The position numbers were made by a program, and so were the translations under genes. The notes under the pieces are model-generated. The model did no database searches, was not told the DNA's origin, and worked only from the letters and a program-made list of their open reading frames with translations. A DNA stretch of 64,000 bases from an uncultured Acidimicrobiaceae bacterium (GTDB taxonomy: Bacteria > Actinomycetota > Acidimicrobiia > Acidimicrobiales > RAAP-2). The stretch is taken from NCBI GenBank assembly GCA_963849155.1, contig CAWKGL010000003.1, positions 32,123 to 96,122 on the forward strand, in the 5' to 3' direction. Positions within the stretch are counted from its first letter, which is position 1; every line of letters starts with the position of its first letter. Of the stretch, positions 1 through 64,000 are shown in pieces.

Positions 1-2
1 AT

Positions 3-821
3 CAACCAACGCCCGAAGAGTACGCGCACAACGTCGCCCTCGCCGTGGAGATCCTCCGGCGCAAGGAGATCGACAAGGTCGTGCTCGCGCGAGCCGTGCT
101 CGGTTCGGTACCCGACGAACTCGACGCCGCCTCCATTGCCCAACGCCTGCGACAGCGCGAACCGGTCTGCACCATCTACTCGATGCCGACCGACGACGGC
201 CGTCGCTTCGTGGGTGCCAGCCCGGAACTACTGGCGCGTCGCGAGGGAGCGACGATCGAATGTCACCCTCTCGCGGGCACCATCTCGCTGCCCCCGAACG
301 TCGCACCCGACGACTACCAGAACTGGCTCTTGGGTAGCACCAAGAACCTTCACGAGCACTCGGTCCTGGTCAACGACATCGTGACGACACTCTCGGCGTA
401 CTACGACGACATCGTCGCCGACGCCGAACCGTCGATCGTGACCTTGCGCACGGTGGCGCACCTGGGAACGTGGGTGCGCGGGCGTGCCTCGAGCACACCC
501 GCACCCGACGCCCTCGACGTCCTTCGTCTCCTACACCCCACCGCGGCGGTCGGGGGCATCCCACGCGAGCGCGCGTATGAACTGATCCGTCGTCTCGAGC
601 AACACGACCGGGGACACTACGCGGGCCCCGTGGGATGGCTCGACGCCCACGGGGACGGCGAGTGGTGGGTGGGCATCCGCGGCGTGATGGTCCACGGCAC
701 CGACTTCGAGGCGTGGGCGGGCGCGGGCATCGTCAGTGAGTCCGATCCCATCGCCGAACGCGAGGAGACCAAGGACAAGCTCGCGAGCGTGCTCTCCTCG
801 GTGCTGGTGGACCGGGTCTAA
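3..821 (+). CDS. menF: Isochorismate synthase (chorismate-binding enzyme), 5'-truncated by the window edge
   Basis: The frame is open from position 3 (QPTPEEYAHNVALAVEILRRKEIDKVVLAR). Motifs KVVLAR, FVGASPELL, LAGT, KNLHEH, LHPTAAVGG, RGHYAGPVGW and AGAGIV are typical of MenF/EntC. Confidence 0.85.
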   Translation, partial: QPTPEEYAHNVALAVEILRRKEIDKVVLARAVLGSVPDELDAASIAQRLRQREPVCTIYSMPTDDGRRFVGASPELLARREGATIECHPLAGTISLPPNVAPDDYQNWLLGSTKNLHEHSVLVNDIVTTLSAYYDDIVADAEPSIVTLRTVAHLGTWVRGRASSTPAPDALDVLRLLHPTAAVGGIPRERAYELIRRLEQHDRGHYAGPVGWLDAHGDGEWWVGIRGVMVHGTDFEAWAGAGIVSESDPIAEREETKDKLASVLSSVLVDRV

Positions 822-1537
822 CGCGGGCTTCGACCAAAGGGGCGAAGCAGCGCCCACTGGGTCACCAGGATCAGCGCCTCGCCGACGATCGCGCCCGACA
901 TCTTGGATTCGCCCAGTTCCCGGTCGGTGAAGGAGATCGGCACCTCGACGATCGAGAGCCCCGCGCGTCGCGCGCGATACGTCATCTCGATCTGGAAGCC
1001 GTAGCCGTTCGCGCTCACCGTCGCGTAGTCGATCTTCTCGAGCGCGTTCTTCGAGTAGACGCGATAGCCCGCCGTCGAGTCCGCCACCTTGAGACCCAAC
1101 ATGATCGACGCGTACTGATTGCCGCCACGAGAGATGAATCGTCGCAGGAAGGTCCATTGTGGAATGTGGCCGCCCTTGACGTAGCGCGAGCCAATGACGA
1201 CGTCGTGGCTCGCGGCGGCGTCGAGCAAGGTGGGCAGCGCCGCCGGATCGTGGCTGAAGTCGCAGTCGATCTCGACGAAGTGGTCGTAGCCGTGCTCGAG
1301 TCCCCAGGCGAATCCCGCCCGGTAGGCCCCACCCAGTCCGCCCTTTTCACTGCGCTGGAGGACTTCGACGTTGCCGAGCTCGTCGGCGAGATCGATCGCC
1401 TTCTTGGCCGTTCCGTCGGGGCTCCCGTCGTCGACCACGAGGACGTGGCCGGCGGGCACGGCGTTGCGAAGTGCGCGCAACATCGACTCGACGTTCAATA
1501 TCTCGTTATACGTGGGCAAAACCACGAGCGTGCGCAC
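818..1537 (-). CDS. ppm1: Polyprenol-monophosphomannose synthase (GT2)
   Basis: VVLPTYNE, VLVVDDGSPDGT, DCDFSHDP, VIGSRYVKGG, GYGFQIEM and FTDRELGESKMS match actinobacterial Ppm1. Confidence 0.85.
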   Translation of the reverse strand: MRTLVVLPTYNEILNVESMLRALRNAVPAGHVLVVDDGSPDGTAKKAIDLADELGNVEVLQRSEKGGLGGAYRAGFAWGLEHGYDHFVEIDCDFSHDPAALPTLLDAAASHDVVIGSRYVKGGHIPQWTFLRRFISRGGNQYASIMLGLKVADSTAGYRVYSKNALEKIDYATVSANGYGFQIEMTYRARRAGLSIVEVPISFTDRELGESKMSGAIVGEALILVTQWALLRPFGRSPR

Positions 1538-1622
1538 CGAAAGATTCTACTGAACTCACCTAGACTGCAATGGTCGAAGAACGCCATCGACGTAAGGAAA
1601 GCGACGCGTTTAGAGAACTCTT

Positions 1623-2681
1623 ATGACTGCTGAAGTCTCTAAGAAGCGTTTTACCATGCCGCGCGAGATCCGCATCATCCTGAGTGCGGGCTGCCTGGTC
1701 TTCGTCTTCGAGTACCTGGTGCTGCCCCAGTTCGCCTCGGCGAGACCAGCGATCCACCTGCTCGCCGAACTCAATCCCCTCATCGTCATCTTCGCGGTCT
1801 TGTGCGAGGCAGCCGCCATTTTCGCCTACGTGGAGTTGACCCGGACCGTTCTCTACCCCTACGCACCCAGTCGCTACAACACGCTGCGCGTGAACCTCGC
1901 CGGACTCGCCATTGGTCACGTCGTACCCGGCGGCACGGCGCCGGCCGGGGCACTCAGCTACCGGATCTTCAACGAACTCGGCGTACCCAAGGAGACCAAC
2001 GCGTTCGGTCTCGCCGCCCAAGGGGCCGGGTCCGCGGTGGTGTTGAACCTCATCTTCTGGTTCGCGCTCGTGATCTCGATCCCGCTCAACGGCTTCAACC
2101 CCATCTACGGCTTCGCCGCGCTCGCGGGCGTGTTCTTGCTGCTCGCGTTCTTCGGCACGATTCTGCTGATCACCCGCGGCCAGCGTCACGCCGACCGCTG
2201 GTTGCGCGCGGCCGCGCGTCGCGTTCCCGTGCTCAACCCCGACAAGGTCTCAGAACTGTTGGGCAAGGTCGCCGAGCGCATCACGCTGTTGATCAACAAT
2301 CGGCGCACCCTCTGGTGGGCCTTCGCCTGGGCCGGACTCAACTGGGTGCTCGACGCGGCGTGCCTGTGGGTCTTCGTGTGGTCCTTCGGCACCGTCATCT
2401 CGCCGATCGACCTGCTCGTCGCCTACGGACTCGCCAACGTCTTCGCCGCGATCCCGGTGACCCCCGCGGGACTCGGCGTCGTCGAGGGCATCCTCATCCC
2501 CACCCTCGTCGGCTTCGGGGTGCCCCACAGCGGCGCCATCTTGGCGGTGCTCGCCTACCGTCTGGTGAACTTCTGGATCCCCATCCCCCTGGGCGGCGCC
2601 GCCTACGCAAGCCTGCAATGGCGAAGGGGACCGCTCACAGCTGGGGGACCGAACGCGACCGCGACGTCTCCAGACGTTTGA
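1623..2681 (+). CDS. YbhN/UPF0104 family (lysylphosphatidylglycerol synthase TM, flippase-like) membrane protein
   Basis: Multi-pass membrane protein with IPVTPAGLGVVEG and AVLAYRLVNFWIPIPLG motifs. Confidence 0.75.
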   Translation: MTAEVSKKRFTMPREIRIILSAGCLVFVFEYLVLPQFASARPAIHLLAELNPLIVIFAVLCEAAAIFAYVELTRTVLYPYAPSRYNTLRVNLAGLAIGHVVPGGTAPAGALSYRIFNELGVPKETNAFGLAAQGAGSAVVLNLIFWFALVISIPLNGFNPIYGFAALAGVFLLLAFFGTILLITRGQRHADRWLRAAARRVPVLNPDKVSELLGKVAERITLLINNRRTLWWAFAWAGLNWVLDAACLWVFVWSFGTVISPIDLLVAYGLANVFAAIPVTPAGLGVVEGILIPTLVGFGVPHSGAILAVLAYRLVNFWIPIPLGGAAYASLQWRRGPLTAGGPNATATSPDV

Positions 2682-4704
2682 ACTCCGCCTGCGCCGAGAA
2701 GAGATTGACCGGTTGGAGCCGGCGCCAGCGTCGATCGGTGCCCAGGGCCCAGGTGAACTGATCATCGCGCCACGTGATCTCGAACGCTTCCTGCAACTCG
2801 GCCTGTAACAGCGGATCCTCGATCGGCACCAGGACCTCGACGCGCCGGTCCAGGTTGCGCTCCATGAGGTCGGCCGATCCAATGAACACCGAGTACGTCC
2901 CGTAACCGGGACGCCCGAAGATGAAGATGCGCGAGTGCTCGAGGAACTCGCCCACCAAGCTGTGCACCGTGATGTTCTCGGACAACTCACTCACGCCGGG
3001 GCGCAGACAGCACAACGTTCGAACCTCGAGTCGTATTTCGACCCCTGCGTTGCTCGCCTCGTAGAGCGCGTCGATGATCGCCGGATCGGTGAGACCGTTC
3101 ACCTTGATCGCGATGCGACCACTCGCGCCGATGTCGCGCTGTGCGTTGATGAGCTCGATCACCCGAGTGCGCGTCGAGGTGGGACTCACGATCAGCTTCT
3201 CGTAGTTGCCGTTGCGCGCGAAGCCCGTGAGGAAGTTGAACAACTCGCCCACGTCGTGGGTGATCTGCGGGTCACAGGTGAGCAGGCCGAAGTCCTCGTA
3301 GAGGCGCGCGGTCGTGGCGTTGTAGTTGCCCGTGGCGATGTGCGCGTAGCGCACCGTGGAATCGCCTTCGCTGCGCACCACCAGCGCGGTCTTGGAGTGG
3401 GTCTTGAGCCCGACGACGCCGTAGACCACGTGGACGCCCGCGTCTTCGAGCGCCTTGGCCCACTCGATATTGGCCGCCTCGTCAAAGCGCGCCTTCAACT
3501 CGACCAGGGCCACGACCTGTTTCCCTCGCTCGGCCGCCTGGATCAGCGAGGCGACGATCGGCGAATCGCCCGAGGTGCGGTACAGCGTCTGCTTGATGCC
3601 CACGACCTTGGGGTCGGTCGCCGCCTGGGCGATGAAGACCTCGACCGAGTCGCTGAAGGACTCGTAGGGGTGGTGCAATAAGATGTCCCCCTCGCGAATC
3701 GCGGCGAAGACGTCACCCACGTGGTCCCCGTCGAGCAGTCGCTTGGGCGTGATGGGCGACCAGCCCTCACCCTTCAGGTCGGGGCGGTCGATTGCGTAGA
3801 GCGTCCACAAGTCGTGCAGTCCGAGCGGCGCGTCGGTCACGTAGACGTTGGAACGGTCGAGTTCGAGTTGGGCGACCAGCAGCTCGAGATAGTCCGGTGA
3901 CATACCACTCTGGATCTCCACGCGAAGTGCCTCGCCGAAACGGCGTCGTCGAAGTTCGACCTCGAGCGCGACCAACAGGTCGTCCGCTTCATCTTCTTCG
4001 AGGGTGAGGTCCGCGTTGCGCGTGACGCGAAACAAATCCGCGCGGCCAATTCGCATGCCCGGGAAGAGCTGGCCGAGGTTCTCCATGATGAGGTCCTCGA
4101 GGAGGCACCAGCGGTTCTCGCCCACTTGGAGGAAGCGCGGCAATGAATTGGGTACCTTCACGCGCGCGCTGCGCTCCTCACCGGTGCTGTCGTCGCGAAC
4201 GGTCACGGCGATGTTGAGCGACAGATTCGAGATCATCGGGAACGGATGACCCGGGTCCACTGCGAGCGGCGTCAACACCGGATAGACGTTCTCGTCGAAG
4301 TACTTGGTGAGTCGCTTCCTCTCCACGTCGTCGAGGTCGCGGTAGTGCACGACCTCGATGCCGTGTTCGGCGAGTTCGGGTAGCAACGAGTCGAGCACGA
4401 TCCGATCCTGTCGTTCGACGAGCGAGAGCACGCGCTCGCGGATCGCCGAGAGCTGCTGACGCGGTCGGATGCCGTCGACCGACGGGGTCTGCACGCCCGC
4501 GGCGACCTTGTCCTCGAGGCTCACCACGCGCACCTGGAAGAACTCGTCAACCATGTCCGCGAAGATCGCCACGAACTTGAATCGCTCGAGGATCGGCAAT
4601 TGCTGGTCGTCGGCGAGATCCAACAGACGCGCGCCGAACTCGAGCCTCGAAAGTTCGCGACTCGAGAACCTCTCGGGTCCGTACGCGAGGAGGTCGATCG
4701 GCAT
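2635..4704 (-). CDS. ppk1: Polyphosphate kinase 1
   Basis: DEFFQVRV, AVDPGHPFPMISNLSLN, LLHHPYESF, IKQTLYRTSGDSPI, ELKARFDEAANI, GLKTHSK, FLEHSRI and SADLMERNLDRRVE are all present. Confidence 0.95.
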   Translation of the reverse strand: MPIDLLAYGPERFSSRELSRLEFGARLLDLADDQQLPILERFKFVAIFADMVDEFFQVRVVSLEDKVAAGVQTPSVDGIRPRQQLSAIRERVLSLVERQDRIVLDSLLPELAEHGIEVVHYRDLDDVERKRLTKYFDENVYPVLTPLAVDPGHPFPMISNLSLNIAVTVRDDSTGEERSARVKVPNSLPRFLQVGENRWCLLEDLIMENLGQLFPGMRIGRADLFRVTRNADLTLEEDEADDLLVALEVELRRRRFGEALRVEIQSGMSPDYLELLVAQLELDRSNVYVTDAPLGLHDLWTLYAIDRPDLKGEGWSPITPKRLLDGDHVGDVFAAIREGDILLHHPYESFSDSVEVFIAQAATDPKVVGIKQTLYRTSGDSPIVASLIQAAERGKQVVALVELKARFDEAANIEWAKALEDAGVHVVYGVVGLKTHSKTALVVRSEGDSTVRYAHIATGNYNATTARLYEDFGLLTCDPQITHDVGELFNFLTGFARNGNYEKLIVSPTSTRTRVIELINAQRDIGASGRIAIKVNGLTDPAIIDALYEASNAGVEIRLEVRTLCCLRPGVSELSENITVHSLVGEFLEHSRIFIFGRPGYGTYSVFIGSADLMERNLDRRVEVLVPIEDPLLQAELQEAFEITWRDDQFTWALGTDRRWRRLQPVNLFSAQAEFKRLETSRSRSVPQL

Positions 4705-4766
4705 GCGGCGTTCTCTTTCTCATCGAATGAAAGTCGTAGCGAACATGCTACGACTACTGTGGATTC

Positions 4767-6125
4767 GTGGCGAAACACGTGACGACGAGCCCGCCCCCCT
4801 ACGGTCAAACACTCGTCACCAAGACGTCACGTTCCACCGAGTTGGGCCTGATGGCGCTCGCCTGGGTCATCGTGACCGCGTTCTACGTTCTCGCGTCCTA
4901 CGGCGCGCAAGGACACATGCCCCCACGGATCTGGCTCTTCCTCGCGAGCATCGTCGCGATCTCACTGGGGATGCACGTCGCGATTCGTCATTACGCGCCT
5001 CGCGCCTCGCAGGTCCTGCTGCCGATCGCCACACTGTTGAACGGCATTGGCTACGTCGAGATCGCCCGCTGGAACCCGACCAACGCGAGCTACCAAGCCC
5101 TCTGGTTCTTCGTGAGTGCGCTCGGCGTCGTGCTCACCCTCAAGTTCGTGCGACGCGTGCGCGACCTCGACCGTTACCGCTACCTCACGCTCAGCGCGGC
5201 GATCTTCTTGATGCTCTTGCCGCTCGTGCCCCACGTGGGTGAGAAGATCAACGGCGCGCGCCTGTGGGTCGTGGTCGGGCCCATCTCCTTTCAGCCCATC
5301 GAACTCGCCAAGATCCTGCTCGCCTTCTTCTTCGCCTCGTACTTCGCCTCGAACCGCCAACTGCTCTCGACCCCCTCGCAACGCCTGGGCCCGAAGCTGA
5401 TCGTCCCGCCGCGCACGCTGCTGCCGATTCTCGCCGCGTGGGGATTCTCGCTCGCCATCCTCGGCGCCGAGAACGACATCGGTTTCGCCTTGTTGCTGTT
5501 CGCGCTGTTCATCTCCCTGCTCTGGGTCACCACCGGGCTCAAGACCTACGTCGTGCTCGGCATCGGGCTCTTTGCGGGTGGTGCCTACGTGGCCGCGCGC
5601 TACTTCACCCAGGTGCATTCGCGCATCGCCTTCTGGCTCGACCCGTGGTCCGCGGCCCACTGGGCCATTTCGGACCAGTTGGGGCTCGGTTGGTTCTCGC
5701 TCGCGGCGGGCGGGATCACCGGCACCGGACTCGGACTCGGCCAGTCGGGCAACATCCCGTTCATCACCTCGGACATGATCTTCGCCGCGGTGGGCGAAGA
5801 GCTCGGTTTCCTCGGGATCATCCTCGTGCTGTGCCTGTTCGTGGCCTTCGTCGGCGAGGGCTTTCGCATCGCCCAACGCGCCCATTCGGACTTCGTGCGC
5901 CTCACCGCCGCCGCGCTCACCGCCACCATGGGCTTCCAGGCCTTCTTCATCATGGCCGGCGTGTTGCGGATCCTCCCCTTTACGGGCATCACGCTGCCCT
6001 TCATGGCCTACGGCGGCAGCTCGCTCGTGGCCAACTACATCATCGTGGCGATCCTGCTTCGCATCTCGGACGAGAACGCCATGGAGTTCCGCGGCGGCCA
6101 GGTCCTCGAACTCGACCTCAACTGA
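4767..6125 (+). CDS. SEDS family peptidoglycan glycosyltransferase, actinobacterial RodA type
   Basis: INGARLWV, SFQPIELAK, DMIFAAVGEELG and TGITLPFMAYGGSSL. The N-terminal RSTELGL segment resembles the actinobacterial RodA that normally precedes pbpA. Confidence 0.9.
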   Translation: MAKHVTTSPPPYGQTLVTKTSRSTELGLMALAWVIVTAFYVLASYGAQGHMPPRIWLFLASIVAISLGMHVAIRHYAPRASQVLLPIATLLNGIGYVEIARWNPTNASYQALWFFVSALGVVLTLKFVRRVRDLDRYRYLTLSAAIFLMLLPLVPHVGEKINGARLWVVVGPISFQPIELAKILLAFFFASYFASNRQLLSTPSQRLGPKLIVPPRTLLPILAAWGFSLAILGAENDIGFALLLFALFISLLWVTTGLKTYVVLGIGLFAGGAYVAARYFTQVHSRIAFWLDPWSAAHWAISDQLGLGWFSLAAGGITGTGLGLGQSGNIPFITSDMIFAAVGEELGFLGIILVLCLFVAFVGEGFRIAQRAHSDFVRLTAAALTATMGFQAFFIMAGVLRILPFTGITLPFMAYGGSSLVANYIIVAILLRISDENAMEFRGGQVLELDLN

Positions 6126-6633
6126 CGAAGAACTGGCCCAGCACGTCCTCGTCGCACAGGATCGGTGCCGCGACGGCCTGGCGCAGGGCCAGGATGAATG
6201 CGTCGCTCGGACGCGCGTCGAAGACCTCGCGACCTCGCGGGGTCATCACGTCGAGCTCGGCGTAGAAGACCCCGGCGTCGTAGCGCGTCACGCGCACCGC
6301 GATGATGTCCGCCTGGAACTGGCGGATGATCGCCGAGACGAGTTCGTGGGTGGCGGGTCGACGTCCGGTCAGGTTGTGCATCGCCGCGTGCAGGGCCTGG
6401 GCCTCGGGCAGGGCGATGGGCACGCTCAGGTGGCGATACGGGGCCTCGCTCTCCATGAGGTGGACCTGGGGCGAGGGATCGGCGAGGTCGAAGGTGACCG
6501 ACTCCACGGTCATCACGCGAAAGACCGTGCCGGGGCTGGACGGTTCGTTCTCGACCGGGTCGCCGGCCGACGAGGTCGCCGGGTTCGCGGCGTCGGGTGC
6601 GTCGGGTGCGTCGGCGTCGCTCATGGGCACCAA
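6118..6633 (-). CDS. Bifunctional nuclease family protein (DUF151)
   Basis: VPIALPEAQAL, RRPATHEL, GVFYAEL and DARPSDAFILAL. The start is uncertain (6633, 6630 or 6624). Confidence 0.85.
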   Translation of the reverse strand: MVPMSDADAPDAPDAANPATSSAGDPVENEPSSPGTVFRVMTVESVTFDLADPSPQVHLMESEAPYRHLSVPIALPEAQALHAAMHNLTGRRPATHELVSAIIRQFQADIIAVRVTRYDAGVFYAELDVMTPRGREVFDARPSDAFILALRQAVAAPILCDEDVLGQFFVS

Positions 6634-6635
6634 CC

Positions 6636-7775
6636 CTAATTGGCGCTGCGACGAGAGATCGAGAGCACGACCCCGCCCGCGACGAAGAAGACCAACTCCG
6701 CCGAGCCCCCGTAACTCAAGAGCGGCAGCGGGATGCCGGTGACCGGCATGATGCCCATGGTCATGCCGATGTTCTCAAAGCAGCTGAAGGCGAAGAAGAT
6801 GAAGATCCCTAGGCACAGCAGGCGACCCATGGTGTCCTTCGCGTTGCGACCGATCATGAAGATGCGAAACGCCACGAAGCCGAGCAGCAGGACAATGAGC
6901 GCCGAGCCCACGAAGCCCAACTGCTCGCCAATGGCGGTGAAGATGAAGTCGGTTCGCTGTTCGGGCACGTAGCCGAGCACCGTCTGCAGTCCCCGGAACA
7001 GCCCCGCGCCGTGGATGCCCCCCGAGCCAATGGCGCTCTTGGCGTTGTTGACCTCGTAGATGAGGGCCTGGAGGGCCGGGTTCGTCGAATTCTGGTGCAG
7101 GAACGAGACGAACCGGTCGACCTGGTACTTCTTCAACAGGTCCAGGTATGTCGCCGCGACCAAGCCGACGCTGCCCAGAATCGCGAGGAACGTCATGAAG
7201 CGCGGCGGCACGCCCGCGACCACCATCATCGCCGCCACGCAGAGCACGATGATCGTCGACGTGCCCAGGTCGGGTTGCTTGATGATGAGCACCAAGGGCA
7301 CGAGGGCCATCACCAACAGACGCGACACGTCGTACATGGTGAGTCCCTCGGGACGTCGCGCGCAGAACGTCGCGATCGCCAGGATGATCGCGAGCACGGT
7401 GAACTCGCTCGGCTGGATCTGCACGAAGCCCAAGTTGTACCAACGCTGGGCGCCCAGCGCGCTCTGGCCGAGCACGAAGACGCCCATCAGACCGAGCAGG
7501 GACACGACGTAGAGCGGCGTCGCGACGATCTCGAGGCGCCGGTAGTCGATCAGCGAGACCAGGTACATCGCCATCACGCCCACGACGAAGAACTCGCCCT
7601 GGCGCACGAGGTAGTAGTGGCCGTCGTACCCGGCGTTCACGAGCGCCTGACGCGTGGCGCTGTAGATCATGCCCACCCCGATGACCCCGAGGGCCACCAG
7701 ACCCGCCGCGAGGCTGTAGTCCATGCGGTCCGAACTGCGAAGCTTCGAGGTCCACGAGACCAGCGTGTCGGTCAC
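6636..7775 (-). CDS. rodA: Rod shape-determining protein RodA (MrdB type SEDS)
   Basis: GAQRWYNLG, IQPSEF, KQPDLGT, VPEQRTDFIF and PVTGIPLPLLSYGGS. Start set at GTG 7775, which overlaps the aroE stop (GTGA). The 590-aa ORF in the track is over-extended. Confidence 0.9.
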   Translation of the reverse strand: MTDTLVSWTSKLRSSDRMDYSLAAGLVALGVIGVGMIYSATRQALVNAGYDGHYYLVRQGEFFVVGVMAMYLVSLIDYRRLEIVATPLYVVSLLGLMGVFVLGQSALGAQRWYNLGFVQIQPSEFTVLAIILAIATFCARRPEGLTMYDVSRLLVMALVPLVLIIKQPDLGTSTIIVLCVAAMMVVAGVPPRFMTFLAILGSVGLVAATYLDLLKKYQVDRFVSFLHQNSTNPALQALIYEVNNAKSAIGSGGIHGAGLFRGLQTVLGYVPEQRTDFIFTAIGEQLGFVGSALIVLLLGFVAFRIFMIGRNAKDTMGRLLCLGIFIFFAFSCFENIGMTMGIMPVTGIPLPLLSYGGSAELVFFVAGGVVLSISRRSAN

Positions 7776-8554
7776 GAGATCACTCGCAACAACGCGGCCC
7801 CGTCGATGCTCGCGTCGAACCACCAACTCATCTGGCGCGCGGCCTGGTAGGCCAACATGCCCAGACCGTTCTGGGTGCGACACCCCGCCGCGCGGTACAT
7901 CGCGCGCCAGTCCGTCATCGCCGGCGAGTACGTCACGTCGACCGCGATGGTCTCGGGGGTGACGCCCTGGATCACCGCGGACTCGGGCCCGCGGCCGTGT
8001 GCGGGGATCGTGTTGACGATCAGGTCCACCGGGCGGTAGACGAGCATGTGGCCGAACACGTTGGGGTACGCGGCGCTCAACTGGTCGACCTGGTCGCTCG
8101 AGCGCGCGTGCACCGCGACCGAACTGGCGCCCTGGCTGACCAGCGCGTCCACCACCGCGCGCGCCGCGCCCCCGGATCCGAGCACGACGGCGTGCAGGTT
8201 GTCGACCGAGACCCCAAAGCCGGCGCGCAACGCGTCCACGAATCCCGCGCCGTCGGTGTTCGCTCCCTCGATCCTCCCCTCGCGCCACCGCAGGGAGTTC
8301 AGCGCCCCGACGCGCGAGGCGACGTCGTCGAGTTGGTCGCAGTACGCCAACGCCGCGCGCTTGAGCGGCATCGTGACCGACAACGCGTCGTAGTTCTTGC
8401 CCATCCACTTGCCCAACTTCTTCGCGTCGGCCTCGGCGAGTTCGACGCGCACCGAACTGCCTTTCAGGCCGGCCTGGGCCAAGCCCGCCTCGTGGAGTTG
8501 GGGCGAGAGGGAGTGTTCAATGGGCGAACCCACGACCCCCAGACGCCACTTCAC
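7772..8554 (-). CDS. aroE: Shikimate dehydrogenase
   Basis: GSPIEHSLSP, SVTMPLK, GALNSL, NTDGAGF, LGSGGAARA and GLGMLAYQA. GTG 8554 overlaps the mltG stop. Confidence 0.92.
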   Translation of the reverse strand: MKWRLGVVGSPIEHSLSPQLHEAGLAQAGLKGSSVRVELAEADAKKLGKWMGKNYDALSVTMPLKRAALAYCDQLDDVASRVGALNSLRWREGRIEGANTDGAGFVDALRAGFGVSVDNLHAVVLGSGGAARAVVDALVSQGASSVAVHARSSDQVDQLSAAYPNVFGHMLVYRPVDLIVNTIPAHGRGPESAVIQGVTPETIAVDVTYSPAMTDWRAMYRAAGCRTQNGLGMLAYQAARQMSWWFDASIDGAALLRVIS

Positions 8555-9558
8555 GAGATCCCGTTCTTCGCGGCGAGCGCCTCGGCGGCGAGTTGCTGGG
8601 CGAAGGTCGCCGAGAACTTCATGGTGCCATCCTTGTTCACCAGCTCGAAGTAGAGCCACGGGCCCGCGGGGGCGTGCAAGACGGCCGACAACGAGTACTT
8701 CGAGACCGTGCAGATCGGCGTGGGCGTCAGCCCGACGTTCAGGTAGGTGTTGTAGGGCGTCACCGTGGCGAGCATCGCGGGCGTGACCGTACCGCCGTCC
8801 TGGTTGAAGTAGTACTCCACCGTCGAGTCCATCTGCAGGGGTCCGCCGCGCGCCAGTCGATTGAAGATCACCCGGGCGACTTTGGGCATGTTCTCAGGGT
8901 AGTAGCCCTCCTTCTCGACGATCGACGCGGCGGTGATCAGTTGATACGCGTCCAGTCCGTCCACCCTGGTACGCGGGGTGAGGCCCAGCGACGAGGCGAG
9001 GTGGTCGAAGGACGTGGTCATCTGGTCGAGCAGCTCCATGGGCGACTCGCCCGCACTCAGCACGTAGTTGCCCGGCCCGACGAGGCCCTCGAGCGAATCG
9101 GGGGGCCCGAACGCGCTCTGCTTGGCGAGTACCGTCTCGTCGGCCACGAACTGGTCACCGAAGGCGTTGGAGGTGTGCGCGGCGACTTCTTGGGCGATCT
9201 CGTGCAAGGTGTAACCCGACGGCACCGACAGCACGTTGGGCGCGCCGGACAAGATCGAGCGCAGTTCGGCGAAGGACGCACCCTGGGGCATGGCGTAGGT
9301 GCCCGGGACCGGCGACGGTGAGCCGAAGAGCATCAGGTCGACGCGAAAGGCGAAGGTCGAGCTGATCACGCCCTCGCGTTGCATCTCGTTGGCGATGACC
9401 CCGAGCGAGTCGCCGTAGTGCACGCTCACGTACTCCTCGCGGCCCGAACCGCCCACGGGATACGCCTGGAGCAGGAACCACCCGAGCGCCGCGAGCACGA
9501 CCACCACGACGCCCAGCGCGATCAAACGCCGCACCGAGCTAAACACCGTCAAGACCAT
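8551..9558 (-). CDS. mltG: Endolytic transglycosylase MltG
   Basis: N-terminal TM helix, ASIVEKE (catalytic Glu), VARVIFNRL, LQMDSTV, PYNTY..GLTPTPI and WLYF. Confidence 0.92.
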   Translation of the reverse strand: MVLTVFSSVRRLIALGVVVVVLAALGWFLLQAYPVGGSGREEYVSVHYGDSLGVIANEMQREGVISSTFAFRVDLMLFGSPSPVPGTYAMPQGASFAELRSILSGAPNVLSVPSGYTLHEIAQEVAAHTSNAFGDQFVADETVLAKQSAFGPPDSLEGLVGPGNYVLSAGESPMELLDQMTTSFDHLASSLGLTPRTRVDGLDAYQLITAASIVEKEGYYPENMPKVARVIFNRLARGGPLQMDSTVEYYFNQDGGTVTPAMLATVTPYNTYLNVGLTPTPICTVSKYSLSAVLHAPAGPWLYFELVNKDGTMKFSATFAQQLAAEALAAKNGIS

Positions 9559-9955
9559 CGAGATAGTTTTGCAGCATGATCACCGCGGCGGCCGAATCAA
9601 CGTGATCGCGCTGTTCGCGCGCGCGCACGCCCGCGGCGGCGAGTGACTTCTGGGCCTGCACTGACGTGAGTCGTTCGTCCCACTGCAGCACCGTCACGTG
9701 GTGCAGGCGCTCGGCAATGGCGTGATAGAGCGCGTTGGCCTCGAGCGTGCTCGCGGTCTCGTGACCAGCGAGCGCGAGGGGGCGACCCACGATGACCAGT
9801 CCAATGGACTCCTCGTCGACGAGGGCCTCGAGTCGCACGAGCAGGGCCTCGTTGACCGCAAAGGCGGGCCGAGGAAAGGCCATAGTGCGCTGGGTGTTCG
9901 AGACCGCGACCCCGCAGCGTTTCGTGCCGGGGTCGAGCCCGAGAACGCGCGACAT
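9539..9955 (-). CDS. ruvX: Holliday junction resolvase-like / pre-16S rRNA nuclease RuvX (YqgF)
   Basis: VLGLDPGTKRCGVAVS, WDERLTS and DSAAAVIMLQNYLD; lies between alaS and mltG. Confidence 0.92.
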   Translation of the reverse strand: MSRVLGLDPGTKRCGVAVSNTQRTMAFPRPAFAVNEALLVRLEALVDEESIGLVIVGRPLALAGHETASTLEANALYHAIAERLHHVTVLQWDERLTSVQAQKSLAAAGVRAREQRDHVDSAAAVIMLQNYLDGLDGV

Positions 9956-9958
9956 CGT

Positions 9959-12517
9959 CTAGAGGTCCGCGGCGGCGGCGAGCACGCGATCGATGCCCGA
10001 CGCGTCGCGCCCACCCGCGAGCGCGAGCCGCGGCGAACCGCCCCCGCCCCCGCCCACCAGCGCGGCGAGTGTTTTGACGGTGCTCTGGGCGTCGAGTGAC
10101 TCGTCACTCGCCACCGCGATCGACACCTTGTCGTCCGCCGCGCCCACCAGCACCACGGCGCGCCGACCGCGACGCTGCACGTCGGCGGCGAGCGTGCGCA
10201 GCTGCTCGCCCGGGTAGCCGTCGACGCGCGCCACGAGCACGGGGCGGTCCGAGGAGGCGAGGAGTTGTTCGGCGACGATCGAGAGTTGACTCTGTCGCAG
10301 GGCGGCGACCTCCTTCTCGACGTCGCGCTGACGCTCGAAGAGTCGTTCCAGCGCGGGCACGACGTCGTCACTGGACACCTTGAGCAGCGCCGCGACCGCA
10401 CCGAGGGCGCGTTCGAGTTCGAGCGTGTGACGGTGCGCGCCCAGACCGCTCACCGCTTCGAGCCGGCGCGTGTTCGAGCCGATCGAGGCCTCGCTCAGCA
10501 CCTGGACCTGGCCAATGTCGCCCAGGCGGTCCACGTGCGTGCCGCCACAGAACTCCAGACTGTGCGGACCCGCGCGCACCACGCGCACCCGGTCGCCGTA
10601 CTTGTCGCCGAAGAACGCGATCGCGCCCATCTTCTCGGCCTCCTGCTTGGAGGTCTGGACGGTCTCGACCCCGTCGTTCTCCACGACGTCAGAGTTCACG
10701 AGGGTGAGCAATTCGCCGAGTTCTTCGTCTCGCAGTGGCGCCCCGTGGCTGAAGTCGAAGCGCAAGCGGTCCGGACCCACGTAACTGCCCTGTTGGCGCA
10801 CGTGCTCACCCAGTACCGCGCGAAGTCCCGCGTGCAACAGGTGCGTCGCGGTGTGGTTGCGCCGCGTCGCTTCGCGTCGCGTCGGGTCGATGGTCGCCAG
10901 GGCGACCTGGCCCGGCAGCACTTCGCCGCTCGCGCGCCCGCGGTGCGCGACGAGTCCGCCCGCGACGCTCTGGGTGTCGGTCACCACGAAGCGGCCCGTC
11001 TCGGTGACGATGGTGCCGACGTCGCCGACCTGACCACCGGATTCGGCGTAGAAGGGCGTCGAGTCCAAGAACAACTCGCTGGTGCCGTCCTCGCCCACCA
11101 ACAGCGCGAGCACCGTGGTCTCGACGCTGTAGCGCGCGACGTCGCGCCCGACGAACTCGGTGGTGCCGTAGCGTTCGACGAGGTCGCGGTACTGCGCCTC
11201 GTCGGCGACGTTGAGGGTCTTGGCGGCCGCGCGCGCGCGGCGGCGCTGCTCGGCCATCGCCGCGTCGAAGTCCGCGCGCGCGACCGTGAGACCCGACTCG
11301 GCCACGATCTCGTCGGTCAACTCGACGGGAAAGCCGTGCGTGTCGTGCAACTTAAAGGCGACGTCGCCCGGGAAGACCGTCGAACCCGACGCCACGACCT
11401 GGTCGCGCGCCTCGTCGAGCAACGACAGGCCCGTGCGCAGCGTGCGCGCGAAACCCGCCTCCTCGCGTTCGAGCACCTCGATGATGAGCTCGCGGTCCTT
11501 GACGAGCACCGGGTAGGCCGCGCCCATCTTCTCGATGGTGGCGTCGACGAGCGCCGCGCACAACTTCGCCTCCGAGCCGCTGCGACGTGCGGCGAGGATG
11601 GCGCGACGGATGATTCGACGCAGCACGTACCCGCGACCCTCGTTCGAGGGCAACACGCCGTCTGAGACGAGGAACGTCATCGCGCGCCCGTGGTCGGCGA
11701 TGCGCCGTATGGCGACGTCGGTCTCCTCGCGGGCCCCGTAGGGAACGTTGATCGACCGCGACGCCGTCTCGAGCAACGGGTGGAACAGGTCGGTTGCGAA
11801 CACCGACTCCACGCCGTTCAGGATCGCCAGCACCCGGTCGAAGCCGGCGCCGGTGTCGATGTTCTGCTTGGGCAGTTCGGTCAGCGAACCGCCGTGGCCT
11901 TTTTCGTACTGCATGAACACGAGGTTCCAGAACTCGACGAAGCGGTCCTCGCCGCCCAGGGCCGGCCCCCCGTCCTCGCCGAACTCGGGTCCCTTGTCAA
12001 AGAAGATCTCCGAACACGGACCGCACGGCCCGGTCTCGCCCATGTCCCAGAAGTTGTCCTCGTCGAGTCGCTGGATGCGACCCGGCGCGACGCCGATCAC
12101 GTCGCGCCAGAGCGCCTCGGCGTCGTCGTCGCTCGTGTGCACCGTCACCCACAGCCGCTCGGGGTCGAGGCCGAATCCCTCGGTGATCAGCCCCCAGGCG
12201 AACTCGATCGCGCCCTGCTTGAAGTAGTCACCGAACGAGAAGTTGCCCATCATCTCGAAGAAGGTCAGGTGACGCTGGGTGGTGCCGATCTGGTCGATGT
12301 CCGCGGCGCGAAAGCACTTCTGGATCGAGACCGCGCGGTTGAACGCCGGCACCTCCTCGCCCAGGAAATAAGGCTTGAAGGGCACCATGCCCGCGACCGT
12401 GAAGAGCAGCGACGGGTCGTGGGGGATCAGGCTCGCCGAGGGCACGACCGTGTGGCCGTTGCGCGCGAAGTAATCCGTGAAAATTGAGCGAAGTTGGGCG
12501 GCTTCCACGGCCTTCAC
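9959..12517 (-). CDS. alaS: Alanine--tRNA ligase
   Basis: DPSLLFTVAGMVPFK, HLTFFEMMGNFSFGDYFK, GPCGPCSEI, NHTATHLLH, EFCGGTHV and GGGGG. GTG 12517 overlaps the rarA stop; GTG 12508 is an alternative start. Confidence 0.97.
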   Translation of the reverse strand: MKAVEAAQLRSIFTDYFARNGHTVVPSASLIPHDPSLLFTVAGMVPFKPYFLGEEVPAFNRAVSIQKCFRAADIDQIGTTQRHLTFFEMMGNFSFGDYFKQGAIEFAWGLITEGFGLDPERLWVTVHTSDDDAEALWRDVIGVAPGRIQRLDEDNFWDMGETGPCGPCSEIFFDKGPEFGEDGGPALGGEDRFVEFWNLVFMQYEKGHGGSLTELPKQNIDTGAGFDRVLAILNGVESVFATDLFHPLLETASRSINVPYGAREETDVAIRRIADHGRAMTFLVSDGVLPSNEGRGYVLRRIIRRAILAARRSGSEAKLCAALVDATIEKMGAAYPVLVKDRELIIEVLEREEAGFARTLRTGLSLLDEARDQVVASGSTVFPGDVAFKLHDTHGFPVELTDEIVAESGLTVARADFDAAMAEQRRRARAAAKTLNVADEAQYRDLVERYGTTEFVGRDVARYSVETTVLALLVGEDGTSELFLDSTPFYAESGGQVGDVGTIVTETGRFVVTDTQSVAGGLVAHRGRASGEVLPGQVALATIDPTRREATRRNHTATHLLHAGLRAVLGEHVRQQGSYVGPDRLRFDFSHGAPLRDEELGELLTLVNSDVVENDGVETVQTSKQEAEKMGAIAFFGDKYGDRVRVVRAGPHSLEFCGGTHVDRLGDIGQVQVLSEASIGSNTRRLEAVSGLGAHRHTLELERALGAVAALLKVSSDDVVPALERLFERQRDVEKEVAALRQSQLSIVAEQLLASSDRPVLVARVDGYPGEQLRTLAADVQRRGRRAVVLVGAADDKVSIAVASDESLDAQSTVKTLAALVGGGGGGSPRLALAGGRDASGIDRVLAAAADL

Positions 12518-13836
12518 TCTACCGGCGGGTCTACGACGCCCGGGTCCGAGGTGCCCGTTCGATCGCGCCACTGCTCGACGAGGGCGCGTTCGCTGCCGAA
12601 GGGCGACGGGTCATAGAAGTGCGAACCGAGCAGCGCCGCGGGCAGGTAGCTCTGGTCCACCCACGCGCCGGGAAAATCGTGGGGGTAGAGGTAGTCACGG
12701 CCGAAACCCTCGCGCGCCGCGCCGGCGTAGTGCGCGTCACGCAGGTGCTCGGGCACCTCGAGACCCCCGCGCTGCACGGCCTCGGTCGCCTGGGCGAGCG
12801 CGCGGGTCGCCGAATTCGACTTGGGACTGAGCGCCAGGAGCAACGTGGCGTGCGCGAGGTTGAGCCGCGCTTCGGGCAGACCCACGAACTCGACCGCGCG
12901 CGCGCACGCCTCGGCGACGAGCAGGGCGTTGGCGTTGGCGAGGCCCACGTCCTCACTGGCGAGGATGACCAGCCGACGCGCGAGGAACCGGGCGCTCTCG
13001 CCGCTCTCGAGCAGCGTCACGAGCCAGTAGAGCGCCGCGTCGGGATCCGAGCCGCGAACGGACTTGATCAACGCGCTCACCTGGTCGTAGTGCGAGTCGG
13101 CGGACTGGTGGTAGATCCGCCCGTCGCGCGCCTGGGACACGTGCTCGAGGTCGACGAGCACCGGTCCAGTCGCGTTCGCGCGCGCGAGGATGATCGCGGT
13201 GTCGAGCGTCGTGAGGGCCGAACGGGCGTCCCCGTCGGCCGAGCCGGTCAGCGCGGCTCGCGCCTCGTCGCTCACCTCGACCCCGCGCAGTCGTGCGCCG
13301 CGCTCGACCAAGACCGCGAGGTCCGCCTCGCCGAGCGCGCGCACACGCCACAGTGTGCACCGGCTCATCAGGGCGGCGTTCACCTCGAAGTACGGGTTCT
13401 CGGTGGTGGCCCCGATGAGCACGATCTCGCCGGTCTCGGTCGCGGGCAACAGGAGGTCCTGCTGGGCCTTGTTGAAACGGTGCACCTCGTCGATGAACAA
13501 GACGCTGCGCTGGCCGCGTTCGCCCAGGCGCTCGCGGGCGCGGGAGATGGCGTCGCGCACGTCCTTCACCCCGCCGCTCACGGCCGACAGGCTCTCCTGG
13601 GCGTAGCCCGCCGAACTCGCCACGATGCGCGCGAGCGTGGTCTTGCCCGTGCCGGCGGGTCCCCAGAGGATCATCGAGGTGAGCGCCTGGGCCTCGACGA
13701 AGCGTCGCAGCGGGCCGTGCTCGCCCACCAGGTGATCCTGGCCCACCACTTCGTCGAGCGTGCGCGGGCGCAGCGCCTCGGCGAGGGGCGCCGCGTCGGC
13801 GAGGCGTCGGGCGAGGGCGTCGTCGAAGAGCGACGT
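12514..13836 (-). CDS. rarA: Replication-associated recombination protein A (RarA/MgsA, AAA+)
   Basis: RPRTLDEVVGQDHL, WGPAGTGKTT, FIDEVHRFNKAQQD, IGATTENP, SEDVG and YLYPHD. The first canonical start (13749) cuts conserved residues, so the proposed start is ACG at 13836 (see findings). Confidence 0.9.
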   Translation of the reverse strand, partial: TSLFDDALARRLADAAPLAEALRPRTLDEVVGQDHLVGEHGPLRRFVEAQALTSMILWGPAGTGKTTLARIVASSAGYAQESLSAVSGGVKDVRDAISRARERLGERGQRSVLFIDEVHRFNKAQQDLLLPATETGEIVLIGATTENPYFEVNAALMSRCTLWRVRALGEADLAVLVERGARLRGVEVSDEARAALTGSADGDARSALTTLDTAIILARANATGPVLVDLEHVSQARDGRIYHQSADSHYDQVSALIKSVRGSDPDAALYWLVTLLESGESARFLARRLVILASEDVGLANANALLVAEACARAVEFVGLPEARLNLAHATLLLALSPKSNSATRALAQATEAVQRGGLEVPEHLRDAHYAGAAREGFGRDYLYPHDFPGAWVDQSYLPAALLGSHFYDPSPFGSERALVEQWRDRTGTSDPGVVDPPVE

Positions 13837-13838
13837 GG

Positions 13839-15596
13839 CTAGGCCTTCGCGCGCGGCGCCAAGTGCAGGTCGCGCAACTGACGAGCGCTGATGGGCTTGG
13901 GCGCGCCGGTCATCAGGTCCGCGCCCGACTGGGTCTTGGGATAGGCAATGACCTCACGGATGTTCTCCTCGCCCGCGAAGATCGCCACCAACCGGTCGAT
14001 ACCGAAGGCGAAGCCCGCGTGCGGTGGCGCGCCGAATTTGAAGGCGCCGAGCAGGAAACCGAAACGGCTCTCGGCCTCCTCCTCGGTGATGCCGAGTGCT
14101 CGAAAGATACGCGACTGGATGTCGGCGCGGTGGATGCGCACCGACCCGCTGCCCAACTCCCAACCGTTGAGCACTAGGTCGTAGGCCTGGGACCGGACCT
14201 TCAAGGGTTCGGTCTCGATCAGGTCCAGATCGTCGGGGTGGGGCATCGTGAAGGGATGATGGGCCGCCATCAGGTGGCCGTCCTCGTCGATGCCCTCGAA
14301 CAGGGGGAACTCGGTGACCCAGACGTAGTGGTGCGGACCCTCGCCCACCGGCGGCGATCCGAGTGTCACGCGCAGCGCCCCGAGCACCCGGCACGCGGCG
14401 ACGTACTCGTCGGCGACGGCCAAGATGAGGTCGCCGACCTCGGCCTGGTCGACCCCGCGTACCGCGGCCATCTCGTCGTCGTTCAGAAAACGCGCGAGTG
14501 GCGAGTCCAGTCCCTCGGCGGTGACCTTGAACCACGCCAGTCCCTGCGCGCCGAGTCCCTTCGCCTGTTCGGTCAACTGGTCGAGACGACTGCGCGTGTA
14601 GCTCGCGCCACCGGGCACGCGCATGGCCTTGACGGTCGGGGCGGCGAACGCCTTCACCTCGGTGGTGGCGAACGCGTCCGACAGGTCCTCGAGGGTCATG
14701 GCAAAGCGCAGGTCGGGCTTGTCGGTGCCGTAGCGGTCGAGCGCCTCGGCCCAGGTCATCGAGGGCACGGACCCGGGCCGCACGCCCGTCGCGGCCTCGG
14801 CGGCGTCGAGCACGGCGTGACTGACGAACCCGAGCACGTCGTCTTGGGTGACGAAACTCGCCTCGAGGTCGAGCTGGGTGAACTCGAACTGGCGATCGGC
14901 GCGCAGGTCCTCGTCGCGCAGACAGCGCGCGATCTGGTAGTAGCGGTCAAAACCCCCCACCATCAGGAGTTGCTTGGCGATCTGGGGGCTCTGGGGCAGG
15001 ACGTAGAACTCCCCGGGGTGCAGGCGCGACGGCACCACGAACTCGCGCGCGCCCTCGGGCGTCGGCGCCCAGAGCAGCGGCGTCTCCACTTCGCAGAAGC
15101 CCTGCTCGTCCATGGCCCGGCGAAGCGTCGCGTTGACCTTGGCGCGAAGACGCAGGTTCGCCTGCATGGCGTCACGGCGCAGGTCCAGGTACCGGTAGCG
15201 CAGCCGCACCTGCTCGTCGATCTCGACGCGGTCGTCGAGTTGGAAGGGCGCAGGCTCGGCGATCGCGAGCACCTCGACTCGACAGTCGCTGAGCTCGACC
15301 TCGCCGGTCGCGAGGCGGTCGTTCACGGTGCCCTCGGGGCGCGGGCTCACCGTGCCGGTCACGCGCACGACGAACTCGGGTCGCACGTCGACCGATCCCT
15401 CGACGACCGCCTGGACGACGCCGGAACGGTCGCGCAGGTCGAGGAACGCGAGGTGCTCACCGTGCTCGCGACGCTTGGCGACCCACCCGCAGACGCTCAC
15501 GCGACGTCCCACCATCGAGGCGTTCACCGAGGCGCACAGGTAGTCGCGCAGGCTCGTAGCTTCAAAGTTCGTGGGCATGGTCACATCGCTTGTCAT
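13839..15596 (-). CDS. aspS: Aspartate--tRNA ligase, probably non-discriminating (Asp/Asn)
   Basis: RLRYRYLDLRR, LPQSPQIAKQLLM, FRDED-like LRDEDLRADRQFEFTQLD, GAPPHAGFAFGIDR. The ATG overlaps the hisS stop. Confidence 0.96.
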   Translation of the reverse strand: MTSDVTMPTNFEATSLRDYLCASVNASMVGRRVSVCGWVAKRREHGEHLAFLDLRDRSGVVQAVVEGSVDVRPEFVVRVTGTVSPRPEGTVNDRLATGEVELSDCRVEVLAIAEPAPFQLDDRVEIDEQVRLRYRYLDLRRDAMQANLRLRAKVNATLRRAMDEQGFCEVETPLLWAPTPEGAREFVVPSRLHPGEFYVLPQSPQIAKQLLMVGGFDRYYQIARCLRDEDLRADRQFEFTQLDLEASFVTQDDVLGFVSHAVLDAAEAATGVRPGSVPSMTWAEALDRYGTDKPDLRFAMTLEDLSDAFATTEVKAFAAPTVKAMRVPGGASYTRSRLDQLTEQAKGLGAQGLAWFKVTAEGLDSPLARFLNDDEMAAVRGVDQAEVGDLILAVADEYVAACRVLGALRVTLGSPPVGEGPHHYVWVTEFPLFEGIDEDGHLMAAHHPFTMPHPDDLDLIETEPLKVRSQAYDLVLNGWELGSGSVRIHRADIQSRIFRALGITEEEAESRFGFLLGAFKFGAPPHAGFAFGIDRLVAIFAGEENIREVIAYPKTQSGADLMTGAPKPISARQLRDLHLAPRAKA

Positions 15597-16876
15597 AGTT
15601 CGGCTTGTCGTAGTTCGAGGATGGTCGCCACGACGTCCTGATCGGCGACGCGGCGCTGGTCCTGCTCGTGGTCGGCGCTGCGCAGGTCCCTAATGGTAAC
15701 CTCGCGCGCGGCGAGTTCGTGGGGGCCGACCAGCAGCGCCCAACGCGCGCCCGAGCGGTCGGCGACCTTCATCTGCGCCTTCATCGACCGCTGGTCGTAG
15801 GCGCGGTCACTGGCGACGCCCGCGCGGCGAAGACGGTCGAGCAGGACGCCCGCGGCGTCCTCACCGGTCGTGTCCACGACGAAGACCTCCAGGGCGCGCG
15901 CGACGCCGACGGGGACGCCTTCGGCCGCCATGGTGAGCAAGAGGCGCTCGACGCCGCTGCCAAAGCCAATGCCGCTCGTTGGTTTTCCCCCGAGTTGCTC
16001 GACCAGGCCGTCGTAGCGCCCTCCCCCGCCGATCGCGTTCTGGGCCCCGTCGAGCGCGTCGGCCACGAACTCAAAGGTCGTGCGGGTGTAGTAGTCGAAA
16101 CCTCGCACGAGCCGCGGACTGACCTCGCTCGCAACGCCGAGTCGCGCGAGTCCCGCGAGCACCGCGTCGAAGTGCGCGCGACAGTCCTCGCACAGGTGGT
16201 CGATCAACATCGGACCGCGCGAGGTCACCTCGACGCACGCGGGGTCCTTGCAGTCGAGTACGCGTAAGGGATTCTCGCGCCAGGTCGCGCGGTGGTCGTC
16301 ACAGAGCTGGTCGGCGTGGCTCTCGAGGTGCGCGCGCAGCAACGCCACGTAGGCCCCCCGGCACTGTGCGTGGCCCATGGAGTTGATCAGCAGCCGGAAG
16401 CGCGAGAGCCCGAGCGCCTCGAAGAACCGTTGCGCCAGCGTGATCACCTCGACGTCGAGTGCGGGGTCGTCGGTGCCGAGCACCTCGACGCCCACCTGGT
16501 GGTGCTGGCGATAGCGTCCCGCCTGGGGACGCTCGTAGCGAAAGGCCGGCGTGAAGTACCAGGCCTTGAACGGCGTCGTCGGCTGGTGCTGGATGAAGGC
16601 GCGCACGACCGGCGCGGTGCCCTCGGGGCGCAGGGCGTAGGTCCGTTCGCCACGATCGGTGAAGACGTACATTTCCTTTCGAGCGACGTCGCTCGCCTCG
16701 CCAATGCCGCGGTTGAACACGCCGACGTCCTCGAACACCGGGGTGATCACGAGTGAGAACCCGTAGCGGTGCGCCCAGTCGGCGAAGGTCGCGACGAGCC
16801 CCTCCCACCGGGCCGAGTCGGGCGCGAGCACGTCGTGGGTGCCCACGGGCGCCTGGAACTGCGTTGGTTCGCTCAT
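15593..16876 (-). CDS. hisS: Histidine--tRNA ligase
   Basis: ALRPEGTAPVVRA, FRYERPQAGRYRQHHQ, LVRGFDYY, GGGGRYDGL and GFGSGVERL. Confidence 0.97.
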   Translation of the reverse strand: MSEPTQFQAPVGTHDVLAPDSARWEGLVATFADWAHRYGFSLVITPVFEDVGVFNRGIGEASDVARKEMYVFTDRGERTYALRPEGTAPVVRAFIQHQPTTPFKAWYFTPAFRYERPQAGRYRQHHQVGVEVLGTDDPALDVEVITLAQRFFEALGLSRFRLLINSMGHAQCRGAYVALLRAHLESHADQLCDDHRATWRENPLRVLDCKDPACVEVTSRGPMLIDHLCEDCRAHFDAVLAGLARLGVASEVSPRLVRGFDYYTRTTFEFVADALDGAQNAIGGGGRYDGLVEQLGGKPTSGIGFGSGVERLLLTMAAEGVPVGVARALEVFVVDTTGEDAAGVLLDRLRRAGVASDRAYDQRSMKAQMKVADRSGARWALLVGPHELAAREVTIRDLRSADHEQDQRRVADQDVVATILELRQAEL

Positions 16877-19083
16877 GAAGTCTTGTTCTGTCCCGGTAGT
16901 TGGCGAAAGGCGTCAAAGACGCCGTCCACGCCCTTCAGCGCCGCCAAGAGACTACTGAGGTGGGCGGGATCGGCCAGTTCGACGTCAAAGACCATCCGCA
17001 CGATGCGCGAACCCGAGGTCGTGGTGGAACTCGAGATGATGTTGAGGTGATACTCGGCGACGACCTTGGACACGTCGAGCAGCAGTCGCGACCGGTCAAA
17101 GGCCATGACCTCGAGGACCGCGCGGTACTGGCCGCCCGTCGAGCCGTCCCATTCCACGTCGATGATGCGCTCGCCAAGACGGTGCGCGAGCGCGACCGCG
17201 TTCGAGCAGTCGTCGCGGTGGATCGAGACACCCCGACCCTGGGTGATGAAACCCATGATGGGATCGCCCGGCACGGGTGAACAACACCGCGCCAGGTGGA
17301 TCATGACGTCGTCCAGGCCCTCGACGTAGACGCCCGCGGATCGACGCGCCGTTCGATTCGCGCGCGGTGCGCGCGTGACCGTCGTGGGTAACTGCTCGGC
17401 GTCGCCGCCGTGCAGCTCGCGGCGAAGACGCTGGACGACCGCGAGCGCGGAGATCTGATTCGAGTCGATCGCCATGAACAACGCGTCGAGGTCCTCGAGG
17501 TTCATCGAGTTGATGACCGCGTCCAGGGCACTCGAGGACAGCGACGTCGCGATCGGCAGTCCCTCGCGGCGCAGTGCCTTGGTCAGTTCCTCGCGACCGC
17601 CCTCGATGGCGTCCTCGCGACGTTCGCGCTGGAACCACTGGCGGATCTTGGACTTGGCCCGTGACGAGGCGACGATGTTGAGCCAGTCCCTCGAGGGTCC
17701 CGACGAGTCGTTCTTGGACGTGACGATCTCGACGACGTCGGCCGAGTGCAGGACCGTCTCGAGGGGCACGAGGCGTCCGTTGACCTTCGCGCCCACGCAG
17801 TGGTGCCCCACCTCGGTGTGCACCGCGTAGGCGAAGTCGATCGTCGTGGCGCCCTCGACCAGGGCGATCACCCTGCCCTTGGGGGTGAAGACGTAGACCT
17901 CGTCGCCCCCGAGGTCGAGCTTGAGCGCCTCGAGGAAGGCGATCGGGTCGGCCTCCTCCTCTTCGACGTCGGCGAGTCGTTGCATCCAGGCGATCTCTCG
18001 ACTCGAGGCGCCCTCCTTGTAACTCCAGTGCGCGGCGACGCCGAACTCCGCGCGCCGGTGCATCTCGTTGGTGCGCACCTGGACCTCGACGGACTTGCCG
18101 CGAGGACCGATGACCGTGGTGTGCAGTGACTGGTAGAGGTTGAACTTGGGCGAATTGATGTAGTCCTTGAAGCGTCCCTGTACCGGGGACCAAAGGGCGT
18201 GGATCGCCCCGAGCACGGCCCAGCAGTCGCGGTCCTCTTCGACGATGACCCGGATGCCCACCAGATCGAAGATCTCGTCGAACTCCTTGCCGCCCACGAC
18301 CATCTTCTCGTAGATGCTCCAGAAGTGCTTGGGTCGTCCCTTCACTTCGGCCTTGATGTCAAAGGTTGCGAGCTTGTCGAGCAGAGTCTCCATGACCTCG
18401 CCCAGGTACGCCTCGCGTTCGGGCTGACGCGCGGCGACCATCTGCTCGATCTCGGCGTAGCGCTTGGGGTGCAGCGTGGCGAAACTGAGGTCCTCGAGTT
18501 GCCACTTGACCTGCTGGACGCCCAGACGGTGCGCGAGCGGTGCGTAGACGTCGAGGGTCTCCTGGGCGATCGCGCGCTGGCGGTTCATGGGCATGACCGA
18601 GATCGTGCGCATGTTGTGCAGGCGGTCGGCGAGTTTGATCAAGAGCACACGCCAGTCCTGGGCCATGGCGATGAACATCTTGCGGATCGTCGCCGCCTGC
18701 TGGGCCTCTTTGGAGTCGAACTCCAGTCGGTCGAGCTTGGTCACGCCGTCCACGACCGCGGCGACCTGCTCGCCGAATTCACGCGCCAGCCACTCGGTCG
18801 TCACCCCGGTGTCCTCGACGGCGTCGTGCAACAACGCCGCGGCGATGGTCGGTTCGTCCATGCCCAGGTCCGCAGTGATGTCCGCGACCGCGATGGGGTG
18901 GGTAACGTAGGGCTCGCCGGTTCGGCGCAACTGGCCCTCGTGGGCGTTGATCGCCACCAGACCCGCGCGACGGATCAGCTCGACGTCGCCGGACTCGTGG
19001 TGCTCGAGAAAACGCCCGATGAGACGCTCTATCGAACCGGTCAGCGCGGGGTCGGCGCCGGAGCGGTTCGTGAGACTAACCAT
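16873..19083 (-). CDS. rel: Bifunctional (p)ppGpp synthetase/hydrolase Rel
   Basis: HD domain ALLHDAVEDT with IKLADRLHNMRT, synthetase YQSLHTTV and EVQVRT, TGS (FAYAVHTEVG), CCSP and a C-terminal ACT domain. Confidence 0.97.
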   Translation of the reverse strand: MVSLTNRSGADPALTGSIERLIGRFLEHHESGDVELIRRAGLVAINAHEGQLRRTGEPYVTHPIAVADITADLGMDEPTIAAALLHDAVEDTGVTTEWLAREFGEQVAAVVDGVTKLDRLEFDSKEAQQAATIRKMFIAMAQDWRVLLIKLADRLHNMRTISVMPMNRQRAIAQETLDVYAPLAHRLGVQQVKWQLEDLSFATLHPKRYAEIEQMVAARQPEREAYLGEVMETLLDKLATFDIKAEVKGRPKHFWSIYEKMVVGGKEFDEIFDLVGIRVIVEEDRDCWAVLGAIHALWSPVQGRFKDYINSPKFNLYQSLHTTVIGPRGKSVEVQVRTNEMHRRAEFGVAAHWSYKEGASSREIAWMQRLADVEEEEADPIAFLEALKLDLGGDEVYVFTPKGRVIALVEGATTIDFAYAVHTEVGHHCVGAKVNGRLVPLETVLHSADVVEIVTSKNDSSGPSRDWLNIVASSRAKSKIRQWFQRERREDAIEGGREELTKALRREGLPIATSLSSSALDAVINSMNLEDLDALFMAIDSNQISALAVVQRLRRELHGGDAEQLPTTVTRAPRANRTARRSAGVYVEGLDDVMIHLARCCSPVPGDPIMGFITQGRGVSIHRDDCSNAVALAHRLGERIIDVEWDGSTGGQYRAVLEVMAFDRSRLLLDVSKVVAEYHLNIISSSTTTSGSRIVRMVFDVELADPAHLSSLLAALKGVDGVFDAFRQLPGQNKTS

Positions 19084-19103
19084 ACGGTCAGCCTACCGGC
19101 GCG

Positions 19104-20222
19104 TTATCGCCTTTTTCGCTTCCGGGCGCGCGGCGCGAGGATCGTCGACGAGGTGCGCTGGGCGCGCGGCGCGCCGGCGGCGCGTTGGATGTTCTCGCCC
19201 GACAGCAACGCGGCGCTCGCGGGACTGTAGATGCGGTGGTCACTGCGCGCCGCGACGCGGATCGCGAGGTCCTTGAAGCGCGGCTCGCGCTCCTTCATCC
19301 ACGCGAGCAACGGACTCGCGATGAAGATCGACGAGTAGGCCCCGCTGAGTAGACCCACGAAGAGCGCCAGACCGTAACTCTGCAGAGTCGTCGCGCCGAG
19401 GATGTAGGCGCCCACCACGAGCACCGAGAACACCGGCAAAATAGCCACGAGTGACGTGTTGATCGAACGCGCGAGGGTCTGGTTCATCGAGAGGTTCACC
19501 ATCTCGCCGTAGGTGATGTCCCCGGATTTCAAGACCCCACCGGTGTTGTCGCGAACGCGGTCAAAGACCACGACCGTGTCGTAGAGCGAGTAACCGAGGA
19601 TCGTCAAGATCGCGATCACCGTGTCCGGGGTTATCTGCAGGCCGAAGAGCGAGTACACCCCCACCGTGACCAGAAGGTCGTGGACCATCGCGACGAACGC
19701 CGCCACGGCCATCTTGGGCTCGAAGCGCAGGCTGATGTACCCGACGACCGCGATGAAGAAGATGATCAAGGCCTCGAGGGCGCGGTCGGTGATCTGCGAG
19801 CCCCAGGTCGGACCCACGCTGCTCGTCGAGACCTGGTCGGGGTTCACGTGGGCCACCTTGGCCATGGCGTCGACCACGGCGTTGGTGACGCTCAGCTGCT
19901 TGGCGGCTGACAGGCTGTTCAAGTCGGCGGTGACCTCGTAGGTCGAGCTGCCCAGCTTCTCGACGGTGGGCACCGACAGTCCGGCGCCCTCGACCGCGTG
20001 GGTCATGGTCGTGATCGAACTGTTGGGCGCGAGGACCTCCCACGAGTCGCCGCCCTTGAAGTCGATGCCGAGGTTGAACCCGCGGATGCTGAGCGAGCCC
20101 AGTCCGAGGATGATCACCACGAGCGACATGGTGAACCAGACCTTGCGACGACCTACGAAGTCGATCGTGGTCAGACCCCGGTAGAGCCGCTGGAATCGAT
20201 TGAGGTGCTGTTCGTCGCTCAC
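19104..20222 (-). CDS. secF: Protein translocase subunit SecF
   Basis: FNLGIDFKGG, SVGPTWG, LTILGYSLYDTVVVFDRVR and QTLARSINTS. GTG 20222 overlaps the secD stop. Confidence 0.95.
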   Translation of the reverse strand: MSDEQHLNRFQRLYRGLTTIDFVGRRKVWFTMSLVVIILGLGSLSIRGFNLGIDFKGGDSWEVLAPNSSITTMTHAVEGAGLSVPTVEKLGSSTYEVTADLNSLSAAKQLSVTNAVVDAMAKVAHVNPDQVSTSSVGPTWGSQITDRALEALIIFFIAVVGYISLRFEPKMAVAAFVAMVHDLLVTVGVYSLFGLQITPDTVIAILTILGYSLYDTVVVFDRVRDNTGGVLKSGDITYGEMVNLSMNQTLARSINTSLVAILPVFSVLVVGAYILGATTLQSYGLALFVGLLSGAYSSIFIASPLLAWMKEREPRFKDLAIRVAARSDHRIYSPASAALLSGENIQRAAGAPRAQRTSSTILAPRARKRKRR

Positions 20223-21727
20223 GACTCGACTCCCGCGTTGAGACCGGCCGCCAGCGAGAGCGCCGAAGTGCTGTCCGAGCCTCGACGACCCAAGAGCACC
20301 ACCATCGGACGAGTGAAGTACCACGTGATGAAGATGTCCATCAACGTCGAGAGCCCGAGGAAGAAGGCGAAGCCTCGCACGTCGCCCACCGCGATGACGT
20401 AGAGCAGCACCGCGGCGAGCAGACTCACCGTGTCAGCCGCCAAGACCGTGCGCCAGGCCGACTTGAAACCACGGTCGACCGACGAGCGCACCGAGCGCCC
20501 CGCTCGGGCTTCGTCTTTCAATCGTTCGAAGTACACGATGTAACTGTCCACCGTGATACCAATGGACACGATGAGTCCGGTCACCCCCGCCAGGTCGAAA
20601 CTCGGGGCGAAGGCCGTATGGCCGAGCGCCGAGATTATCGCCCACAACAGGGCCGCGGTCACCCCGAGCCCGAGCACGATCACCAGTCCGAGCGCGCGGT
20701 AGTAGAGGATCGTGTAGAGCAACACGAGGGCGAGGCCCACCAGACCCGCGCCGAGTCCCGCCACCAGGGCGCTGTGGCCGAGGGTCGGCGAGACGGTTTG
20801 GGTCGTCAGGGGGTTCAGTCGCACGGGCAGGGAACCGAACTCCATGGCGAGCGCGAGGTTCTTCGCCGAAGCCTCGGTGAACGATCCCGAGATCTCCCCC
20901 TGGCCGTCAAAGGACGTAAAGGTGGCTTGGGTCGGCTGGATCAACGGTGCGGACTGGACCACGCCGTCGAGTTCGATGGCGAGCAGGGCGTGGAAGTTCT
21001 CGTCGGCGACCTTGTCCCAGAGCGGACTACCGGTCGAGGTGAGGGTGTAGTTGACCACCCATTGACCGATCTGGTTCTGCTGGGCGACCGCGGACTTGAC
21101 CGACTTGCCCGTCAACTCGGCGGGACCGAGGACGTAGCGCGCCGAGTCCTTGGTGGCGCCCAGTGCCGGCAGGATTACGGTGTCCTTGGCGAAGTCGTTC
21201 TGGGGCAGCGTCGTCTTGATGTCCTCGTAGGCGGGGTCCGCGGGGATGTTGTTAGTCGGGTTGCCAGTCGAGGTGTTCACGTCGAGATTCGCCGCCGTGA
21301 GCGCGTAGTTGCTCGCGCACGCCGGGATGTCCGTGGTCGCCTTGGCGTGCTTGGACGCGGGTGGCGTCTCGCAGAGTACGGGGCGGAACAACAACTGCGC
21401 GGTCTGGCCGACCGCCGCGAGTACCGCGCGCGCGTCGGTGACCCCGGGCACGCTCACCACGACATCCTTGCCCTGGAGATTGACCTCCGCTCCCGAGACG
21501 CCGAGTCCGTTCACGCGATTGGTGAGAATCGTCACTACTTCTTGCATGTCGGCCTTGGAGGCGGGTGTCGCGGGTTTGTAGACCACTGAGAGTCCACCAG
21601 CGAGGTCCAGACCGAGCTTGGGTCCCCACCCGAGCGCGAGGGTGACCCCGAGTGAGCCAAACGCGATGACGATCGTGAGGAACAGGCTGACGACGAGTGA
21701 ACGTCGCGATCCAACTTGTTGCGCCAT
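20219..21727 (-). CDS. secD: Protein translocase subunit SecD
   Basis: KLGLDLAGG, AIELDG, FGSLP, VSPTLG, SIGITVDSYIVYFER and VRGFAFFLG. Confidence 0.95.
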   Translation of the reverse strand: MAQQVGSRRSLVVSLFLTIVIAFGSLGVTLALGWGPKLGLDLAGGLSVVYKPATPASKADMQEVVTILTNRVNGLGVSGAEVNLQGKDVVVSVPGVTDARAVLAAVGQTAQLLFRPVLCETPPASKHAKATTDIPACASNYALTAANLDVNTSTGNPTNNIPADPAYEDIKTTLPQNDFAKDTVILPALGATKDSARYVLGPAELTGKSVKSAVAQQNQIGQWVVNYTLTSTGSPLWDKVADENFHALLAIELDGVVQSAPLIQPTQATFTSFDGQGEISGSFTEASAKNLALAMEFGSLPVRLNPLTTQTVSPTLGHSALVAGLGAGLVGLALVLLYTILYYRALGLVIVLGLGVTAALLWAIISALGHTAFAPSFDLAGVTGLIVSIGITVDSYIVYFERLKDEARAGRSVRSSVDRGFKSAWRTVLAADTVSLLAAVLLYVIAVGDVRGFAFFLGLSTLMDIFITWYFTRPMVVLLGRRGSDSTSALSLAAGLNAGVES

Positions 21728-22056
21728 TACTTCTGATCGCCTTCTTGGCTCGTATCGTCGTGGGGCTCGTCAACGGGCACCGGGTCGAATCGTCGCGCGA
21801 TCGCCGAGGGTATGAAGTCCAACTCCACGCCGTTGGGGGTCTTTAGGGTGATGAACTCGTCGGTCATCTTGGTGACCGTGCCCACGAAACCACCGATCGT
21901 CTGGGCACGCTCGCCCACGTCGACCTTCTTTTGGGTCTGACGCGCGGCCTTCTGACGCTTGGAGCGGGGGCGCAGGTAGAAGAAGTAGAGGGCCCCGAAC
22001 ACCAGCACGTAGATGATCAAGATGTAGGACGAACCACCTTTTGCGGCTGCGAGCAT
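21727..22056 (-). CDS. yajC: Preprotein translocase subunit YajC
   Basis: Single TM, then RPRSKRQK and VGERAQTIGGFVGTV. A GGAGG SD precedes ATG 22056; the gene lies directly upstream of secD. Confidence 0.9.
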   Translation of the reverse strand: MLAAAKGGSSYILIIYVLVFGALYFFYLRPRSKRQKAARQTQKKVDVGERAQTIGGFVGTVTKMTDEFITLKTPNGVELDFIPSAIARRFDPVPVDEPHDDTSQEGDQK

Positions 22057-22110
22057 GTGACTTTCCTCCGTCAATAGACAAAGAAACCCTAGTCGCTGGC
22101 GCGCGGGCGC

Positions 22111-23151
22111 CTAGAAAAGACCCCCGGAGCGAGGGTTGATGCCCAGGTGTCGGTACGCCTTTTCGGTACCGACGCGCCCTCGTGGGGTGCGGATGAGCAG
22201 CCCTTCGCGCAAGAGGTACGGCTCGTAGGCGTCCTCGATGGTGGTGGGCTCCTCGCCACAGGCGTGGGCCAGGGTCGTGAGTCCGATCGGTTGATTGGCG
22301 AACTGCCCGCAGAGCAGGGACAGGATGCGCCGGTCGATCTTGTCCAGTCCGTACTCGTCGACGCCGAAGAGCTCGAGCGCCTCGACCGCCACCGCGTCGT
22401 CGACGCGCGCGTGGCCCTGTACCGCGGCGAAGTCGCGAACGCGACGAAGGAGCCGGTTGGCGATGCGCGGCGTGCCGCGGCTGCGCGAGGCGATGATCGT
22501 CGCCGCACTCGCGTCGAGGTCCACCTCGAGCAGCACCGCCGAGCGTTGGGCGATCAGCGCCAATTCGTCGACGTCGTAGAGGTCGAGTTGGCCAATGAAC
22601 CCAAAACGGTCACGAAGCGGCGCCGCGACCAGCCCGGTACGCGTCGTGGCCCCCACCAGCGTGAAGTTCGGCAGGTCGAGTCGGATCGAGCGCGCCGAGG
22701 GACCTCGTCCGATCATCACGTCGAGGCGACGGTCTTCCATCGCGGGATACAGGACCTCTTCGACCGCGCGCGAGAGTCGATGGATCTCGTCGATGAACAA
22801 GACGTCACCGTCGTGCAGGTCGGTGAGCAGCGCCGCGAGGTCGCCGGGACGTGACAGCACGGGACCCGACGTGATGCGAAGACCCGATCCCATCTCGACG
22901 GCCACGATGCTCGCGAGCGAGGTCTTGCCCAGACCCGGGGGTCCGGCGAACAGCAGGTGATCGGCGCTCTGGTTTCGGGCCTTGGCCGAACCCAGGACGA
23001 TCTCGAGGTGACGCACAAGTTCGCGTTGACCCACGAAGGCTTCGAGTGACCCGGGGCGCAAGGACACCTCCGAGCGGCGTTCCTGCTCGCTGGCGACCGG
23101 GGTCACCACGCTGACGCTCAACTGCTCGAGGTCGATGTCGCGTTGGCTCAC
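22111..23151 (-). CDS. ruvB: Holliday junction branch migration helicase RuvB
   Basis: LRP..FVGQ, GPPGLGKT, FIDEIHRL, GATTRTG, LRDRFG and RGTPRIANRLLRRVRD. Confidence 0.97.
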   Translation of the reverse strand: MSQRDIDLEQLSVSVVTPVASEQERRSEVSLRPGSLEAFVGQRELVRHLEIVLGSAKARNQSADHLLFAGPPGLGKTSLASIVAVEMGSGLRITSGPVLSRPGDLAALLTDLHDGDVLFIDEIHRLSRAVEEVLYPAMEDRRLDVMIGRGPSARSIRLDLPNFTLVGATTRTGLVAAPLRDRFGFIGQLDLYDVDELALIAQRSAVLLEVDLDASAATIIASRSRGTPRIANRLLRRVRDFAAVQGHARVDDAVAVEALELFGVDEYGLDKIDRRILSLLCGQFANQPIGLTTLAHACGEEPTTIEDAYEPYLLREGLLIRTPRGRVGTEKAYRHLGINPRSGGLF

Positions 23152-23717
23152 GGGCGTCGCAATCGTGACAGCGCCAGGCGCAACGCCTCGGCCTCGTCGT
23201 CGGGCAGGGTCACCCCGTCGAGGGCTTGGCGGATCTCCTGGGCGGCGTAGCCCAGTCCGCGCAGGGCCTCGTCAATCTCACCGGGAATCGAGAGCGCCGC
23301 GCCCTCGGGGTTGAGGTCGCCCACGACGAGCTTGCCCTTCAGTTCGAGCACGATGCGACTGGCGGTCTTGGCCCCGATGCCCGGGATGGTCGCCACTCGC
23401 TTGACGTCCCCGTTCTCGATGGCCCCCGCCAACTCGGCGATGCTCATGGTGCGAAGCGCCGCCAGCGCCGTCGAAGGCCCGACACCCGGCGTGATCAACA
23501 ACAACTCGAAGAACTCGCGGTCCGCGTACGAGTCGAAACCGTAGAGTTGGATCGCGTCGGCGCGCACGACCGTGTAGACGAACAGGGCGACCTCCTCGCC
23601 AACCCGATAACTCGCCGACGAGCTCACGGCGAGTTCGTAGCCCACGCCGTTGACGTCAAGCACGATCGCACCGTTCAGGTGCTGATGCACCACGCGACCG
23701 CTCAACCAGCCGATCAC
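23148..23717 (-). CDS. ruvA: Holliday junction branch migration protein RuvA
   Basis: IGWLSG, VNGVGYE, LYGF, PGVGP and PGIGAKTASRIVLELK. GTG 23717 overlaps the ruvC stop. Confidence 0.95.
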   Translation of the reverse strand: MIGWLSGRVVHQHLNGAIVLDVNGVGYELAVSSSASYRVGEEVALFVYTVVRADAIQLYGFDSYADREFFELLLITPGVGPSTALAALRTMSIAELAGAIENGDVKRVATIPGIGAKTASRIVLELKGKLVVGDLNPEGAALSIPGEIDEALRGLGYAAQEIRQALDGVTLPDDEAEALRLALSRLRRP

Positions 23718-24226
23718 GTCGGACTCGTCTGTGGGTAGCGCTGCTCGGTACGCACGACCATGAAATAGGTGATCGCGAGCGCCAGGGCGTCGGCGACGTC
23801 GGCCGGTTCGGGCACGTCGCGCAAGCCGCACAGTCGCGTGACCATGCCCTGGACCTGGGACTTGCTCGCCGCCCCGTAACCGGTCACCGCGAGTTTCACC
23901 TGCTGGGCGGTGAACTGGCGTACCGTCAGGTCACTGGCCCCCGCGAGCGCCACCGCCACGCCACTGGCCTGGGCGACGGGAATCGCGGTCTTGGCGTTTC
24001 GTTGGTAGAAGACGCGCTCGACCACGACCGCGTCGACGGTCATCTGGCTCAACAACGTACGCAGTTCGACGAGCAACTGGCCGAGGCGGCGCTCGACGGT
24101 TTCGTGCGGGTCGGTCTCGACGACCCCCGCGCGCACGGCCCGAAAGGACTCGAGACCCTCGAACGAGCCCTCCACCAGCCCAAAGCCGCACCGGGTCAGT
24201 CCGGGGTCGATACCGAGTACGAACAT
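23714..24226 (-). CDS. ruvC: Crossover junction endodeoxyribonuclease RuvC
   Basis: LGIDPGLTRCGFG, VERVF, VKLAVTGYGAASKSQV and DVADALALA. Confidence 0.96.
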   Translation of the reverse strand: MFVLGIDPGLTRCGFGLVEGSFEGLESFRAVRAGVVETDPHETVERRLGQLLVELRTLLSQMTVDAVVVERVFYQRNAKTAIPVAQASGVAVALAGASDLTVRQFTAQQVKLAVTGYGAASKSQVQGMVTRLCGLRDVPEPADVADALALAITYFMVVRTEQRYPQTSPT

Positions 24227-24234
24227 ACGTTCGA
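24219..24234. promoter_or_regulatory. LexA (SOS) box overlapping the ruvC start codon
   Basis: On the minus strand TCGAAC-GTAT-GTTCGT matches the actinobacterial consensus TCGAAC-N4-GTTCGA. A -10-like TAGTAT (24239-24234) lies 7 nt upstream of the ATG. Confidence 0.85.
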
Positions 24235-24265
24235 TACTACCGTGCCGCCGGGCAAAGAAAGGGTT

Positions 24266-25015
24266 TTAACCCTCGAACGAACTGAGGATCTCGTCAGGGA
24301 TGTCGAAATTGGCGTAGATGTTCTGGACGTCGTCGTGCTCGTCGATCGCGTCCATGAGCCGAAGGATCTTCTTGGCTTCCCCCTCGTCCTCGACCTCGAT
24401 GACGTTCTGGGGCACGAGGGTGAGGTCGGCGCTGAGTACCGTCGCCCCGAGCGTCTCCAGGGCGTCGCGCACCGACGCGACGTCGTGGGGTTCGGTCGTC
24501 ACGAGGTAGTTCTCGCCCTGGGCGCTGAAGTTCTCCCCACCCGCCTCGAGCACCCACTCGAGCAACTGGTCCTCGTCGAGTGGACCCTTCACCTCGACCA
24601 CGCCCTTGCGGTCGAACTGCCAGGAGACCGCCCCGGGCTCGGCGATGGTCCCGCCGTTCCTCGCGAACACGTGCTTGATCTCGGCGCTCGTGCGGTTGCG
24701 GTTGTCCGAAAGGGTCTCGACGATGACCGCGACTCCTCCGGGCGCGTAACCCTCGTAGGAGATGGGCTCGTAGCGCACGCCCTCGAGCTCACCCGTGCCG
24801 CGCTTGATCGCGCGCTCGATGGTATCGATCGGTACCGACGCCTCGCGAGCCTTCTGGAACATCGTGCGCAGGCTCGCGTTGGTCGCGGGATCGCCCCCGC
24901 CCTCGCGCGCGGCGACCTCGACTTGGCGGATCAGCTTGGCGAAGACCTTGGCGCGAGCGCTGTCCTTGGCGCCCTTTCGGTGCTTGGTCGTTGCCCACTT
25001 GGAATGGCCGGACAT
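24266..25015 (-). CDS. yebC: YebC/PmpR family protein
   Basis: MSGHSKWATTKHRKG, YEGYAPGGVA, DNRNRT and DDVQNIYAN. A GGAGG SD precedes ATG 25015. Confidence 0.96.
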   Translation of the reverse strand: MSGHSKWATTKHRKGAKDSARAKVFAKLIRQVEVAAREGGGDPATNASLRTMFQKAREASVPIDTIERAIKRGTGELEGVRYEPISYEGYAPGGVAVIVETLSDNRNRTSAEIKHVFARNGGTIAEPGAVSWQFDRKGVVEVKGPLDEDQLLEWVLEAGGENFSAQGENYLVTTEPHDVASVRDALETLGATVLSADLTLVPQNVIEVEDEGEAKKILRLMDAIDEHDDVQNIYANFDIPDEILSSFEG

Positions 25016-25055
25016 GTTGCCTCCTACCCCGTAGGGCATTCGTATGGTATCGAAC

Positions 25056-25634
25056 TCACAGCGAGTCGGCGAAAAGCCGGTGGATGCGCCGGTCACTGGT
25101 GAGTTCGGGATGGAACGAGCAGCCCCAGACATTTGCTTGACGCACGAGCACCGCGTGTGCTCCGTCGCCGTGATCGAGTGTGGCGAGGACCTCAACGTCG
25201 TCGGCGTAGGCCTCGATCTTGGGGGCGCGAATGAAGACCCCGGCGACGACGCCGAGTCCCGCGACCTGGACGGGGCTCTCGAAACTCGCGATCTGGCGGC
25301 CGTAGCCGTTGCGTCGCACCGACACGTCGAGCTTCTCGAAGCTCCACTGGTCCGCTCGCCCGTCGAGGATGACGCGGCTCACCATGATCAGGCCCGCGCA
25401 GGTGCCGAACACCTTGAACCCGTCGTCCAGTCGCTGCTGTAGCACCGGTCGCAGTCCCGAGGTCACGAGCAGATGGGCAATGGTCGTCGACTCGCCTCCG
25501 GGCATCACGAGTCCGTCGAGTCCCTCGAGTTGCTCGGGTGTACGTACCGTCACCGCGGTGACGCCGATCTCGCCCAACGCCGCGACGTGCTCGCGTACGT
25601 CGCCCTGGAGGGCGAGTACGCCAACGCGCGGCAC
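25056..25634 (-). CDS. pdxT: Pyridoxal 5'-phosphate synthase glutaminase subunit
   Basis: GVLALQGDVREH, PGGESTT, GTCAGLI, RRNGYGRQ, FIRAP and FHPEL. Confidence 0.96.
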   Translation of the reverse strand: MPRVGVLALQGDVREHVAALGEIGVTAVTVRTPEQLEGLDGLVMPGGESTTIAHLLVTSGLRPVLQQRLDDGFKVFGTCAGLIMVSRVILDGRADQWSFEKLDVSVRRNGYGRQIASFESPVQVAGLGVVAGVFIRAPKIEAYADDVEVLATLDHGDGAHAVLVRQANVWGCSFHPELTSDRRIHRLFADSL

Positions 25635-26530
25635 TACCAGCCGCGCTCGGCGAGACGTACCTCGAGGGTCGAGGTCTCGGCCCCGACCATGGCCTTGCCC
25701 AATCCGGTCGAGACCTTGGCGACCACGCCCGGGTCCTCGAAGTGCGTCGTCGCCTCGACGATCGCACGCGCCATGCGCACCGGGTCCTCGCTCTTGAAGA
25801 TCCCCGAACCCACGAAGACCGCCTCGGCGCCGAGTTGCATGACCAGTGACGCGTCCGCGGGCGTCGAGATCCCGCCCGCGCAGAACATCGGCACGGGCAA
25901 CGTGCCGGTGGCGGCGACCTCTTGGACCAGCGCGAGTGGCGCGGCGAGGTCCTTGGCGAACGCGAAGAGTTCGGCTTCGTCGGCACTCGCCAGGCGACGC
26001 ATCTGGGCGTTGATCGTGCGAAGGTGTCGCACGGCCTCGACGACGTTGCCCGTCCCCGCCTCACCCTTGGAACGTATGAGACAAGCCCCCTCGCCAACGC
26101 GGCGCAGCGCCTCGCCCAGATTGGTCGCGCCGCAGACGAACGGGACGGTGAAGGCCCACTTGTCGATGTGGTGCTCCTCGTCGGCCGGGGTCAGCACCTC
26201 GGACTCGTCGATGTAGTCCACGTCCAGGGCCTGGAGGATCTGCGCCTCGGCGAAGTGGCCAATACGGGCCTTGGCCATCACCGGGATGGTCACGCTCGCC
26301 TGGATCTCCTGGATCATCTCGGGGTCGCTCATGCGAGCGACGCCCCCGTCACGGCGTATGTCCGAGGGCACCCGCTCGAGGGCCATCACCGCGACCGCGC
26401 CGGCGTCTTCGGCGACCTTGGCCTGTTCGGGGTTGACCACGTCCATGATCACGCCACCGCGCAACATGTCGGCGAGTCCTCGTTTGACGAGGGCCGAACC
26501 AACAATCGAGGGGTTTGTCGTTGAACTCAT
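25634..26530 (-). CDS. pdxS: Pyridoxal 5'-phosphate synthase lyase subunit
   Basis: [39 protein letters not shown] and [11 protein letters not shown]. Confidence 0.97.
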
Positions 26531-26550
26531 GACCCCAGCCTAATGGCCCC

Positions 26551-27450
26551 TTACCATTCGTCCAGGGCGAGCGCGCGCAACTCGACGTCGTCGAGGTCGC
26601 CCAGGTCGGGCGTGGTGCGATCACCCCAGATGTCGAACCAGATCCAGCGCCAGGTTCCGTAGGTGGCACTCGAGAAGAACGAACCGGGTTCGTTCACGTG
26701 ACGAGAGCACTTGCGAAGGGCGTTGGCGAGTCCCTGGGGGTAGCGGATCGCCGCGGCGGCGACCTCGTCGGCCCGGTAGGCGCTGCCCGCGCCCGCGAGG
26801 TTCCGTCGCGCGTCGTCACTCATGTTCACCACCGAGGCAACCGCCTCGCGACTCAGCAGGCCCAAGCGGTGACGCGCGAGGCAGTGCGCCACGACACCCT
26901 CGATCTCGATGAGCTCGAAGTCATGCATCATCGCGCTCGTCACGAACATCGACAGCGAGGTTCCGTTGGGCACCAGCGCGGCGTTGTAGCCGGTCTCGTC
27001 GATGATGAACGCCGAGACCCCGTCGACCCCGAAGGTCGCGGTGAGCCGGTCGAGCACGGTGATGAGCCGCTGGCGATCGACCGAGGTCCCGCCGGCGTGA
27101 AAGACCTCGAGCATCGAGTTCGCCAGGGTTTGTCCGCGCTTCTCGAAGCGAACGAGTGCGCGTCGCAGGTCCCAGAAGTACAACGCGGCGACCGCGACGC
27201 CCACCGCGGGAAGCCACGGCACCACGACGACGCCCACCACGAGGGCGAGGGACACCACGCCGACGAGAATGCTCTGGGGCAACTTTCGTCGCAGGGCGAA
27301 GACGCGCACCGCGCGCTGGTTCGCGTGACGCTCGGCCGTGGTGGGAGCGTAGGGATTCTGCCAGCCCGGGTCCAGTACCGGCGCCACGTAACGCGGTTCG
27401 CGATCACGCGAGTTGTTGCGACGAGGACGCGAACGTTGCTTGGTGGGCAT
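26551..27450 (-). CDS. Membrane protein with a degenerate (inactive) M48/HtpX-like domain
   Basis: Two TM helices, then a segment resembling HtpX (NA..., EIEGVVAH, YRAD..AA....P.GLA.AL.K), but HExxH reads HCLAR. The start is uncertain (27450 or 27537). Confidence 0.6.
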   Translation of the reverse strand: MPTKQRSRPRRNNSRDREPRYVAPVLDPGWQNPYAPTTAERHANQRAVRVFALRRKLPQSILVGVVSLALVVGVVVVPWLPAVGVAVAALYFWDLRRALVRFEKRGQTLANSMLEVFHAGGTSVDRQRLITVLDRLTATFGVDGVSAFIIDETGYNAALVPNGTSLSMFVTSAMMHDFELIEIEGVVAHCLARHRLGLLSREAVASVVNMSDDARRNLAGAGSAYRADEVAAAAIRYPQGLANALRKCSRHVNEPGSFFSSATYGTWRWIWFDIWGDRTTPDLGDLDDVELRALALDEW

Positions 27451-27458
27451 ACCCAAGG

Positions 27459-28565
27459 TTACCGCGAAGACTTGAAACGACTGCGCGCCTCGGCGTAGAG
27501 CTCGAGGTACGCGTCGACGAGGCGTCGCATCGACCACTGCTCGGCGTACTCGCGGGCCGGCGCGAACTGCGCGTCGGCGTCGCGAGCAACGGCCACGATC
27601 AGCGCCCGCTCGAGGGCCTCGGCGTCACCCGGCGCGAAGAGCACGGCGTGGGCGCCGGCCGCTTCGCGGTACCCGGTGATGTCGCTCGCCACGACCACCG
27701 TCTCACTCGCCATGCCCTCGAGCAGGGTCAGCCCGAAGCTCTCGCCGCGCAGCGCGGGCGCGACCAACGCGTTCGCGCGACGCAGCCAGGCCCTCTTGGC
27801 ATCGTCCGCGACGGCACCGGCGAACACGATCATCTCGTCGTGACCCGCGCGTGCCTCGAGGCGCGCGCGCTCGGGCCCGTCGCCGATCACGACGAGTCGC
27901 CACTGATCGCGGTCGCGAGCGTTGTGGGCGCGCACGGCGTCAATGGCGACGGCCACGCCCTTGCGGTCCTCGAGGCGCCCCACGCAGACGAACACGACCT
28001 CACTCGAGCGTTCCCTCGGCGTCGCGACGAAGCGGTCCGTTTCGAAGCCGTTGAACAACACCGTCGCCTCGATGTTCGCGGCCCGTCCAATCGTCTCGGC
28101 GGCGGACTCGCTCACGGCGCTCGCGACGTCTAGACCCCTCGCGAGTGTTCGCAACAAGGGCGCCGTCAGCGTCAGGGCGGGGCCGGACCCGTTGCGATGA
28201 AACGTCGCCACGCTGGGCGCCGCGTGTCGACGCAACGTCGACCAACCAAGAAGTGGAGCGAACGGTTCATGAAAATGCACGACGTCGGGCCCGAAGTCGA
28301 CGATGGTGTCGCGCGCTGACCTCGACGCGCGCGTCGACAGCGTGAGCGGTGCGCGCGATCCGTTGGCCGGCAGTGAGAGCCGCGTGCCAAAGCGCCGCAG
28401 CGTCGCGGGCGTGTCGTACTCGCTCGTGTCGGCGTCGTCGGGTGCGACGATCAGCACGTCCACGTCGCGGCGAGCGAGTTCACGACTCATGGCGAGCACC
28501 TGTTCTTGCACCCCGCCGTACACACTTAAGGCGTAGGGCGACACCAGCGCGACGCGAGTGGTCAC
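27459..28565 (-). CDS. pimA: Phosphatidyl-myo-inositol alpha-mannosyltransferase (GT4, PimA-like)
   Basis: VSPYALSVYGGVQEQV, SLPANGSRA, HFHEP, RKG and GESFGLTLLEGMA; follows pgsA-patA. Confidence 0.88.
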   Translation of the reverse strand: MTTRVALVSPYALSVYGGVQEQVLAMSRELARRDVDVLIVAPDDADTSEYDTPATLRRFGTRLSLPANGSRAPLTLSTRASRSARDTIVDFGPDVVHFHEPFAPLLGWSTLRRHAAPSVATFHRNGSGPALTLTAPLLRTLARGLDVASAVSESAAETIGRAANIEATVLFNGFETDRFVATPRERSSEVVFVCVGRLEDRKGVAVAIDAVRAHNARDRDQWRLVVIGDGPERARLEARAGHDEMIVFAGAVADDAKRAWLRRANALVAPALRGESFGLTLLEGMASETVVVASDITGYREAAGAHAVLFAPGDAEALERALIVAVARDADAQFAPAREYAEQWSMRRLVDAYLELYAEARSRFKSSR

Positions 28566-29440
28566 GCCTCGAACCGGGGCTGGAGCACGTGCCACTGTTC
28601 GGGGGCCCGACGGATCAGTCCCTCGAGGTCGTGCGCGATCAACTGGGTCACCCGGGTGACGTCCTCGCGCAGACGACCGGTTCGTTGCGTGGCGATGGGC
28701 GCGGTGACGACCGCGAAGTGGTCGCGTCCGGGTCCCGAGTAGCACGCCGCGCACACCAGTGTCGCGCCGGTACGAAGCGCCAGGGTCGCCGGACCCGCCG
28801 GGATGCGCAGGCGCTCGCCGAAGAACTCGACCTCGACGCCGTTGTCCTGCAAGTCGCGGTCACAGAGCAGACCCACGACGCCCCCTTCGCGTAGCACCTG
28901 GAGCAACACGGTGCCGGCGTGGGCGTCGAGTGGTTCGATCTTGATGCCGATCGACTCGCGCTTCTTTCGAAACCAGTCGAACAGTTCGGGTGGATCGAGT
29001 TCCTCGGCGACCGCGGTCATACCGAGGTCGAGGGTGGCGAGGAACGCGCCGCCCCACTCCCAGCTGCCGACGTGGGGCAGCGCGATGACGATCCCCTGGC
29101 CCCGCGCCTTGGCGTCGAGCAGGTGCTCGAGACCTTCGCCGATCTTGAACCGGTCGACGATGACCGAGCGTCGAAGTCCGGGTAACTTCGCGCCCTCGGC
29201 CCAGTAGCGTCCGTAGCTCGCGAAGCCGCGCTCGACGAAGCGATCCACCAGCGCGGGTGACACCGGCGAGCCCTCCTCGACCAGCGCGTGGGTCACGTTC
29301 ACGCGCAGGTTCGACGCCGCTGCGGAGTTGCGCCGTCCGACGAGTGCGGCGATCCGGCTCGCCACGGCGACGTCAACGCGCTCGGGCAGCTTCTCGAGCA
29401 GCGTGCCGAGCGACTTGAACAGTACGACGCGCGCGTTCAC
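28562..29440 (-). CDS. Phosphatidylinositol mannoside acyltransferase (PatA, lipid A lauroyl acyltransferase family)
   Basis: SYGRYWAE, ALPHVGSWEWGG, LLCDRDL and VEVEFFGE..RIPAGPA; lies between pgsA and pimA. Confidence 0.88.
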   Translation of the reverse strand: MNARVVLFKSLGTLLEKLPERVDVAVASRIAALVGRRNSAAASNLRVNVTHALVEEGSPVSPALVDRFVERGFASYGRYWAEGAKLPGLRRSVIVDRFKIGEGLEHLLDAKARGQGIVIALPHVGSWEWGGAFLATLDLGMTAVAEELDPPELFDWFRKKRESIGIKIEPLDAHAGTVLLQVLREGGVVGLLCDRDLQDNGVEVEFFGERLRIPAGPATLALRTGATLVCAACYSGPGRDHFAVVTAPIATQRTGRLREDVTRVTQLIAHDLEGLIRRAPEQWHVLQPRFEA

Positions 29441-29447
29441 CGGCGCC

Positions 29448-30110
29448 CTAGTGGCGAGACGTACGACTGAGTCCCCGTCGTAGCCGATTCGCCTGGAGGT
29501 GGCGCATCGACGCGGCCTGGGTTGGCTCGGGCGCCGCGGCGATCTGCCAGACGCGCCAGAAGCGACCCGCGGCGGTCATCGCGGTCAGCGCGAGGATCAG
29601 CCAGAGACCCGCGATGAAGATCGGGGCCCAGAGCATCGCCGCGCCGAGCAGGACCATGCGTTCGGCGCGTTCCATGAGCCCACCCTTGGCCTTCAAGCCC
29701 AGGCTCTCGGCCTTGGAACGCTGATAGGAGATCATGAAGGTCGTCGTGAGGATGGCGAAGGGCAGCAACACCAGTTGACCGTGGTGGCGCGCGACGAGGT
29801 AGAACGCCACCCCACCCATCAAGACCGCGTCGGAAAGTCGGTCCACCACCGAATCGAAGAAGCTGCCGCGCTGGCTCGCGCGGTGCGAGGCCTTGGCGAC
29901 CGGACCGTCAAAGAGGTCGTGGAACCCGGTAAGGGTGAGCAGCACGATCGCGAGGTAGAAGTATCCCGCCCCGATCGCCCACGCCGTGGCGCAGGCGAAC
30001 ACGAGGCCCGACGCGGTCAACACGTCGGCCGAAAAACCGATTCGAACCAGCCAGCGCCCGACGGGTGCGGTGACCGCGTCTACTGACTTGCGAAAATTTC
30101 CGTCAAGCAT
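29448..30110 (-). CDS. pgsA: CDP-alcohol phosphatidyltransferase (phosphatidylinositol phosphate synthase)
   Basis: D..DG.VA...G.F.DSVVDR motif, SYQRSKAESLG and GLMERAER. A GGAGG SD precedes ATG 30110. Confidence 0.88.
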   Translation of the reverse strand: MLDGNFRKSVDAVTAPVGRWLVRIGFSADVLTASGLVFACATAWAIGAGYFYLAIVLLTLTGFHDLFDGPVAKASHRASQRGSFFDSVVDRLSDAVLMGGVAFYLVARHHGQLVLLPFAILTTTFMISYQRSKAESLGLKAKGGLMERAERMVLLGAAMLWAPIFIAGLWLILALTAMTAAGRFWRVWQIAAAPEPTQAASMRHLQANRLRRGLSRTSRH

Positions 30111-30163
30111 TGATCCTCCGGACCCTTGCGCCAAAGTCTAACGGCACGTTACGAACCGGGTGG

Positions 30164-30667
30164 TTAGAGGTTCGCATGGACCTTTTGCCACGTCGAGGCG
30201 AGCGATTCAGGCAGGACCCTCGTCTCGGCGATCGACGTCATGAAGTTCGTATCCCCGCTCCAGCGCGGCAGGACGTGGGCGTGCAGGTGCTTGGGGATCC
30301 CCGCGCCCGCCGCGTGACCGAGATTGAATCCCACGTTCATGCCGTCGGGACCGTAGGTCGCCTCGAGCGCGAGCACCGTCTTGCGCAGGGTCCAGAAGAA
30401 CTCCGCGTATTCGTCGTCGCGCAGTTGACCCAGTTCCGCGACGTGGCGACGCGGCAGCACCAGCAGATGACCCGATCCGTAGGGGAAGGCGTTGAGGGTG
30501 ACGAAACTGGTGTCGCTTCGAAACAGCACACCCGACGATTCGCTCACCTCCTCGTTCGCCAAGGCGCAAAAGACACATTCGCCGTGGTCGCTCGCGTGTT
30601 CGCTCGCGCTCACGCTGCTCACGTACTCCTCGCGCCACGCCGCCGAGAAGCGCTCGAGGGCCATCAC
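30164..30667 (-). CDS. HIT family protein (Ap4A phosphorylase-like)
   Basis: CVFC, LNAFPYGSGHLLVLP, NLGHAAGAGI, HLHAHVLPRW and GDTNFM. Confidence 0.9.
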   Translation of the reverse strand: MMALERFSAAWREEYVSSVSASEHASDHGECVFCALANEEVSESSGVLFRSDTSFVTLNAFPYGSGHLLVLPRRHVAELGQLRDDEYAEFFWTLRKTVLALEATYGPDGMNVGFNLGHAAGAGIPKHLHAHVLPRWSGDTNFMTSIAETRVLPESLASTWQKVHANL

Positions 30668-32649
30668 GGGCCTTCGGGCGACGCGTGGCTCGCGATCTCG
30701 AGTGCGAGTCGTGCGCGAAACTGCTCGACGCCCACGCCACGTTCGGGGTCGTTCGAACCGCGTGCGTTCACGCCGAGCGTGGTGTCGGCGACGTCGTCGT
30801 CGCCCACGACCAGGATGTAGGGGATCTTCTCCAGTTTCGCGCGTCGGATTCGCGCCCCGAGCGGCTCGTTGGCTTCTTCGAGTCCCACCCGAACGCCGTC
30901 AGCACCCAGCACGGCGGCGACCTCGGCGGCGTAGCGGTCGTGGTCATCGCGCACGCCGAGCACCCGTACTTGCTCGGGACTGAGCCACGTGGGCATGTTG
31001 CCCGCGTAGTGCTCGATGAGGATCGCCATGAAGCGCTCCACCGATCCGAACAACGCGCGATGGATCATGATCGGACGGGTGCGTGCGTTGTCCGCGCTGA
31101 CGTAACTCGCCTCGAAACGTTGCGGCGTCTGGAAGTCCAATTGGATCGTGGACAACTGATGGGTCCGTCCGATGGCGTCGCGCGCCTGGACCGAGATCTT
31201 GGGGCCGTAGAAGGCGCCGCCGCCCTCGTCGAGCACGAGTTCGAGTCCCACGCTGTTGGCCACTCGCTCCAGGGTGGCTTCGGCCTCGGCCCACTCCTCG
31301 TCGCTGCCCACGGCCTTGCCCTCGGGGCGCGTCGAGAGCTCGAGGTAGAAGTCGTTGAGTCCGAAATCGCGCAACAGGTTCAAGACGAAGTTGAGCAGAC
31401 TGGTCAACTCGTCACTCATCTGTTCACGAGTGCAGAAGATGTGCGCGTCGTCCTGGGTCATGCCACGCACGCGCGTCAGACCGTGCACGGATCCGGACAG
31501 CTCGTAGCGGTAGACCGAACCGAACTCGAAGAGGCGAAGGGGCAGCTCGCGGTAACTGCGTTGGCGCGATTTGAAGATCAAGACGTGGAACGGGCAGTTC
31601 ATGGGCTTGAGGTAGTACTGCTGTCCGTCGTCGAGATCCATCGGGGGGTACATCGAATCCGCGAACCATTGAAGGTGACCCGAGGTCTCAAAGAGTTCGG
31701 ATTTGGCGATGTGCGGGGTGTTCACGAACTCGTAGCCACCCTCGACGTGGCGTTGGCGCGAATACTCCTCCATCACCCGACGCATCGTCCCGCCCTTGGG
31801 ATGAAACACCGCCAAGCCAGGACCGATTTCGCTCGGGAAGGAGAACAGGTCGAGTTCGGCCCCAAGACGTCGGTGGTCGCGCTTCTCGGCCTCCTCGAGC
31901 TGGGTGAGGTGGGCCGCCAGGGCCTTCTCGCTCTCCCAGGCGGTGCCGTAGATGCGCTGGAGTTGCGGACGCTTCTCGTCGCCGCGCCAGTAGGCCCCCG
32001 CGACGCGCATCAGCTTGAAGTGACCCAGTCGCGAGGTCGACGGCACGTGAGGGCCACGACAAAGGTCAGTGAAGGACGGCGAATTCGAGTACGTCGAAAC
32101 CACCGACGCGCTCTCGACCTCGCCGAGGTCCTCGTCGCTGGCGCCGGCCTTGACGGCGTTGATGATCTCGACCTTGAACGGCTGGTCCTCGAACAGCGCG
32201 AGACCCTCGTCGTAGGAGTACTCGTGACGCGTGAAGGGCTGGTCCTCGTTCACGATGGCGCGCATCTCGTCCTCGATCCGCGCGAGGTCGTCGTCGCTGA
32301 AGTGCTGTCCACCCGGTAGTTCGAAGTCGTAGTAGAAACCGTTCTCGATCGCGGGTCCAATCGCGTAGTGCGCACCGGGCCAGAGACGGGTCACCGCTTG
32401 GGCCAAGACGTGGGCGGTCGAGTGGCGAAGGATGTCGCGGCCGTGCGAGGAAGTGGGGGTCACGATCGAGACCATCGCGCCGTCGGTGAGCGGACTCGCG
32501 AGGTCGCTCAAGCGACCGTCGATCTCGATGGCCAGTGCGTCCTTGGCGAGTCGCGCCCCGATGGACGCCGCGAGGTCCTTTCCGGTCGCCCCCGCGGGCA
32601 GCGAACGCGCACTGCCGTCGGGCAGGAGTACGTCAATATCCGACATCAT
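30664..32649 (-). CDS. thrS: Threonine--tRNA ligase
   Basis: TGS domain, LRHSTAHVLAQAV, DLCRGPHV, RDHRRLG, KPMNCPFH, GLTRVRGMTQDDAH, FYGPKI and HRALFGSVERF. Confidence 0.97.
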   Translation of the reverse strand: MMSDIDVLLPDGSARSLPAGATGKDLAASIGARLAKDALAIEIDGRLSDLASPLTDGAMVSIVTPTSSHGRDILRHSTAHVLAQAVTRLWPGAHYAIGPAIENGFYYDFELPGGQHFSDDDLARIEDEMRAIVNEDQPFTRHEYSYDEGLALFEDQPFKVEIINAVKAGASDEDLGEVESASVVSTYSNSPSFTDLCRGPHVPSTSRLGHFKLMRVAGAYWRGDEKRPQLQRIYGTAWESEKALAAHLTQLEEAEKRDHRRLGAELDLFSFPSEIGPGLAVFHPKGGTMRRVMEEYSRQRHVEGGYEFVNTPHIAKSELFETSGHLQWFADSMYPPMDLDDGQQYYLKPMNCPFHVLIFKSRQRSYRELPLRLFEFGSVYRYELSGSVHGLTRVRGMTQDDAHIFCTREQMSDELTSLLNFVLNLLRDFGLNDFYLELSTRPEGKAVGSDEEWAEAEATLERVANSVGLELVLDEGGGAFYGPKISVQARDAIGRTHQLSTIQLDFQTPQRFEASYVSADNARTRPIMIHRALFGSVERFMAILIEHYAGNMPTWLSPEQVRVLGVRDDHDRYAAEVAAVLGADGVRVGLEEANEPLGARIRRAKLEKIPYILVVGDDDVADTTLGVNARGSNDPERGVGVEQFRARLALEIASHASPEGP

Positions 32650-32662
32650 CGCCTTTCGTTCC

Positions 32663-33784
32663 CTACAGCGTAATGCCGAGCAACGCCGCGGCGGGAGCGA
32701 CGTTGACACCCGCGTGCGCGGCGTCGTCGATCGCACGAAGCGCGCCGGGACTGTCGAGGTCGTCGTCGAGTGCGGCACGAACGTCCTCGATCGCCGAACC
32801 CACCCGTCCGGTGCCGAGCGTCGATCGCCAGGTCGCCAGACGCGACTGCGCGCGTGACAAGAGCTCCTCGCGCCATTCCCAATCGACTCGGTAGTGCTGG
32901 TCCAGCAGTGACAGGCGAACCGCGGCGGGTTCGGCGCGAGCGACGAGGTCGTCGACGAAGACCAGGTTGCCCAGCGACTTGGACATCTTGGTCCCGTCGA
33001 GGCCCACCAGGCCCACGTGCATCCAGTGCTTGACGAAGGGGCGGCCCGTCACCGATTCGCTCTGGGCGGCTTCGCACTCGTGATGGGGAAAGGCCAGGTC
33101 CCGCCCTCCCCCGTGCACGTCGAGGGTCTCACCCAGGTCTCGCAGGGCGAGCGCCGAACACTCGATGTGCCAGCCGGGTCGACCGGGGCCCCACCGCGAC
33201 TCCCAGGCCGGTTCATCCTCGAGCGACGGTTGCCAGAGAACGAAGTCGAGTGGATCGCGCTTGCGCGGGTCCTCGGGCCTGCCGCCGTGCTGGGCGGCGA
33301 GTTCGAGCATCGTCGCGCGGTCCTCGTGGGAGACCTGGCCGAATCGCGGGAACTTCGAAACCTCGAAGTAGACGTTCCCGTCAACCTCGTAGGCGAGGCC
33401 ACGATCGAAGGTCGCGCCGATCAGCGAGAGGATCTCGGGGATCGCGCCGGTCGCGCGCGGTTCGGAATAGACCGCCAGCAGGTTGATCAGTTGCATGTCG
33501 CGGTCGAAACGCGCCATCTCCTGGGCCGCCAGGTCCAGATAGTTGACGCCCAGTTCTCGGGCCTTGCGCAAGATGTCGTCGTCGACGTCAGTCACGTTGC
33601 GCACGCAACGAGTCTCGTGACCGGCGTCGCGCAGACGTCGCTGGAGCACGTCAAAGGAGAGGTAGACGAACGCGTGACCGAGGTGCGCCGAGTCATAGGG
33701 GGTGATCCCGCAGCTGTACATCGTGACGAGTGGTCCCGCCTCGAGCGTGAAGACACCCTGGCGGGCGCTGTCAAAGAGACGCAC
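32663..33784 (-). CDS. mshC: MshC-type cysteine ligase (L-Cys:GlcN-Ins ligase, CysRS paralog)
   Basis: CGITPYD (CysRS has CGPTVY), HLGH, NVTDVDD, PGWHIEC, DLAFPHHE and KMSKS. At about 373 aa it has no anticodon-binding domain and ends in DDDLDSPGAL. GTG 33784 overlaps the npdG stop. Confidence 0.75.
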   Translation of the reverse strand: MRLFDSARQGVFTLEAGPLVTMYSCGITPYDSAHLGHAFVYLSFDVLQRRLRDAGHETRCVRNVTDVDDDILRKARELGVNYLDLAAQEMARFDRDMQLINLLAVYSEPRATGAIPEILSLIGATFDRGLAYEVDGNVYFEVSKFPRFGQVSHEDRATMLELAAQHGGRPEDPRKRDPLDFVLWQPSLEDEPAWESRWGPGRPGWHIECSALALRDLGETLDVHGGGRDLAFPHHECEAAQSESVTGRPFVKHWMHVGLVGLDGTKMSKSLGNLVFVDDLVARAEPAAVRLSLLDQHYRVDWEWREELLSRAQSRLATWRSTLGTGRVGSAIEDVRAALDDDLDSPGALRAIDDAAHAGVNVAPAAALLGITL

Positions 33785-34434
33785 TACAGTTCCAGCCCCG
33801 CCAGCTTCAGGTAGCTGTGCGCTTTGTGGCGGACGTTGAGCGAAATGCACACCGCCGTGAAGGCCTCGATGGGGCTGGCGAGCGAGAGTGACCCCGCCGC
33901 GACCGCTCGCAACCCGGGCATCGCGTCGACGAGCCCCACGACGTGATCAAGTGCGTCGGCGTGGTCGGAGAAGACGAGCACGTCCGCGTCCAGACCACTC
34001 TCGAGGTCCTGCATCTGCGCGGCGGGCAGGTGATGGAACGCCCCCACCACTCGGCTGTCGGGCAGGGCGAAGGCGAGTTGCGCGGCCATCGAGCCCCGTG
34101 CGGGATAGAGCGGCAGCAGTTCGCGACCCTCGCGGGTCAGCGCGTTCACCATCGAGATGACGACTTTTCCGGCTAGAGAATCGCGCAGTGGCGCAACCGT
34201 CGCGATCGCCGAGTCCCACGGCGTCGCCACGACCACGACGTCGCACGCCGCGGCGACGTCATTGGCCGCGCCCGCGATCGCGCCCGAGAGTCCCGCGTTG
34301 AGCGACGTCGCGACGTCACTCGCGCGAGCGGCGTCGCGCGAACCCAGTACGACGTCAAAGCCGACGCTCGCCAGTCGAATCGCGACACCTCGTCCCGCAG
34401 GACCGGTGCCACCGAGAATGCCCACTGTTTCCAT
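33784..34434 (-). CDS. npdG: NADPH-dependent F420 reductase (F420H2:NADP+ oxidoreductase)
   Basis: GILGGTGPAGRGVAIRLA, GSRDAARA, VVATPW, VVISMVNAL and VVGAFHHLPA. Confidence 0.85.
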   Translation of the reverse strand: METVGILGGTGPAGRGVAIRLASVGFDVVLGSRDAARASDVATSLNAGLSGAIAGAANDVAAACDVVVVATPWDSAIATVAPLRDSLAGKVVISMVNALTREGRELLPLYPARGSMAAQLAFALPDSRVVGAFHHLPAAQMQDLESGLDADVLVFSDHADALDHVVGLVDAMPGLRAVAAGSLSLASPIEAFTAVCISLNVRHKAHSYLKLAGLEL

Positions 34435-34478
34435 CGTCGTCCTTACGGTTTTCGTTGCCTCGAAGTACGCTTAACACT

Positions 34479-35258
34479 ATGGGACTACTCGACAATCATC
34501 GAATTCTTATCACCGGTGTGCTCACGGACGATTCACTGGCCTTCGGTATTGCCCAGCGCGTCCTCGAAGAGGGCGCGACCATCGCGCTCTCGGGCGCGGG
34601 ACGCGGGATTTCTCTCACTCGACGCGTGGCGAAGAAACTCGGTGACGTGGGCGAAATCATCGAGCTCGACGTCACCGATCCCGCCCAGATCGACGCCGCG
34701 GTCCTCGACGTGCAGGCCCGCTTCGGACGCCTCGACGGACTGGTGCACGCCATAGGTTTCGCTCCGCCGTCGTGCCTGGGCAGCGGCATGTTCGCCTCGC
34801 CGTTCGAGGACGTGGCGCTGGCGATGCAGATCTCGACCTATTCATTGGCGGCGCTCGTGGGCGCCTTTCGACCGCTCCTGCAAAAGAGCGAAGCCCACGG
34901 CGGCGCGTCGGTGATCGCCCTGGACTTTGACGGCTCGCGGGCCTACCCGATGTACGACTGGATGGGCGTCATGAAGGCCGGCCTCGAGTCCCTCGGACGC
35001 TACCTGTCACGCGAAGTGGGTCCGGACAAGATCCGGATCAACATGCTCGCGGCCGGTCCGGTACGCACGATGGCCGCCAAGTCGATTCCCGGCTTCTCGC
35101 TCTTCGAGGACACCTGGGCCGAGAGGGCCCCGCTCGGTTGGGACGTGCACGACTCCTCGGCCGTCGCCGACACCGCGGTCGCACTCTTGTCGCCGCTCCT
35201 TCGCGCCACTACGGCGTCGGTGATCCACGTCGACGGCGGCGCGCACGCGATGGGCTGA
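34479..35258 (+). CDS. fabI: Enoyl-ACP reductase (FabI/InhA type)
   Basis: ITGVLTDDSLAF, LDGLVHAIGFAP, ISTYSL, YDWMGVMKAGLES, AGPVRT, APLGWD and IHVDGG. Confidence 0.92.
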   Translation: MGLLDNHRILITGVLTDDSLAFGIAQRVLEEGATIALSGAGRGISLTRRVAKKLGDVGEIIELDVTDPAQIDAAVLDVQARFGRLDGLVHAIGFAPPSCLGSGMFASPFEDVALAMQISTYSLAALVGAFRPLLQKSEAHGGASVIALDFDGSRAYPMYDWMGVMKAGLESLGRYLSREVGPDKIRINMLAAGPVRTMAAKSIPGFSLFEDTWAERAPLGWDVHDSSAVADTAVALLSPLLRATTASVIHVDGGAHAMG

Positions 35259-37133
35259 TCAACGCTCCTGTTTGGCGAACTGGGTCTGATAGAGGTCGTG
35301 GTAGAGGCCCCCGGCGGCCAGTAGTTCGTGGTGCGTGCCGCGCTGGACGATGCGACCCTCGTCCACCACGAGGATCTGATCGGCGTTTCGGATCGTCGAC
35401 AGCCGGTGCGCGATGACGAGCGAGGTTCGTGACGACATGGTCTGGTCGAGTGCGCGCTGAACACCCGCTTCGCTCTCGGCGTCCAGGTGCGCGGTCGCCT
35501 CGTCGAGCACGACCACGTGCGGCGACTTCAACAAGAGCCTCGCGAGCGCGACGCGCTGCTTCTCGCCGCCCGAGAGCCGGTACCCCCGCTCGCCCACGAC
35601 GGTCTCCAGACCGAGGGGCAGGGTCTCGATGAGGTGCCAGATCTGCGCCGCGCGCAGCGCCTCTTCGAGTTCGGCGTCGGTGGCGTCGGGTTTGGCGAAG
35701 ACCAGGTTCACGCGCAAGGTGTCGTGAAAGAGGTGCGGGTCCTGGGTGACCACGCCGACGGTGGCGTTGAGTGACGCCGTCGTCGCGTCGCGAACGTCGA
35801 CGCCGTTGATGCTGACCGAACCCCGATCGATGTCGTAGAGACGCGAGACCAGCAATGAAATGGTCGTCTTGCCCGCGCCACTCGGACCCACGAGGGCGGT
35901 CATGGTTCCTGGTTCGACGACGAAACTCAAGTCGAACAAGACCTGGCTGCGCGGCGTGTCGTCGAGTCGCGCCACCGCCTCGAGCGACGCCAGGGACACC
36001 TCGTCGGCGCCCGGGTAGGAAAAGTCCACGTGGGAGAACTCGAGGCGCGCCGGTCCCTCGGGGATCGCGACCGCGTTCGCGCTTTGCTTGATCATCGGTT
36101 CGAGGTCGAGCACCTCGAAGAGCCGTTCGAAGCTGACCATGGCCGACATGTAGTCGATGTTGAGGTTCGACAACTGGGTCAACGGACCGTACAGCCGGGT
36201 CAGGTAGGCCGTGAGCGCCACCACGGTGCCGACCGCGAGCGCGCCGTGCAAGACCTCGACGCCACCGAATCCGTAGGCGAAGGCCGTCGCCAGTGACGCG
36301 GTGAGCGACAGTGAGATGAAGAAGAACCGTTGATACGTGGCCTGGCGAATACCGATGTCGCGCACCTGGCCCGCGCGATCGGCGAAGTGCTCGATCTCGT
36401 CCTTGGGGCGACCGAAGAGCTTGACGACCATCGCGCCCGCCACGTTGAAACGCTCGGTCATCACCATGTTCATCTCCGCGTTGAGTTCCATACCCCGCTG
36501 GAAGAGCGTGCCGAGCTTGCGGCCCACGCGACGAGCGGGCACGAGGAATATCGGCAACAAGCACAGGGCCACGAGCGTGATCTGCCAGCTCAGCACGAAC
36601 ATCGTGCCCAGGATGATCGCCACCAGCACCACGTTGCCCACGACGTTGGAGAACAGGTCGGTGAAGGCCTGCTGGGCCCCGATGACGTCGTTGTTGAGCC
36701 GACTGATCAGCGCGCCGGTCTGGGTGCGCGAGAAGAAGGCGATGGGCATCTCCTGGATGTGCTGGAACACCCGCGCGCGAAGATCGAAGATGAGGCTCTC
36801 GCCGATGACCGCGGAGATTCGCCGCTCGAACAGGGCGAGGACCGCGTCAAACAGGGCGAGGACCGCGGTCAGCACCGAGAGCCCGATGATGAGGCCCTCG
36901 CGGTGGCCCTCGATGCCCTTGTCGATGATCGCGCGCAGCAACAACGGCGATACCGAACTCACGACGGCGTCGAGGATCACCGCGGTGATGAAGACCACCA
37001 GCGCGAGCTTGTACGCCCGGGCGAACTGCAGGATTCGCGGGAGCGTGCCTCTCTTGATGCGGTGCTCGAGCAGGTCGCGGCTGCGGGTCATGCCGCGCAT
37101 GCCCATGCGGCCAGGTCCTCCGTGCATACTCAT
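35259..37133 (-). CDS. ABC transporter, fused permease and ATP-binding (exporter type)
   Basis: TMD plus NBD with GPSGAGKTT, LSGGEKQRVALAR and LDEATAHLD. A GAAGGAG SD precedes ATG 37133. Confidence 0.92.
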   Translation of the reverse strand: MSMHGGPGRMGMRGMTRSRDLLEHRIKRGTLPRILQFARAYKLALVVFITAVILDAVVSSVSPLLLRAIIDKGIEGHREGLIIGLSVLTAVLALFDAVLALFERRISAVIGESLIFDLRARVFQHIQEMPIAFFSRTQTGALISRLNNDVIGAQQAFTDLFSNVVGNVVLVAIILGTMFVLSWQITLVALCLLPIFLVPARRVGRKLGTLFQRGMELNAEMNMVMTERFNVAGAMVVKLFGRPKDEIEHFADRAGQVRDIGIRQATYQRFFFISLSLTASLATAFAYGFGGVEVLHGALAVGTVVALTAYLTRLYGPLTQLSNLNIDYMSAMVSFERLFEVLDLEPMIKQSANAVAIPEGPARLEFSHVDFSYPGADEVSLASLEAVARLDDTPRSQVLFDLSFVVEPGTMTALVGPSGAGKTTISLLVSRLYDIDRGSVSINGVDVRDATTASLNATVGVVTQDPHLFHDTLRVNLVFAKPDATDAELEEALRAAQIWHLIETLPLGLETVVGERGYRLSGGEKQRVALARLLLKSPHVVVLDEATAHLDAESEAGVQRALDQTMSSRTSLVIAHRLSTIRNADQILVVDEGRIVQRGTHHELLAAGGLYHDLYQTQFAKQER

Positions 37134-37186
37134 TGGGGCTCCTTCGCCAGTAGCAGTGTAGGAACTGACGGACTTGGGCCGCGCAC

Positions 37187-37828
37187 CTAAGAGAAGATGG
37201 CGCTGGTGACGATGAGCACGCCCAGCGCGCACATCACGCAGCCCCCGATGGTGCGCAGCACCACGAGTCGACTCGGCGATCCCGACAGCCACTCCCTCGC
37301 GGTGCCGGCGATGAGGCCCCACGTTCCATCACTGCAGAAGGCCATCACACTAAAGACGCAACCGAAGATGACCAACTGCGCCGTCACGTTACCCTTCGTG
37401 CGGTCCACGAAGTGCGGAAACACCGCGACGAAGAAGATGAGCGACTTCGGATTCAAGACGCCCACCGTGAAACCCTGTCGCACGACGCGCAGGTTCGCGG
37501 GTCGTTGCGCCTCGCGCTGGGTCATCGCCTGGGCGTGGGCGTGACGGTGTCGAAGTGCGTCAGAGCCGAGCCACAGCAAGTAGAGACCGCCCCCCAACTG
37601 CAGGACGATCGACAGGGTCTTTGAGTGCGCGAGCAAGGGTCCCAGTCCCACCGCCACCACGAGCGAGAGCAGCAGTGTGCCGATGCTGTTGCCCAGTACC
37701 GTCAGGACCGCGACCGCGCGGCCCCACGCGACCCCGCGCGCCAAGGTGAACAAGACGCTCGGCCCGGGAACCATGATGATCAAGATCGACGCGACGAAGA
37801 ATTGGGCGAAGTGACTGGCGCTGATCAC
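37187..37828 (-). CDS. LysE/RhtB family translocator
   Basis: PGPSV, GGLYLLWLG and GFTVGVLNPKSLIFF. GTG 37828 overlaps the upstream gene's stop. Confidence 0.9.
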   Translation of the reverse strand: MISASHFAQFFVASILIIMVPGPSVLFTLARGVAWGRAVAVLTVLGNSIGTLLLSLVVAVGLGPLLAHSKTLSIVLQLGGGLYLLWLGSDALRHRHAHAQAMTQREAQRPANLRVVRQGFTVGVLNPKSLIFFVAVFPHFVDRTKGNVTAQLVIFGCVFSVMAFCSDGTWGLIAGTAREWLSGSPSRLVVLRTIGGCVMCALGVLIVTSAIFS

Positions 37829-38478
37829 GACGACCACTTTCGCACGCACCAGCTCACGGCGTTCAGGTTCACCCCGATGCTGAAACCGATGGTCGCGGCG
37901 AAGAACGCGGTGCCGACCCCCACGGTGCCGCCGAGCAACCAGCCCACGACCAGCACCGCGACTTCGAGCGTGAGTCGCACGTAGACCACGCTCACGCCGA
38001 GACGACGGTGCAGGCTCGTCATGAGTCCGTCGCGAGGACCCGGTCCGAGTCCGCACGTCAGGTACAGCGCGCTGCCCACCCCGATCAGCGCGACCGCTCC
38101 CACGTCGAAGGCGGCCTTGACCCAGTCGTCGTGCGGCACGGGCACTGTCGACGAGACGATGTCGAGGACGTAGGCAATGATGATCAGGTTCGCGATGGTG
38201 CCGATGCCGGGCCGTTCGCGTAGCGGGAACCACGCGAGTAGGACCACGCAGCTGATGGCGGCGGTAGACCAACCGAGCGAGACGTGCGCGTGGCGCGCGA
38301 CACCCTGGGCGAAGACCGTCCAGGGCGTCGCGCCCCACTGCGCCACGACCAAGAGACCCTCACCGCAACCGAACATCGTCAGACCCACCACCAGCGGGAG
38401 GACCATTCGCGGTCTGAGCGACCACGTACCCGGTGCTCGCCACGGCGTCTCCGGGATCCGGTGGCTGAGCTTCACCAT
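37825..38478 (-). CDS. YczE/YyaS/YitT family membrane protein
   Basis: G.TPWTVFAQG, RERPGIGT, LGPGPRDGLM and LGGTVGVGT. Confidence 0.85.
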   Translation of the reverse strand: MVKLSHRIPETPWRAPGTWSLRPRMVLPLVVGLTMFGCGEGLLVVAQWGATPWTVFAQGVARHAHVSLGWSTAAISCVVLLAWFPLRERPGIGTIANLIIIAYVLDIVSSTVPVPHDDWVKAAFDVGAVALIGVGSALYLTCGLGPGPRDGLMTSLHRRLGVSVVYVRLTLEVAVLVVGWLLGGTVGVGTAFFAATIGFSIGVNLNAVSWCVRKWSS

Positions 38479-38541
38479 CCGAGCAACGCTAGTGGTCCCT
38501 TAGGACCAACGGGGAAGGTCAGTCCACTCGCCCGTCACTGC

Positions 38542-38774
38542 TCAATCCTCGGCGAGCGCCGCGAACTCGCGCTTGACGTTCTTGTACCAGGACATCGCCC
38601 CCAGGGGATTCTTCCATCGGCCCCTCATGTCTTCCCGCGCAGCGCCGTGCGTCGCGTCGCCGCTCGCCACCTCGGCCTTGAGGTGGCGGTCCTGGTACGT
38701 GATCACGTCATCGGCGCTCAGCGTGGTGCGCGAGGTCACGGTCCACCGAGCTGTCGACAGGTCATGGTCTTCAT
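38542..38774 (-). pseudogene. Frameshifted small protein gene (MKTMTCRQLGGP..., DUF1059-like)
   Basis: A GGAGAGG SD precedes ATG 38774. MKTMTCRQLGGP hits TGA at 38736, and the C-terminal part (SADDVITYQDRHLK...KREFAALAED) continues in another frame. The family assignment is from memory. Confidence 0.6.
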
Positions 38775-39001
38775 GGTTCGTCCTCTCCGACCCGCGCAGA
38801 CAGTGCGGACCGACGCTACCGATACGGGTGCAGTGGACCTGGAGTCACACACGACGAACCGGTAGCTCACGTGCCGTCGAAAGCCATCGACGACCGCACT
38901 GAACGAAATGTTCGTTTCAGTTCGAGAGGATTCGTGGTCCAAACGTGCCCGAACGACAACCGTTGGGTGTCAAATGACCAACACACGTCGACAAGAACAT
39001 A

Positions 39002-39024
39002 ATAGTACAGATTTGTACTATACT
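39002..39024 (+). promoter_or_regulatory. Inverted-repeat operator overlapping a TATACT -10 element
   Basis: ATAGTACA-GATT-TGTACTAT is a perfect 8-bp inverted repeat (39002-39021). TATACT (39019-39024) sits 6 nt before GTG 39031. Confidence 0.7.
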
Positions 39025-39030
39025 AGTCAC

Positions 39031-39354
39031 GTGGTGAGTGGAGACTTAATCAAAGAGGCTCGCTTACGTGCCGGACTGACTCAAGCCGAATTGGGTGCGC
39101 GCCTCGGCAAGGCGCAGTCCGTGATTGCCCGCTGGGAACGTGACGACGCCTCACCAAGTCTTGAGACACTCCGAGGGGTCGTACGCGCATGTGGTTTCGA
39201 TCTCACGTTCTTCATGTCCAAATTTGACGACTCCAACGTGACGATTATTGACCAGCATCTTCGAATGACAACCGCCGAACGATTCAGCGATCTCATGACC
39301 CGGGTTCGGTTCCACGAGCAGCGTGAACAAAGGACGGCGAGACAGCGTGTCTGA
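39031..39354 (+). CDS. XRE/Cro helix-turn-helix protein (putative antitoxin/autorepressor)
   Basis: LIKEARLRAGLTQAELGARLGKAQSVIARWERDDASPSLETL; its stop overlaps the next gene's start region. Confidence 0.85.
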   Translation: MVSGDLIKEARLRAGLTQAELGARLGKAQSVIARWERDDASPSLETLRGVVRACGFDLTFFMSKFDDSNVTIIDQHLRMTTAERFSDLMTRVRFHEQREQRTARQRV

Positions 39355-39880
39355 CGTGGTCCCCTATCGCCCCGACGAAATCCTTGCGGCCCTCGAGCGA
39401 CACCAGGTTCTTTACGTCGTCATCGGTGGACTCGCCGCCGAACTGCGCGGGTCTCCCTACGTCACTCGTGACGTCGACGTCACACCCGCACGGACCCGTG
39501 AGAATTTCACGAGGCTCGCGGCAGCGTTGAGAGAACTCGACGCCAAGCTTCGGATTCCAGACGTGGAAGAACCTTTCGCGATACGACTTGACGAGCAAAC
39601 ATTTGGGCAAGGGACCACCTGGACTTTCGTGACCAAACACGGCTATCTAGACATCGCACTTCTTCCTGACGGCACACGTGGCTACGACGACTTGCGACGA
39701 TCAGCTACTCGAGAGCAGATCACCGACACCGTGACAATCTTCGTTGCCGCACTCGCCGACGTCATTCGCTCCAAAGAAGCAGCCGGCCGCGAAAAGGATC
39801 GCGCCGTGCTCCCGATACTTCGCCAAGTCCTCGAGCGCTCACGGACGGGGGATCGTGGCGACCAAGGAGTGGCGCTCTAA
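39347..39880 (+). CDS. Nucleotidyltransferase, pol-beta superfamily (AbiEii/MenT-like, putative toxin)
   Basis: YVVIGG....RG...VTRDVDV (GG plus DxD), GYLDI, and a C-terminal SKEAAGREKD. Confidence 0.7.
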   Translation: MSDVVPYRPDEILAALERHQVLYVVIGGLAAELRGSPYVTRDVDVTPARTRENFTRLAAALRELDAKLRIPDVEEPFAIRLDEQTFGQGTTWTFVTKHGYLDIALLPDGTRGYDDLRRSATREQITDTVTIFVAALADVIRSKEAAGREKDRAVLPILRQVLERSRTGDRGDQGVAL

Positions 39881-39926
39881 CTCTCAGACGTATCCTGGTC
39901 CACCAAAGGGGACCTGGGTCACGCAG

Positions 39927-40000
39927 TGGGCGCTAGAGGACTCGAACCTCTGACCTCAGCCGTGTGAAGGCTGCGCTCTAACCAACTGAGCTAAGCGCCC
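39927..40000 (-). tRNA. tRNA-Val (anticodon CAC)
   Basis: The reverse complement reads GGGCGCT...AGCGCCC-A with D arm AGCTCAGTTGGTTAGAGC, anticodon arm CAGCC-TTCACAC-GGCTG and T arm AGAGG-TTCGAGT-CCTCT. CCA is not encoded. Confidence 0.97.
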
Positions 40001-40065
40001 GAGGTGGCAATCCTAGCCACTCCGGCGCTTCAGCCTACTTTTGGTGACCGCACTATCCTTCACCT

Positions 40066-40743
40066 GTGCCAGAGAATCCCGATTCGTCACTCGAGCCGAC
40101 GTCTCGCTTCACGGGACGCGCCAAGCGCCCTCGACGACCCTCGGCGGTACCGCGCGAGGTGATCATGGGCATCGACGACCTCGAAAAGAAGGTCACCTAC
40201 GCCGGTGGGGCGATCGCCTTGTTGCTCGCCGGCCTGTTCGTGCCCCGGCTGGTCAAGGCGACCAAGGTGACGGTCACGGCCACGCCCGGTAAACACCACG
40301 CCTGTAAGGCCGGCTACCATTTCGCCGCCTCGCTCTGTGAGAAGACCCACCTCGCCCAGCCCTCGACCTACTGGCCACAGTTCCTCGAGATCCTGATCAT
40401 CGGGGGCATCATGATGATCTTCGCCGTCAAGGCCAAACGCGCGGGTGTGGCCATGTGCGCCCTGTTGCTGGGCCTCGCCCTCGGCACGGTCGGGTTCCCG
40501 TTCATCCTGCTCGCCGCCTGGTTGATCGTGCGCGCGTTCCGACTCCAGAAATACGGCGACGCGACCTTCGCGGGCTCGGGTAAGCGGGCTCGCGAAATGG
40601 CCCAGGCCAAGAAGGAAGGGCGTGCCTATGCCCCGCCCGGCTCTCCCAAGACGGCGAGCGCGTCGGTGCCGCGAACCGCCAACCCTCCCGAAGCGTCCAA
40701 GCGCTACACGCCCAAGAAGCGTGCGCGCACCAAGAAGAGGTAA
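40066..40743 (+). CDS. Hypothetical membrane protein (about 3-4 TM, basic C-terminal tail)
   Basis: Hydrophobic segments and host-like codon usage; TATCCT lies 6 nt before GTG 40066. Confidence 0.7.
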   Translation: MPENPDSSLEPTSRFTGRAKRPRRPSAVPREVIMGIDDLEKKVTYAGGAIALLLAGLFVPRLVKATKVTVTATPGKHHACKAGYHFAASLCEKTHLAQPSTYWPQFLEILIIGGIMMIFAVKAKRAGVAMCALLLGLALGTVGFPFILLAAWLIVRAFRLQKYGDATFAGSGKRAREMAQAKKEGRAYAPPGSPKTASASVPRTANPPEASKRYTPKKRARTKKR

Positions 40744-40746
40744 TCG

Positions 40747-41484
40747 GTGGCGCGACTAGGCCTGGACTACCCGACCAAATGGGGCCGCAGCTACAGCGCA
40801 CGCTTCGTGCGCCACGTGTACCAGAGCTGCTTCCTGGTCCCCTACGCGAAGTACCTGTCAACGCTCGAGGTGCGCGGTACCGAGAACATCGCCGGATCCG
40901 GCCCGTTCATCTTCGCGGCCAACCACACGAGCAACCTCGACACGCCCCTGGTCTTGAGCGCCCTGCCGCTCGAACAACGCAACCGCACGGTCGTGGCGGC
41001 CGCGATGGACAACTTCTTCATGCGACCGCTGATCGCGTTCCATACGGTGTTGTTCTATAACGGCATCCCGATCGACCGGCACCGCGTGAACCGGCGCAGC
41101 GCCCAACAAGCCCTCGAACTGGTCGAGGACCATTGGAATTTGCTCATCTACCCCGAAGGCGGGCGCAGCACCAGCGGCGACATCCAGGAGTTCAAGGGTG
41201 GCGCCGCGTATCTCGCCGACCGCTCCAAGGCCGTGGTGATCCCCACCTACGTCCACGGCGCGGGCTACCTGCGCGCGCGCAAGTACGCCAAGGCGCCGGT
41301 GTTCACCGAGTCGCCCCCCGAGCGCCGACACCACGTCATCGTTGCCTTCGGACCCGCGTTACGCGTGGACGAGGGCGAGAACCTGCGACGCTTCAGTGCC
41401 CGAATCGAGAACGCGGTCATCGCACTCGGGCGCGAGGTGAGTGGCGACCCGCACTACGGGTCGCGCGAGGTCACGAGCGAATAG
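40747..41484 (+). CDS. Lysophospholipid acyltransferase (PlsC family)
   Basis: ANHTSNLD (HxxxxD) and IYPEGGRS. Confidence 0.88.
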   Translation: MARLGLDYPTKWGRSYSARFVRHVYQSCFLVPYAKYLSTLEVRGTENIAGSGPFIFAANHTSNLDTPLVLSALPLEQRNRTVVAAAMDNFFMRPLIAFHTVLFYNGIPIDRHRVNRRSAQQALELVEDHWNLLIYPEGGRSTSGDIQEFKGGAAYLADRSKAVVIPTYVHGAGYLRARKYAKAPVFTESPPERRHHVIVAFGPALRVDEGENLRRFSARIENAVIALGREVSGDPHYGSREVTSE

Positions 41485-42148
41485 CCCGGCACCGCTGCTC
41501 GTAGAGCAGGTCCGCGACGGACTCGAGGGGTTCGAGTTCGTAACCGAGCACCGAGGCGAGAATCGCGTCGGCGAACCAGGGGTTTTGTGCGAGTACCGGA
41601 CCGTGGGCGTAAGTCGCCCAGATCGTGTCGACGCGGTAACCGTCGTTCAGTCCGTCGTTTCCCTTTCCGTGTTCGACGCGACCGAGCGGCGCCACGCCGG
41701 CACCGAGCGTCGTGCGACCCCCGTGGTTCTCGAAGCCGACCAGCAGACGCGAGCCCACCCGCACGCGAAGTTCGCCCACTGAGCGCGTGGTCCCTCGCGT
41801 GGTCGTCACGTCGCAGAGTCCCAGGCCGGCGTACTGGTCGTCTCCCTCGACGCTGAAACTCGTGCCGAGGATCTGCAGACCCGCACAGACCGCCACCACG
41901 GTCGCACCGTTAGCCACGCGCTCGGCCAGTGACGTGCGCGCCAACACGTCGCGGGCGAGCCGTTGGGGACCGTCCTCTCCCCCACCGAGCAGGTAGATCG
42001 ACGCGTCGGGCAGGGCGTCGTGAAGACGCATGGCGCTCAGTACCGCCTCTTCGCCGCGCGCGCGGGCGCGCTGGGCGAGCACCACGGCGTTGCCCGCGTC
42101 GCCGTAGGTTCCGAGCAGGTCGGGCAGGATGTTCACGATCCTCAGCAC
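41471..42148 (-). CDS. gatD: Glutamine amidotransferase GatD (CobQ-like)
   Basis: LLGTYGDAGNA, LGGGED, VCAGLQILG, GFENHGG and TYAHGPVLAQNP; overlaps the murT stop. Confidence 0.9.
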   Translation of the reverse strand: MLRIVNILPDLLGTYGDAGNAVVLAQRARARGEEAVLSAMRLHDALPDASIYLLGGGEDGPQRLARDVLARTSLAERVANGATVVAVCAGLQILGTSFSVEGDDQYAGLGLCDVTTTRGTTRSVGELRVRVGSRLLVGFENHGGRTTLGAGVAPLGRVEHGKGNDGLNDGYRVDTIWATYAHGPVLAQNPWFADAILASVLGYELEPLESVADLLYEQRCRAIRS

Positions 42149-43356
42149 GGCACCGTCCTCGCGAGCCACTCGGAAAAGGCGGTGTAGTTCGCGATGAGCG
42201 GCACCGACTGCGCGTCCTCGGGTAACGCCTGCACGTCGTCAACCACGCGGTAGCTCACCTCGGCGTAGTGAAGCCTCGTCGCGAGGTCGAGGCGCCGGTC
42301 CCCGAGGCACCACACGAGGTGTCCGCGCAATTTCTCGAAGGGGACGTCGTAGAGCCACGAGGGGTCGTGACCGTCGGCGACTCGGGCGTTGATCGCGATC
42401 CACACGTCGCTCGCGTCGGGCTCGAGCGCGGACAACAAGGCGTCAAAACCCGCCGGGTTCTTCGCGAGCAGGAGACGCACCGTGCGTCCGCTCCAGCGTC
42501 GCAACGTGAAGCGACCCGCCACCGCCGCCACGTCGCTCATGCGCGCCAGGGCGACCACTGCGTCTTCGCCCACCTCGACGAGCGCGGTGAGCGCCATCGC
42601 GGCGTTCGCCTCGTTGAAGGCGCCGGGCAGCGCGAGCCTCATCTCGTGGCGCGTGCCCGCGATCACCAGACCGTCGACCAATGACGTTGTGACGACGGTG
42701 GGCTTGGCGAAACCGCACGAGCATCGCCACGTTCCACCGACGTGTTCGAGAGCGAGCGTGCACTGAGGGCACGAGCGCGCGTCGTCGAGCCAGGGCGTTG
42801 GCACGTCGCACCAACGGACGTTCGAGGCGTCGCTCGCCGCCCAGACCACGAGAGGATCGTTCGCGTTGGCCACGACCACGAGTTCGTCGTGACGAGCGAG
42901 CGCGTGGCGCCACCGGTCGGCCAATTTGCGAACCTCGTTGGCCCGATCGAGTTGGTCGCGCGAGAGGTTGAGTAACACCACCACCCTTGCCCCGACTTGC
43001 TCGAGGACCGAGCCCAGCCACGCCTCGTCCACCTCGAGCACGACGCGCGAGGACCGAGAACCCGCGAGGGCGGCCACGTGGCCTGGAGGCATGTTCGAGC
43101 CCGTCTCGTTGGTCACGACGTCACCCCCCCAACCAGCCGCGACGAGGGCGGTGGTCGTGGTCTTGCCGTTGGTCCCGCTCACCAGGATCGTCGAACGGCC
43201 TCGGGCGAGTGACGCGAGTAAATCGGGCGACAGGGCCAGTCCGAGCCGGCCCCCCGCTACCGTGCCCGCTCCGCGCTTGGCGGCCCGTGAAGCCCAATTC
43301 AGGCCCCGTAGGGCGGCGATAGCGACCCGATCGCGCAGTGAGGGGCCTTTGCTCAT
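42142..43356 (-). CDS. murT: MurT (Mur ligase family, DUF1727), lipid II isoglutamyl synthase subunit
   Basis: VSGTNGKTTTT, VLEVDE, LNLSRDQLDR, CPQC...WRCSCG zinc knuckle, LAKNPAG and DGHDPSWLYDV. Confidence 0.9.
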   Translation of the reverse strand: MSKGPSLRDRVAIAALRGLNWASRAAKRGAGTVAGGRLGLALSPDLLASLARGRSTILVSGTNGKTTTTALVAAGWGGDVVTNETGSNMPPGHVAALAGSRSSRVVLEVDEAWLGSVLEQVGARVVVLLNLSRDQLDRANEVRKLADRWRHALARHDELVVVANANDPLVVWAASDASNVRWCDVPTPWLDDARSCPQCTLALEHVGGTWRCSCGFAKPTVVTTSLVDGLVIAGTRHEMRLALPGAFNEANAAMALTALVEVGEDAVVALARMSDVAAVAGRFTLRRWSGRTVRLLLAKNPAGFDALLSALEPDASDVWIAINARVADGHDPSWLYDVPFEKLRGHLVWCLGDRRLDLATRLHYAEVSYRVVDDVQALPEDAQSVPLIANYTAFSEWLARTVPC

Positions 43357-43376
43357 AAGGTCACGCTAACAACCCG

Positions 43377-43419
43377 AAAAACACAAAAGGGCCAACCGGG
43401 GGGGTGGTTGGCCCTTTTG
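43377..43419 (-). terminator. Intrinsic terminator (second 6C hairpin plus U-tract)
   Basis: Perfect inverted repeat at 43384-43397 / 43406-43419, followed on the minus strand by TGTTTTT. Confidence 0.85.
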
Positions 43420-43465
43420 CAAAACCTCTGCCGTACCCAGAGGGGGGACTTGGCTACAGCAGGCT
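43377..43465 (-). ncRNA. 6C-type small RNA (two stem-loops with C-rich loops)
   Basis: Minus strand: stem CTGCTGTAGCCA/TGGGTACGGCAG around AGTCCCCCCTC, then a perfect 14-bp stem CAAAAGGGCCAACC/GGTTGGCCCTTTTG around ACCCCCCC, then TGTTTTT. It has its own -35/-10 and no ORF. Confidence 0.78.
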
Positions 43466-43471
43466 GGAACC

Positions 43472-43500
43472 AGTATGACCGGCGACGGTCTATCAATCAA
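43472..43500 (-). promoter_or_regulatory. Sigma70-type promoter of the small RNA
   Basis: TTGATT (43500-43495), a 17-nt spacer, then CATACT (43477-43472); predicted +1 near 43465. Confidence 0.7.
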
Positions 43501-43537
43501 GTGGATATTGGTGATATTTATTATCTATATGATTGAT
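43492..43537. promoter_or_regulatory. Two LysR-family boxes (ATC-N9-GAT)
   Basis: ATC-AATCAAGTG-GAT (43492-43506) and ATC-TATATGATT-GAT (43523-43537) both fit T-N11-A; their centres are 31 bp apart. Confidence 0.72.
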
Positions 43538-43539
43538 AC

Positions 43540-44478
43540 ATGGAGATTCGCCAGTTAGAGGCCCTCGTCGCCATCGCCGACCACGGCAGTTTCTCGAGCG
43601 CCGCCGAGGCCCTCGGCACGGTCCAGTCCAACATCTCGAACCGCATCGCTCGACTCGAGAACGAGCTCGCCACCGAGTTGATCGAGCGAGCGAGCGGAGC
43701 CCTGACCGAGTCGGGCGCGGTCACCGTCGAGCGAGCCCGTCGGGTGCTCAGCGAAGTCGCCGCGATCACCTCGGACGTCTCTGAACTCAACGCGGACATC
43801 CGCGGCAACGTGTCGCTCGGCATGATCGGCACGGCGGGTCGCTGGATCGTGCCGTTGTTGCTCGAGGCCCAGCGGGCCACCTACCCCCACATCGCACTTC
43901 GTATCACCGAGGGGACCAACTCGGTCATCGAGCCGCAATTGGTGAACGGCCAACTCGACATCGCGGTGCTCGCCTGGCCCGTGCTCGCGCCCGAACTCAC
44001 CGAGATCGACTTGTTCAGCGAGGACCTGGTGTTGATCGTGGCCAAGGAGCATCCCCTCGCGTCACTCCCCTCGGTGAGTTTCGCGACGCTCGCCAACTAC
44101 GAGTTGCTGCTGCCCTTTCCCGGCACGCCGATCCGACGTGAGATTGACGATTCGGCGCGCGCCCAAGGGGTCGAGCTCAAACCCGTCATCGAACTCGACG
44201 GGCTGCGCACGATCGCCTCGATGACCTTCGACGGGCACGGACCGTCGATCCTTCCCGCCACGATGCTGTCGCACCACCTGCGCGAGCGATTCGTCGCGGT
44301 GCCGATCGAACACATCGCCCAGCGCCGCGTCAGTCTGGTGAGTCGTCGATTCGGTTTTCCAGCCGCGCCGGTGCGCGCGATCCACGCCTTGCTCATCGAC
44401 GTCGTCAAGTCCGCCGTCGCGGCGCCCAAGGGCGTCTTCATCGCAACCGACCCTCCGAGCGCCACCGTGGCGCCGTGA
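43540..44478 (+). CDS. LysR family transcriptional regulator
   Basis: N-terminal wHTH (MEIRQLEALVAIADHGSFSSAAEAL...SNRIARLE) and a substrate-binding domain; the protein has no cysteines. Confidence 0.95.
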   Translation: MEIRQLEALVAIADHGSFSSAAEALGTVQSNISNRIARLENELATELIERASGALTESGAVTVERARRVLSEVAAITSDVSELNADIRGNVSLGMIGTAGRWIVPLLLEAQRATYPHIALRITEGTNSVIEPQLVNGQLDIAVLAWPVLAPELTEIDLFSEDLVLIVAKEHPLASLPSVSFATLANYELLLPFPGTPIRREIDDSARAQGVELKPVIELDGLRTIASMTFDGHGPSILPATMLSHHLRERFVAVPIEHIAQRRVSLVSRRFGFPAAPVRAIHALLIDVVKSAVAAPKGVFIATDPPSATVAP

Positions 44479-45098
44479 GTCTCTCGCGCCGGGACGTCGC
44501 GCGGCACATCGTGCGCCGCGACAAGGCGTTTCGCGACGTCGTGGCGCGCGCCGGACTCCCCCCGGCACGACGACGTGCTCGCGTGGACGAGCGCTTCGCC
44601 TATCTCGTTCGTTCCATCGTCTTCCAACTACTCGCCACGTCAGCCGCTGACACGATCCACGCCCGCGTCGTGGACGCCTGCGGGGGCTCGATCGACGTGG
44701 ATTCGATCTTGGAGACCGGCGCGGTCACCTTGAAGTCAGCGGGACTCTCGCGCACGAAGGCCGAGGCGATGATCGACCTCGCCGAGCACGTCCACGACGG
44801 AAGGGTGAGGATCACCCGTCACGGCTTCATGAGCGACGACGAGGTCCTCGCCGAGGTCACCGCCGTTCGCGGCATCGGCCCCTGGACCGCCCACATGTAC
44901 CTCATGCACACCCTGGGCCGCCCAGACGTGTGGCCCGTGGGTGATTACGGCGTGCGAAACGGGTGGAGCATCGTGCACGACCTTGACGACACCATCAGCG
45001 AACGAGACCTCACGGTCCTGGGAGACCGGTTCGCGGGCGTGCGCAGCGAGGTCGCCTGGTACTGCTGGCAGGCCGTCCACTTCTCGCGCGCCCGGTAA
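44475..45098 (+). CDS. alkA: DNA-3-methyladenine glycosylase II (AlkA, HhH-GPD family)
   Basis: LVRSIVFQ, GLSRTKA and RGIGPWTA.MYLM..LGRPDVWPVGD. Confidence 0.85.
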   Translation: MSLSRRDVARHIVRRDKAFRDVVARAGLPPARRRARVDERFAYLVRSIVFQLLATSAADTIHARVVDACGGSIDVDSILETGAVTLKSAGLSRTKAEAMIDLAEHVHDGRVRITRHGFMSDDEVLAEVTAVRGIGPWTAHMYLMHTLGRPDVWPVGDYGVRNGWSIVHDLDDTISERDLTVLGDRFAGVRSEVAWYCWQAVHFSRAR

Positions 45099-45108
45099 CC
45101 TCGGAGTC

Positions 45109-46509
45109 GTGACTGAGCTCACCCTCGAGGACTTCGAACGCGAGGCGCTCGCGACGCTCACGACCTATGGGGGCATTGCCTGCCTCTCGCCCATGTTCGA
45201 CGCGCAGTGGGCGACGAACGGCCACCTAGAAGAGGCCGTCCAACTCCTCGCCACCTGGGCCCGCACGCGAACCCTCGCCTCCTTCGAGGTCGACGTTCAT
45301 CGACTCGAGGGTCGCACGCCCGTGCTGGTGGTGAGCGTCGAAGCAACGGCGCCCACGACGGGCACCGTCGTGCTCTACGGGCACCTCGACAAGCAACCCC
45401 CACTCGGGGACTGGTCCGAGGGGCTCTCGCCGTTCGCACCGGTGCGCCGTGGGGACCGGATCTACGCGCGCGGGCTCGCCGACGACGGGTACTCGACCTT
45501 CTCGGCCCTCCTCGCCCTCGAGTCGCTCGAGGCCCAGGCCATACCCCACGCCCGCTGCGTCGTCTTGATCGAAGCGAGTGAGGAGAGTGGCAGCTCGGAC
45601 CTCGAGTACCACCTGGACGCGCTAGGCGATCATCTGGGCGACGTGGAGTTGATGGTGTGTCTCGATTCGGGAGCACTCACCTACGACCGGCTCTGGGTGA
45701 CGACGTCGCTTCGCGGCGTGCTGATCGCCCAGGTCCGGGTCGACGTACTCGAACGCGGCGTCCACAGCGGTTCGGCGAGCGGCGTGGTGCCGTCGTCGTT
45801 TCGGGTGTTGCGCCAGTTGCTCGATCGCCTCGAGGACGCGGCGACGGGCGAGGTACTGCTCGAGGAACTACGCGCACCGATCCCCGACGAGCACCGGCGC
45901 GCGGCGAGTGACCTCGCTGACGAATTCGGCGAGATCGTCGCCGACGATCTGCCCACCCTCGAGGGCGTCCAGGTGATGGGCGACTCCGCGGCCGAGCGCA
46001 TCCTGCGACGCACGTGGTGGCCGACCCTGTCGGTCACCGGCATGGGTGGTATCCCCGAACCCGAGATCGCCGGCAACGTCCTTCGGCCCTACACGAGCGC
46101 CGTGCTGTCGCTGCGTCTTCCTCCCACCGTTGACGCGCAGGTCGCGAGCGACGCGATTGAACGGGTCCTTCGCGCCGATCCCCCGTCGGGGGCCCGGGTC
46201 AGCGTGAGCATCGAGGGAGCCAGCGGCTGGGTCGCGCCGCCACTCGAGCCCTGGCTTGCCACGGCGCTCGACGACGCGTCAACGAGCGCCTTCGGACGAG
46301 CGCCGGGTTTCACCGGCGAGGGGGGTTCGATTCCGTTCCTCGGATCGCTCGCCACGCGTTATCCGGGCGTGCAGTTCGTCGCCACCGGCGTGCTCGGTCC
46401 CGATTCGAACGCCCACGGGATCGACGAGATGCTCGACCTACCAATGACCGTGCGAGTCACGAACGCGGTCGCTACGGTGATAGGTGCGCACGCGAAGAGA
46501 GAGGTGTGA
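45109..46509 (+). CDS. M20/M25/M40 family metallopeptidase (DapE/ArgE-like)
   Basis: YGHLDKQP, RGLADDG, EASEESGS, GVHSG, GEGGSIPF and SNAHG. Confidence 0.9.
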   Translation: MTELTLEDFEREALATLTTYGGIACLSPMFDAQWATNGHLEEAVQLLATWARTRTLASFEVDVHRLEGRTPVLVVSVEATAPTTGTVVLYGHLDKQPPLGDWSEGLSPFAPVRRGDRIYARGLADDGYSTFSALLALESLEAQAIPHARCVVLIEASEESGSSDLEYHLDALGDHLGDVELMVCLDSGALTYDRLWVTTSLRGVLIAQVRVDVLERGVHSGSASGVVPSSFRVLRQLLDRLEDAATGEVLLEELRAPIPDEHRRAASDLADEFGEIVADDLPTLEGVQVMGDSAAERILRRTWWPTLSVTGMGGIPEPEIAGNVLRPYTSAVLSLRLPPTVDAQVASDAIERVLRADPPSGARVSVSIEGASGWVAPPLEPWLATALDDASTSAFGRAPGFTGEGGSIPFLGSLATRYPGVQFVATGVLGPDSNAHGIDEMLDLPMTVRVTNAVATVIGAHAKREV

Positions 46510-47114
46510 TCATGTCCCAGCACGTCGACCTGTGGGTGGACCCGGCCTGCCCGTGGGCGTGGATCACTTCGCGCTGGATCCTCGAGGTCAAGGCCGTGCG
46601 CGACGTCGACGTCGACTTTCACGTCATGAGCCTCGCGGTTCTCAACGAGGGACGTGACCTGCCCGCCGAGTACTTGCAGTTCCTCGAGCACGCGTGGGGA
46701 CCGGTGCGAGTGCTCATCGCCGCCGAACAACGCCACGGTAACGAAGTCGTCGAACCGCTCTACTCGGCCATGGGTACGCGCATTCACCTGCGCGCGCAAG
46801 AGGACACCGACCAGGTCATTAGCGAGTCCCTCGCCGAGCTCGGACTCGAGGACGATCTCGCCCGCGCAGCCGGCACCGACGAATTCGACGAGGCCCTTCG
46901 CAAGAGCCACCACGCGGGCATGGACCCGGTGGGCTACGAGGTGGGCACGCCGGTGATCCACGTCGGCGAGGCCGCGATCTTCGGGCCCGTCGTCACGCCC
47001 GCGCCCAAGGGCGAAGCCGCGGGCCGACTCTTTGACGGCGTGCTGCTGGTCGCGAGCACGCCAGGCTTTTACGAATTGAAGCGCTCACGAACACAAGGAC
47101 CAATCTTCGAATGA
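46506..47114 (+). CDS. DsbA/thioredoxin-fold protein (Rv2466c-like)
   Basis: WVDPACPWAWITSRW, WGPVRV, VGYEVGTPVI and FYELKRSRT. Only one Cys is present in the CxxC position. Confidence 0.8.
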   Translation: MIMSQHVDLWVDPACPWAWITSRWILEVKAVRDVDVDFHVMSLAVLNEGRDLPAEYLQFLEHAWGPVRVLIAAEQRHGNEVVEPLYSAMGTRIHLRAQEDTDQVISESLAELGLEDDLARAAGTDEFDEALRKSHHAGMDPVGYEVGTPVIHVGEAAIFGPVVTPAPKGEAAGRLFDGVLLVASTPGFYELKRSRTQGPIFE

Positions 47115-47815
47115 TCACCAGACTCGTACTCGAAAACGGAACCCCCGTCCAGATCGCCGGTGAACCCACCGCGGCGCGCGCGATCATCGTCGTCCAAGAG
47201 GCGTTCGGGGTGAACGACCATATCCGCGACGTCGCCGAGCGCTTCGCCGCCCAGGGCTACTACGCGGTCGCGCCGGAGTTCTTTCATCGCAGTGGCTCAC
47301 CCGAGGTCGCCTACGACGACTTTCCCGCCGCGATGGCCCCCATGGGCGAGTTGAACAAAGAGGGCCTCACCGACGACCTCCTGGGTACCTCGGCCTTCCT
47401 CGTCGAGGCGGGTTACCCCGCGAGCGCGACGGCGGTCGTGGGCTACTGCATGGGTGGCACCGTCGCCTTCTACGCCTCGACCCTCGGCATCGTGGGAGCC
47501 GCCGCGAGCTTCTACGGCGGCGGTGTCGAGACGGGTCGCTTCGGTCTTGCGCCGCTGCTCGAACTCGCGAGCGAACTCAAGAGCGCTTGGATCGGCCTCT
47601 ACGGCGATCTCGACAAGGGTATCCCGGTCGAGCAGGTCGAAGCCCTGCGTCGCGCGGTCGCCGCCACGTCGTACCCGACCGAGGTACACCGCTACGCCGA
47701 CGCCGAACACGGATTCAGTTGCGACGCGCGCGTCGCGGTCTACAACGAGGCGGCCGCCAAGGACGCGACCGCTCAGACACTGCGCTTCTTCAACGAAAAC
47801 CTGGGCGTCAAGTAA
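47111..47815 (+). CDS. Dienelactone hydrolase family protein
   Basis: IVVQEAFGVNDHIRDV, GYCMGG, YGDLD and HGF. Confidence 0.9.
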   Translation: MITRLVLENGTPVQIAGEPTAARAIIVVQEAFGVNDHIRDVAERFAAQGYYAVAPEFFHRSGSPEVAYDDFPAAMAPMGELNKEGLTDDLLGTSAFLVEAGYPASATAVVGYCMGGTVAFYASTLGIVGAAASFYGGGVETGRFGLAPLLELASELKSAWIGLYGDLDKGIPVEQVEALRRAVAATSYPTEVHRYADAEHGFSCDARVAVYNEAAAKDATAQTLRFFNENLGVK

Positions 47816-47861
47816 CGCCACGGCGCCTGTTCAACGCTACCCGCACCGAGCAGCGAACTTA

Positions 47862-50800
47862 CTAGAGCAGCGTCGCCATCACGGTCACGTTTCGATTGCG
47901 AGCACGACCAGCGAGCGTGTTGTTCGACGCCGCCGGAGCCGTCGAACCCAACGACAACGTGGTCATCTTGATCGACGTGGTCACGCCGTCGGCGATCAGC
48001 ACCGTTTGCAGGTAGAGCTCGACGCTGAGCGCGCGGTTGTGTCCCAAGTTCAAGTTGTACGCCGCACCGCCCGCGATGTCGGTGTAACCCGTGATCACGA
48101 TGGACGTTGCGCCAATGGCCTTCAGTTTGGCGGCGAACGTTCGGATCTGGCTCTGCATCGTTGGGGTCAGCGCCGCCGAACCCACCGCGAAGGGAAAGAG
48201 CAGCAAGAAGGCCTCGTTGGACGAATCCACCACGACCCCTACCGACTCTGACGCCCGCTTGCCCGATTTCACGTACCCCTGGGACAACAACGTGTGATCG
48301 CCCGCGCTGATCGTCGACGGTATGGCCAGATTCGCCAAATACGTGCCATTGGGGCCAACGCGCACCGCTCCGAGCAAGGTGCTGCCCGGCGCGAGGTAGA
48401 CGTCAACCAGAGAACCGGGGTAGAAGCCCGACCCACTGACGTGAGCGGTACCCCCTTGCACGAGGACGATCGTGAAACCGGTCGGCGTGCTCACGGTCGA
48501 GGACGCGCTGATGGTCATGCTGAGACCCGCTCCGCTCACCACGATGTCGGTGTTGCCCACGGCCACGCTCGCCGTGGTCGTCGAACCATTGAGTTGGGTC
48601 GCTGACGCGAGACCCGGCGAGAGCTGCGTGCTCAGCGTCGTAGCGACGACGCCGGTGCCCGAGGGACCGGCGACGATTGGATTCGGCGTGGGAACCTCGT
48701 TGGTTAAGGTCGACGCCGCTGAGGTCGCGGCGGGAGACGTCGTCGTGGCGACGACCGAAATTGCGTACGGCGTGCCGTTGGTGAGGCCTTCAATCAAGCA
48801 CGACGTGGTGCTCGTCGTGCACGTCGCCGCACCCGGGCTGAGCGTCACCGTGTAGCTCAGACCCTGGGACGACGTGGCGCCCGACGGTGCGCTCCAGGTG
48901 ACCAGCACCTCGCCGTCGCCGGGTAACGCCGAAAGATTTGAGACCAGCCCCGAGGTCGACGAGGCGTTCACCGTGAGCGGCAGCGTCACGGTCGCACTCT
49001 GACCGCCATTGTTCACCGTCAGGGTCACGTTGAACGTTCCCGACACCGTAGGTGTGCCCGAAATGACACCGCCGGTCGAACAGGTGAGACCCGCCGGCAG
49101 ACCCGCGCACGCCCACGAGCTCGTGCCGGTCCCGCCTTGTTCAGTCAACGGCTCGTTATAGGACTGGCCCACCGTCGCGTTGGGCAGCGTCGCGTTCGCC
49201 ACGACCAGTCCCGTCCCGACCACGAGTGTGTACCCTTGGGAGGCCCGAGCACCATTGGAGTCGGACACGGTGACCGTCACCGAATAGGAACCCGCAGGGG
49301 CGCTCACCGTGCCCACAATGTCACCGGTGGCATCGATCGAGAGCCCCGCGGGAAGACCCGTCGCGGTCCAGACGAAGGGCGCCACCCCTCCGGTCTCGTT
49401 GATTGGCGCCGCGTACACCGCACCCGTCACGGTGGAGGGAAGGCTGAGCGTCGAGATCACGGGTGTGCTGGGGCTACCACCACCGCCACCACCGCCGCCA
49501 GAACTACCAGGGGTGATGGTCTGAGGTGACGAAGACGCCGCGTTATAGCCACCCGACTGAGGCACCGAAGCCGTGACCGCGCACGGCGTCGAACTCGTGA
49601 AGGTCACCACTTGGCTGGGCGCGACGCCCGCAATCGAGCAGCCACCGGTCACGCTGAAGTCCGGCGTGGCGCCACTAGATGACGTGGCTACCGGCGTGTA
49701 GGTGGAATTAATTGCGGGTGATGACGGCACCGATGACGTAATCGTCACCGTGGGGGTCGCCAGGATGAAGGTCTGGACCGAGGTCGCTGAGGTCGCCGTG
49801 GCGTACGTCGAGTCGGCGGCGATGGTTGCGGTCACGTCGCAGGTTCCCGACGAAGTCGCCTGAAGCGTCGAAATCGAGACGGTACAGCCCGACGCGGTGC
49901 CGCCCGCCACGACCGTATAGTTCACCGCGCCGGTACCCGAGAAGCCGCTCGACGTCAGGATCACGGTGTACGTGACACCGTTAAATGCTGTCGTGGTCGC
50001 GGGCACCGTGATGGCCTGCGTGTTCAGACCCGCGCTAAATGTCTGCGGCGAGGACGACGCCGCGGCATAGCCAGAAGTCGCCATCGAGGACGCGGTGATG
50101 TTGCACGGCGTGGTACTCGTAAAGGTGACGACTCCCCCACTGAGTGAACAGCCGCCGCTCACGCTGTACGTCACGGGCAGACCCGCTGACGATACGGCAG
50201 TGGGCGTGTACGTCGAACCGATCGTGGGCGAACTCGACGGGGTTGAGGTGAAGCTCACCGTCGGCGTCGCCTGGGTGAACGTCTGGGCGGACGCCGCTGA
50301 CGTCGTCGCGCTGTACATCGAATCCGCCGTAATCGTCGCCGTGACGAAACAAGTTCCCGACGACGTGGCGATCAACGTGGCGCCCGAGACCGAGCATCCC
50401 GACGCGGTTCCCAGTGGACTCGACGCGAGTGCGTAGGAAATCATACCGGTGCCCGAATAGCCGCTCGAAGTGAGGTTGACCGTGAAGGTCGCACCGTTAT
50501 AGACCGTCGACGTCGTGGGAACGCTGATCGTTTGGGACGTCAAGCCCGCGGTCACGGTCTGAGGCGACGACGACGCGGCGTTGTAGCCGGTCGCCGCGGG
50601 AACCGAAGCGGTGATGTCACAAGGGGTGGAGCTCGTGAAGGTCACCACTTGGCTAGGCGCGACGCCCGAGATCGAACAGCCGCCGGTCACGCTGAAAACC
50701 GGCGTCACGCCACTGGACGACGTCGCCACGGGCGTGTAGGTGGAATTGGTCGTCGGCAATGACGGCGCCGTTGACGTGATCGTCACCGTCGGAGTCGCGA

Positions 50801-53800
50801 GGTCAAAGGTCTGGGCCGAAGGCGCCGACGTTGCCGTGTTGTAGGTCGAGTCGGCGGTGATGGTTGCGGTGACGTTGCAGTAGCCCGGCGAGGTCGCGAT
50901 CAGCGTTGCTTGGGAAATAGAGCAGCCGGAGGCCGTACTCCCGTTGGCGAGTGTGTAGCTCACCATGCCGGTACCCGAGTAGCCACTCGACGTCAGGGTC
51001 ACGCTGAAGCCGGTCCCGTCATAGTCCGTGGTGGTCGCCGGAACCGTGATTGATTGGGAGCTAAGGCCCGCCGTTATTGTTTGAGGCGGACTCGCCAGTG
51101 CCGCGAAGTAATTGGGCGTGACCTGAGTGGAAGCCATGACGACACACGGCGTGGTACTCGTAAAGGTGACGACGCCCCCACTGAGTGAACAGCCGCCGCT
51201 CACGCCGAAGGTGACCGGAAGGCCCGCCGACGATATAGCAGTGGGCGTGTACGTCGAGCCGATGGTGGGCGAGCTCGGCTGGGTTGAGGTGAAGCTCACC
51301 GTCGGCGTCGCCTGGGTGAAGGTCTGGGCGGACGGTGCCGACGTCACGGCGCCGTAGGTGCCGTCACCAGCCTTGGTTGCGGTGACGTAACAGACGCCGT
51401 ACGTCGTCGCCGTGAGGGTTGAATTATCTATCGAGCATTGGGTTGCCGTGCTGTTGTTGGCAAGCGCGTACGTGACCATGCCGGTACCCGAACCGCCGGT
51501 CGATGAGAGGGTGACCGTATAGGTGGTCCCGTTAAAGGGCGTCGAAGTCGACGGAACCACGAGGGTGGACTGCGAATTCACGACAGCAGTAGTGGTTTGA
51601 GACGGCGTAGCCAGCGCCGCGAAGTAATTAGGCGTGACCGGGGTGGAGGCCATAATGACACACGGCGTGGCACTCGTGAAGGTGACGACTCCCCCGTTCA
51701 ATGTGCAGCCACCACTCACGCCGAAGGTGACGGGCAGGCCCGCCGACGATACGGCGGTGGGCGTGTACGTCGAACCGATGGTGGGCGAGCTCGGCTGGGT
51801 TGAGGTGAAGCTCACCGTCGGCGTTGCCTGGGTGAAGGTCTGGGCGGACGGTGTCGAGGTAGCCGAAAGGTAGGTGCCGTCGGCCGCGATGGTAGCGGTC
51901 ACGTTGCAGTAGCCCGACGAGGTCGCCTGAAGCGTCGAATTCGAGATGGTGCAGCCTGACGCGGTACCGCCCGCCACGACCGTGTAGTACACCGCGCCGG
52001 TACCCGAGAAGCCGATCGAAGTCAGGGTCACCGAGTAGGCCGAACCGTTGTACGGCGTACTCGAGGTGGGCACCGAGATCGTCTGTGAATCGAGACCCGC
52101 GGTCACGGTCTGGGGTGAGGACGACGAGGCGGCGTAGTCCGTCGAAGCTGGCACCGAGGCCGTGATAGCGCACGGCGTCGTGCTCGTGAAGGTGACGACT
52201 TGGTCGGGTGCGGTACCGGCGATCGAACAGCCCCCGGTCACGCTAAAGGTAGGCGTCACGCCACTTGAAGAGGTCGCGACAGGCGTGTAGTTGGAATTGA
52301 CGGTGGGCGATGTCGGCGCCGTTGACGTGATGGTCACCGTTGGGGTCGCGAGCGTGAAGGTCTGTGCCGAGGGCGACGACGTCGCGGCACTATAGGTGCC
52401 GTCGGCCGCGATGGTGGCGGTCACGTTGCAGTAGCCCGACGAGGTCGCCTGAAGCGTCGAATTCGAGATGGTGCAGCCTGACGCGGTGCCGCCCGCCACG
52501 ACCGTGTAGTTCACCGCGCCGGTACCCGAGAAGCCACTCGCCGTCAGGGTCACCGAGTAGGCCGAACCGTTGTACGCCGTACTCGTAGTAGGCACCGAGA
52601 TCGTCTGTGAGTCGAGACCTGCGGTCACGGTCTGGGGTGAGGATGACGAAGCGGCGTAGTCCGTCGAAGCCGGCACCGAAGCCGTGATGTTGCACGGCGT
52701 CGAGCTCGTGAAAGTAACGATCTGATTAGGCGCGGTGCCGGCGATCGAACAGCCCCCGGTCACGCTGAAGGTCGGTGTCGCGCCGCTTGAAGAGGTCGCG
52801 ACGGGCGTGTAGGTGGAATTGACGGTGGGCGCACTCGGCGCCGTTGACGTGATGGTCACCGTTGGGGTCGCGAGCGTGAAGGTCTGTGCCGACGGCGCCG
52901 ACGTGGCGGCGCCGTAGGTGCCGTCGCCGGCCTTGGTCGCGGTCACGTTGCAGTAGCCCGTCGAGGTCGCGATCAAGGTCGAACTCGAGATGGAACAACC
53001 CGAGGCGGTGCTGCCGTTCGCGAGTACGTACATGACGCCACCGGTACCCGAGCCGCCGGTGGTCGAGAGGGTGACCGTGAAAGAGGTGCCGTTATAGGGC
53101 GTCGTCGTCGTCGGCACGACGAGCGTCGCCTGGGTGTTGAGTCCCGCGGTCACGGCCTGAGGTGACGAGGACGACGCGGCGTAGCCCGTCGAGGCCGGCA
53201 CCGAGGCGGTGATGTCACACGGCGTCGTGCTCGTGAAGGTGACGACTTGGTTGGGCGCGGTGCCGGCGATCGAACAGCCCCCGGTCACGCTGAAGGTCGG
53301 CGTCACGCCGCTTGAAGACGTCGCGACGGGCGTGTAGGTGGAATTGACGGTCGGTGATATTGGTGCCGATGACGTGATGGTCACCGTTGGGGTCGCGAGC
53401 GTGAAGGTCTGTGCCGACGGCGCCGACGTGGCAGCGCCGTAGGTGCCGTCGGCGGCGATGGTGGCGGTCACGTTGCAGTAGCCCGTCGAGGTCGCGATCA
53501 AGGTCGAACTCGAGATGGAACAACCCGAGGCGGTGCTGCCGTTCGCGAGTACGTACATGATGCCACCGGTACCCGAGAAGCCACTCGCCGTCAGGGTCAC
53601 CGAGTAGGCCGAACCGTTGTACGGCGTGCTCGTGGTGGGCACCGAAATTGACTGGGTGTTAAGACCCGCGGTCACGGTCTGGGGTGAGGACGACGATCCG
53701 TTGTAGCCCGTCGTCGCCGGTACCGTGGCGGTGATGTTGCACGGCGTCGTGCTCGTGAAGGTGACGACTTGGTTGGGCGCGGTGCCGGCGATCGAACAGC

Positions 53801-56800
53801 CCCCGGTCACGCTGAAGGTCGGTGTCGCGCCGCTTGAAGAGGTCGCGACGGGCGTGTAGGTGGAATTGACGGTGGGCGCACTCGGCGCCGTTGACGTGAT
53901 GGTCACCGTTGGGGTCGCGAGCGTGAAGGTCTGTGCCGACGGCGCCGACGTGGCAGCGCCGTAGGTGCCGTCGCCGGCCTTGGTCGCGGTCACGTTGCAG
54001 TAGCCCGTCGAGGTCGCGATCAAGGTCGAACTCGAGATGGAACAACCCGAGGCGGTGCTGCCGTTCGCGAGTACGTACATGACGCCACCGGTACCCGAGC
54101 CGCCGGTGGTCGAGAGGGTGACCGTGAAAGAGGTGCCGTTATAGGGCGTCGTCGTCGTCGGCACGACGAGCGTCGCCTGGGTGTTGAGTCCCGCGGTCAC
54201 GGCCTGAGGTGACGAGGACGACGCGGCGTAGCCCGTCGAGGCCGGCACCGAGGCGGTGATGTCACACGGCGTCGTGCTCGTGAAGGTGACGATCTGATTG
54301 GGCGCGGTGCCGGCGATCGAACAGCCCCCGGTCACGCTGAAGGTCGGCGTTGCGCCGTTGGACGACGTCGCGACGGGCGTGTAGGTGGAATTGACGGTAG
54401 GTGATGTCGGTGCCGATGACGTGATGGTCACCGTTGGGGTCGCGAGCGTGAAGGTCTGTGCCGACGGCGCCGACGTGGCAGCGCCGTAGGTGCCGTCGCC
54501 GGCCTTGGTGGCGGTCACGTTGCAATAACCCGTCGAGGTCGCGATCAAGGTCATGTAATTCGTTCCCGACAGCGCACAGCCTGACGCGCTGCTCCCGGCC
54601 GCCAGCGCGTAGGTCACGGTACCGGTACCCGAGCCGCCGGTGGTCGAGAGCGTGACGGTGAAGGCGGTGCCGTTATAGGGCGTCGTCGTCGTCGGCACGA
54701 CGAGCGTCGCCTGGGTGTTGAGACCCGCGGTCACGGCCTGGGGTGACGAGGACGAGGCGGCGTAGCCCATCGAGGCCGGCACCGAGGCGGTGATATCACA
54801 CGGCGTCGTACTCGTGAAGGTGACGACTTGCTTGGGCGCGGTACCGGCGATCGAACAGCCCCCGGTCACGCTGAAGGTAGGCGTAACGCCGCTTGAAGAC
54901 GTCGCGACGGGCGTGTAGGTGGAATTGACGGTGGGCGATGTCGGCGCCGTTGACGTGATGGTCACGGTCGGGGTCACCAGCGTGAAGGTCTGTGCCGACG
55001 GGGCCGACGTGGCAGCACTGTAGGTACCGTCGCCAGCCTTGGTCGCGGTGACGTTGCAGTAGCCCGACGAGGTCGCGATCAGGGTTACGTTATTTGTTCC
55101 CGACAGCGAACAGCCCGACGCGGTGCTCCCGGCCGCCAGCGCGTAGGTCACCGTACCGGTACCCGAGCCGCCGGTGGTCGAGAGCGTGACGGTGAAGGCG
55201 GTGCCGTTATAGGGCGTTGTCGTCGTCGGCACGACGAGCGTCGCCTGAGTGTTGAGTCCCGCGGTCACGGTCTGAGGCGAGGACGACGACGCGGCGTAGT
55301 CCGTCGAAGCCGGCACCGAAGCCGTGATGTTGCACGGCGTCGAGCTCGTGAAGGTGACGACTTGGTTGGGCGCGGTGCCGGCGATCGAACAGCCCCCGGT
55401 CACGCTGAAGGTCGGTGTCGCGCCGCTTGAAGAGGTCGCGACGGGCGTGTAGGTGGAATTGACGGTGGGCGTACTCGGCGCCGTTGACGTGATGGTCACG
55501 GTCGGGGTGGCCAACGTGAAGGTCTGTGCCGACGGCGCCGACGTGGCGGCGCTGTAGGTGCCGTCGCCGGCCTTGGTCGCGGTGACGTTGCAGTAGCCCG
55601 ACGAGGTCGCGGTCAAGGTCATGTAATTCGTTCCCGACAGCAAACAGCCCGACGCGGTGCTCCCGGCCGCCAGCGCGTAGGTGACCGTACCGGTACCCGA
55701 GCCGCCGGTGGTCGAGAGGGTGACCGTGTAAGGGGTGCCGTTATAGGGCGTCGTCGTCGTCGGTACGACGAGCGTCGCCTGGGCGTTGAGTCCCGCGGTC
55801 ACGGCCTGAGGTGACGAGGACGACGCGGCGTAGCCGGTCGCGGCCGGCACCGAAGCGGTGATGTCACACGGCGTCGTGCTCGTGAAGGTAACGATCTGAT
55901 TGGGCGCGGTGCCGGCGATCGAACAGCCGCCGGTCACGCTGAAGGTCGGTGTCGCGCCGTTGGACGACGTCGCGATGGGCGTGTAGGTGGAACCCACCGT
56001 GGGCGCACTCGGCGCCGTTGACGTGATGGTCACGGTCGGGGTCACCAGCGTGAAGGTCTGTGCCGACGGGGCCGACGTGGCGGCGCTATACGAACCATCG
56101 GCGGCAATAGTGGCGGTGACGTTGCAGTAGCCCGACGAGGTCGCGGTCAAGGTCACGTTATTCGTTCCCGACAGCAAACAGCCTGACGCGGTGCTCCCGG
56201 CCGCCAGCGCGTAGGTGACCGTACCGGTACCCGAGAAGCCAGTCGCGGTCAAGGTCACCGTGAAGGAAGAACCGTTGTACGGCGTGCTCGTGGCAGGCAC
56301 GGCAATGCTTTGTGAGTTGAGACTCGCGGTGATCGCCTGAGGTGACGACGACGACGATGCGTAGCCCGTCGCCGCGGGCACCGACGCGATGACGTTGCAT
56401 TGAGTCGTACTCGTGAAGGTAACGATTTGATTGGGCGCGGTGCCGGCGATCGAACAGCCCCCGGTCACACCAAAAATAGGCGTCACGCCGTTGGACGACG
56501 TCGCGGCGGGCGTGTAGGTGGAGCCCACCGTGGGCGTACTCGGCGCCGTTGAGGTGATGGTCACGGTCGGGGTCACCAGCGTGAAGGTCTGTGCCGACGG
56601 GGCCGACGTGGCGGCGCTGTAGGTGCCGTCGCCGGCCTTGGTCGCGGTGACGTTGCAGTAGCCCGACGAGGTCGCGATCAGGGTTACGTTATTTGTTCCC
56701 GACAGCGAACAGCCTGACGCGGTGCTCCCGGCCGCCAGCGCGTAGGTGACCGTACCGGTACCCGAGCCGCCGGTGGTCGAGAGGGTGACCGTGAAAGAGG

Positions 56801-59261
56801 TGCCGTTATAGGGCGTCGTCGTCGTCGGTACGACGAGCGTCGCCTGGGCGTTGAGTCCCGCGGTCACGGCCTGAGGTGACGAGGACGACGCGGCGTAGCC
56901 GGTCGCGGCCGGCACCGAAGCGGTGATGTCACACGGCGTCGTGCTCGTGAAGGTAACGATCTGATTGGGCGCGGTGCCGGCGATCGAACAGCCGCCGGTC
57001 ACGCTGAAGGTCGGCGTCGCGCCACTAGAAGAGGTCGCGACGGGCGTGTAGGTGGAATTGACGGTCGGTGATGTCGGCGCCGCTGACGTGATGGTCACGG
57101 TCGGCGTCGCGAGCGTGAAGGTCTGTGCCGACGGGGCCGACGTGGCGGCGCTGTAGGTGCCGTCGCTGGCCTTGGCGGCGGTGACGTTGCAATAACCCGT
57201 CGACGTCGCCATCAGGGTCACGTTATTCGTTCCCGACAGCGAACAGCCTGACGCGGTACTCCCGGCCGCCAGCGCGTAGGTCACGGTACCGGTACCCGAA
57301 CCTCCCGTCGTCGAGAGGTTAACCGTGTAAGAGGTGCCGTTATAGGGCGTCGTCGTCGTCGGCACGACCAGTGTGGCCTGCGAATTGAGGTTCACCGTGA
57401 TCTGATACGCCTGGTAGTTGACGAGGCCGAACGAGTCGGTGACCTGGATCGTGAACGTGCACGTACCCGTGGTACTGGGCGATCCGGAAAGTATGCTGCC
57501 ACTGAGCGAAAGGCCCAACGTCGTCAAACACGACTGTCCTGTCGTGGCGGGTTGAGAGATGGTCCCGGCGGCGCCCGCCACCACGGCGTAGGTGTAGGTC
57601 CCGTTACCGGCGCCTCCGGTGAACGTTTGAGAGTATGCCTGGCCCACTGAACCGCTCGTGAGCGTATAGATAGTCGAGTAGACCGCTTCGTACGGATTGG
57701 TTGTTCCGTTGTTGGGCGATATCTGAGGCGTGTTCGACAGCTCGGTGACCGTGTTGTTCCCTTGCTCGGTCAGCCACACTTCGTTACCGGTCGAAGCGAG
57801 GAAGCGAGGTCCCGCACCGTTCGGCAACGCGATGATCGCCTCGTTGGACGTCGTGCTGACGTTTCCCGCGGTGATCGCACTAATCGGTATCTGCACCATG
57901 TCCGACGTGCCCGACGACGTTCCAGTACCGGCGACCCAGACGTCGGTGCCGTCACTGATGACGCCCTGTGAGACCACGGGGATGCTGAAAGGTGAACCCG
58001 TGATCTGGTTACCGGTCGCCGCGTCCAGCACCCACATCTTCGCGCTGGTGTCACTCGTGATGTAGACGTAACGTCCATCGCTGAAGATTCCGTACGCGCC
58101 GGGAAAGGTGGAGGCTGGGAACTTCGACGCGTTCACGACCGCGCCCGTCGATTCGTTGATCTCCGCGATCGAGCCCGTCCCGTCGCCTCCCTCGGCCACC
58201 CACACGTGGCTCCCGTCACAAGAGACCTGGTTCGCCGACACGTCACTGCCAAGGTTGATTGTCAAGTTCGACGTCGTGCCCCCGACGGGAATCCGGTAGA
58301 GGTTGTTGGCGAAGGTCGAGGACTGTTCGGCCGTCCAGACGTCGGTCCCGTCATCGCAAATGCCGTAGAACTGGTCGTTCGAAGACAGACTGACGAACGA
58401 CGGAGTTCCCGGGGTGTCGGTGGATCCCGAGATCGGCACCTTCTCAACACTGTTGGACCCGCCGAGAAAGAGGTTGATCCAGAGGTAGTTCCCGTCGATG
58501 GCGATGCCGGTTGGATTTCCCGTGAGCGTGATGGTGTGCACGAGCGCGCTCGTCGTGAGGTTGAACGCCTCGACCGTGTCACCGGTGAGACCCGCGACCC
58601 AGACGACGTTGCCATCCGAGGCGACACCAATGGGGTCACCGGGTGCCGAAACCGTGGCGCGCAGCCCCGGGTTGGTCACGGTCCCCGGCCACGTCGCCTG
58701 GGGAATGACGGGATACTGCGACACAACGACCACGTTGGACGACGCACTGACCGCGGTCGTGTCCACCGAGGTCTTCAACGTGAACTGAGAACTCGACAGG
58801 GTCCCCGCCACCGGGTTGGTGAATCCGTAGAGGGCGAACACGCCCGCAGTCGACGCGCTCAATTGACAGCCACTGCCCGCCAAGGTGATGGTCACCGTTG
58901 ACCCGCTCACCACCGCCGTCGGCGCGCAGGTCCCGGTGAATCCCGACACGGTCGCGACGTTGGTTGACGTGGGCATTATCAGTGCCGAGGGGAACGTGAC
59001 GGTGATCGTCGAGCCCAGTGCCGTCGAGATGGTGCCCGCCGGCGTGAAGCCGATGTCGTAGTCGGTGTAGAGACCGGCCGCCGTCGTCGTGGGCGTAAAG
59101 GTCACCGAGGAGACCGACGAGGCCGAGGCGACCGCCTCAAAACCAATAACCGAAACGACCGACGAAACCACAACGACGCTCAGAAGCGTCGCAACGCTCC
59201 TGAAGAAAGCCCGACGAGCCATATTCAGTTGACTACTTTCTTTTCGAATCTTCAGGAACAT
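47862..59261 (-). CDS. Giant secreted repeat protein (3799 aa): signal/TM, beta-propeller, Ig-like repeats, FN3, C-terminal OmpA-like domain
   Basis: Uninterrupted ORF. It has a hydrophobic N-terminus, P.G(IV)A.DG..(VL)W(VI) blades, 15 Thr/Ser-rich units, putative Ig domains (LPAGL, GVISGTPT), FN3 (GDGEVLVTWSAP...YAISVVA) and an OmpA-like C-terminus (FAVGSAAL, ITGYTD, YNLNLGHNRA.SV, RNRNV). An alternative start is at 59222. Confidence 0.9.
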   Translation of the reverse strand: MFLKIRKESSQLNMARRAFFRSVATLLSVVVVSSVVSVIGFEAVASASSVSSVTFTPTTTAAGLYTDYDIGFTPAGTISTALGSTITVTFPSALIMPTSTNVATVSGFTGTCAPTAVVSGSTVTITLAGSGCQLSASTAGVFALYGFTNPVAGTLSSSQFTLKTSVDTTAVSASSNVVVVSQYPVIPQATWPGTVTNPGLRATVSAPGDPIGVASDGNVVWVAGLTGDTVEAFNLTTSALVHTITLTGNPTGIAIDGNYLWINLFLGGSNSVEKVPISGSTDTPGTPSFVSLSSNDQFYGICDDGTDVWTAEQSSTFANNLYRIPVGGTTSNLTINLGSDVSANQVSCDGSHVWVAEGGDGTGSIAEINESTGAVVNASKFPASTFPGAYGIFSDGRYVYITSDTSAKMWVLDAATGNQITGSPFSIPVVSQGVISDGTDVWVAGTGTSSGTSDMVQIPISAITAGNVSTTSNEAIIALPNGAGPRFLASTGNEVWLTEQGNNTVTELSNTPQISPNNGTTNPYEAVYSTIYTLTSGSVGQAYSQTFTGGAGNGTYTYAVVAGAAGTISQPATTGQSCLTTLGLSLSGSILSGSPSTTGTCTFTIQVTDSFGLVNYQAYQITVNLNSQATLVVPTTTTPYNGTSYTVNLSTTGGSGTGTVTYALAAGSTASGCSLSGTNNVTLMATSTGYCNVTAAKASDGTYSAATSAPSAQTFTLATPTVTITSAAPTSPTVNSTYTPVATSSSGATPTFSVTGGCSIAGTAPNQIVTFTSTTPCDITASVPAATGYAASSSSPQAVTAGLNAQATLVVPTTTTPYNGTSFTVTLSTTGGSGTGTVTYALAAGSTASGCSLSGTNNVTLIATSSGYCNVTATKAGDGTYSAATSAPSAQTFTLVTPTVTITSTAPSTPTVGSTYTPAATSSNGVTPIFGVTGGCSIAGTAPNQIVTFTSTTQCNVIASVPAATGYASSSSSPQAITASLNSQSIAVPATSTPYNGSSFTVTLTATGFSGTGTVTYALAAGSTASGCLLSGTNNVTLTATSSGYCNVTATIAADGSYSAATSAPSAQTFTLVTPTVTITSTAPSAPTVGSTYTPIATSSNGATPTFSVTGGCSIAGTAPNQIVTFTSTTPCDITASVPAATGYAASSSSPQAVTAGLNAQATLVVPTTTTPYNGTPYTVTLSTTGGSGTGTVTYALAAGSTASGCLLSGTNYMTLTATSSGYCNVTATKAGDGTYSAATSAPSAQTFTLATPTVTITSTAPSTPTVNSTYTPVATSSSGATPTFSVTGGCSIAGTAPNQVVTFTSSTPCNITASVPASTDYAASSSSPQTVTAGLNTQATLVVPTTTTPYNGTAFTVTLSTTGGSGTGTVTYALAAGSTASGCSLSGTNNVTLIATSSGYCNVTATKAGDGTYSAATSAPSAQTFTLVTPTVTITSTAPTSPTVNSTYTPVATSSSGVTPTFSVTGGCSIAGTAPKQVVTFTSTTPCDITASVPASMGYAASSSSPQAVTAGLNTQATLVVPTTTTPYNGTAFTVTLSTTGGSGTGTVTYALAAGSSASGCALSGTNYMTLIATSTGYCNVTATKAGDGTYGAATSAPSAQTFTLATPTVTITSSAPTSPTVNSTYTPVATSSNGATPTFSVTGGCSIAGTAPNQIVTFTSTTPCDITASVPASTGYAASSSSPQAVTAGLNTQATLVVPTTTTPYNGTSFTVTLSTTGGSGTGGVMYVLANGSTASGCSISSSTLIATSTGYCNVTATKAGDGTYGAATSAPSAQTFTLATPTVTITSTAPSAPTVNSTYTPVATSSSGATPTFSVTGGCSIAGTAPNQVVTFTSTTPCNITATVPATTGYNGSSSSPQTVTAGLNTQSISVPTTSTPYNGSAYSVTLTASGFSGTGGIMYVLANGSTASGCSISSSTLIATSTGYCNVTATIAADGTYGAATSAPSAQTFTLATPTVTITSSAPISPTVNSTYTPVATSSSGVTPTFSVTGGCSIAGTAPNQVVTFTSTTPCDITASVPASTGYAASSSSPQAVTAGLNTQATLVVPTTTTPYNGTSFTVTLSTTGGSGTGGVMYVLANGSTASGCSISSSTLIATSTGYCNVTATKAGDGTYGAATSAPSAQTFTLATPTVTITSTAPSAPTVNSTYTPVATSSSGATPTFSVTGGCSIAGTAPNQIVTFTSSTPCNITASVPASTDYAASSSSPQTVTAGLDSQTISVPTTSTAYNGSAYSVTLTASGFSGTGAVNYTVVAGGTASGCTISNSTLQATSSGYCNVTATIAADGTYSAATSSPSAQTFTLATPTVTITSTAPTSPTVNSNYTPVATSSSGVTPTFSVTGGCSIAGTAPDQVVTFTSTTPCAITASVPASTDYAASSSSPQTVTAGLDSQTISVPTSSTPYNGSAYSVTLTSIGFSGTGAVYYTVVAGGTASGCTISNSTLQATSSGYCNVTATIAADGTYLSATSTPSAQTFTQATPTVSFTSTQPSSPTIGSTYTPTAVSSAGLPVTFGVSGGCTLNGGVVTFTSATPCVIMASTPVTPNYFAALATPSQTTTAVVNSQSTLVVPSTSTPFNGTTYTVTLSSTGGSGTGMVTYALANNSTATQCSIDNSTLTATTYGVCYVTATKAGDGTYGAVTSAPSAQTFTQATPTVSFTSTQPSSPTIGSTYTPTAISSAGLPVTFGVSGGCSLSGGVVTFTSTTPCVVMASTQVTPNYFAALASPPQTITAGLSSQSITVPATTTDYDGTGFSVTLTSSGYSGTGMVSYTLANGSTASGCSISQATLIATSPGYCNVTATITADSTYNTATSAPSAQTFDLATPTVTITSTAPSLPTTNSTYTPVATSSSGVTPVFSVTGGCSISGVAPSQVVTFTSSTPCDITASVPAATGYNAASSSPQTVTAGLTSQTISVPTTSTVYNGATFTVNLTSSGYSGTGMISYALASSPLGTASGCSVSGATLIATSSGTCFVTATITADSMYSATTSAASAQTFTQATPTVSFTSTPSSSPTIGSTYTPTAVSSAGLPVTYSVSGGCSLSGGVVTFTSTTPCNITASSMATSGYAAASSSPQTFSAGLNTQAITVPATTTAFNGVTYTVILTSSGFSGTGAVNYTVVAGGTASGCTVSISTLQATSSGTCDVTATIAADSTYATATSATSVQTFILATPTVTITSSVPSSPAINSTYTPVATSSSGATPDFSVTGGCSIAGVAPSQVVTFTSSTPCAVTASVPQSGGYNAASSSPQTITPGSSGGGGGGGGSPSTPVISTLSLPSTVTGAVYAAPINETGGVAPFVWTATGLPAGLSIDATGDIVGTVSAPAGSYSVTVTVSDSNGARASQGYTLVVGTGLVVANATLPNATVGQSYNEPLTEQGGTGTSSWACAGLPAGLTCSTGGVISGTPTVSGTFNVTLTVNNGGQSATVTLPLTVNASSTSGLVSNLSALPGDGEVLVTWSAPSGATSSQGLSYTVTLSPGAATCTTSTTSCLIEGLTNGTPYAISVVATTTSPAATSAASTLTNEVPTPNPIVAGPSGTGVVATTLSTQLSPGLASATQLNGSTTTASVAVGNTDIVVSGAGLSMTISASSTVSTPTGFTIVLVQGGTAHVSGSGFYPGSLVDVYLAPGSTLLGAVRVGPNGTYLANLAIPSTISAGDHTLLSQGYVKSGKRASESVGVVVDSSNEAFLLLFPFAVGSAALTPTMQSQIRTFAAKLKAIGATSIVITGYTDIAGGAAYNLNLGHNRALSVELYLQTVLIADGVTTSIKMTTLSLGSTAPAASNNTLAGRARNRNVTVMATLL
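49520..57390 (-). repeat. 15 intragenic tandem repeats of about 520-534 bp (about 175 aa)
   Basis: The anchor CGATCGAACAGC recurs at 52220, 52742, 53267, 53789, 54314, 54848, 55382, 55916, 56447 and 56981 (spacing 522-534 bp). Five more diverged units lie near 49630-51700. The TPTV(T/S)(I/F)TS motif occurs 15 times. Boundaries are approximate. Confidence 0.92.
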
Positions 59262-59382
59262 TTTGTACAGGAAAAATGTCCCCCAGATAGTAGCAATGAA
59301 TAAAGTTCATTCAGCGGACCCTGAGTAAATGGCCGTGACGCCAGTGTCCTGGGCTGGGAATTTGACAAAATAGCTATGAAAT

Positions 59383-60579
59383 CTAACTCTTTGGGACGTC
59401 CTTCCACGGTACGTCCTTGTCGTTACGCGGCTCGCCCGGTAATCCGAGGACGCGTTCACCAATGATGTTGCGCATCACTTCACTGGTACCGCCCTCGATG
59501 GAATTGGCCCTCATGCGGAGAAAGGCCTTGCGCATGTCGCCGCCGGTCATCGCCGCCTCGACTGGTCGCACCTGGGGATAGGTCGAGCCGTAGAGCATGC
59601 CGTCGGCACCCATCAGGTTCACGCAGAGTTCTGAGGTCCGTTGGTTCTCCTCGGCGAAGGCTAACTTCGCGACCGAACCCTCCGGCCCGGGCGTGCCAGC
59701 CTTGCGCAGGTCACTCGCGCGCCAATTGGTGAGTCGCCCCACCTCGTTGCGCACCCAGGCCTGCATCAGTTCGGAACGAACGCTCATCGCGTAGGCGTCG
59801 CTGCGACCCGACCAGTGCTGCTTCCAGATCTTGAGGGCCTCGCCAATGAGTCCCCAGCCGCGCGGCGGCACGGTACCGCCGATGGACACACGCTCGTTCA
59901 TCAAGGTCGTGATCGACACGTTCCAGCCTTCCCCGACGCCGCCCAGTCGAAGGGTGTCGGGAATCCTGACTTCGCTGAAGAAGCATTCGTTGAATTCCGC
60001 CTCGCCAGTCGCCTGGTAGAGGGGACGCACGTCGACGCCGGGGGCGTGCATGTCCACGATGAACGCGGTGATGCCCTTGTGCTTGGCCACGTCGGGGTTC
60101 GTGCGTGCGATCAGCAGCCCGTAGGCCGCCCGGTGGGCCAGCGTCGTCCACACCTTCTGACCCGTCACGATCCATTCGTCACCGTCACGTTCGGCGCGGG
60201 TGGCGAGGGTCGCGACGTCAGAGCCCGCACCCGGCTCGGAGAAGAGCTGGCACCAAACCTCCTCACCCGTGAACAGCGGCCGCAGGAATCGCTGCTTCTG
60301 CTCGTTCGTGCCGTGAGCCACGATGGTCGGCGCGCACATGCCGTAACCAATGGGGTTTCGACCCATCGTGTTGGGTGCGCCCAGCGCGGTCAGTCGCCGC
60401 AGCGCGTAGAGCTGCTCGGCGGGCGAGGCACCCAGACCACCTTGGCCGACGGGGAAGTGCACCCAGGCGAGTCCGCGGTCGAATTGGGCGCCGAGGAACA
60501 CCACCGGCTCGGTCGTCGCGGGTGGGAACTCACGCACCAGGTCGTCAATCAATTGGTCAAGTTCGGCTTCAGTGGTCAC
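59383..60579 (-). CDS. Acyl-CoA dehydrogenase family protein
   Basis: WCQLFSEPGAGSDVA, VTGQKVWT, EFNECFF, GWNVSITTLMNER and IEGGTSEVMRNIIGERVLGLP. Confidence 0.93.
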   Translation of the reverse strand: MTTEAELDQLIDDLVREFPPATTEPVVFLGAQFDRGLAWVHFPVGQGGLGASPAEQLYALRRLTALGAPNTMGRNPIGYGMCAPTIVAHGTNEQKQRFLRPLFTGEEVWCQLFSEPGAGSDVATLATRAERDGDEWIVTGQKVWTTLAHRAAYGLLIARTNPDVAKHKGITAFIVDMHAPGVDVRPLYQATGEAEFNECFFSEVRIPDTLRLGGVGEGWNVSITTLMNERVSIGGTVPPRGWGLIGEALKIWKQHWSGRSDAYAMSVRSELMQAWVRNEVGRLTNWRASDLRKAGTPGPEGSVAKLAFAEENQRTSELCVNLMGADGMLYGSTYPQVRPVEAAMTGGDMRKAFLRMRANSIEGGTSEVMRNIIGERVLGLPGEPRNDKDVPWKDVPKS

Positions 60580-60664
60580 GGACGCTCCTCAACGGTCATT
60601 GCACGAAATACTAGGCACGACGCCGTACGGGCCCGTGACGGGTCCCGCCTACTAGAAAGGGTCG

Positions 60665-61402
60665 ATGAAAACTCCACGAATCCTCGCCACCTCGGGCGGC
60701 TACGTCGCCGGACCGGTCCAGCAGTCGGTTCGCCTGGGATCGATGCTGCTCGACGCGCTCGAACTGACGGGCAAGGTCCGTCCCCGCGTCTGTCTGGTGC
60801 TCACCGCCACGGGTGATCCGTCGATGTACTACGCGATGTCCTACGAGGCGTTCAACGCCGCAGGCTGTGACGTGACCGAACTGAAGTTGTTCCCCCAGCC
60901 CTCGGCCGAGCCCGAAGAGCGTCTGTGCTCGAGTGACCTCGTGTGGGTGGGCGGCGGATCGGTGGCGAATCTCTTGGCTCTGTGGAGGCTGCACGGCGTC
61001 GACGACGCGATGCGAGAGGCCTGGACGCGCGGCGTGATCCTCGGTGGCGTCTCGGCGGGCAGTCTGTGCTGGCACGTCGGAGGCACGACGGACTCGTTCG
61101 GGCCCACGCTGCAGCCGGTCACGAACGGACTCGCCCTGCTCCCGTACGCGAACGGCGTGCACTACGACTCCGAAGAGCAACGACGACCGTTGCTGCATCA
61201 GCTGGTGCGAGACCAGGTACTGCCGCCGCTCGCTTACGCGACCGACGACCACGTCGGGATCTGGTACGAGGGACTCGAAGCGACGTCGGTCGTCGCGGAC
61301 TCGGCCACCGATGCAAACGCGGGACCCGCCGCCTACAAGGTGGAACTCGTCGACGGCGAGGTCCGCGAGACCCGTTACGGCGTCGGCACCAGTTTCTCTT
61401 AG
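60665..61402 (+). CDS. Peptidase E (S51 family)
   Basis: WVGGGSVANL, GVSAGS (nucleophile) and GVHYD. Confidence 0.88.
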   Translation: MKTPRILATSGGYVAGPVQQSVRLGSMLLDALELTGKVRPRVCLVLTATGDPSMYYAMSYEAFNAAGCDVTELKLFPQPSAEPEERLCSSDLVWVGGGSVANLLALWRLHGVDDAMREAWTRGVILGGVSAGSLCWHVGGTTDSFGPTLQPVTNGLALLPYANGVHYDSEEQRRPLLHQLVRDQVLPPLAYATDDHVGIWYEGLEATSVVADSATDANAGPAAYKVELVDGEVRETRYGVGTSFS

Positions 61403-62061
61403 CGCGCGGCGGGAAGCGTCGCGCGTACCGCGTCCATCGCGGCGTTGAGCGCGACCGCCCTGTCCAGAGCCTCAGTGGATCCGCACGTCACCAGCCAATT
61501 GGCGAGCAAGAGGTAGCCGTCCTGGGTGAGTACGGATTCGGGGTGGAACTGGACCCCTTCGAGGGGCAGCTCGCGGTGGCGCATACCCATCACGAGGTTT
61601 CCCGAGCGCGCGGTGACCTCGAAGTCATTGCTCAGCGTGTCCTCCTTGACGACCAGCGAGTGGTACCGACCCGCGGTGAGTGGCGACGGCGCGCCGGCAA
61701 AGACCCCGCGGCCTTCGTGCTCCACGAGGGTCGAGCGGCCGTGCACGAGCTCGGGCGCGGCGACGACTTCGGCCCCGAAGGCTTCGCCGAGCGCTTGGTG
61801 TCCGAGGCACACCCCGAACATCGCCACACGGTGTTCGGCGCAGTACTGGATGATCGACACGCAGTGGCCCGCGTCGCGAGGATGACCGGGTCCGGGCGAG
61901 ATGAGCACGCCGTCGACGTTCGCTCCCGCGAGGTCGTTCACGCTCACCTCGTCATTACGGGCGACCTGGACCGCAGCGCCAAGTTCGCCGAGGTACTGGA
62001 CCAGGTTGTAGACGAACGAGTCGTAATTGTCCACGACGAGGATTGACGGGCTTGACGCCAT
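61399..62061 (-). CDS. trpG: Anthranilate/aminodeoxychorismate synthase component II (glutamine amidotransferase)
   Basis: VDNYDSFVYNLVQY, SPGPG, GVCLGHQ, RYHSL and GVQFHPES. Confidence 0.92.
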   Translation of the reverse strand: MASSPSILVVDNYDSFVYNLVQYLGELGAAVQVARNDEVSVNDLAGANVDGVLISPGPGHPRDAGHCVSIIQYCAEHRVAMFGVCLGHQALGEAFGAEVVAAPELVHGRSTLVEHEGRGVFAGAPSPLTAGRYHSLVVKEDTLSNDFEVTARSGNLVMGMRHRELPLEGVQFHPESVLTQDGYLLLANWLVTCGSTEALDRAVALNAAMDAVRATLPAAR

Positions 62062-62107
62062 CCACCAATCCTACGGTCCCCCGTCGCGGACTTACTAACC
62101 TTTGTGA

Positions 62108-63616
62108 ATGGAGAGCCGCAACCTGAGTGACTTTCTTTCACGCGTGAAAAGTGGGTTCAACGTCATCCCCGTGTACGAGACGTTGCAGCTCGACCGCGAG
62201 ACGCCCGTCTCGCTCTACCAACGATTCAGCGGCGGCCGAGCACTCTTCCTGCTCGAGAGCGCGGCCTTGGGTGAGGAGACCGGCCGCTATTCGTTCATCG
62301 GTCTGGACCGCGTGTGGCGCGTTCGTGCCGTCGACGGCACGACGTCGGTCGAGGGTATCTCCTTTGAACCAGTTCACGGTCCGCTCGAAACGCTGCGCGC
62401 GATTCTTGGGGGCTATCGCACCTTCGTGCCCGACGACTTGCCGGACTTCTTCGGCGGCCCGGTCGGTTACGTGGCCTACGACTACGTGCGACGTCTCGAA
62501 CGACTGCCCAAGGAACCGGTGCACGACATGTGGCCCGACGCGGACTTCTCGTTTCCGGGCGTCACCTTGATCTGTGACCACCTCCGTCATTCGACGACCG
62601 TCGTCGTCAACGCCGTGGTGGACTCGCACGGCGACCCCACTTCGGTCTTTCACGACGCGCTCGAGCGACTCGACGAGATCATCGACGTACTGGTGGCGCC
62701 CGCTCCCGAGACCGATCCCGACACCGAGCGACTGGTCGCGACCGCCCCGAGTGTTCGCCACGAGATCCAGATCCGCCCCCTCGCCGCGGGACTCTCCAAC
62801 TTCACCAAAGAGCACTACGGCCAGACCGTCGAACGCGCCAAGGAGTACATCCGAAGTGGCGACGTCTTCCAGGTCGTGCCCAGTCAACAGTTCCGTCGAG
62901 CGACGCGCGTGAACCCGCTCACGCTGTACCGGGTACTGCGAGCCCTCAATCCCTCGCCCTACATGTACCTGCTCGACAGCGGCGATCACCAGATCGTCGG
63001 CGCCTCACCTGAGATGTTGGTGCGCGTCCATCGGCGAGTCGTGAGCACGCGACCGATCGCCGGGACTCGCCAACGCGGCGCCACCGACGCCGAGGACCGT
63101 GCGCTCGAGACCGAGATCCTTCGTGACGAGAAGGAGATCGCCGAACACGTGATGCTCGTCGACCTCGGTCGAAACGACATCGGGCGCGTGGCGGAACCGG
63201 GGACTGTGCGCGTGGAACGGCTCGCGCACGTGGAGCGTTTCTCGCACCTCATGCATCTGGTCTCCCAGGTCAGCGGCGAGCTTCGAGAGGGTCTGGACGC
63301 CTTTGACGCCTTCGACGCCCTGTTCCCCGCGGGCACGCTCACGGGCGCACCGAAGGTGCGCGCGATGGAGCTGATCGACGAGTTCGAACCGGTCCACCGC
63401 GGCCCCTACGGCGGTGCCGTGGGCTACTTCTCCCTGAGCGGTGACGCCGACTTTGCGATCACCATTCGCACGGTGTCGATCCGCAACGGCTTCGCCACCG
63501 TGCAGGCGGGCGGCGGGGTCGTCGCCGATAGTCAACCCGCCTTCGAATACGAGGAGTGCATCAACAAGGCCTCCGCGCCGCTGCTCGCGCTCGAGATCGC
63601 CGACCCGTCGCGCTGA
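62108..63616 (+). CDS. trpE: Anthranilate synthase component I
   Basis: FLLES and NPSPYMY (Trp-feedback-type motifs), [40 protein letters not shown] and RGPYGG. Confidence 0.88.
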
Positions 63617-63662
63617 CCGTGGGCTGCAGTGCCCACGTATGCTGAACTGTCGGGAGGTGAGC

Positions 63663-64000
63663 GTGGAGAACGAGAGTCCCTACAAGCGCTGGCGGCGTGC
63701 CTACGAGGCGTCGACGCTGCGCGCCGAGAACTTCACGACCATGTCCGGGGTCCCACTCGAGCCGGTCTACGGTCCCGACGACGGCGAGTTCCCGGGTGAG
63801 TATCCCTACACCCGCGGCGTGCACCCATCGATGTACCGTTCGCGACTGTGGACCATGCGGATGTTCGCGGGCTTTGGGACGGCCCTCGACACCAACGCGC
63901 GCTTCAAGGAGATAATCCGAGCGGGCGGCACCGGTCTGTCGACGGCCTTTGACATGCCGACCCTGCTCGGACTCGATTCGGACGACCCCATGGCCCTGGG
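63663..64000 (+). CDS. Methylmalonyl-CoA mutase family, N-terminal (large subunit), 3'-truncated by the window edge
   Basis: Not in the ORF track. A GGAGGTGA SD precedes GTG 63663, and my translation reads ...[47 protein letters not shown]...[14 protein letters not shown]. Confidence 0.92.

Follow-up and report, generated by a model that had tools for sequence, protein, structure and literature searches.

A two-gene unit of 1.1 kb (38833-39925), adjoining the end of a tRNA-Val(CAC) gene, was recognized in the window analyzed here, a 64,000-nt stretch of DNA from an uncultured Acidimicrobiaceae bacterium. The unit is a bounded mobile cassette, and its boundaries and array context are newly described here. 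It includes only two genes, one for an XRE-family helix-turn-helix (HTH) protein and one for a minimal nucleotidyltransferase (NTase). As the toxin MenT1 is the closest characterized relative of the NTase and the two genes form a repressor-enzyme pair, they most likely represent an uncharacterized toxin-antitoxin (TA) pair of a known general kind. With moderate confidence, sequence comparison suggests that the cassette is a self-contained, horizontally mobile TA module, in which a MenT-like NTase toxin is combined with an XRE antitoxin.

A two-gene cassette adjoining a tRNA gene

The features of the locus are listed in Table 1. An earlier analysis of the DNA letters alone (the sequence-only reading) described an overlapping gene pair richer in AT than its flanks, and a leaderless-type TATACT promoter covered by a perfect 8-bp inverted repeat. 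Both descriptions were confirmed; the two open reading frames overlap at GTGTCTGA, and the GC content is 0.52-0.58 in the pair and 0.65-0.70 in the flanks. That reading had not noticed that the pair lies in a mobile cassette with defined boundaries, located at the 3' end of a tRNA gene. The start codon of the HTH gene is GTG in the window, while ATG is observed at the same position in orthologues.

Table 1. Positions of the cassette features and of the adjoining tRNA gene in the window.
Feature	Position	Strand	Evidence and remarks
Left cassette boundary	38815..38866		Imperfect palindrome GCTACCGATACG ... CGAACCGGTAGC; local inverted repeat I12, direct repeat D12
28-nt REP core GTGGACCTGGAGTCACACACGACGAACC	38833-38860		Inside the left boundary palindrome
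Conserved non-coding region specific to the XRE-NTase cassette type	38861..39001	+	Conservation across 26 aligned loci
Box CCCGAACGACAACCGTTGGGTGTCAAATGACC	38947-38979	+	Within the conserved non-coding region 38861..39001
Putative operator ATAGTACA-GATT-TGTACTAT	39002..39021		Perfect inverted repeat; arms 39002-39009 and 39014-39021; overlaps the -10 box
-10 hexamer TATACT, leaderless promoter	39019..39024	+	Ends 6 nt short of the GTG start codon at 39031
XRE-family HTH protein, 107 aa, putative antitoxin and autorepressor	39031..39354	+	Pfam HTH_3, E = 7.7e-15
Minimal Pol-beta-fold NTase, 177 aa, putative MenT-like toxin	39347..39880	+	Family conservation; profile and fold match to MenT1
Right cassette end TCCTGGTCCACCAAAGGGGACCTGGGTCACGCA	39893..39925		Hairpin and partial direct REP copy; direct repeat D12, inverted repeat I13; adjoins the tRNA 3' end
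tRNA-Val(CAC) gene, cassette docking site	39926..40000	-	Convergent with the NTase gene; ARAGORN; Rfam 72 bits

The promoter, the position of the repeat and the gene pairing recur across about 70-80 related loci. A TAnnnT box with this spacing to the start codon was found in all nine loci compared and in nearly all of the 73 loci in a larger set. The inverted repeat is fixed over this box, at -28/-29 from the start codon, in about 70 loci, and the repeats at this position typically have 6-8 matched bp, whereas control windows have 4-5 bp. Co-variation of the arms is seen among the distant members of the family, in ATAGC-N6-GCTAT, AAGCGCA-N4-TGCGCTT, and GCAGATCTGC. The perfect palindrome is restricted to one subfamily, and most orthologues have an imperfect version. 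An 8-bp palindrome is not remarkable by statistics alone, with 36 perfect 8-bp inverted repeats observed in the window and approximately 24 expected; the repeat is significant because its position relative to the start codon is fixed.

A region of approximately 170 nt upstream of the promoter is also conserved. A structured RNA in this region was rejected: the Rfam search matched nothing except tRNA, RNAfold gave z-scores of -0.12 and -0.28, and no consensus structure emerged from RNAalifold.

The NTase and its HTH partner

The GG, DxD, third Asp (LDI), and K...R.KD motifs noticed from the sequence alone are all present in the NTase, at G27-G28, T40-R-D42-V-D44, D102, and K143...R148-x-K-D151. 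Among 91 homologues with 35-60% identity, G27, D44, and D151 are invariant, and T40, D42, D102, K143, and R148 are each at least 90% conserved. G27-G28, D42-x-D44, and D102 represent the hG[GS], [DE]x[DE], and third carboxylate of the Pol-beta NTase core, and each of these residues, G28 included, is either invariant or at least 90% conserved. The AlphaFold model (pLDDT 95.5) shows the NTase fold.

Among solved structures, the family profile was most similar to MenT1 (8an4/8an5/8rr5), with the E-value 2.3e-5 for 8an4 over residues 16-164. The Foldseek search with the AlphaFold model likewise placed the MenT1 structures 8an5, 8an4, and 8rr5 at the top (E = 3.7e-7, TM 0.58-0.63), and TM1012 (PDB 2ewr) was the second-best structural match. 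In the profile alignment, T40, D42, D44, and K143 are paired with T39, D41, D43, and K137 of MenT1, whose residue roles are taken from the literature (PMC10435456 and PMC11375011). A Ser/Thr two residues before the first catalytic Asp, T39 in MenT1 and S78 in MenT3, is the phospho-acceptor (PMC11375011). T40 in TRDVDV is aligned to this T39 in TRDVDI. The correspondence of motif IV to MenT1 is ambiguous, because the invariant D151 is paired with D149 and not with the essential D152, the position of which is occupied by V154.

The NTase has no match above threshold in Pfam, NCBIfam, or PADLOC, and its family has no name in these databases or in RefSeq. The nearest Pfam family is DUF6036 (PF19502), which matches residues 20-65 with 17.4 bits (E = 0.0042), below the gathering threshold of 23.6 bits. 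Among the 91 relatives, DUF6036 was matched by 60 and AbiEii by 6 at E < 0.01, and DUF2204 was matched by 29. DUF6036 was not mentioned in the literature searched, and we know of no described function or partner for DUF6036 or DUF2204. The window NTase does not match Pfam AbiEii/DUF1814 (PF08843) even at E <= 1. The sequence-only reading, which cited AbiE and MenAT systems, was supported with corrections: MenT1 is the best match by both profile and fold, the NTase falls outside Pfam AbiEii/DUF1814, and its putative antitoxin is an XRE protein. In the PADLOC search of the pair, a generic HTH domain was the sole match and no AbiE model was matched, and the identity with a known defence system was rejected.

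The HTH protein consists of the HTH domain (residues 7-61) and a conserved C-terminal extension (residues 62-107). Natural fusions of the two proteins keep the C-terminal segment, which is modelled in them as two helices (68-77 and 81-104). Of the 80 loci, 78 have the HTH gene directly before the NTase gene, and the remaining two are truncated. Median dN/dS values of 0.083 (HTH gene) and 0.085 (NTase gene) were obtained, and the dN values of the two genes are equal. Both genes are under strong purifying selection, under which they have co-evolved. To our knowledge, neither the AbiEi nor the MenA antitoxins belong to the XRE family, and thus the antitoxin type is different here. The XRE protein is probably an antitoxin of a new type for a MenT-like toxin.

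Cassette arrays and distribution

Of 79 loci, 29 carry the REP consensus GTGGACCTTGAGTCACACAATAAGAACC approximately 198 nt ahead of the HTH start. This 28-nt left-end site also divides HicAB, Phd/Doc-like, and MazE-like cassettes, which in congeners form arrays of one orientation at the 3' ends of tRNA genes. In the locus L020, the pair is one cassette of an array, beside HicA/HicB-like, RHH/Fic-Doc, and MazE-like cassettes. The right-end type is also recurrent; it adjoins tRNA-Leu in the locus L017 and a REP in L020:6061. The site between cassettes is an imperfect palindrome of approximately 50 bp with a pseudo-tRNA-like half. Its outer repeats read GGTTC ... GAACC, and a tRNA gene stands at the head of the arrays. 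Downstream of the NTase gene, 35 of 80 loci have a convergent tRNA gene, with nine kinds represented; 19 of these loci have it within 250 nt of the stop codon.

No integrase is linked to the arrays or their flanks, where neither an adjoining tyrosine recombinase nor IntI was found. Integron cassettes, characterized by attC R''/R' cores (RYYYAAC ... GTTRRRY) and IntI, were rejected in view of the GGTTC ... GAACC repeats, the tRNA head, and the lack of a recombinase. Duplication of the tRNA-Val 3' end in the window, as at a classical att site, was also rejected; there is no shared 11-mer, and the true flanking repeat is a REP-like sequence of approximately 20 nt. A Xer/dif mechanism is unsupported for the cassettes, and a candidate dif-like site (G000:C1:96316) is unlike REP. 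The mechanism is kept as a candidate, since no tyrosine recombinases other than XerC/D-like genes are common to all genomes checked.

It is quite conceivable, as a tentative proposal, that a genus-wide exchange system not described before includes the pair as one of its units; such a system would be composed of TA cassettes with the 28-nt pseudo-tRNA-like start, a GGTTC half-site end, and a recombinase acting in trans. The cassettes would be mostly single TA operons, and they would recombine at ...GGA|GTGG... with each other or with many tRNA 3' ends (Val, Ala, Leu, Lys, and Met). Co-oriented arrays would thereby be built without a cassette-borne or array-linked integrase, and thus an unlinked recombinase would act in trans. 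As a separate tentative proposal, the XRE antitoxin may neutralize its MenT-like toxin by inducing auto-phosphorylation of T40, and the natural fusions may be single-chain auto-inhibited toxins.

The distribution of the pair is accessory, patchy, multi-copy, and mobile, as is characteristic of type II TA modules. A close orthologue was found from 9 of 24 congeners, and any match from 26 of 41 genomes, with up to five paralogues in some of them. The NTase family includes 4,663 clusters at 50% identity. The same gene pair is encoded on plasmids of two cultured actinobacteria, Mycolicibacterium rufum and Miltoncostaea oceani. Phage origin was rejected, as no tblastn match was found among 50,697 phage records.

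Predicted function and comparison with known systems

The classification of the pair as an uncharacterized HTH plus NTase module of the toxin type, proposed in the sequence-only reading, gained support from the sequence and fold comparison with MenT1, the catalytic residues, the conserved gene order, the operator, and the TA neighbours. We infer toxicity, a tRNA target, a mode of neutralization, and operator binding as follows. By analogy with MenT1, the free NTase would most likely extend the 3'-CCA ends of tRNAs with nucleotides, whereby aminoacylation and translation would be stopped. The C-terminal two-helix extension of the XRE protein would bind the NTase. The NTase could thereby be neutralized through blockage of its active site, through induced auto-phosphorylation of T40 (the counterpart of MenT1 T39), or through both. 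The N-terminal dimer of the HTH protein would bind the putative operator and repress the operon.

There is a small but appreciable probability that the NTase is instead a regulated enzyme other than a growth-arresting toxin, directed at another target, for example the HTH protein itself or a nucleic acid or protein of a phage, in a two-gene defence or sensor module where the XRE protein is both a transcriptional and an allosteric regulator. Natural HTH-NTase fusions in a single polypeptide, found in approximately 20 clusters and retaining all catalytic residues, fit such an enzyme well. These single-chain fusions cannot be reconciled with simple antitoxin degradation and are a point against the TA reading. 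The identity among orthologues (75-99%) is also unusually high for a TA module, and the NTase is not matched by any HMM of known TA or defence systems. However, the closest solved and characterized relative modifies tRNA as a toxin and shares the catalytic and phospho-acceptor residues of the NTase, and the neighbouring cassettes in the array are classical TA pairs. The operon is typical of type II TA systems, with small overlapping genes, a putative DNA-binding antitoxin encoded first, and a putative operator over the promoter.

Resistance genes are classical cassette cargo, and an XRE-repressed mobile gene for an ANT(2'')/Lnu-type enzyme that modifies antibiotics (aminoglycosides or lincosamides) was considered. 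The NTase is similar in size to ANT(2'')-Ia and LnuA, Foldseek matched it to LnuA (4fo1, E = 6.4e-5) and ANT(2'')-Ia (4wqk/5cfu), and 18 of the 91 family members show weak Pfam Aminoglyc_resit matches. This reading is nevertheless improbable. The window NTase itself matches neither Aminoglyc_resit (PF10706) nor a resistance model, MenT1 is ranked above these enzymes by sequence and fold, and the T-x-D-x-D phospho-acceptor and K...R..D are traits of MenT/AbiEii. The gene is tightly paired or fused with the HTH gene rather than standing alone, several paralogues are present per genome, and the neighbouring cassettes encode only TA systems. A type VII antitoxin of the MNT kind (as in MntA/HepT), whose HEPN toxin was lost or is encoded elsewhere and for which the HTH protein is merely a regulator, would agree with the small minimal NTase and its GG...DxD signature, but it is very improbable: the family search of the pair and the neighbouring genes revealed no HEPN gene (Rx4-6H motif), as the sequence-only reading had also concluded, the boundaries enclose two genes alone in a unit repeated in the same 78 of 80 loci, no MNT or NTP_transf_2 match was found for the window NTase or the 91 relatives, and MNT structures are absent from the fold matches.

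The TA reading, with a MenT-like toxin and an XRE antitoxin, can be compared with several known systems. CIME-like accretion at tRNA att sites, integron/CALIN arrays, and Acinetobacter pdif modules share with the present arrays the small TA modules bounded by a repeated site, and their co-oriented, exchangeable stacking with no cassette recombinase. Compared with integron/CALIN arrays and pdif modules, the site here is neither attC nor dif, and the arrays are anchored at the 3' ends of several tRNA genes, with no IntI or linked integrase. Such an integrase-less actinobacterial array at tRNA genes bears on the spread of TA genes and on integron-like capture outside Proteobacteria.

The nearest Pfam families, DUF6036 and DUF2204 (TM1012, PDB 2ewr), are uncharacterized minimal NTases. 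AbiEi-AbiEii and MenA3-MenT3 (COG5340 and DUF1814) are type IV/VII TA systems involved in abortive infection. They share with the present pair an upstream DNA-binding, autoregulating antitoxin, which is putative here, and the four-motif NTase signature including the C-terminal K...R...D. AbiEi is a winged-HTH protein of COG5340, whereas the antitoxin here is XRE. AbiEii and MenT3 are approximately 250-300 aa with extra C-terminal elements, in contrast to 177 aa here. MenT/AbiEii toxins, recently characterized, stop translation by extending the acceptor ends of tRNAs. The present family would extend this mechanism to a minimal enzyme of 170-180 aa combined with a classical XRE antitoxin. This prediction is directly testable because culturable, non-pathogenic sources exist, such as the plasmid-encoded pair of Mycolicibacterium rufum JCM 16372, whose NTase homologue is WP_052429202.1.

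The closest counterpart is MenA1-MenT1 (Rv0078B-Rv0078A) of Mycobacterium tuberculosis. The two systems share a single-domain Pol-beta NTase of approximately 180-200 aa, T-x-D-x-D and the catalytic Lys (K143 and K137), an actinobacterial host, and an antitoxin gene immediately upstream. The NTase here escapes the AbiEii model of Pfam, its identity to MenT1 is approximately 20% with TM of only approximately 0.6, and the motif IV Asp (D151) is ambiguous, being aligned to D149 rather than D152. MenA1 is a 68-aa protein without a DNA-binding domain (PMC10435456), whereas the putative antitoxin here has an XRE-HTH domain and a C-terminal extension, and is found in natural antitoxin-toxin fusions, which could reveal how the antitoxin docks on the toxin and whether auto-phosphorylation is induced.

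Gene pair and nucleotidyltransferase family

The HTH gene and the nucleotidyltransferase (NTase) gene share the overlap GTGTCTGA, and the GC content is 0.52-0.58 in the gene-pair stretch versus 0.65-0.70 in the flanks. The overlap, the AT-rich stretch, the TATACT hexamer and the inverted repeat described in the sequence-only reading were all read back from the window as claimed; the window belongs to a 2.1-Mb metagenome-assembled genome of Acidimicrobiales type. In 78 of the 80 loci, the HTH gene immediately precedes the NTase gene, and the remaining two loci are truncated at contig ends. Purifying selection acts strongly on both genes (median dN/dS 0.083 for the HTH gene and 0.085 for the NTase gene), and they evolve at an equal rate (median dN 0.085 and 0.086).

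Positions of the described features; bare coordinates count within the window
Feature	Position	Strand	Remarks
65-aa ORF	38542-38739	-	between YitT-like gene and cassette
Repeat pair, left copy	starting 38832		AGTGGACCTGGAGTCACACA
28-nt element, window copy	38833-38860		4 mismatches to consensus
Conserved non-coding region	38861-39001		~170 nt; between cassette boundary and promoter
Almost invariant box	38947-38979		CCGAnnGnCGACCGTTGGGnnTCAAATG
Inverted repeat, putative operator	39002-39021		ATAGTACA (39002-39009), GATT, TGTACTAT (39014-39021)
TATACT hexamer	39019-39024	+	6 nt ahead of GTG 39031
HTH ORF	39031-39354	+	107 aa; GTG start 39031; Pfam HTH_3, E = 7.7e-15
NTase ORF	39347-39880	+	177 aa; GTG to TAA
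Repeat pair, right copy	39907-39925		AGGGGACCTGG-GTCACGCA
tRNA-Val(CAC)	39926-40000	-	convergent with NTase gene
Cassette array	L020, 2447-6088		five element copies, four cassettes
tRNA-Val end fragment	L013:3796-3807		12 nt; between cassette end and element
Pair on Mycolicibacterium rufum JCM 16372 plasmid	L100, NZ_CP092428.2 129550-130355
Pair on Miltoncostaea oceani plasmid	L101, NZ_CP064357.1 537131-538003
Candidate dif-like site	G000:C1:96316-96332		GATAATGTACGTTATGT; source genome

The only Pfam family similar to the NTase was DUF6036, at 17.4 bits and below the 23.6-bit cut-off. NCBIfam and PADLOC gave no match, and no curated threshold was reached; a PADLOC search had been proposed in the sequence-only reading. 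The family is large and unnamed, with 3,797 matching proteins in a 90%-identity collection and 4,663 representative clusters at 50% identity (E <= 1e-3). Among 91 diverse homologues of 35-60% identity, G27, D44 and D151 are invariant, and T40, D42, D102, K143 and R148 are at least 90% conserved; apart from T40, these are the residues of the motifs recognized earlier. Pfam DUF6036 is matched by 60 of the 91 members, DUF2204 by 29, Aminoglyc_resit by 18 and AbiEii by 6.

The best solved relative by the family profile is Mycobacterium tuberculosis MenT1 (8an4/8an5/8rr5), aligned near full length with the E-value 2.3e-5. The NTase TRDVDV is opposite MenT1 TRDVDI, and T40, D42, D44 and K143 are the counterparts of MenT1 T39, D41, D43 and K137, while the invariant D151 is aligned with D149, not with D152, which makes this one correspondence ambiguous. 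In MenT1, D41, K137 and D152 are required for toxicity and tRNA nucleotidylation, D43 assists metal ion binding, and T39 undergoes auto-phosphorylation induced by the antitoxin (PMC10435456, PMC11375011). The AlphaFold2 model of the NTase is confident (pLDDT 95.5, pTM 0.89), and its Foldseek search against PDB ranked MenT1 first (E = 3.7e-7, TM 0.58-0.63), followed by the uncharacterised TM1012 (E = 1.8e-5).

Promoter and upstream region

A single inverted repeat with 8 perfect bp is unremarkable by itself, because 36 were observed in the window versus ~24 expected; the weight of this one lies in its being conserved. A TAnnnT hexamer is positioned 6 nt before the start codon in nine loci of the genus and likewise in 73 loci of public genomes, and an inverted repeat is centred at a constant place, its left end falling at -28/-29. 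The matching is typically 6-8 bp, versus 4-5 bp in control windows of the same sequences. The perfect form TAGTACA-N4-TGTACTA is seen in ~18 loci and the imperfect form ATATAGCA-N4-TGTACTAT in most others. The sites of distant members differ in sequence and stay symmetric (ATAGC-N6-GCTAT, AAGCGCA-N4-TGCGCTT, GCAGATCTGC). Such co-variation of the arms is as expected of an operator that a dimeric HTH protein would bind.

Upstream of the promoter, the conservation of the non-coding region is limited to HTH-NTase cassettes. This region gave neither an Rfam match nor a significant RNA fold, and it contains no ORF that is conserved.

Cassettes at tRNA genes

Of 79 loci, 29 have the 28-nt element, with the consensus GTGGACCTTGAGTCACACAATAAGAACC, ~198 nt ahead of the HTH start. 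In the window, a ~20-nt copy of its start recurs, abutting the tRNA 3' end. The element at the left and the partial copy against the tRNA thus delimit a cassette at 38833-39925, and the HTH-NTase pair is a bounded cassette, which is new here. Other genomes contain 3-9 copies of the element, clustered in a common orientation, while a reversed-pattern control yielded no occurrence. It is genus-restricted, being present in 14 of 36 congeners versus 0 of 24 genomes of other families.

The element bounds single-operon cassettes. The array L020 contains the HTH-NTase pair, a MazE-like pair, RHH with Fic/Doc (E = 5.4e-12) and, encoded on the opposite strand, HicA (E = 1.1e-16) together with a HicB-like gene. 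Arrays start at tRNA gene 3' ends, and wherever an array locus includes a tRNA (L092, L094, L097-L099, L102), the element is directed towards this tRNA, which has the convergent orientation. In 35 of 80 loci the NTase gene is followed by a convergent tRNA gene, and in none by a co-directional one; nine tRNA kinds are represented (Val-CAC/TAC/GAC, Ala-CGC/GGC, Leu-CAG/CAA, Lys-TTT, Met-CAT).

In three congeners (G006, G014, G043), the end of the HicAB cassette, ...CCCGGTTCnTATTCTGnTCnGGA, adjoins the tRNA-Val(CAC) end GTGGGCGC; in L020 it adjoins the element GTGGACC, which places the junction between GGA and GTGG. This end with two partners is the clearest evidence of cassette exchange. By tRNA-Val(CAC) in another congener (L105, G005:C74), a 12-nt tandem duplicate of the tRNA end, GTGGGCGCTGCA followed by GTGGGCGCTGCA, is seen, and L013 retains a tRNA-Val end fragment. 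These short scars indicate past recombination at the tRNA end and are consistent with exchange. The element and the cassette end before it combine into a ~50-bp imperfect palindrome, GGTTC... before the junction and GTGGACC...GAACC after it, whose conserved half has a loose resemblance to the 3' half of a tRNA (start GTGGA, end AAGAACC).

No tyrosine recombinase was found within or beside any array examined, and one genome with an array contains just two Xer-like genes and a fragment. In the source genome, a single sequence comes close to the canonical dif core; this candidate site for resolving chromosome dimers is dissimilar to the element.

The distribution of the pair is patchy: a close orthologue is present in only 9 of 24 same-genus genomes, the rest either lacking the pair or having distant paralogues, and five copies occur in one genome. 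Flank comparison revealed that congeners differ in the DNA that lies between the YitT-like gene and tRNA-Val(CAC). No phage record carrying the pair was found. Two plasmids of cultured bacteria carry it, annotated merely as "helix-turn-helix transcriptional regulator" and "hypothetical protein", and they are convenient experimental sources.

The 65-aa ORF has no match in Pfam. Three congeners (G006, G011, G012) retain its DNA at unrelated positions with 68-72% conservation, and the ORF is possibly a further small gene of mobile or accessory character.

Proposed function and comparison with known systems

The HTH-NTase pair is probably a type II-style toxin-antitoxin operon. The earlier proposal of an NTase-toxin module is strengthened by MenT1 being the best match by both profile and fold and by the conserved catalytic counterparts. 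By binding to the repeat that covers the -10 box, an XRE dimer would repress the leaderless transcript, and the C-terminal helices of the HTH protein would keep the NTase inactive through occlusion, MenA1-like induced auto-phosphorylation of T40, or both. Free NTase would nucleotidylate tRNA 3' ends, and translation would stop. The element would benefit through a more stable cassette or array, and possibly also through defence against phages.

Natural single-chain fusions, in which the HTH protein with its C-terminal extension is joined to the NTase, make up about 20 protein clusters (P0130, P0156, P0273-P0282, P0287, P0305, P0310, P0322, P0335, P0359, P0381). They are genuine and not assembly artefacts, because one sits on a 5.4-Mb contig. 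Their catalytic residues are all intact, and a fusion model (pLDDT 88) includes helices 68-77 and 81-104 between the two domains. Like the fixed gene order, the equal selection and the patchy, partly plasmid-borne distribution, the fusions speak for the two genes being a single functional and mobile unit. The fusions somewhat favour a regulated non-toxic or defence NTase with a different target, an unlikely reading overall. It is still more doubtful that the NTase is a drug-modifying enzyme of the ANT/Lnu type; the lincosamide resistance protein LnuA (E = 6.4e-5) and the aminoglycoside resistance protein ANT(2'')-Ia (E = 6.2e-4) ranked third and fourth in the Foldseek search. An orphan MNT antitoxin is highly improbable, as no HEPN gene was found, in agreement with the sequence-only reading.

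As a toxin-antitoxin operon, the module would work like MenAT and AbiE. The likeness to these systems proposed earlier holds for MenT1 as the best solved relative, but the NTase is not a member of Pfam DUF1814 and the putative antitoxin differs in type: it consists of an XRE-HTH and a helical tail, whereas MenA1 has no DNA-binding domain, and AbiEi, MenA3 and MenA4 belong to COG5340. In the literature searched, no mention of DUF6036 was found, and the only mention of DUF2204 concerns an unrelated protein. The cassette platform, which overlaps with the known accretion at tRNA att sites, is a more unusual aspect than the module itself.

Follow-up and report, generated by a model that had tools for sequence, protein, structure and literature searches.

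Divergently from a lysR gene, and on the opposite strand, we find a gene for a short RNA with two C-loop hairpins in the stretch of DNA analysed here (64,000 nucleotides, the window). It is a real and independent minus-strand sRNA gene, and with a probability of about 0.6 we take it to be what the neighbouring LysR-type regulator (LTTR) controls as its proximal divergent target. Activation would depend on a ligand, and the C-rich loops of the RNA would then pair with mRNAs. The RNA has a covarying structure, its promoter and an upstream box are conserved and keep a fixed spacing, and synteny of LysR and sRNA extends across the order Acidimicrobiales. The anatomy of the locus is given in Table 1, and every sequence feature listed in a preliminary description of this DNA is borne out there.

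Table 1. Features of the murT-lysR region (positions in the window; a dot marks a feature without strand).
Feature	Position	Strand	Remark
gatD	41471-42169	-	GATase_3 domain (Pfam); 3' of murT
murT	42142-43356	-	Pfam MurT_C, Mur_ligase_M
intergenic gap murT-lysR	183 bp; murT start 43356 (-), lysR start 43540 (+)		from sequence
murT -10 TAGCGT	43368-43363	-	6 nt before murT ATG; leaderless type
sRNA, ~89 nt	43377-43465	-	two hairpins; U tract to ~43374
hairpin 2 (intrinsic terminator)	43420-43383	-	15-16 bp; C7 loop 43404-43398; followed by UUUUGUGUUUUU
hairpin 1	43462-43428	-	C6 loop 43447-43442
predicted sRNA +1	~43465	-	from promoter position
sRNA -10 CATACT	43477-43472	-	17-nt spacer after -35
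sRNA -35 TTGATT	43500-43495	-	order-wide consensus T[TG]GAC[AT], then GAT
box 2, ATC-N9-GAT	43506-43492	.	candidate activation site; spans the -35; centre ~-34
TATC half-site between boxes	43513-43516	-	~-50; conserved in the genus and most families
box 1, ATC-N9-GAT	43537-43523	.	candidate LTTR recognition site; centre -65 from sRNA +1
lysR -10 TATGAT (putative)	43528-43533	+	inside box 1; 6 nt before lysR ATG
lysR	43540-44478	+	LysR-type regulator, 312 aa; Pfam HTH_1 1.2e-17, LysR_substrate 1.5e-39

The sRNA folds at -45.4 kcal/mol (z = -4.05), and none of 200 shuffles folds equally well; a terminator scan detects hairpin 2. Covariation had been named as a check in the preliminary description, and it is there: 12 of the 24 pairs in the sRNA alignment are compensatory and 96.9% of its cells are paired, a result matched by none of 500 shuffles, with control positions slid along the alignment being 27-54% paired. 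All six pairs of the upper stem of hairpin 1 covary below an invariant loop of six to seven C, and the terminator stem with its U tract, which also covaries, is the best-conserved part of the RNA. Of the 37 genomes of the genus, 27 have the sRNA, in each case once. Runs of five to eight C are found in all 27 of these copies and in relatives throughout the order, whose RNAs have two or three hairpins, each with a C-loop. Of 80 further LysR loci, 78 have the sRNA alongside, at a constant distance of 68 nt from the ATG of lysR and on the opposite strand. A model built from the sRNA (R1), run over the order with strict filters, gave full-length matches in 55 of 301 Acidimicrobiales genomes (40 of 185 genera), and no match in six genomes sampled from the other families of the class (f84-f87). 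Metatranscriptome contigs of relatives cover the sRNA at 88-95% identity, this RNA evidence consisting of Logan contigs from related organisms only. One relative's contig ends in adapter at the equivalent of ~43463, near the predicted +1, and one relative's contig crosses the terminator into murT.

The sRNA promoter, judged by its sequence, appears to be of the sigma-A type. Its -10 is CATACT or CATAAT in all 27 genus copies, and the pattern nAnnnT with a spacer of 16-19 nt is present in 19 of 19 regions taken from across the order. A generic sigma-70 scan, with its threshold at 9 of 12 consensus positions, did not report this promoter, which scores 8 of 12. On the other strand, the position of the putative lysR -10 is occupied in relatives by TATACT, TATAGT or TATAAT; the distance of this -10 from the ATG would imply a leaderless lysR mRNA. 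The sequence TTAGCGT followed by 6-8 nt and ATG is kept before murT in most genus copies, and in other families an analogous TAnnnT element stands 6-8 nt ahead of the start codon of the downstream gene. The earlier proposal of a separate minus-strand transcription unit is upheld by the conserved promoter, the covarying terminator and the conserved leaderless-type -10 that murT has for itself. As for murT, it adjoins the sRNA in families f1 and f71 only and is elsewhere or absent in other families; murT-gatD is a downstream neighbour outside the conserved module.

The boxes are tied to this promoter by spacing. Box 1, exactly 22 nt, the -35 with GAT, 17±1 nt and the -10 follow one another in all 19 regions, from 11 families, so that the conservation of ATC-N9-GAT in relatives, raised as a check in the preliminary description, extends at invariant spacing over at least 11 Acidimicrobiales families. 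Within box 2, GAT(A) directly follows the -35 without variation throughout the order; the ATC on the left is not conserved, relatives reading A-n-C or AT-n there. In almost every family box 1 shares sequence with the -10 and the start codon of lysR. The composite ATC-N9-GAT-N7-ATC-N18-GAT has one occurrence in the 2.1-Mb genome, in which the plain ATC-N9-GAT occurs 698 times. Seven sRNA copies, in families f15 and f62, lie away from lysR; six of them have the box at the same spacing and the seventh reads GCT for GAT. Because the box precedes sRNA copies that are not beside lysR, we assign it to the promoter of the sRNA; it is more than an operator for lysR. The layout of recognition and activation sites described earlier also stands, with boxes at -65 and -34 as in reference LTTR geometry (PMC5002191), in which oxyR-oxyS has sites at -66, -44 and -35 and gcvA-gcvB at -65 and -43 (PMC5002191).

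Synteny of lysR and the sRNA is kept across at least 11 Acidimicrobiales families, in line with what the preliminary description had led us to look for. Of the 30 best genomes, 24 have their best LysR orthologue (39-90% identity) immediately next to the sRNA in divergent orientation, and the other six lack the adjacency; the divergent pair is found in families f1, f69, f71, f41, f18, f72, f75, f31, f66, f61 and f27. The gene downstream of lysR varies (an HhH-GPD glycosylase here, a carboxyltransferase or citrate synthase elsewhere), and as it is not conserved we rejected it as a clue to the signal.

A further gene belongs to this picture. A HAD-IB+PlsC fusion gene is present in 21 of the sampled genomes, and in 19 of these it lies in the same module; 15 of the 30 Acidimicrobiales genomes have the order lysR, sRNA, HAD-IB+PlsC, and three genomes have HAD-IB+PlsC itself immediately divergent from lysR, with the box present and no sRNA between. 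We looked for a hidden sRNA upstream of lysR in f15 and f62 and found none there; the start of HAD-IB+PlsC takes its place. The fusion gene is found neither at the source locus nor in its genus, and the LysR-sRNA adjacency holds where it is absent or elsewhere (f1, G104, G106, G135). The preliminary description had made the sRNA, and not a protein gene, the direct target of LysR: the link to the sRNA is sustained, and its exclusivity is not, HAD-IB+PlsC also being tied to LysR. Because the same regulator is linked to this lipid-enzyme gene in sister families, it probably governs envelope genes besides the sRNA, and lipid and phospho-intermediates come first to mind as possible ligands.

LTTRs with a divergent sRNA target are well known (OxyR-OxyS, GcvA-GcvB, VtlR/LsrB-AbcR; PMC5002191, PMC7486931), and the concept of a LysR-sRNA pair is not new, such pairs being known in Proteobacteria; with the present locus the design of OxyR-OxyS and GcvA-GcvB gains an example from the Actinobacteria. 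It has the components of an LTTR module, namely HTH_1 with a LysR substrate-binding domain, and divergent overlapping promoters with sites at -65 and ~-35. With oxyR-oxyS and gcvA-gcvB of E. coli it shares these divergent overlapping promoters, a short sRNA target with an intrinsic terminator, and a T-N11-A dyad at about -65 over the regulator's own promoter together with a site at -35 (PMC5002191). Unlike them, it belongs to another phylum, its sRNA is unrelated and there is no Hfq, and its LysR reaches the equivalog cut-off of neither OxyR nor GcvA. The protein is in fact below every NCBIfam equivalog cut-off (nearest CynR, 148 bits against 277, and OxyR, 129.7 against 329). Its translation is without any cysteine, the OxyR redox cysteine pair included, and for this reason it is not an OxyR-type redox sensor. 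Transcription factor genes beside an sRNA that needs them are also seen in VtlR/LsrB-AbcR1/2 of the Rhizobiales (PMC7486931, PMC8844928) and in AbmR-Mcr11 of M. tuberculosis (PMC7064933); the sRNAs are of other families, and AbmR is not an LTTR.

By analogy with OxyR and OxyS, the LysR protein is probably a small-molecule sensor that switches a 6C-like RNA on. For LysR binding, activation by a ligand and the sRNA targets, we infer the following course. LysR would bind the invariant ATC-N9-GAT dyad at -65; since this dyad overlaps the leaderless promoter and start of lysR, binding there would autorepress lysR. A weaker second LysR site would overlap the sRNA -35, and with a small-molecule co-inducer bound, LysR would activate sRNA transcription. 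The C-rich loops of the sRNA may then pair with G-rich mRNA segments, as in mycobacterial 6C. A rough search for targets, by G6 runs ahead of plausible starts, gave 12%, against 7% for a C6 control, the start-codon calls being too unreliable for use.

The RNA had been described as a 6C RNA, and this holds in part: the two C-loop hairpins are there, and the model of the Rfam 6C family found no match at this locus at any threshold tried. Over the whole window at gathering threshold Rfam gave tRNA only, and in the 301-nt gap region at E <= 10 there was no 6C match, the same search yielding sub-threshold, terminator-driven matches to ar7, mir-584 and ftsZ-DE. The best match to the 6C model (RF01066) in the source genome, at 21.7 bits, is at a different place and looks coding by composition, and was set aside. 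The best relative scores 40.9 bits against the gathering cut-off of 47, and Streptomyces-like 6C copies score just 43-48 bits in the same pipeline. Among Rfam families the best matches, below threshold, are ar7 and ar14 of the Alphaproteobacteria (RF02342, RF02344), at 24.8 bits here and 42.2 and 40 in a relative (gathering 60 and 58.8). These have tandem hairpins with C-rich loops resembling anti-Shine-Dalgarno sequences; they come from another phylum, and the likeness is one of architecture only.

The RNA does not reach the gathering score of 47 bits; of the characters of 6C it has two adjacent stem-loops, at least six consecutive C per loop, and a host among the Actinomycetota. It resembles 6C (B11 in mycobacteria, cgb_03605 in C. 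glutamicum) further in its size (~80-90 nt for both), in the U residues after the second hairpin and in being the sole such RNA in its genome, and R1 ranks canonical 6C best in 13 of 13 loci. A HAD-IB gene stands beside the sRNA in sister families, not at the source locus, and canonical loci L148 and L142 have a HAD gene (PF12710) divergent from 6C; two HAD proteins compared are 38% identical. The HAD gene of the sister families is, however, co-directional and fused to PlsC, whereas the canonical one is divergent. Other differences are the longer, AU-rich linker of our sRNA, loci without an ssd/ParA-like gene downstream, and the dedicated divergent LysR and box, neither of which was seen at the canonical loci inspected. 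Whole-genome searches of 201 genomes of the phylum with an order-wide model (R2) missed canonical 6C; R2 matches outside the order were plain terminators, with neither a C6 first hairpin nor a box, and we discarded them as false positives. Distant homology is nevertheless supported by the HAD-IB neighbour, since it is common to canonical 6C loci, and we call the RNA 6C-like, with distant homology to 6C probable.

In mycobacteria 6C is a core sRNA, suggested to be essential in M. tuberculosis, and it is widespread in Actinobacteria (PMC9569102); it acts via its C-rich loops (PMC6486639). Our literature search found no paper tying 6C to LysR or to Acidimicrobiia, in agreement with the earlier statement that a LysR regulator of 6C had not been described. 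We know of no dedicated regulator or input signal for 6C. It is conceivable, as a more tentative extension, that our RNA is the Acidimicrobiales orthologue of 6C with an ancient HAD-IB linkage, controlled by a ligand-sensing LysR that also governs HAD-IB+PlsC. If so, a 6C-type RNA would for the first time have a known signal input dedicated to it, and the RNA would be connected with homeostasis of the cell envelope (lipid, peptidoglycan); the Rfam 6C model would then miss a whole class-level lineage, and where sequence models fail, 6C homologues could be traced with the common HAD-IB neighbour as a synteny anchor. With one regulator, one box and one sRNA kept across many Acidimicrobiales families, the question of the input becomes testable.

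A possible objection to the sRNA as LysR's own target is that the real target is a protein operon, ancestrally HAD-IB+PlsC and here murT-gatD, with transcription reading through the hairpins, which would act as a 5' leader or attenuator, and the free sRNA a by-product. A co-oriented gene does always lie within ~20-130 nt downstream, the gene orders involving HAD-IB+PlsC described above (15 of 30 genomes, and three with the box and no sRNA) fit the idea, as does the relative's contig that crosses into murT, and Rfam classes 6C as Cis-reg. We nonetheless regard it as rather unlikely: the terminator of 15-16 bp with its U tract covaries and is the best-conserved part, the downstream gene changes by family (murT, HAD-IB+PlsC, others) and is provided with a -10 of its own 6-8 nt ahead of the start codon, sRNA copies away from both lysR and HAD-IB+PlsC keep box and promoter, and the LysR-sRNA adjacency survives where HAD-IB+PlsC is not nearby. 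The version in which the RNA is a murT leader loses further weight, since the place of murT next to the sRNA is not conserved.

The box might instead serve lysR autoregulation alone, or another factor, next to a constitutive sRNA promoter. Its position over the lysR -10 and start codon would suit this, and 6C of C. glutamicum sets a precedent, being driven by a strong housekeeping SigA/SigB promoter at which LexA, RamA and GlxR alone act, without a dedicated regulator (PMC5014011). Such an arrangement is improbable given the 22 nt that invariably separate box 1 from the sRNA -35 in 11 families, the invariant GAT half-site behind that -35 and the boxes upstream of sRNA copies with no adjoining lysR. 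Least credible of all, and very improbable, is that there is no functional RNA, the hairpins only separating divergent and tandem promoters as a terminator or insulator, and their C-runs being a matter of composition. Chance alone would yield one terminator-like site in the region, and plain terminators are what R2 found outside the order; against this, a conserved promoter stands directly upstream, hairpin 1 covaries at every pair of its upper stem around the invariant C-loop, C-loops cap all of the two or three hairpins in relatives, and the copies of relatives are found in RNA runs.

Every element that the preliminary description had placed between murT and lysR (the promoter, hairpins with six and seven C residues in their loops, TAGCGT, and two ATC-N9-GAT boxes) was found on reading the sequence, and the observation as a whole is confirmed. 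The whole statement, that these form a unit in which LysR controls a C-loop small RNA (sRNA), has in our estimate a probability of about 0.62; the interpretation attached to the observation is partly supported.

Features of the lysR-sRNA locus and of related loci
Feature	Position	Strand	Details
PlsC-type acyltransferase ORF	40747-41484	plus	245 aa, stand-alone; convergent to gatD, ~2 kb from sRNA
murT	42142-43356	minus	Pfam MurT_C and Mur_ligase_M; gatD next
G7 run in murT coding region	43122-43130	minus (mRNA)	GGGGGGGUG
murT-lysR gap	43357-43539		183 bp (sequence)
murT TAGCGT	43368-43363	minus	6 nt ahead of murT ATG
sRNA hairpin 2	43420-43383	minus	15-16 bp, seven C in loop; then UUUUGUGUUUUU
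sRNA hairpin 1	43462-43428	minus	six C in loop
sRNA promoter	43500-43495; 43477-43472	minus	TTGATT, 17 nt, CATACT (sequence)
Box 2, ATC-N9-GAT	43506-43492		across -35
Box 1, ATC-N9-GAT	43537-43523		centre -65 relative to start ~43465
lysR TATGAT	43528-43533		inside box 1, 6 nt ahead of lysR ATG
lysR	43540-44478	plus	HTH_1 and LysR_substrate
HhH-GPD (AlkA-like) glycosylase ORF	44475-45098	plus	GTG start; overlaps lysR stop codon by 4 nt
Tandem sRNA copies, genome G050	C15:153908-154002; 155644-155738
Tandem sRNA copies, genome G270	C97:100319-100413; 102645-102739
HAD-IB+PlsC fusion in relatives	L055:1632-3056; L045:1606-3093; L047:1622-3028

The sRNA gene is very probably real. A DNA search of 60 relatives found the gene once per genome (77-91% identity) in 27 of 37 same-genus genomes (the window's own counted) and no convincing match in other families. 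When the genus regions were re-oriented and aligned from lysR to murT, the lysR start, box 1, a TATC half-site, TAT...TTGnnnGATA, CATACT, both hairpins and, on the murT side, TTAGCGT 6-8 nt from ATG were all kept. The covariation to which the preliminary description had looked is present: RNAalifold gave 24 pairs, 12 with compensatory changes, and the named structure has 96.9% of cells paired, beating 500 of 500 shuffles on all five measures, while control sliding of the partners by 1-3 columns left pairing at only 27-54%. Covariation extends to every one of the six upper-stem pairs in hairpin 1, around an invariant C-run in the loop. A 99-nt stretch folds at -45.4 kcal/mol (z = -4.05; 0/200 shuffles equally good), and a terminator scan picked up hairpin 2. 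The sRNA promoter is missing from the output of a generic sigma-70 scan (8/12 positions match); the case for it is made by conservation. We also examined 80 more LysR loci of the genus; their source MAGs, from peat, palsa, bog and fen, carry the labels Acidimicrobiaceae or Acidimicrobiales. The sRNA lies on the opposite strand at 78 of these loci, with model position 1 at 68 nt from the lysR ATG. The LysR locus L063 (Ferrimicrobium sp. UBA6820 record), 94% identical and possibly masked in sequence, lacks a match to R1, our covariance model from the genus copies; its twin L062 has one.

Within the order, R1 under strict filters matched over its full length in 55 of 301 genomes, representing 40 of 185 genera. 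The other families of the class (f84-f87), sampled with six genomes, gave no match. Among the best 30 of the 55 positive genomes, the best LysR orthologue (39-90% identity) is directly divergent from the sRNA in 24, spanning 11 families (f1, f69, f71, f41, f18, f72, f75, f31, f66, f61 and f27), so that the proposed synteny holds well beyond the genus. The sRNA could instead be a murT leader, and one relative's RNA contig does read past the terminator into murT. Yet murT adjoins the sRNA only in f1 and f71, lies 1-1.7 kb off in f69 and elsewhere in f72 and f75, and was not found in six families in our neighbourhood comparison of sRNA-bearing genomes; we thus reject a leader role in general. Both lysR and murT look leaderless, since each ATG has a -10-like element 6 nt away. 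As TAnnnT, 6-8 nt and a start codon also precede the downstream gene in other families, separate leaderless promoters past the terminator are indicated, in line with the earlier assignment to murT of its own -10 and to the sRNA of a separate transcript.

That the box might be merely a lysR operator is suggested by the lysR ATG, which overlaps its left half (CCATC...) in most families. However, in alignment and spacing counts all 19 intergenic regions (11 families) have ATC-N9-GAT, exactly 22 nt, T[TG]GAC[AT] then GAT, a spacer of 17±1 nt (16-19) and an nAnnnT -10, and, as the key control, f15/f62 copies not beside lysR keep the box at equal spacing in six of seven examined; the seventh has GCT instead of GAT. 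Because it precedes sRNA copies without an adjacent lysR, the box is part of the sRNA promoter and does not serve only as a lysR operator. Some f15 genomes carry tandem sRNA pairs 1.7-2.3 kb apart, away from lysR; the box is at one G050 and one G270 copy, those with upstream regions examined. The boxes equal in site geometry those of oxyR-oxyS (-66, -44, -35) and gcvA-gcvB (-65, -43) (PMC5002191), and ATC-N9-GAT fits the classical LysR motif T-N11-A, traced to Goethals et al. (PMC5002191). Control of the sRNA by LysR is likely.

The protein is a generic LysR-type transcriptional regulator (LTTR), under all NCBIfam equivalog cut-offs and nearest to CynR and OxyR; the absence of any cysteine rules out OxyR-type thiol sensing. 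The glycosylase gene is probably co-transcribed with lysR, given the 4-nt overlap, and is not conserved downstream of lysR in other families.

The preliminary description held that LysR directly targets the sRNA and not a protein gene. By gene order, LysR-sRNA is the most widely kept pair of the module, retained in G104, G106 and G135, where its protein partner is absent or elsewhere. This partner, directly behind the sRNA in many families, is a fusion protein of 470 aa that joins a HAD-IB hydrolase (TIGR01490, 148 bits) to a PlsC-type acyltransferase. The order lysR, sRNA, HAD-PlsC occurs in 15/30 genomes, an sRNA divergent from a lysR-HAD-PlsC pair in 1/30, and lysR directly divergent from HAD-PlsC with no RNA between in 3/30 (f62 and one f15 genome), these three having an ATC-N9-GAT-type box between (a degenerate ATT-N9-GAT in the f15 genome). 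As the fusion is within the module in 19 of the 21 genomes possessing it, 'not a protein gene' goes too far for the whole family. The window's genus has no fusion, only split homologues elsewhere; the stand-alone PlsC ORF near the sRNA has 29% identity to the partner and may be unrelated.

Membership in 6C (Rfam RF01066) was not borne out: the locus gave no match at the gathering threshold, nor at E <= 10 when only the gap was searched, and the best match in its own genome (21.7 bits) is at another place. Genome-wide searches with R2, a model for the whole order, missed canonical 6C, and the R2 matches outside the order were rejected as ordinary terminators. Against these negatives and those of R1 stand several results. 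A LysR-adjacent relative with three C-loop hairpins (G230, f18) attains 40.9 bits across the whole 6C model versus the cut-off of 47; Streptomyces-like 6C copies reach only 43-48 in the same pipeline; unfiltered R1 has 6C itself as best match at 13 of 13 canonical loci (14-21 bits); and a HAD gene (PF12710) lies divergently upstream of canonical 6C in one Streptomyces-like and one Mycobacterium-like genome. The HAD of the Streptomyces-like genome was compared with the corresponding domain in the Acidimicrobiales fusion, to which it has 38% identity (8e-42). We therefore call the sRNA 6C-like and probably a distant 6C homologue, not a tested member. Sub-threshold matches to alphaproteobacterial ar7 and ar14 reflect likeness of architecture.

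Established examples of LTTR-sRNA pairs come from Proteobacteria: OxyR-OxyS and GcvA-GcvB (PMC5002191), and VtlR/LsrB-AbcR (PMC7486931, PMC8844928). In C. glutamicum, LexA and RamA repress the SigA/SigB promoter of 6C (PMC5014011). Our literature search found no paper joining 6C with LysR or with Acidimicrobiia, in agreement with the earlier statement that no LysR regulator of a 6C RNA is described; the module would thus be a new form of a known design, and its LysR the first candidate dedicated regulator of a 6C-type RNA, conserved over an order.

Soil and wetland metatranscriptome contigs hold relatives' sRNA copies (88-95% identity). The 163-nt contig that reads into murT has an Illumina adapter end at the equivalent of ~43463, beside the predicted +1, and the terminator hairpin of relatives' copies reaches a summed depth of 430-1090 in two soil RNA runs; as signs of expression these are suggestive only. 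M. tuberculosis 6C works via C-rich loops (PMC6486639), and we lean slightly towards the view that the sRNA here acts by C-loop pairing. The murT G7 run is a 9-nt perfect complement to loop 2 (CACCCCCCC), possibly by chance. The number of C-loops varies within the sRNA family, L043, L045, L046 and L060 (f41, f18, f72, f66) having three hairpins instead of two, each with a C-loop.

Follow-up and report, generated by a model that had tools for sequence, protein, structure and literature searches.

One gene of the window, the 64,000-nt stretch of DNA analysed here, is best read as coding for a giant surface adhesin of a monoderm actinobacterium, probably a member of the Acidimicrobiia, which would be held on the cell wall non-covalently, through an OmpA-like tail, and would expose a beta-propeller at its distal tip; judged from sequence features, the probability of this reading is put at about two in three. 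The gene (47862..59261, minus strand) is a single ORF without interruption, coding for a multidomain protein of 3,799 aa, predicted to be secreted. By our own arithmetic, with about 0.025 stops per codon at 65% GC, the chance of finding 3,799 open codons is about 1e-42. The mature protein, of about 365 kDa, has a pI of about 4.05 and contains 35% Thr plus Ser. From the N- to the C-terminus, a signal peptide, a small domain, a propeller, a He_PIG domain, 15 Ig-like units, a Gly8 stretch, two He_PIG domains, a fibronectin type III (FN3) domain, an Ig-like domain and the OmpA-like domain follow each other. The initial annotation of this 11.4-kb ORF had described a beta-propeller-like head, Ig-like stalk repeats, a hinge and an OmpA-like C-terminus keeping the GYTD Asp and the NRA Arg, with neither an LPxTG tail nor a C-terminal TM segment: this layout was borne out in every detail.

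Both flanks of the protein, head and tail, are reproduced at 99% identity or above by contigs of four independent soil metagenome runs, while the number of 15 stalk units is that of the source assembly only, because short-read assemblies collapse the repeat array. None of the RNA runs searched contains the gene; a promoter scan upstream of it gave no match, and a clear Shine-Dalgarno sequence is absent before both candidate start codons.

The OmpA-like domain, a putative peptidoglycan binder, covers residues 3689-3799 (47865..48197, minus strand) and is, by profile comparison, a genuine member of the PF00691 family: residues 3691-3790 match positions 2-98 of the 98 in the profile, with an E-value of 1.6e-13 and a score of 51.3 bits (cut-off 27.2). 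At E <= 1e-3, the tail is matched by 34 PDB chains of OmpA-like proteins. Asp3728, in the GYTD motif, and Arg3743, in the NRA motif, which are the residues touching diaminopimelate in this family, align with their counterparts in PA0833-PD, YiaD and ArfA from M. tuberculosis, and are invariant in an alignment of five tail sequences. In the AlphaFold2 model built from a five-sequence alignment the order of secondary structure elements matches beta-alpha-beta-alpha-beta(2), but pLDDT is about 50; Foldseek, run with this low-confidence model, returned YfiB, Pal, MotB and TagL with probabilities of 0.84-1.0 and weak E-values (0.0096 or above). A word-indexed homolog search, in which residues 3300-3799 were part of a full-length query, returned only unrelated He_PIG-rich giants, none with PF00691, and is therefore uninformative on the tail; another search yielded 181 representatives at E <= 1e-10.

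The protein ends in ...NRNVTVMATLL: the combination of an LPXTG-like motif, a hydrophobic segment and a basic tail is absent from its C-terminus (...GRARNRNVTVMATLL), as is a C-terminal TM segment. The general plan, where a signal peptide, a head and a long Ig-like stalk precede an anchor at the extreme C-terminus, is that of LPXTG/sortase fibrillar adhesins (MSCRAMM-type, SasG/Aap, CshA-like), also found in monoderm hosts. Unlike in these adhesins, the position of the sorting signal is occupied, in the giant protein, by a folded domain, putatively acting as a non-covalent anchor. This domain is placed at the C-terminus as in ArfA (Rv0899), Pal, YiaD, YfiB, PA0833 and MotB, with which it shares the motifs GYTD...N..L..RA and NR.V (E-values from 1e-10 to 2e-13); ArfA shows an OmpA-like domain working in an actinobacterial envelope. 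ArfA/Pal-type proteins, however, are 130-330 aa long, membrane-anchored or lipoproteins, and located in the periplasm or beneath the mycomembrane, whereas the giant protein is 365 kDa in size, predicted to be secreted, and encoded by a host without outer-membrane genes. Proteins of the ArfA (BON-OmpA) type are small and defined by an N-terminal TM segment and by BON domains ahead of the OmpA domain; no BON domain is matched by Pfam in the giant protein, scanned both whole and in pieces, and the OmpA domain is the sole part that it shares with ArfA.

The host genome (2.1 Mb, 96.4% complete), whose nearest relatives, from bog and soil, are labelled Acidimicrobiaceae, has no matches for Omp85/BamA, LpxC and Emb arabinosyltransferases, while control genomes were matched. 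By gene content the host is therefore monoderm, and this assumption, which the initial annotation had made from the window only, holds genome-wide. Those members of the class Acidimicrobiia that are in culture are Gram-positive on staining, with meso-DAP in their walls (PMC12263773). A search of the genome for sortase genes, also suggested by the initial annotation, found two of them; both adjoin their own candidate substrate, separate from the giant gene, and a genome scan for sortase substrates found this candidate only. DapF and MurE were considered as guides to the wall diamino acid and set aside: bacteria need DapF to make lysine, irrespective of their type of wall, and the specificity of MurE could not be read from the sequence here.

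At the N-terminus, the signal peptide (residues 1-47; 59121..59261, minus strand) is read from the sequence as a basic n-region, a hydrophobic core of about 20 residues (residues 22-41) and an AxA site, AVASA|SS, where cleavage probably occurs. A core of this length could serve as a membrane anchor. An alternative start is available at Met14 (MARRAFFR...). The n-region, ARRAFFR, is twin-arginine-like, yet Tat export was judged unlikely for a protein of 365 kDa that contains 30 domains with disulfide bonds, and Sec export is therefore assumed. An all-beta domain follows (residues 48-185; 58707..59120, minus strand), which has no family match and is 53% identical to a paralog on contig C4. No NCBIfam equivalog was found for this domain, the stalk unit or the tail.

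The wall-anchored adhesin would be exported through Sec N-terminus first, its signal peptide being cut after AVASA. The OmpA-like domain, emerging last, would fold at the membrane-wall interface and, as suggested by its family, bind the diaminopimelate of uncross-linked stem peptides through Asp3728 and Arg3743. From there, two He_PIG domains, FN3 and the Ig-like domain, all four proximal to the tail, would lead the chain across the wall to the Gly8 hinge. Past this point, the 30 Ig-like domains of the stalk, held by disulfide bonds, would point outward, with a length, by our own estimate, in the order of 100 nm; the tip, composed of a He_PIG domain, the seven-bladed YVTN/NHL propeller and the small N-terminal domain, would attach to a polysaccharide, to a particle, to another cell or to some other ligand. 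In agreement with such an anchor, cargo equipped with an OmpA C-domain attaches to the outside of Gram-positive sacculi (PMC11150769).

The length of the hydrophobic core may also be seen as an indication for a different arrangement, where, as in ArfA, MotB and YiaD-type proteins, the N-terminal segment escapes cleavage and remains inserted in the cytoplasmic membrane, with the OmpA domain bound to the wall; the protein, instead of projecting as an adhesin, would then be an envelope scaffold attached by its two ends, or form a loop. ArfA, one of the best PDB matches, and other known actinobacterial OmpA-like proteins have their membrane anchor at the N-terminus, and most OmpA ORFs in the class have a size (250-670 aa) typical of membrane-anchored OmpA-like proteins. 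Such a tether is improbable here: the core is followed by a canonical AxA site, and a relative, P0294, features a typical cleavable signal (...ATRASA|TT). Moreover, a propeller right behind a membrane anchor would sit beneath the wall, leaving the 30 stalk domains without evident purpose, and among the ten OmpA-tailed proteins of the genome, described below, the N-terminal modules vary while the tail is constant.

The domains between stalk and tail are all on the minus strand. The hinge, confirmed as Gly8, corresponds to residues 3255-3262 (49476..49499); relatives feature, at the same position, a Gly- or Gly/Ser-rich linker (13 Gly in L013; Gly/Ser/Pro-rich in P0294). Two He_PIG domains are found within residues 3263-3440 (48942..49475), with E-values of 3.1e-12 and 2.4e-11 and scores of 47.2 and 44.3 bits (cut-off 24). 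They are followed by a fibronectin type III domain (fn3, PF00041; 48642..48941), matched at about residues 3448-3508 (E-value 1.6e-8; 35.1 bits, cut-off 25), and, directly before the OmpA domain, by an all-beta, Ig-like domain (residues 3541-3688; 48198..48641), conserved in relatives together with the OmpA domain.

The stalk (residues 625-3254; 49500..57389, minus strand) is composed of 15 units in tandem, each about 177 aa (about 531 nt) long and corresponding to two Ig-like domains, for a total of 30 domains; every domain contains a single Cys pair. The units are 55-96% identical to one another and share four invariant Cys. Pfam reports only a weak, sub-threshold match to Big_3_5, and a profile of the 15 units has no sequence match in PDB: the Ig-like label follows from unit length, beta-strand pattern and Cys pairs, and not from a fold search. 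Tandem Repeats Finder reported nothing on the stalk, because the unit is longer than the 500 nt that the program accepts as a period; the protein sequence was used for the repeat analysis instead. Stalk and OmpA domain differ in charge, being acidic (pI about 4) and basic (pI about 10.3), respectively, a point in favour of the wall-anchored adhesin.

Distal to the stalk, a He_PIG (PF05345) Ig-like domain (residues 533-624, approximately; 57390..57665, minus strand) is matched with an E-value of 1.6e-5 and 25.7 bits (cut-off 24). Beyond it lies the putative ligand-binding head (residues 186-530; 57672..58706, minus strand), which, on the evidence of its model, Foldseek and homologs, is a seven-bladed beta-propeller of the YVTN/NHL type. 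The AlphaFold2 model of residues 190-520, approximately, is confident (pLDDT 80-93) and features about 28 strands; Foldseek neighbours include virginiamycin B lyase (Vgb), with a TM-score of 0.76-0.77. Pfam matches to NHL and YNCE (YncE) are below threshold (E-value 0.011), and homologs of the propeller carry PF21783.

By identity (22%), the closest propeller found by Foldseek belongs to an archaeal S-layer protein (1l0q). Together with the acidic, very Thr/Ser-rich composition, shared with many S-layer glycoproteins, this suggests a subunit of a cell-covering S-layer or sheath. The chances of such a role are very slim: neither SLH nor any other known S-layer anchoring or lattice domain is found by Pfam in the whole protein or its pieces, domains strung like beads, along with a flexible Gly hinge, characterise fibrillar adhesins and not two-dimensional lattices, and close relatives swap heads and stalks. 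Of the two roles named in the initial annotation, giant adhesin or sheath, the first is supported; nothing was found in favour of the second.

A genome search for further OmpA-tailed proteins, also suggested at the outset, returned ten ORFs with signal-peptide-like N-termini, predicted to be secreted, which feature an OmpA-like domain at the C-terminus: 8 out of 10 score over the Pfam cut-off, and several of the tails other than that of the giant protein are divergent and fall under it when the whole protein is scanned. Their N-terminal parts vary, including Listeria-Bacteroides repeats (Flg_new), DUF285, SBBP and propellers. An in-genome paralog of the giant protein, the one on contig C4, which may be a pseudogene or contain an assembly error, shares its head (78% identity) and its tail (54%) and has a different stalk. 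The cassette composed of hinge, He_PIG, FN3, Ig-like and OmpA domains is kept in relatives at 70-72% identity; in a complete relative of 4,427 aa, the same tail is combined with other heads and another stalk. The variable, surface-type N-termini of the ten proteins, the conserved cassette and the swapping of heads and stalks, all read from sequence, support the role of the tail as a putative anchor.

The constant tail bears also on a further alternative, that of a protein released as a secreted scaffold for biofilm or aggregation, where the OmpA domain would bind exposed peptidoglycan, or another polymer, of neighbours or debris, or would bind weakly. Non-covalent anchors are reversible, and OmpA C-domains can attach in trans to sacculi that come from other, Gram-positive organisms; in addition, stem peptides are amidated in this host, as the MurT gene of the window indicates. 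Release is nevertheless unlikely, as the C-terminal placement of the domain in ten proteins fits a shared retention module better than ten peptidoglycan-targeting tools, and the conserved proximal cassette with its hinge likewise favours retention.

The anchor reading may be extended, more tentatively and with somewhat less than an even chance, to the surface proteome of this Acidimicrobiia genus as a whole: the OmpA-like C-terminus would act as its general retention signal, being present in at least ten proteins against one apparent sortase substrate. In the giants, shuffled heads and stalks would be mounted on a conserved cassette that spans the wall (Gly hinge, He_PIG, FN3, Ig-like, OmpA), a distinct and undescribed mode of display on monoderm walls.

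Retention of a secreted protein on the wall by a folded domain, non-covalently, is the function predicted here and is known from the LysM, SH3b, SLH, CWB1/2, GW and WXL modules of monoderms; unlike these, the OmpA domain is expected to recognise DAP in the stem peptide, and not a glycan or a secondary polymer. Catalogues of Gram-positive display list sortase/LPXTG, LysM, SH3b, SLH, CWB, GW and WXL, and OmpA-like domains are missing from them; the reference review of monoderm wall-binding domains mentions neither OmpA, nor MotB, nor PF00691 (PMC5817068). The initial annotation had spoken of an uncharacterised anchoring mode, a claim which stands as far as this catalogue is concerned and fails for the domain as such, since it is biochemically characterised elsewhere (for instance in ArfA) and is present in 28 out of 50 sampled genera of the class. 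Occurring in roughly every second genus, the domain is by itself no novelty in this class. What has not been described before is the variant proposed here, in which it would serve to anchor surface proteins of giant size.

Giant adhesins of diderms (MpIBP/LapA-type RTX proteins; AtaA) are comparable in size and feature tens of Ig-like stalk repeats and distal ligand-binding modules; in AtaA, the anchor is stabilised by an OmpA-like peptidoglycan binder, TpgA. These adhesins are, however, exported by T1SS or T5SS and retained at the outer membrane, while here no secretion-system gene is found among the neighbouring ORFs scanned, and an outer membrane is lacking. If OmpA tails did anchor proteins from outside a thick wall, one more type would be added to the non-covalent anchors. 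The surface proteins of the abundant, almost uncultured Acidimicrobiia of soil and bog would become recognisable by sequence, with this genus providing a ready set of candidate adhesins, and engineered OmpA C-domains decorating Gram-positive particles would have a natural precedent. The case also bears on the fate of OmpA-type tethers following outer-membrane loss in Terrabacteria. No new biochemical principle is involved: domain, ligand and adhesin layout are each already known.

Two further observations concern OmpA-tailed proteins. The variable modules of the ten in this genome also include, on our own reading of the sequence, a beta-helix-like repeat region. Finally, the locus of the 4,427-aa relative shares with that of the giant gene a divergently placed Peptidase_S51 gene.

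On the minus strand, a single open frame runs from 59261 to 47862 and encodes the 3,799 residues reported in the initial annotation. At a random stop rate of about 2.5% of codons, with a G+C content of about 65%, the probability of such an open run is about 1e-42 by our own arithmetic: it cannot be due to chance. The head (57.3-59.6 kb) and the tail (47.5-49.7 kb), both non-repetitive, are found nearly letter for letter in contigs of four independent soil-metagenome runs; in these short-read assemblies the repeat array is fragmented into small pieces, which leaves the source assembly as the basis for the unit count. The mature protein has a mass of about 365 kDa, a pI of about 4.05 and 35% Thr+Ser; the OmpA domain alone has a pI of about 10.3. 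At the N-terminus, a basic n-region precedes a hydrophobic core some 20 residues long, and the site AVASA/SS follows. Within the n-region, MARRAFFR (residues 14-21; 59199-59222, minus strand) is similar to the twin-arginine motif (RRxFL), and Met14 is a possible alternative start; no clear Shine-Dalgarno sequence is present at either start.

When Pfam was run on the whole protein, only OmpA (PF00691) was found, at residues 3691-3790 (E 1.6e-13; 51.3 bits, cut-off 27.2). Run on pieces of the protein, it also located a He_PIG domain (residues ~533-624), two more He_PIG domains directly C-terminal of a glycine run (Gly8, residues 3255-3262) and a fn3 domain (residues ~3448-3508), along with sub-threshold hints of NHL/YncE at residues 186-530 and of Big_3_5 in the repeat unit. 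The repeat array (residues 625-3254) is composed of 15 units of about 177 residues, and each unit comprises two ~90-residue domains with one Cys pair per domain. Pairwise identity is 72-96% among units 1-10, and units 11-15 share 55-78% identity with the other units.

A homologue search with residues 186-530 retrieved YncE-like, YVTN and NHL propeller proteins at 21-34% identity, and one fragment 79% identical. In the AlphaFold2 model built on these homologues, pLDDT is 80-93 for the propeller, moderate for the N-terminal domain and poor for He_PIG. By Foldseek, the head groups with seven-bladed propellers, and it fits best to virginiamycin B lyase (TM 0.76-0.77 on the target) and to a YVTN propeller from the surface-layer protein of an archaeon (1l0q; rmsd 3.1, 22% identity). 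The model thus says that the head is a putative ligand-binding propeller, of a type known from cell surfaces. The modules originally named for this frame are confirmed.

For the last 162 residues, matches were obtained to 34 OmpA-like domains of solved structure, with PA0833-PD, YiaD and M. tuberculosis ArfA ranking highest. In the alignments GYTD (D3728), N..L..RA (R3743) and NR.V are retained, so that the ligand-contacting Asp and Arg, already pointed out in the initial annotation, are borne out. NCBIfam indicates similarity at the domain level only, to the YiaD, PA1041, YfiB and Pal models, all scores being far below the equivalog cut-offs. An AlphaFold2 model of residues 3530-3799, of low confidence (pLDDT 50), contains an all-beta domain followed by beta-alpha-beta-alpha-beta-alpha-beta, and gives weak Foldseek matches to YfiB, Pal, MotB and TagL. 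Judged by its sequence, which alone suffices here, the tail is a member of the OmpA-like family. The C-terminus (...NRNVTVMATLL) features neither an LPXTG motif nor a hydrophobic tail, in agreement with the initial annotation.

The source genome (2.12 Mb in 4 contigs, 96.4% complete) contains no Omp85/BamA, LpxC or Emb-type arabinosyltransferase, each search being positive in the expected control genomes; the absence of outer-membrane genes, initially noticed in the window only, holds genome-wide. By gene content, the host is predicted to lack both an LPS outer membrane and a mycolate-arabinogalactan envelope. The window genes for a mycothiol-dependent reductase and MurT are consistent with Actinomycetota, and cultured Acidimicrobiia stain Gram-positive, most of them with meso-DAP (PMC12263773).

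An OmpA-like domain forms the C-terminus of ten ORFs in this genome (3799, 2166, 1446, 1109, 843, 641, 616, 439, 398 and 246 aa). PF00691 is over the cut-off in 8 of them, and 7 feature a signal-peptide-like start; the 2166-aa ORF has a hydrophobic segment about 70 residues from its start, the 398-aa one starts within a repeat, and the 439-aa one is a piece of the broken paralog on contig C4. Their N-terminal parts are modules typical of surface proteins: Listeria-Bacteroides repeats (Flg_new), leucine-rich-type repeats (DUF285), propeller repeats and a region described, from our own reading of the sequence, as beta-helix-like. The same tail domain recurs on many secreted proteins, and a variable N-terminal part joined to a constant OmpA C-terminus is the pattern expected for a shared retention module. 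Besides the giant, eight of these ORFs (246-2,166 aa; L018-L025, on contigs C2 and C4) contain Flg_new, SBBP propeller repeats, DUF285 repeats (12 stretches) or the beta-helix-like region; in several of their tails GYTD is replaced by GNAT or GYA, and these may bind differently. Sortases are also present: two adjacent genes, with one candidate substrate beside them, lie at C3:111698-116842, about 15.6 kb past the window's end. The candidate, an ORF of at least 1,191 aa reaching to about 40 bases from the contig end, terminates in ...IPTSAPQTGAGG (...PQTGAGG), a hydrophobic segment and RRRRNA. A crude genome scan found no further convincing substrates.

The paralog of the giant gene, outside the window (C4:5850-11295, minus strand), is 53% identical to it in the N-terminal domain, 78% in the propeller, 79% in He_PIG and 51-61%, part by part, in the tail, while its stalk is made of another repeat type (...VATFYVTDTT...). 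Since it is split across at least four reading frames, it must be either a pseudogene in decay or the product of misassembled repeats. Tails 70-72% identical to that of the window gene lie on contigs labelled as Acidimicrobiaceae MAGs from bog and soil. In two relatives (L013 and L014) the genes are truncated by contig ends; in both, the stalk is followed by poly-Gly (13 Gly in L013), two He_PIG domains, fn3, Ig-like and OmpA. The stalk unit of L014 is the Cys-pair unit of the window gene, that of L013 a different one. The L013 contig (CAJCJA010000046.1), whose tail is 72% identical, as in two Acidimicrobiaceae MAGs, is titled "Candidatus Saccharibacteria bacterium", probably a mislabel.

With the last 260 residues as query, an exhaustive search gave 181 cluster representatives (E <= 1e-10); in many of them the match takes in both Ig-like and OmpA, at the very end of proteins as long as 1,848 residues. 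A complete protein of 4,427 residues (P0294) belongs to one of the clusters; it is named "OmpA-like peptidoglycan-associated protein" at its source and composed of several NHL-propeller modules, an MBG_2-repeat stalk, a Gly/Ser/Pro-rich linker, one He_PIG, fn3, Ig-like and OmpA. Divergent and upstream of the giant gene, beyond an acyl-CoA dehydrogenase gene, lies a Peptidase_S51 gene (60665-61402, plus strand); one is similarly arranged at P0294 (L027:6837-7532). This suggests that the two loci are orthologous, head and stalk having been replaced. Paralog and relatives, taken together, indicate a conserved tail cassette, with heads and stalks that have been exchanged.

This constant-tail, variable-head pattern bears on the alternatives. 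If its N-terminal anchor stayed uncleaved, the protein would tether the membrane to the wall; the OmpA domain could be directed at foreign peptidoglycan, or the protein be shed into a matrix; finally, an S-layer or sheath might be formed. Each fits the pattern less well than a wall-anchored adhesin. Of the giant adhesin or sheath initially proposed, the OmpA-anchored adhesin is supported by the whole-genome and comparative evidence, the sheath is not. Such an adhesin would be exported by Sec, with cleavage of the signal peptide; the OmpA domain would bind DAP of uncross-linked stem peptides while the C-terminus exits the translocon; the He_PIG/fn3/Ig cassette, by our estimate about 15-20 nm if extended, would span the wall up to the glycine hinge, and a disulfide-bonded stalk, of the order of 100 nm, would present the propeller.

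A reference review of how proteins are displayed on monoderm walls lists LPXTG, LysM, WXL, SH3 types, SPOR, CW-7, CWB1/2, SLH and others, and mentions neither OmpA, MotB nor PF00691 (PMC5817068). In an engineering study, the E. coli OmpA C-domain, carrying cargo, bound from outside the peptidoglycan shells of several lactic acid bacteria and withstood salt and urea washes, which shows, by analogy, that wall anchoring through this domain would be physically possible (PMC11150769). The giant protein would combine known kinds, a fibrillar adhesin and an OmpA-like peptidoglycan binder, and is no new principle; it points to a testable wall-anchoring mode missing from the lists, and to an uncultured soil lineage whose surface proteome is built on it.

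OmpA-domain ORFs are present in 17 of 18 other genomes of the genus, mostly several per genome, some frames reaching 1,100-1,750 aa in spite of fragmented assemblies. Within the class, 28 of 50 sampled genera feature at least one, nearly all of 250-670 aa; in this sample, frames above 1,300 aa are confined to the window's genome. The OmpA-like domain is thus common in monoderm actinobacteria; its presence on giant multidomain proteins seems to be particular to this lineage.

The MurT-like ligase of the window (Mur_ligase_M and MurT_C; 42142-43356, minus strand) implies amidation of iso-glutamate in the stem peptide; binding by OmpA domains could be influenced by the modification state of peptidoglycan.
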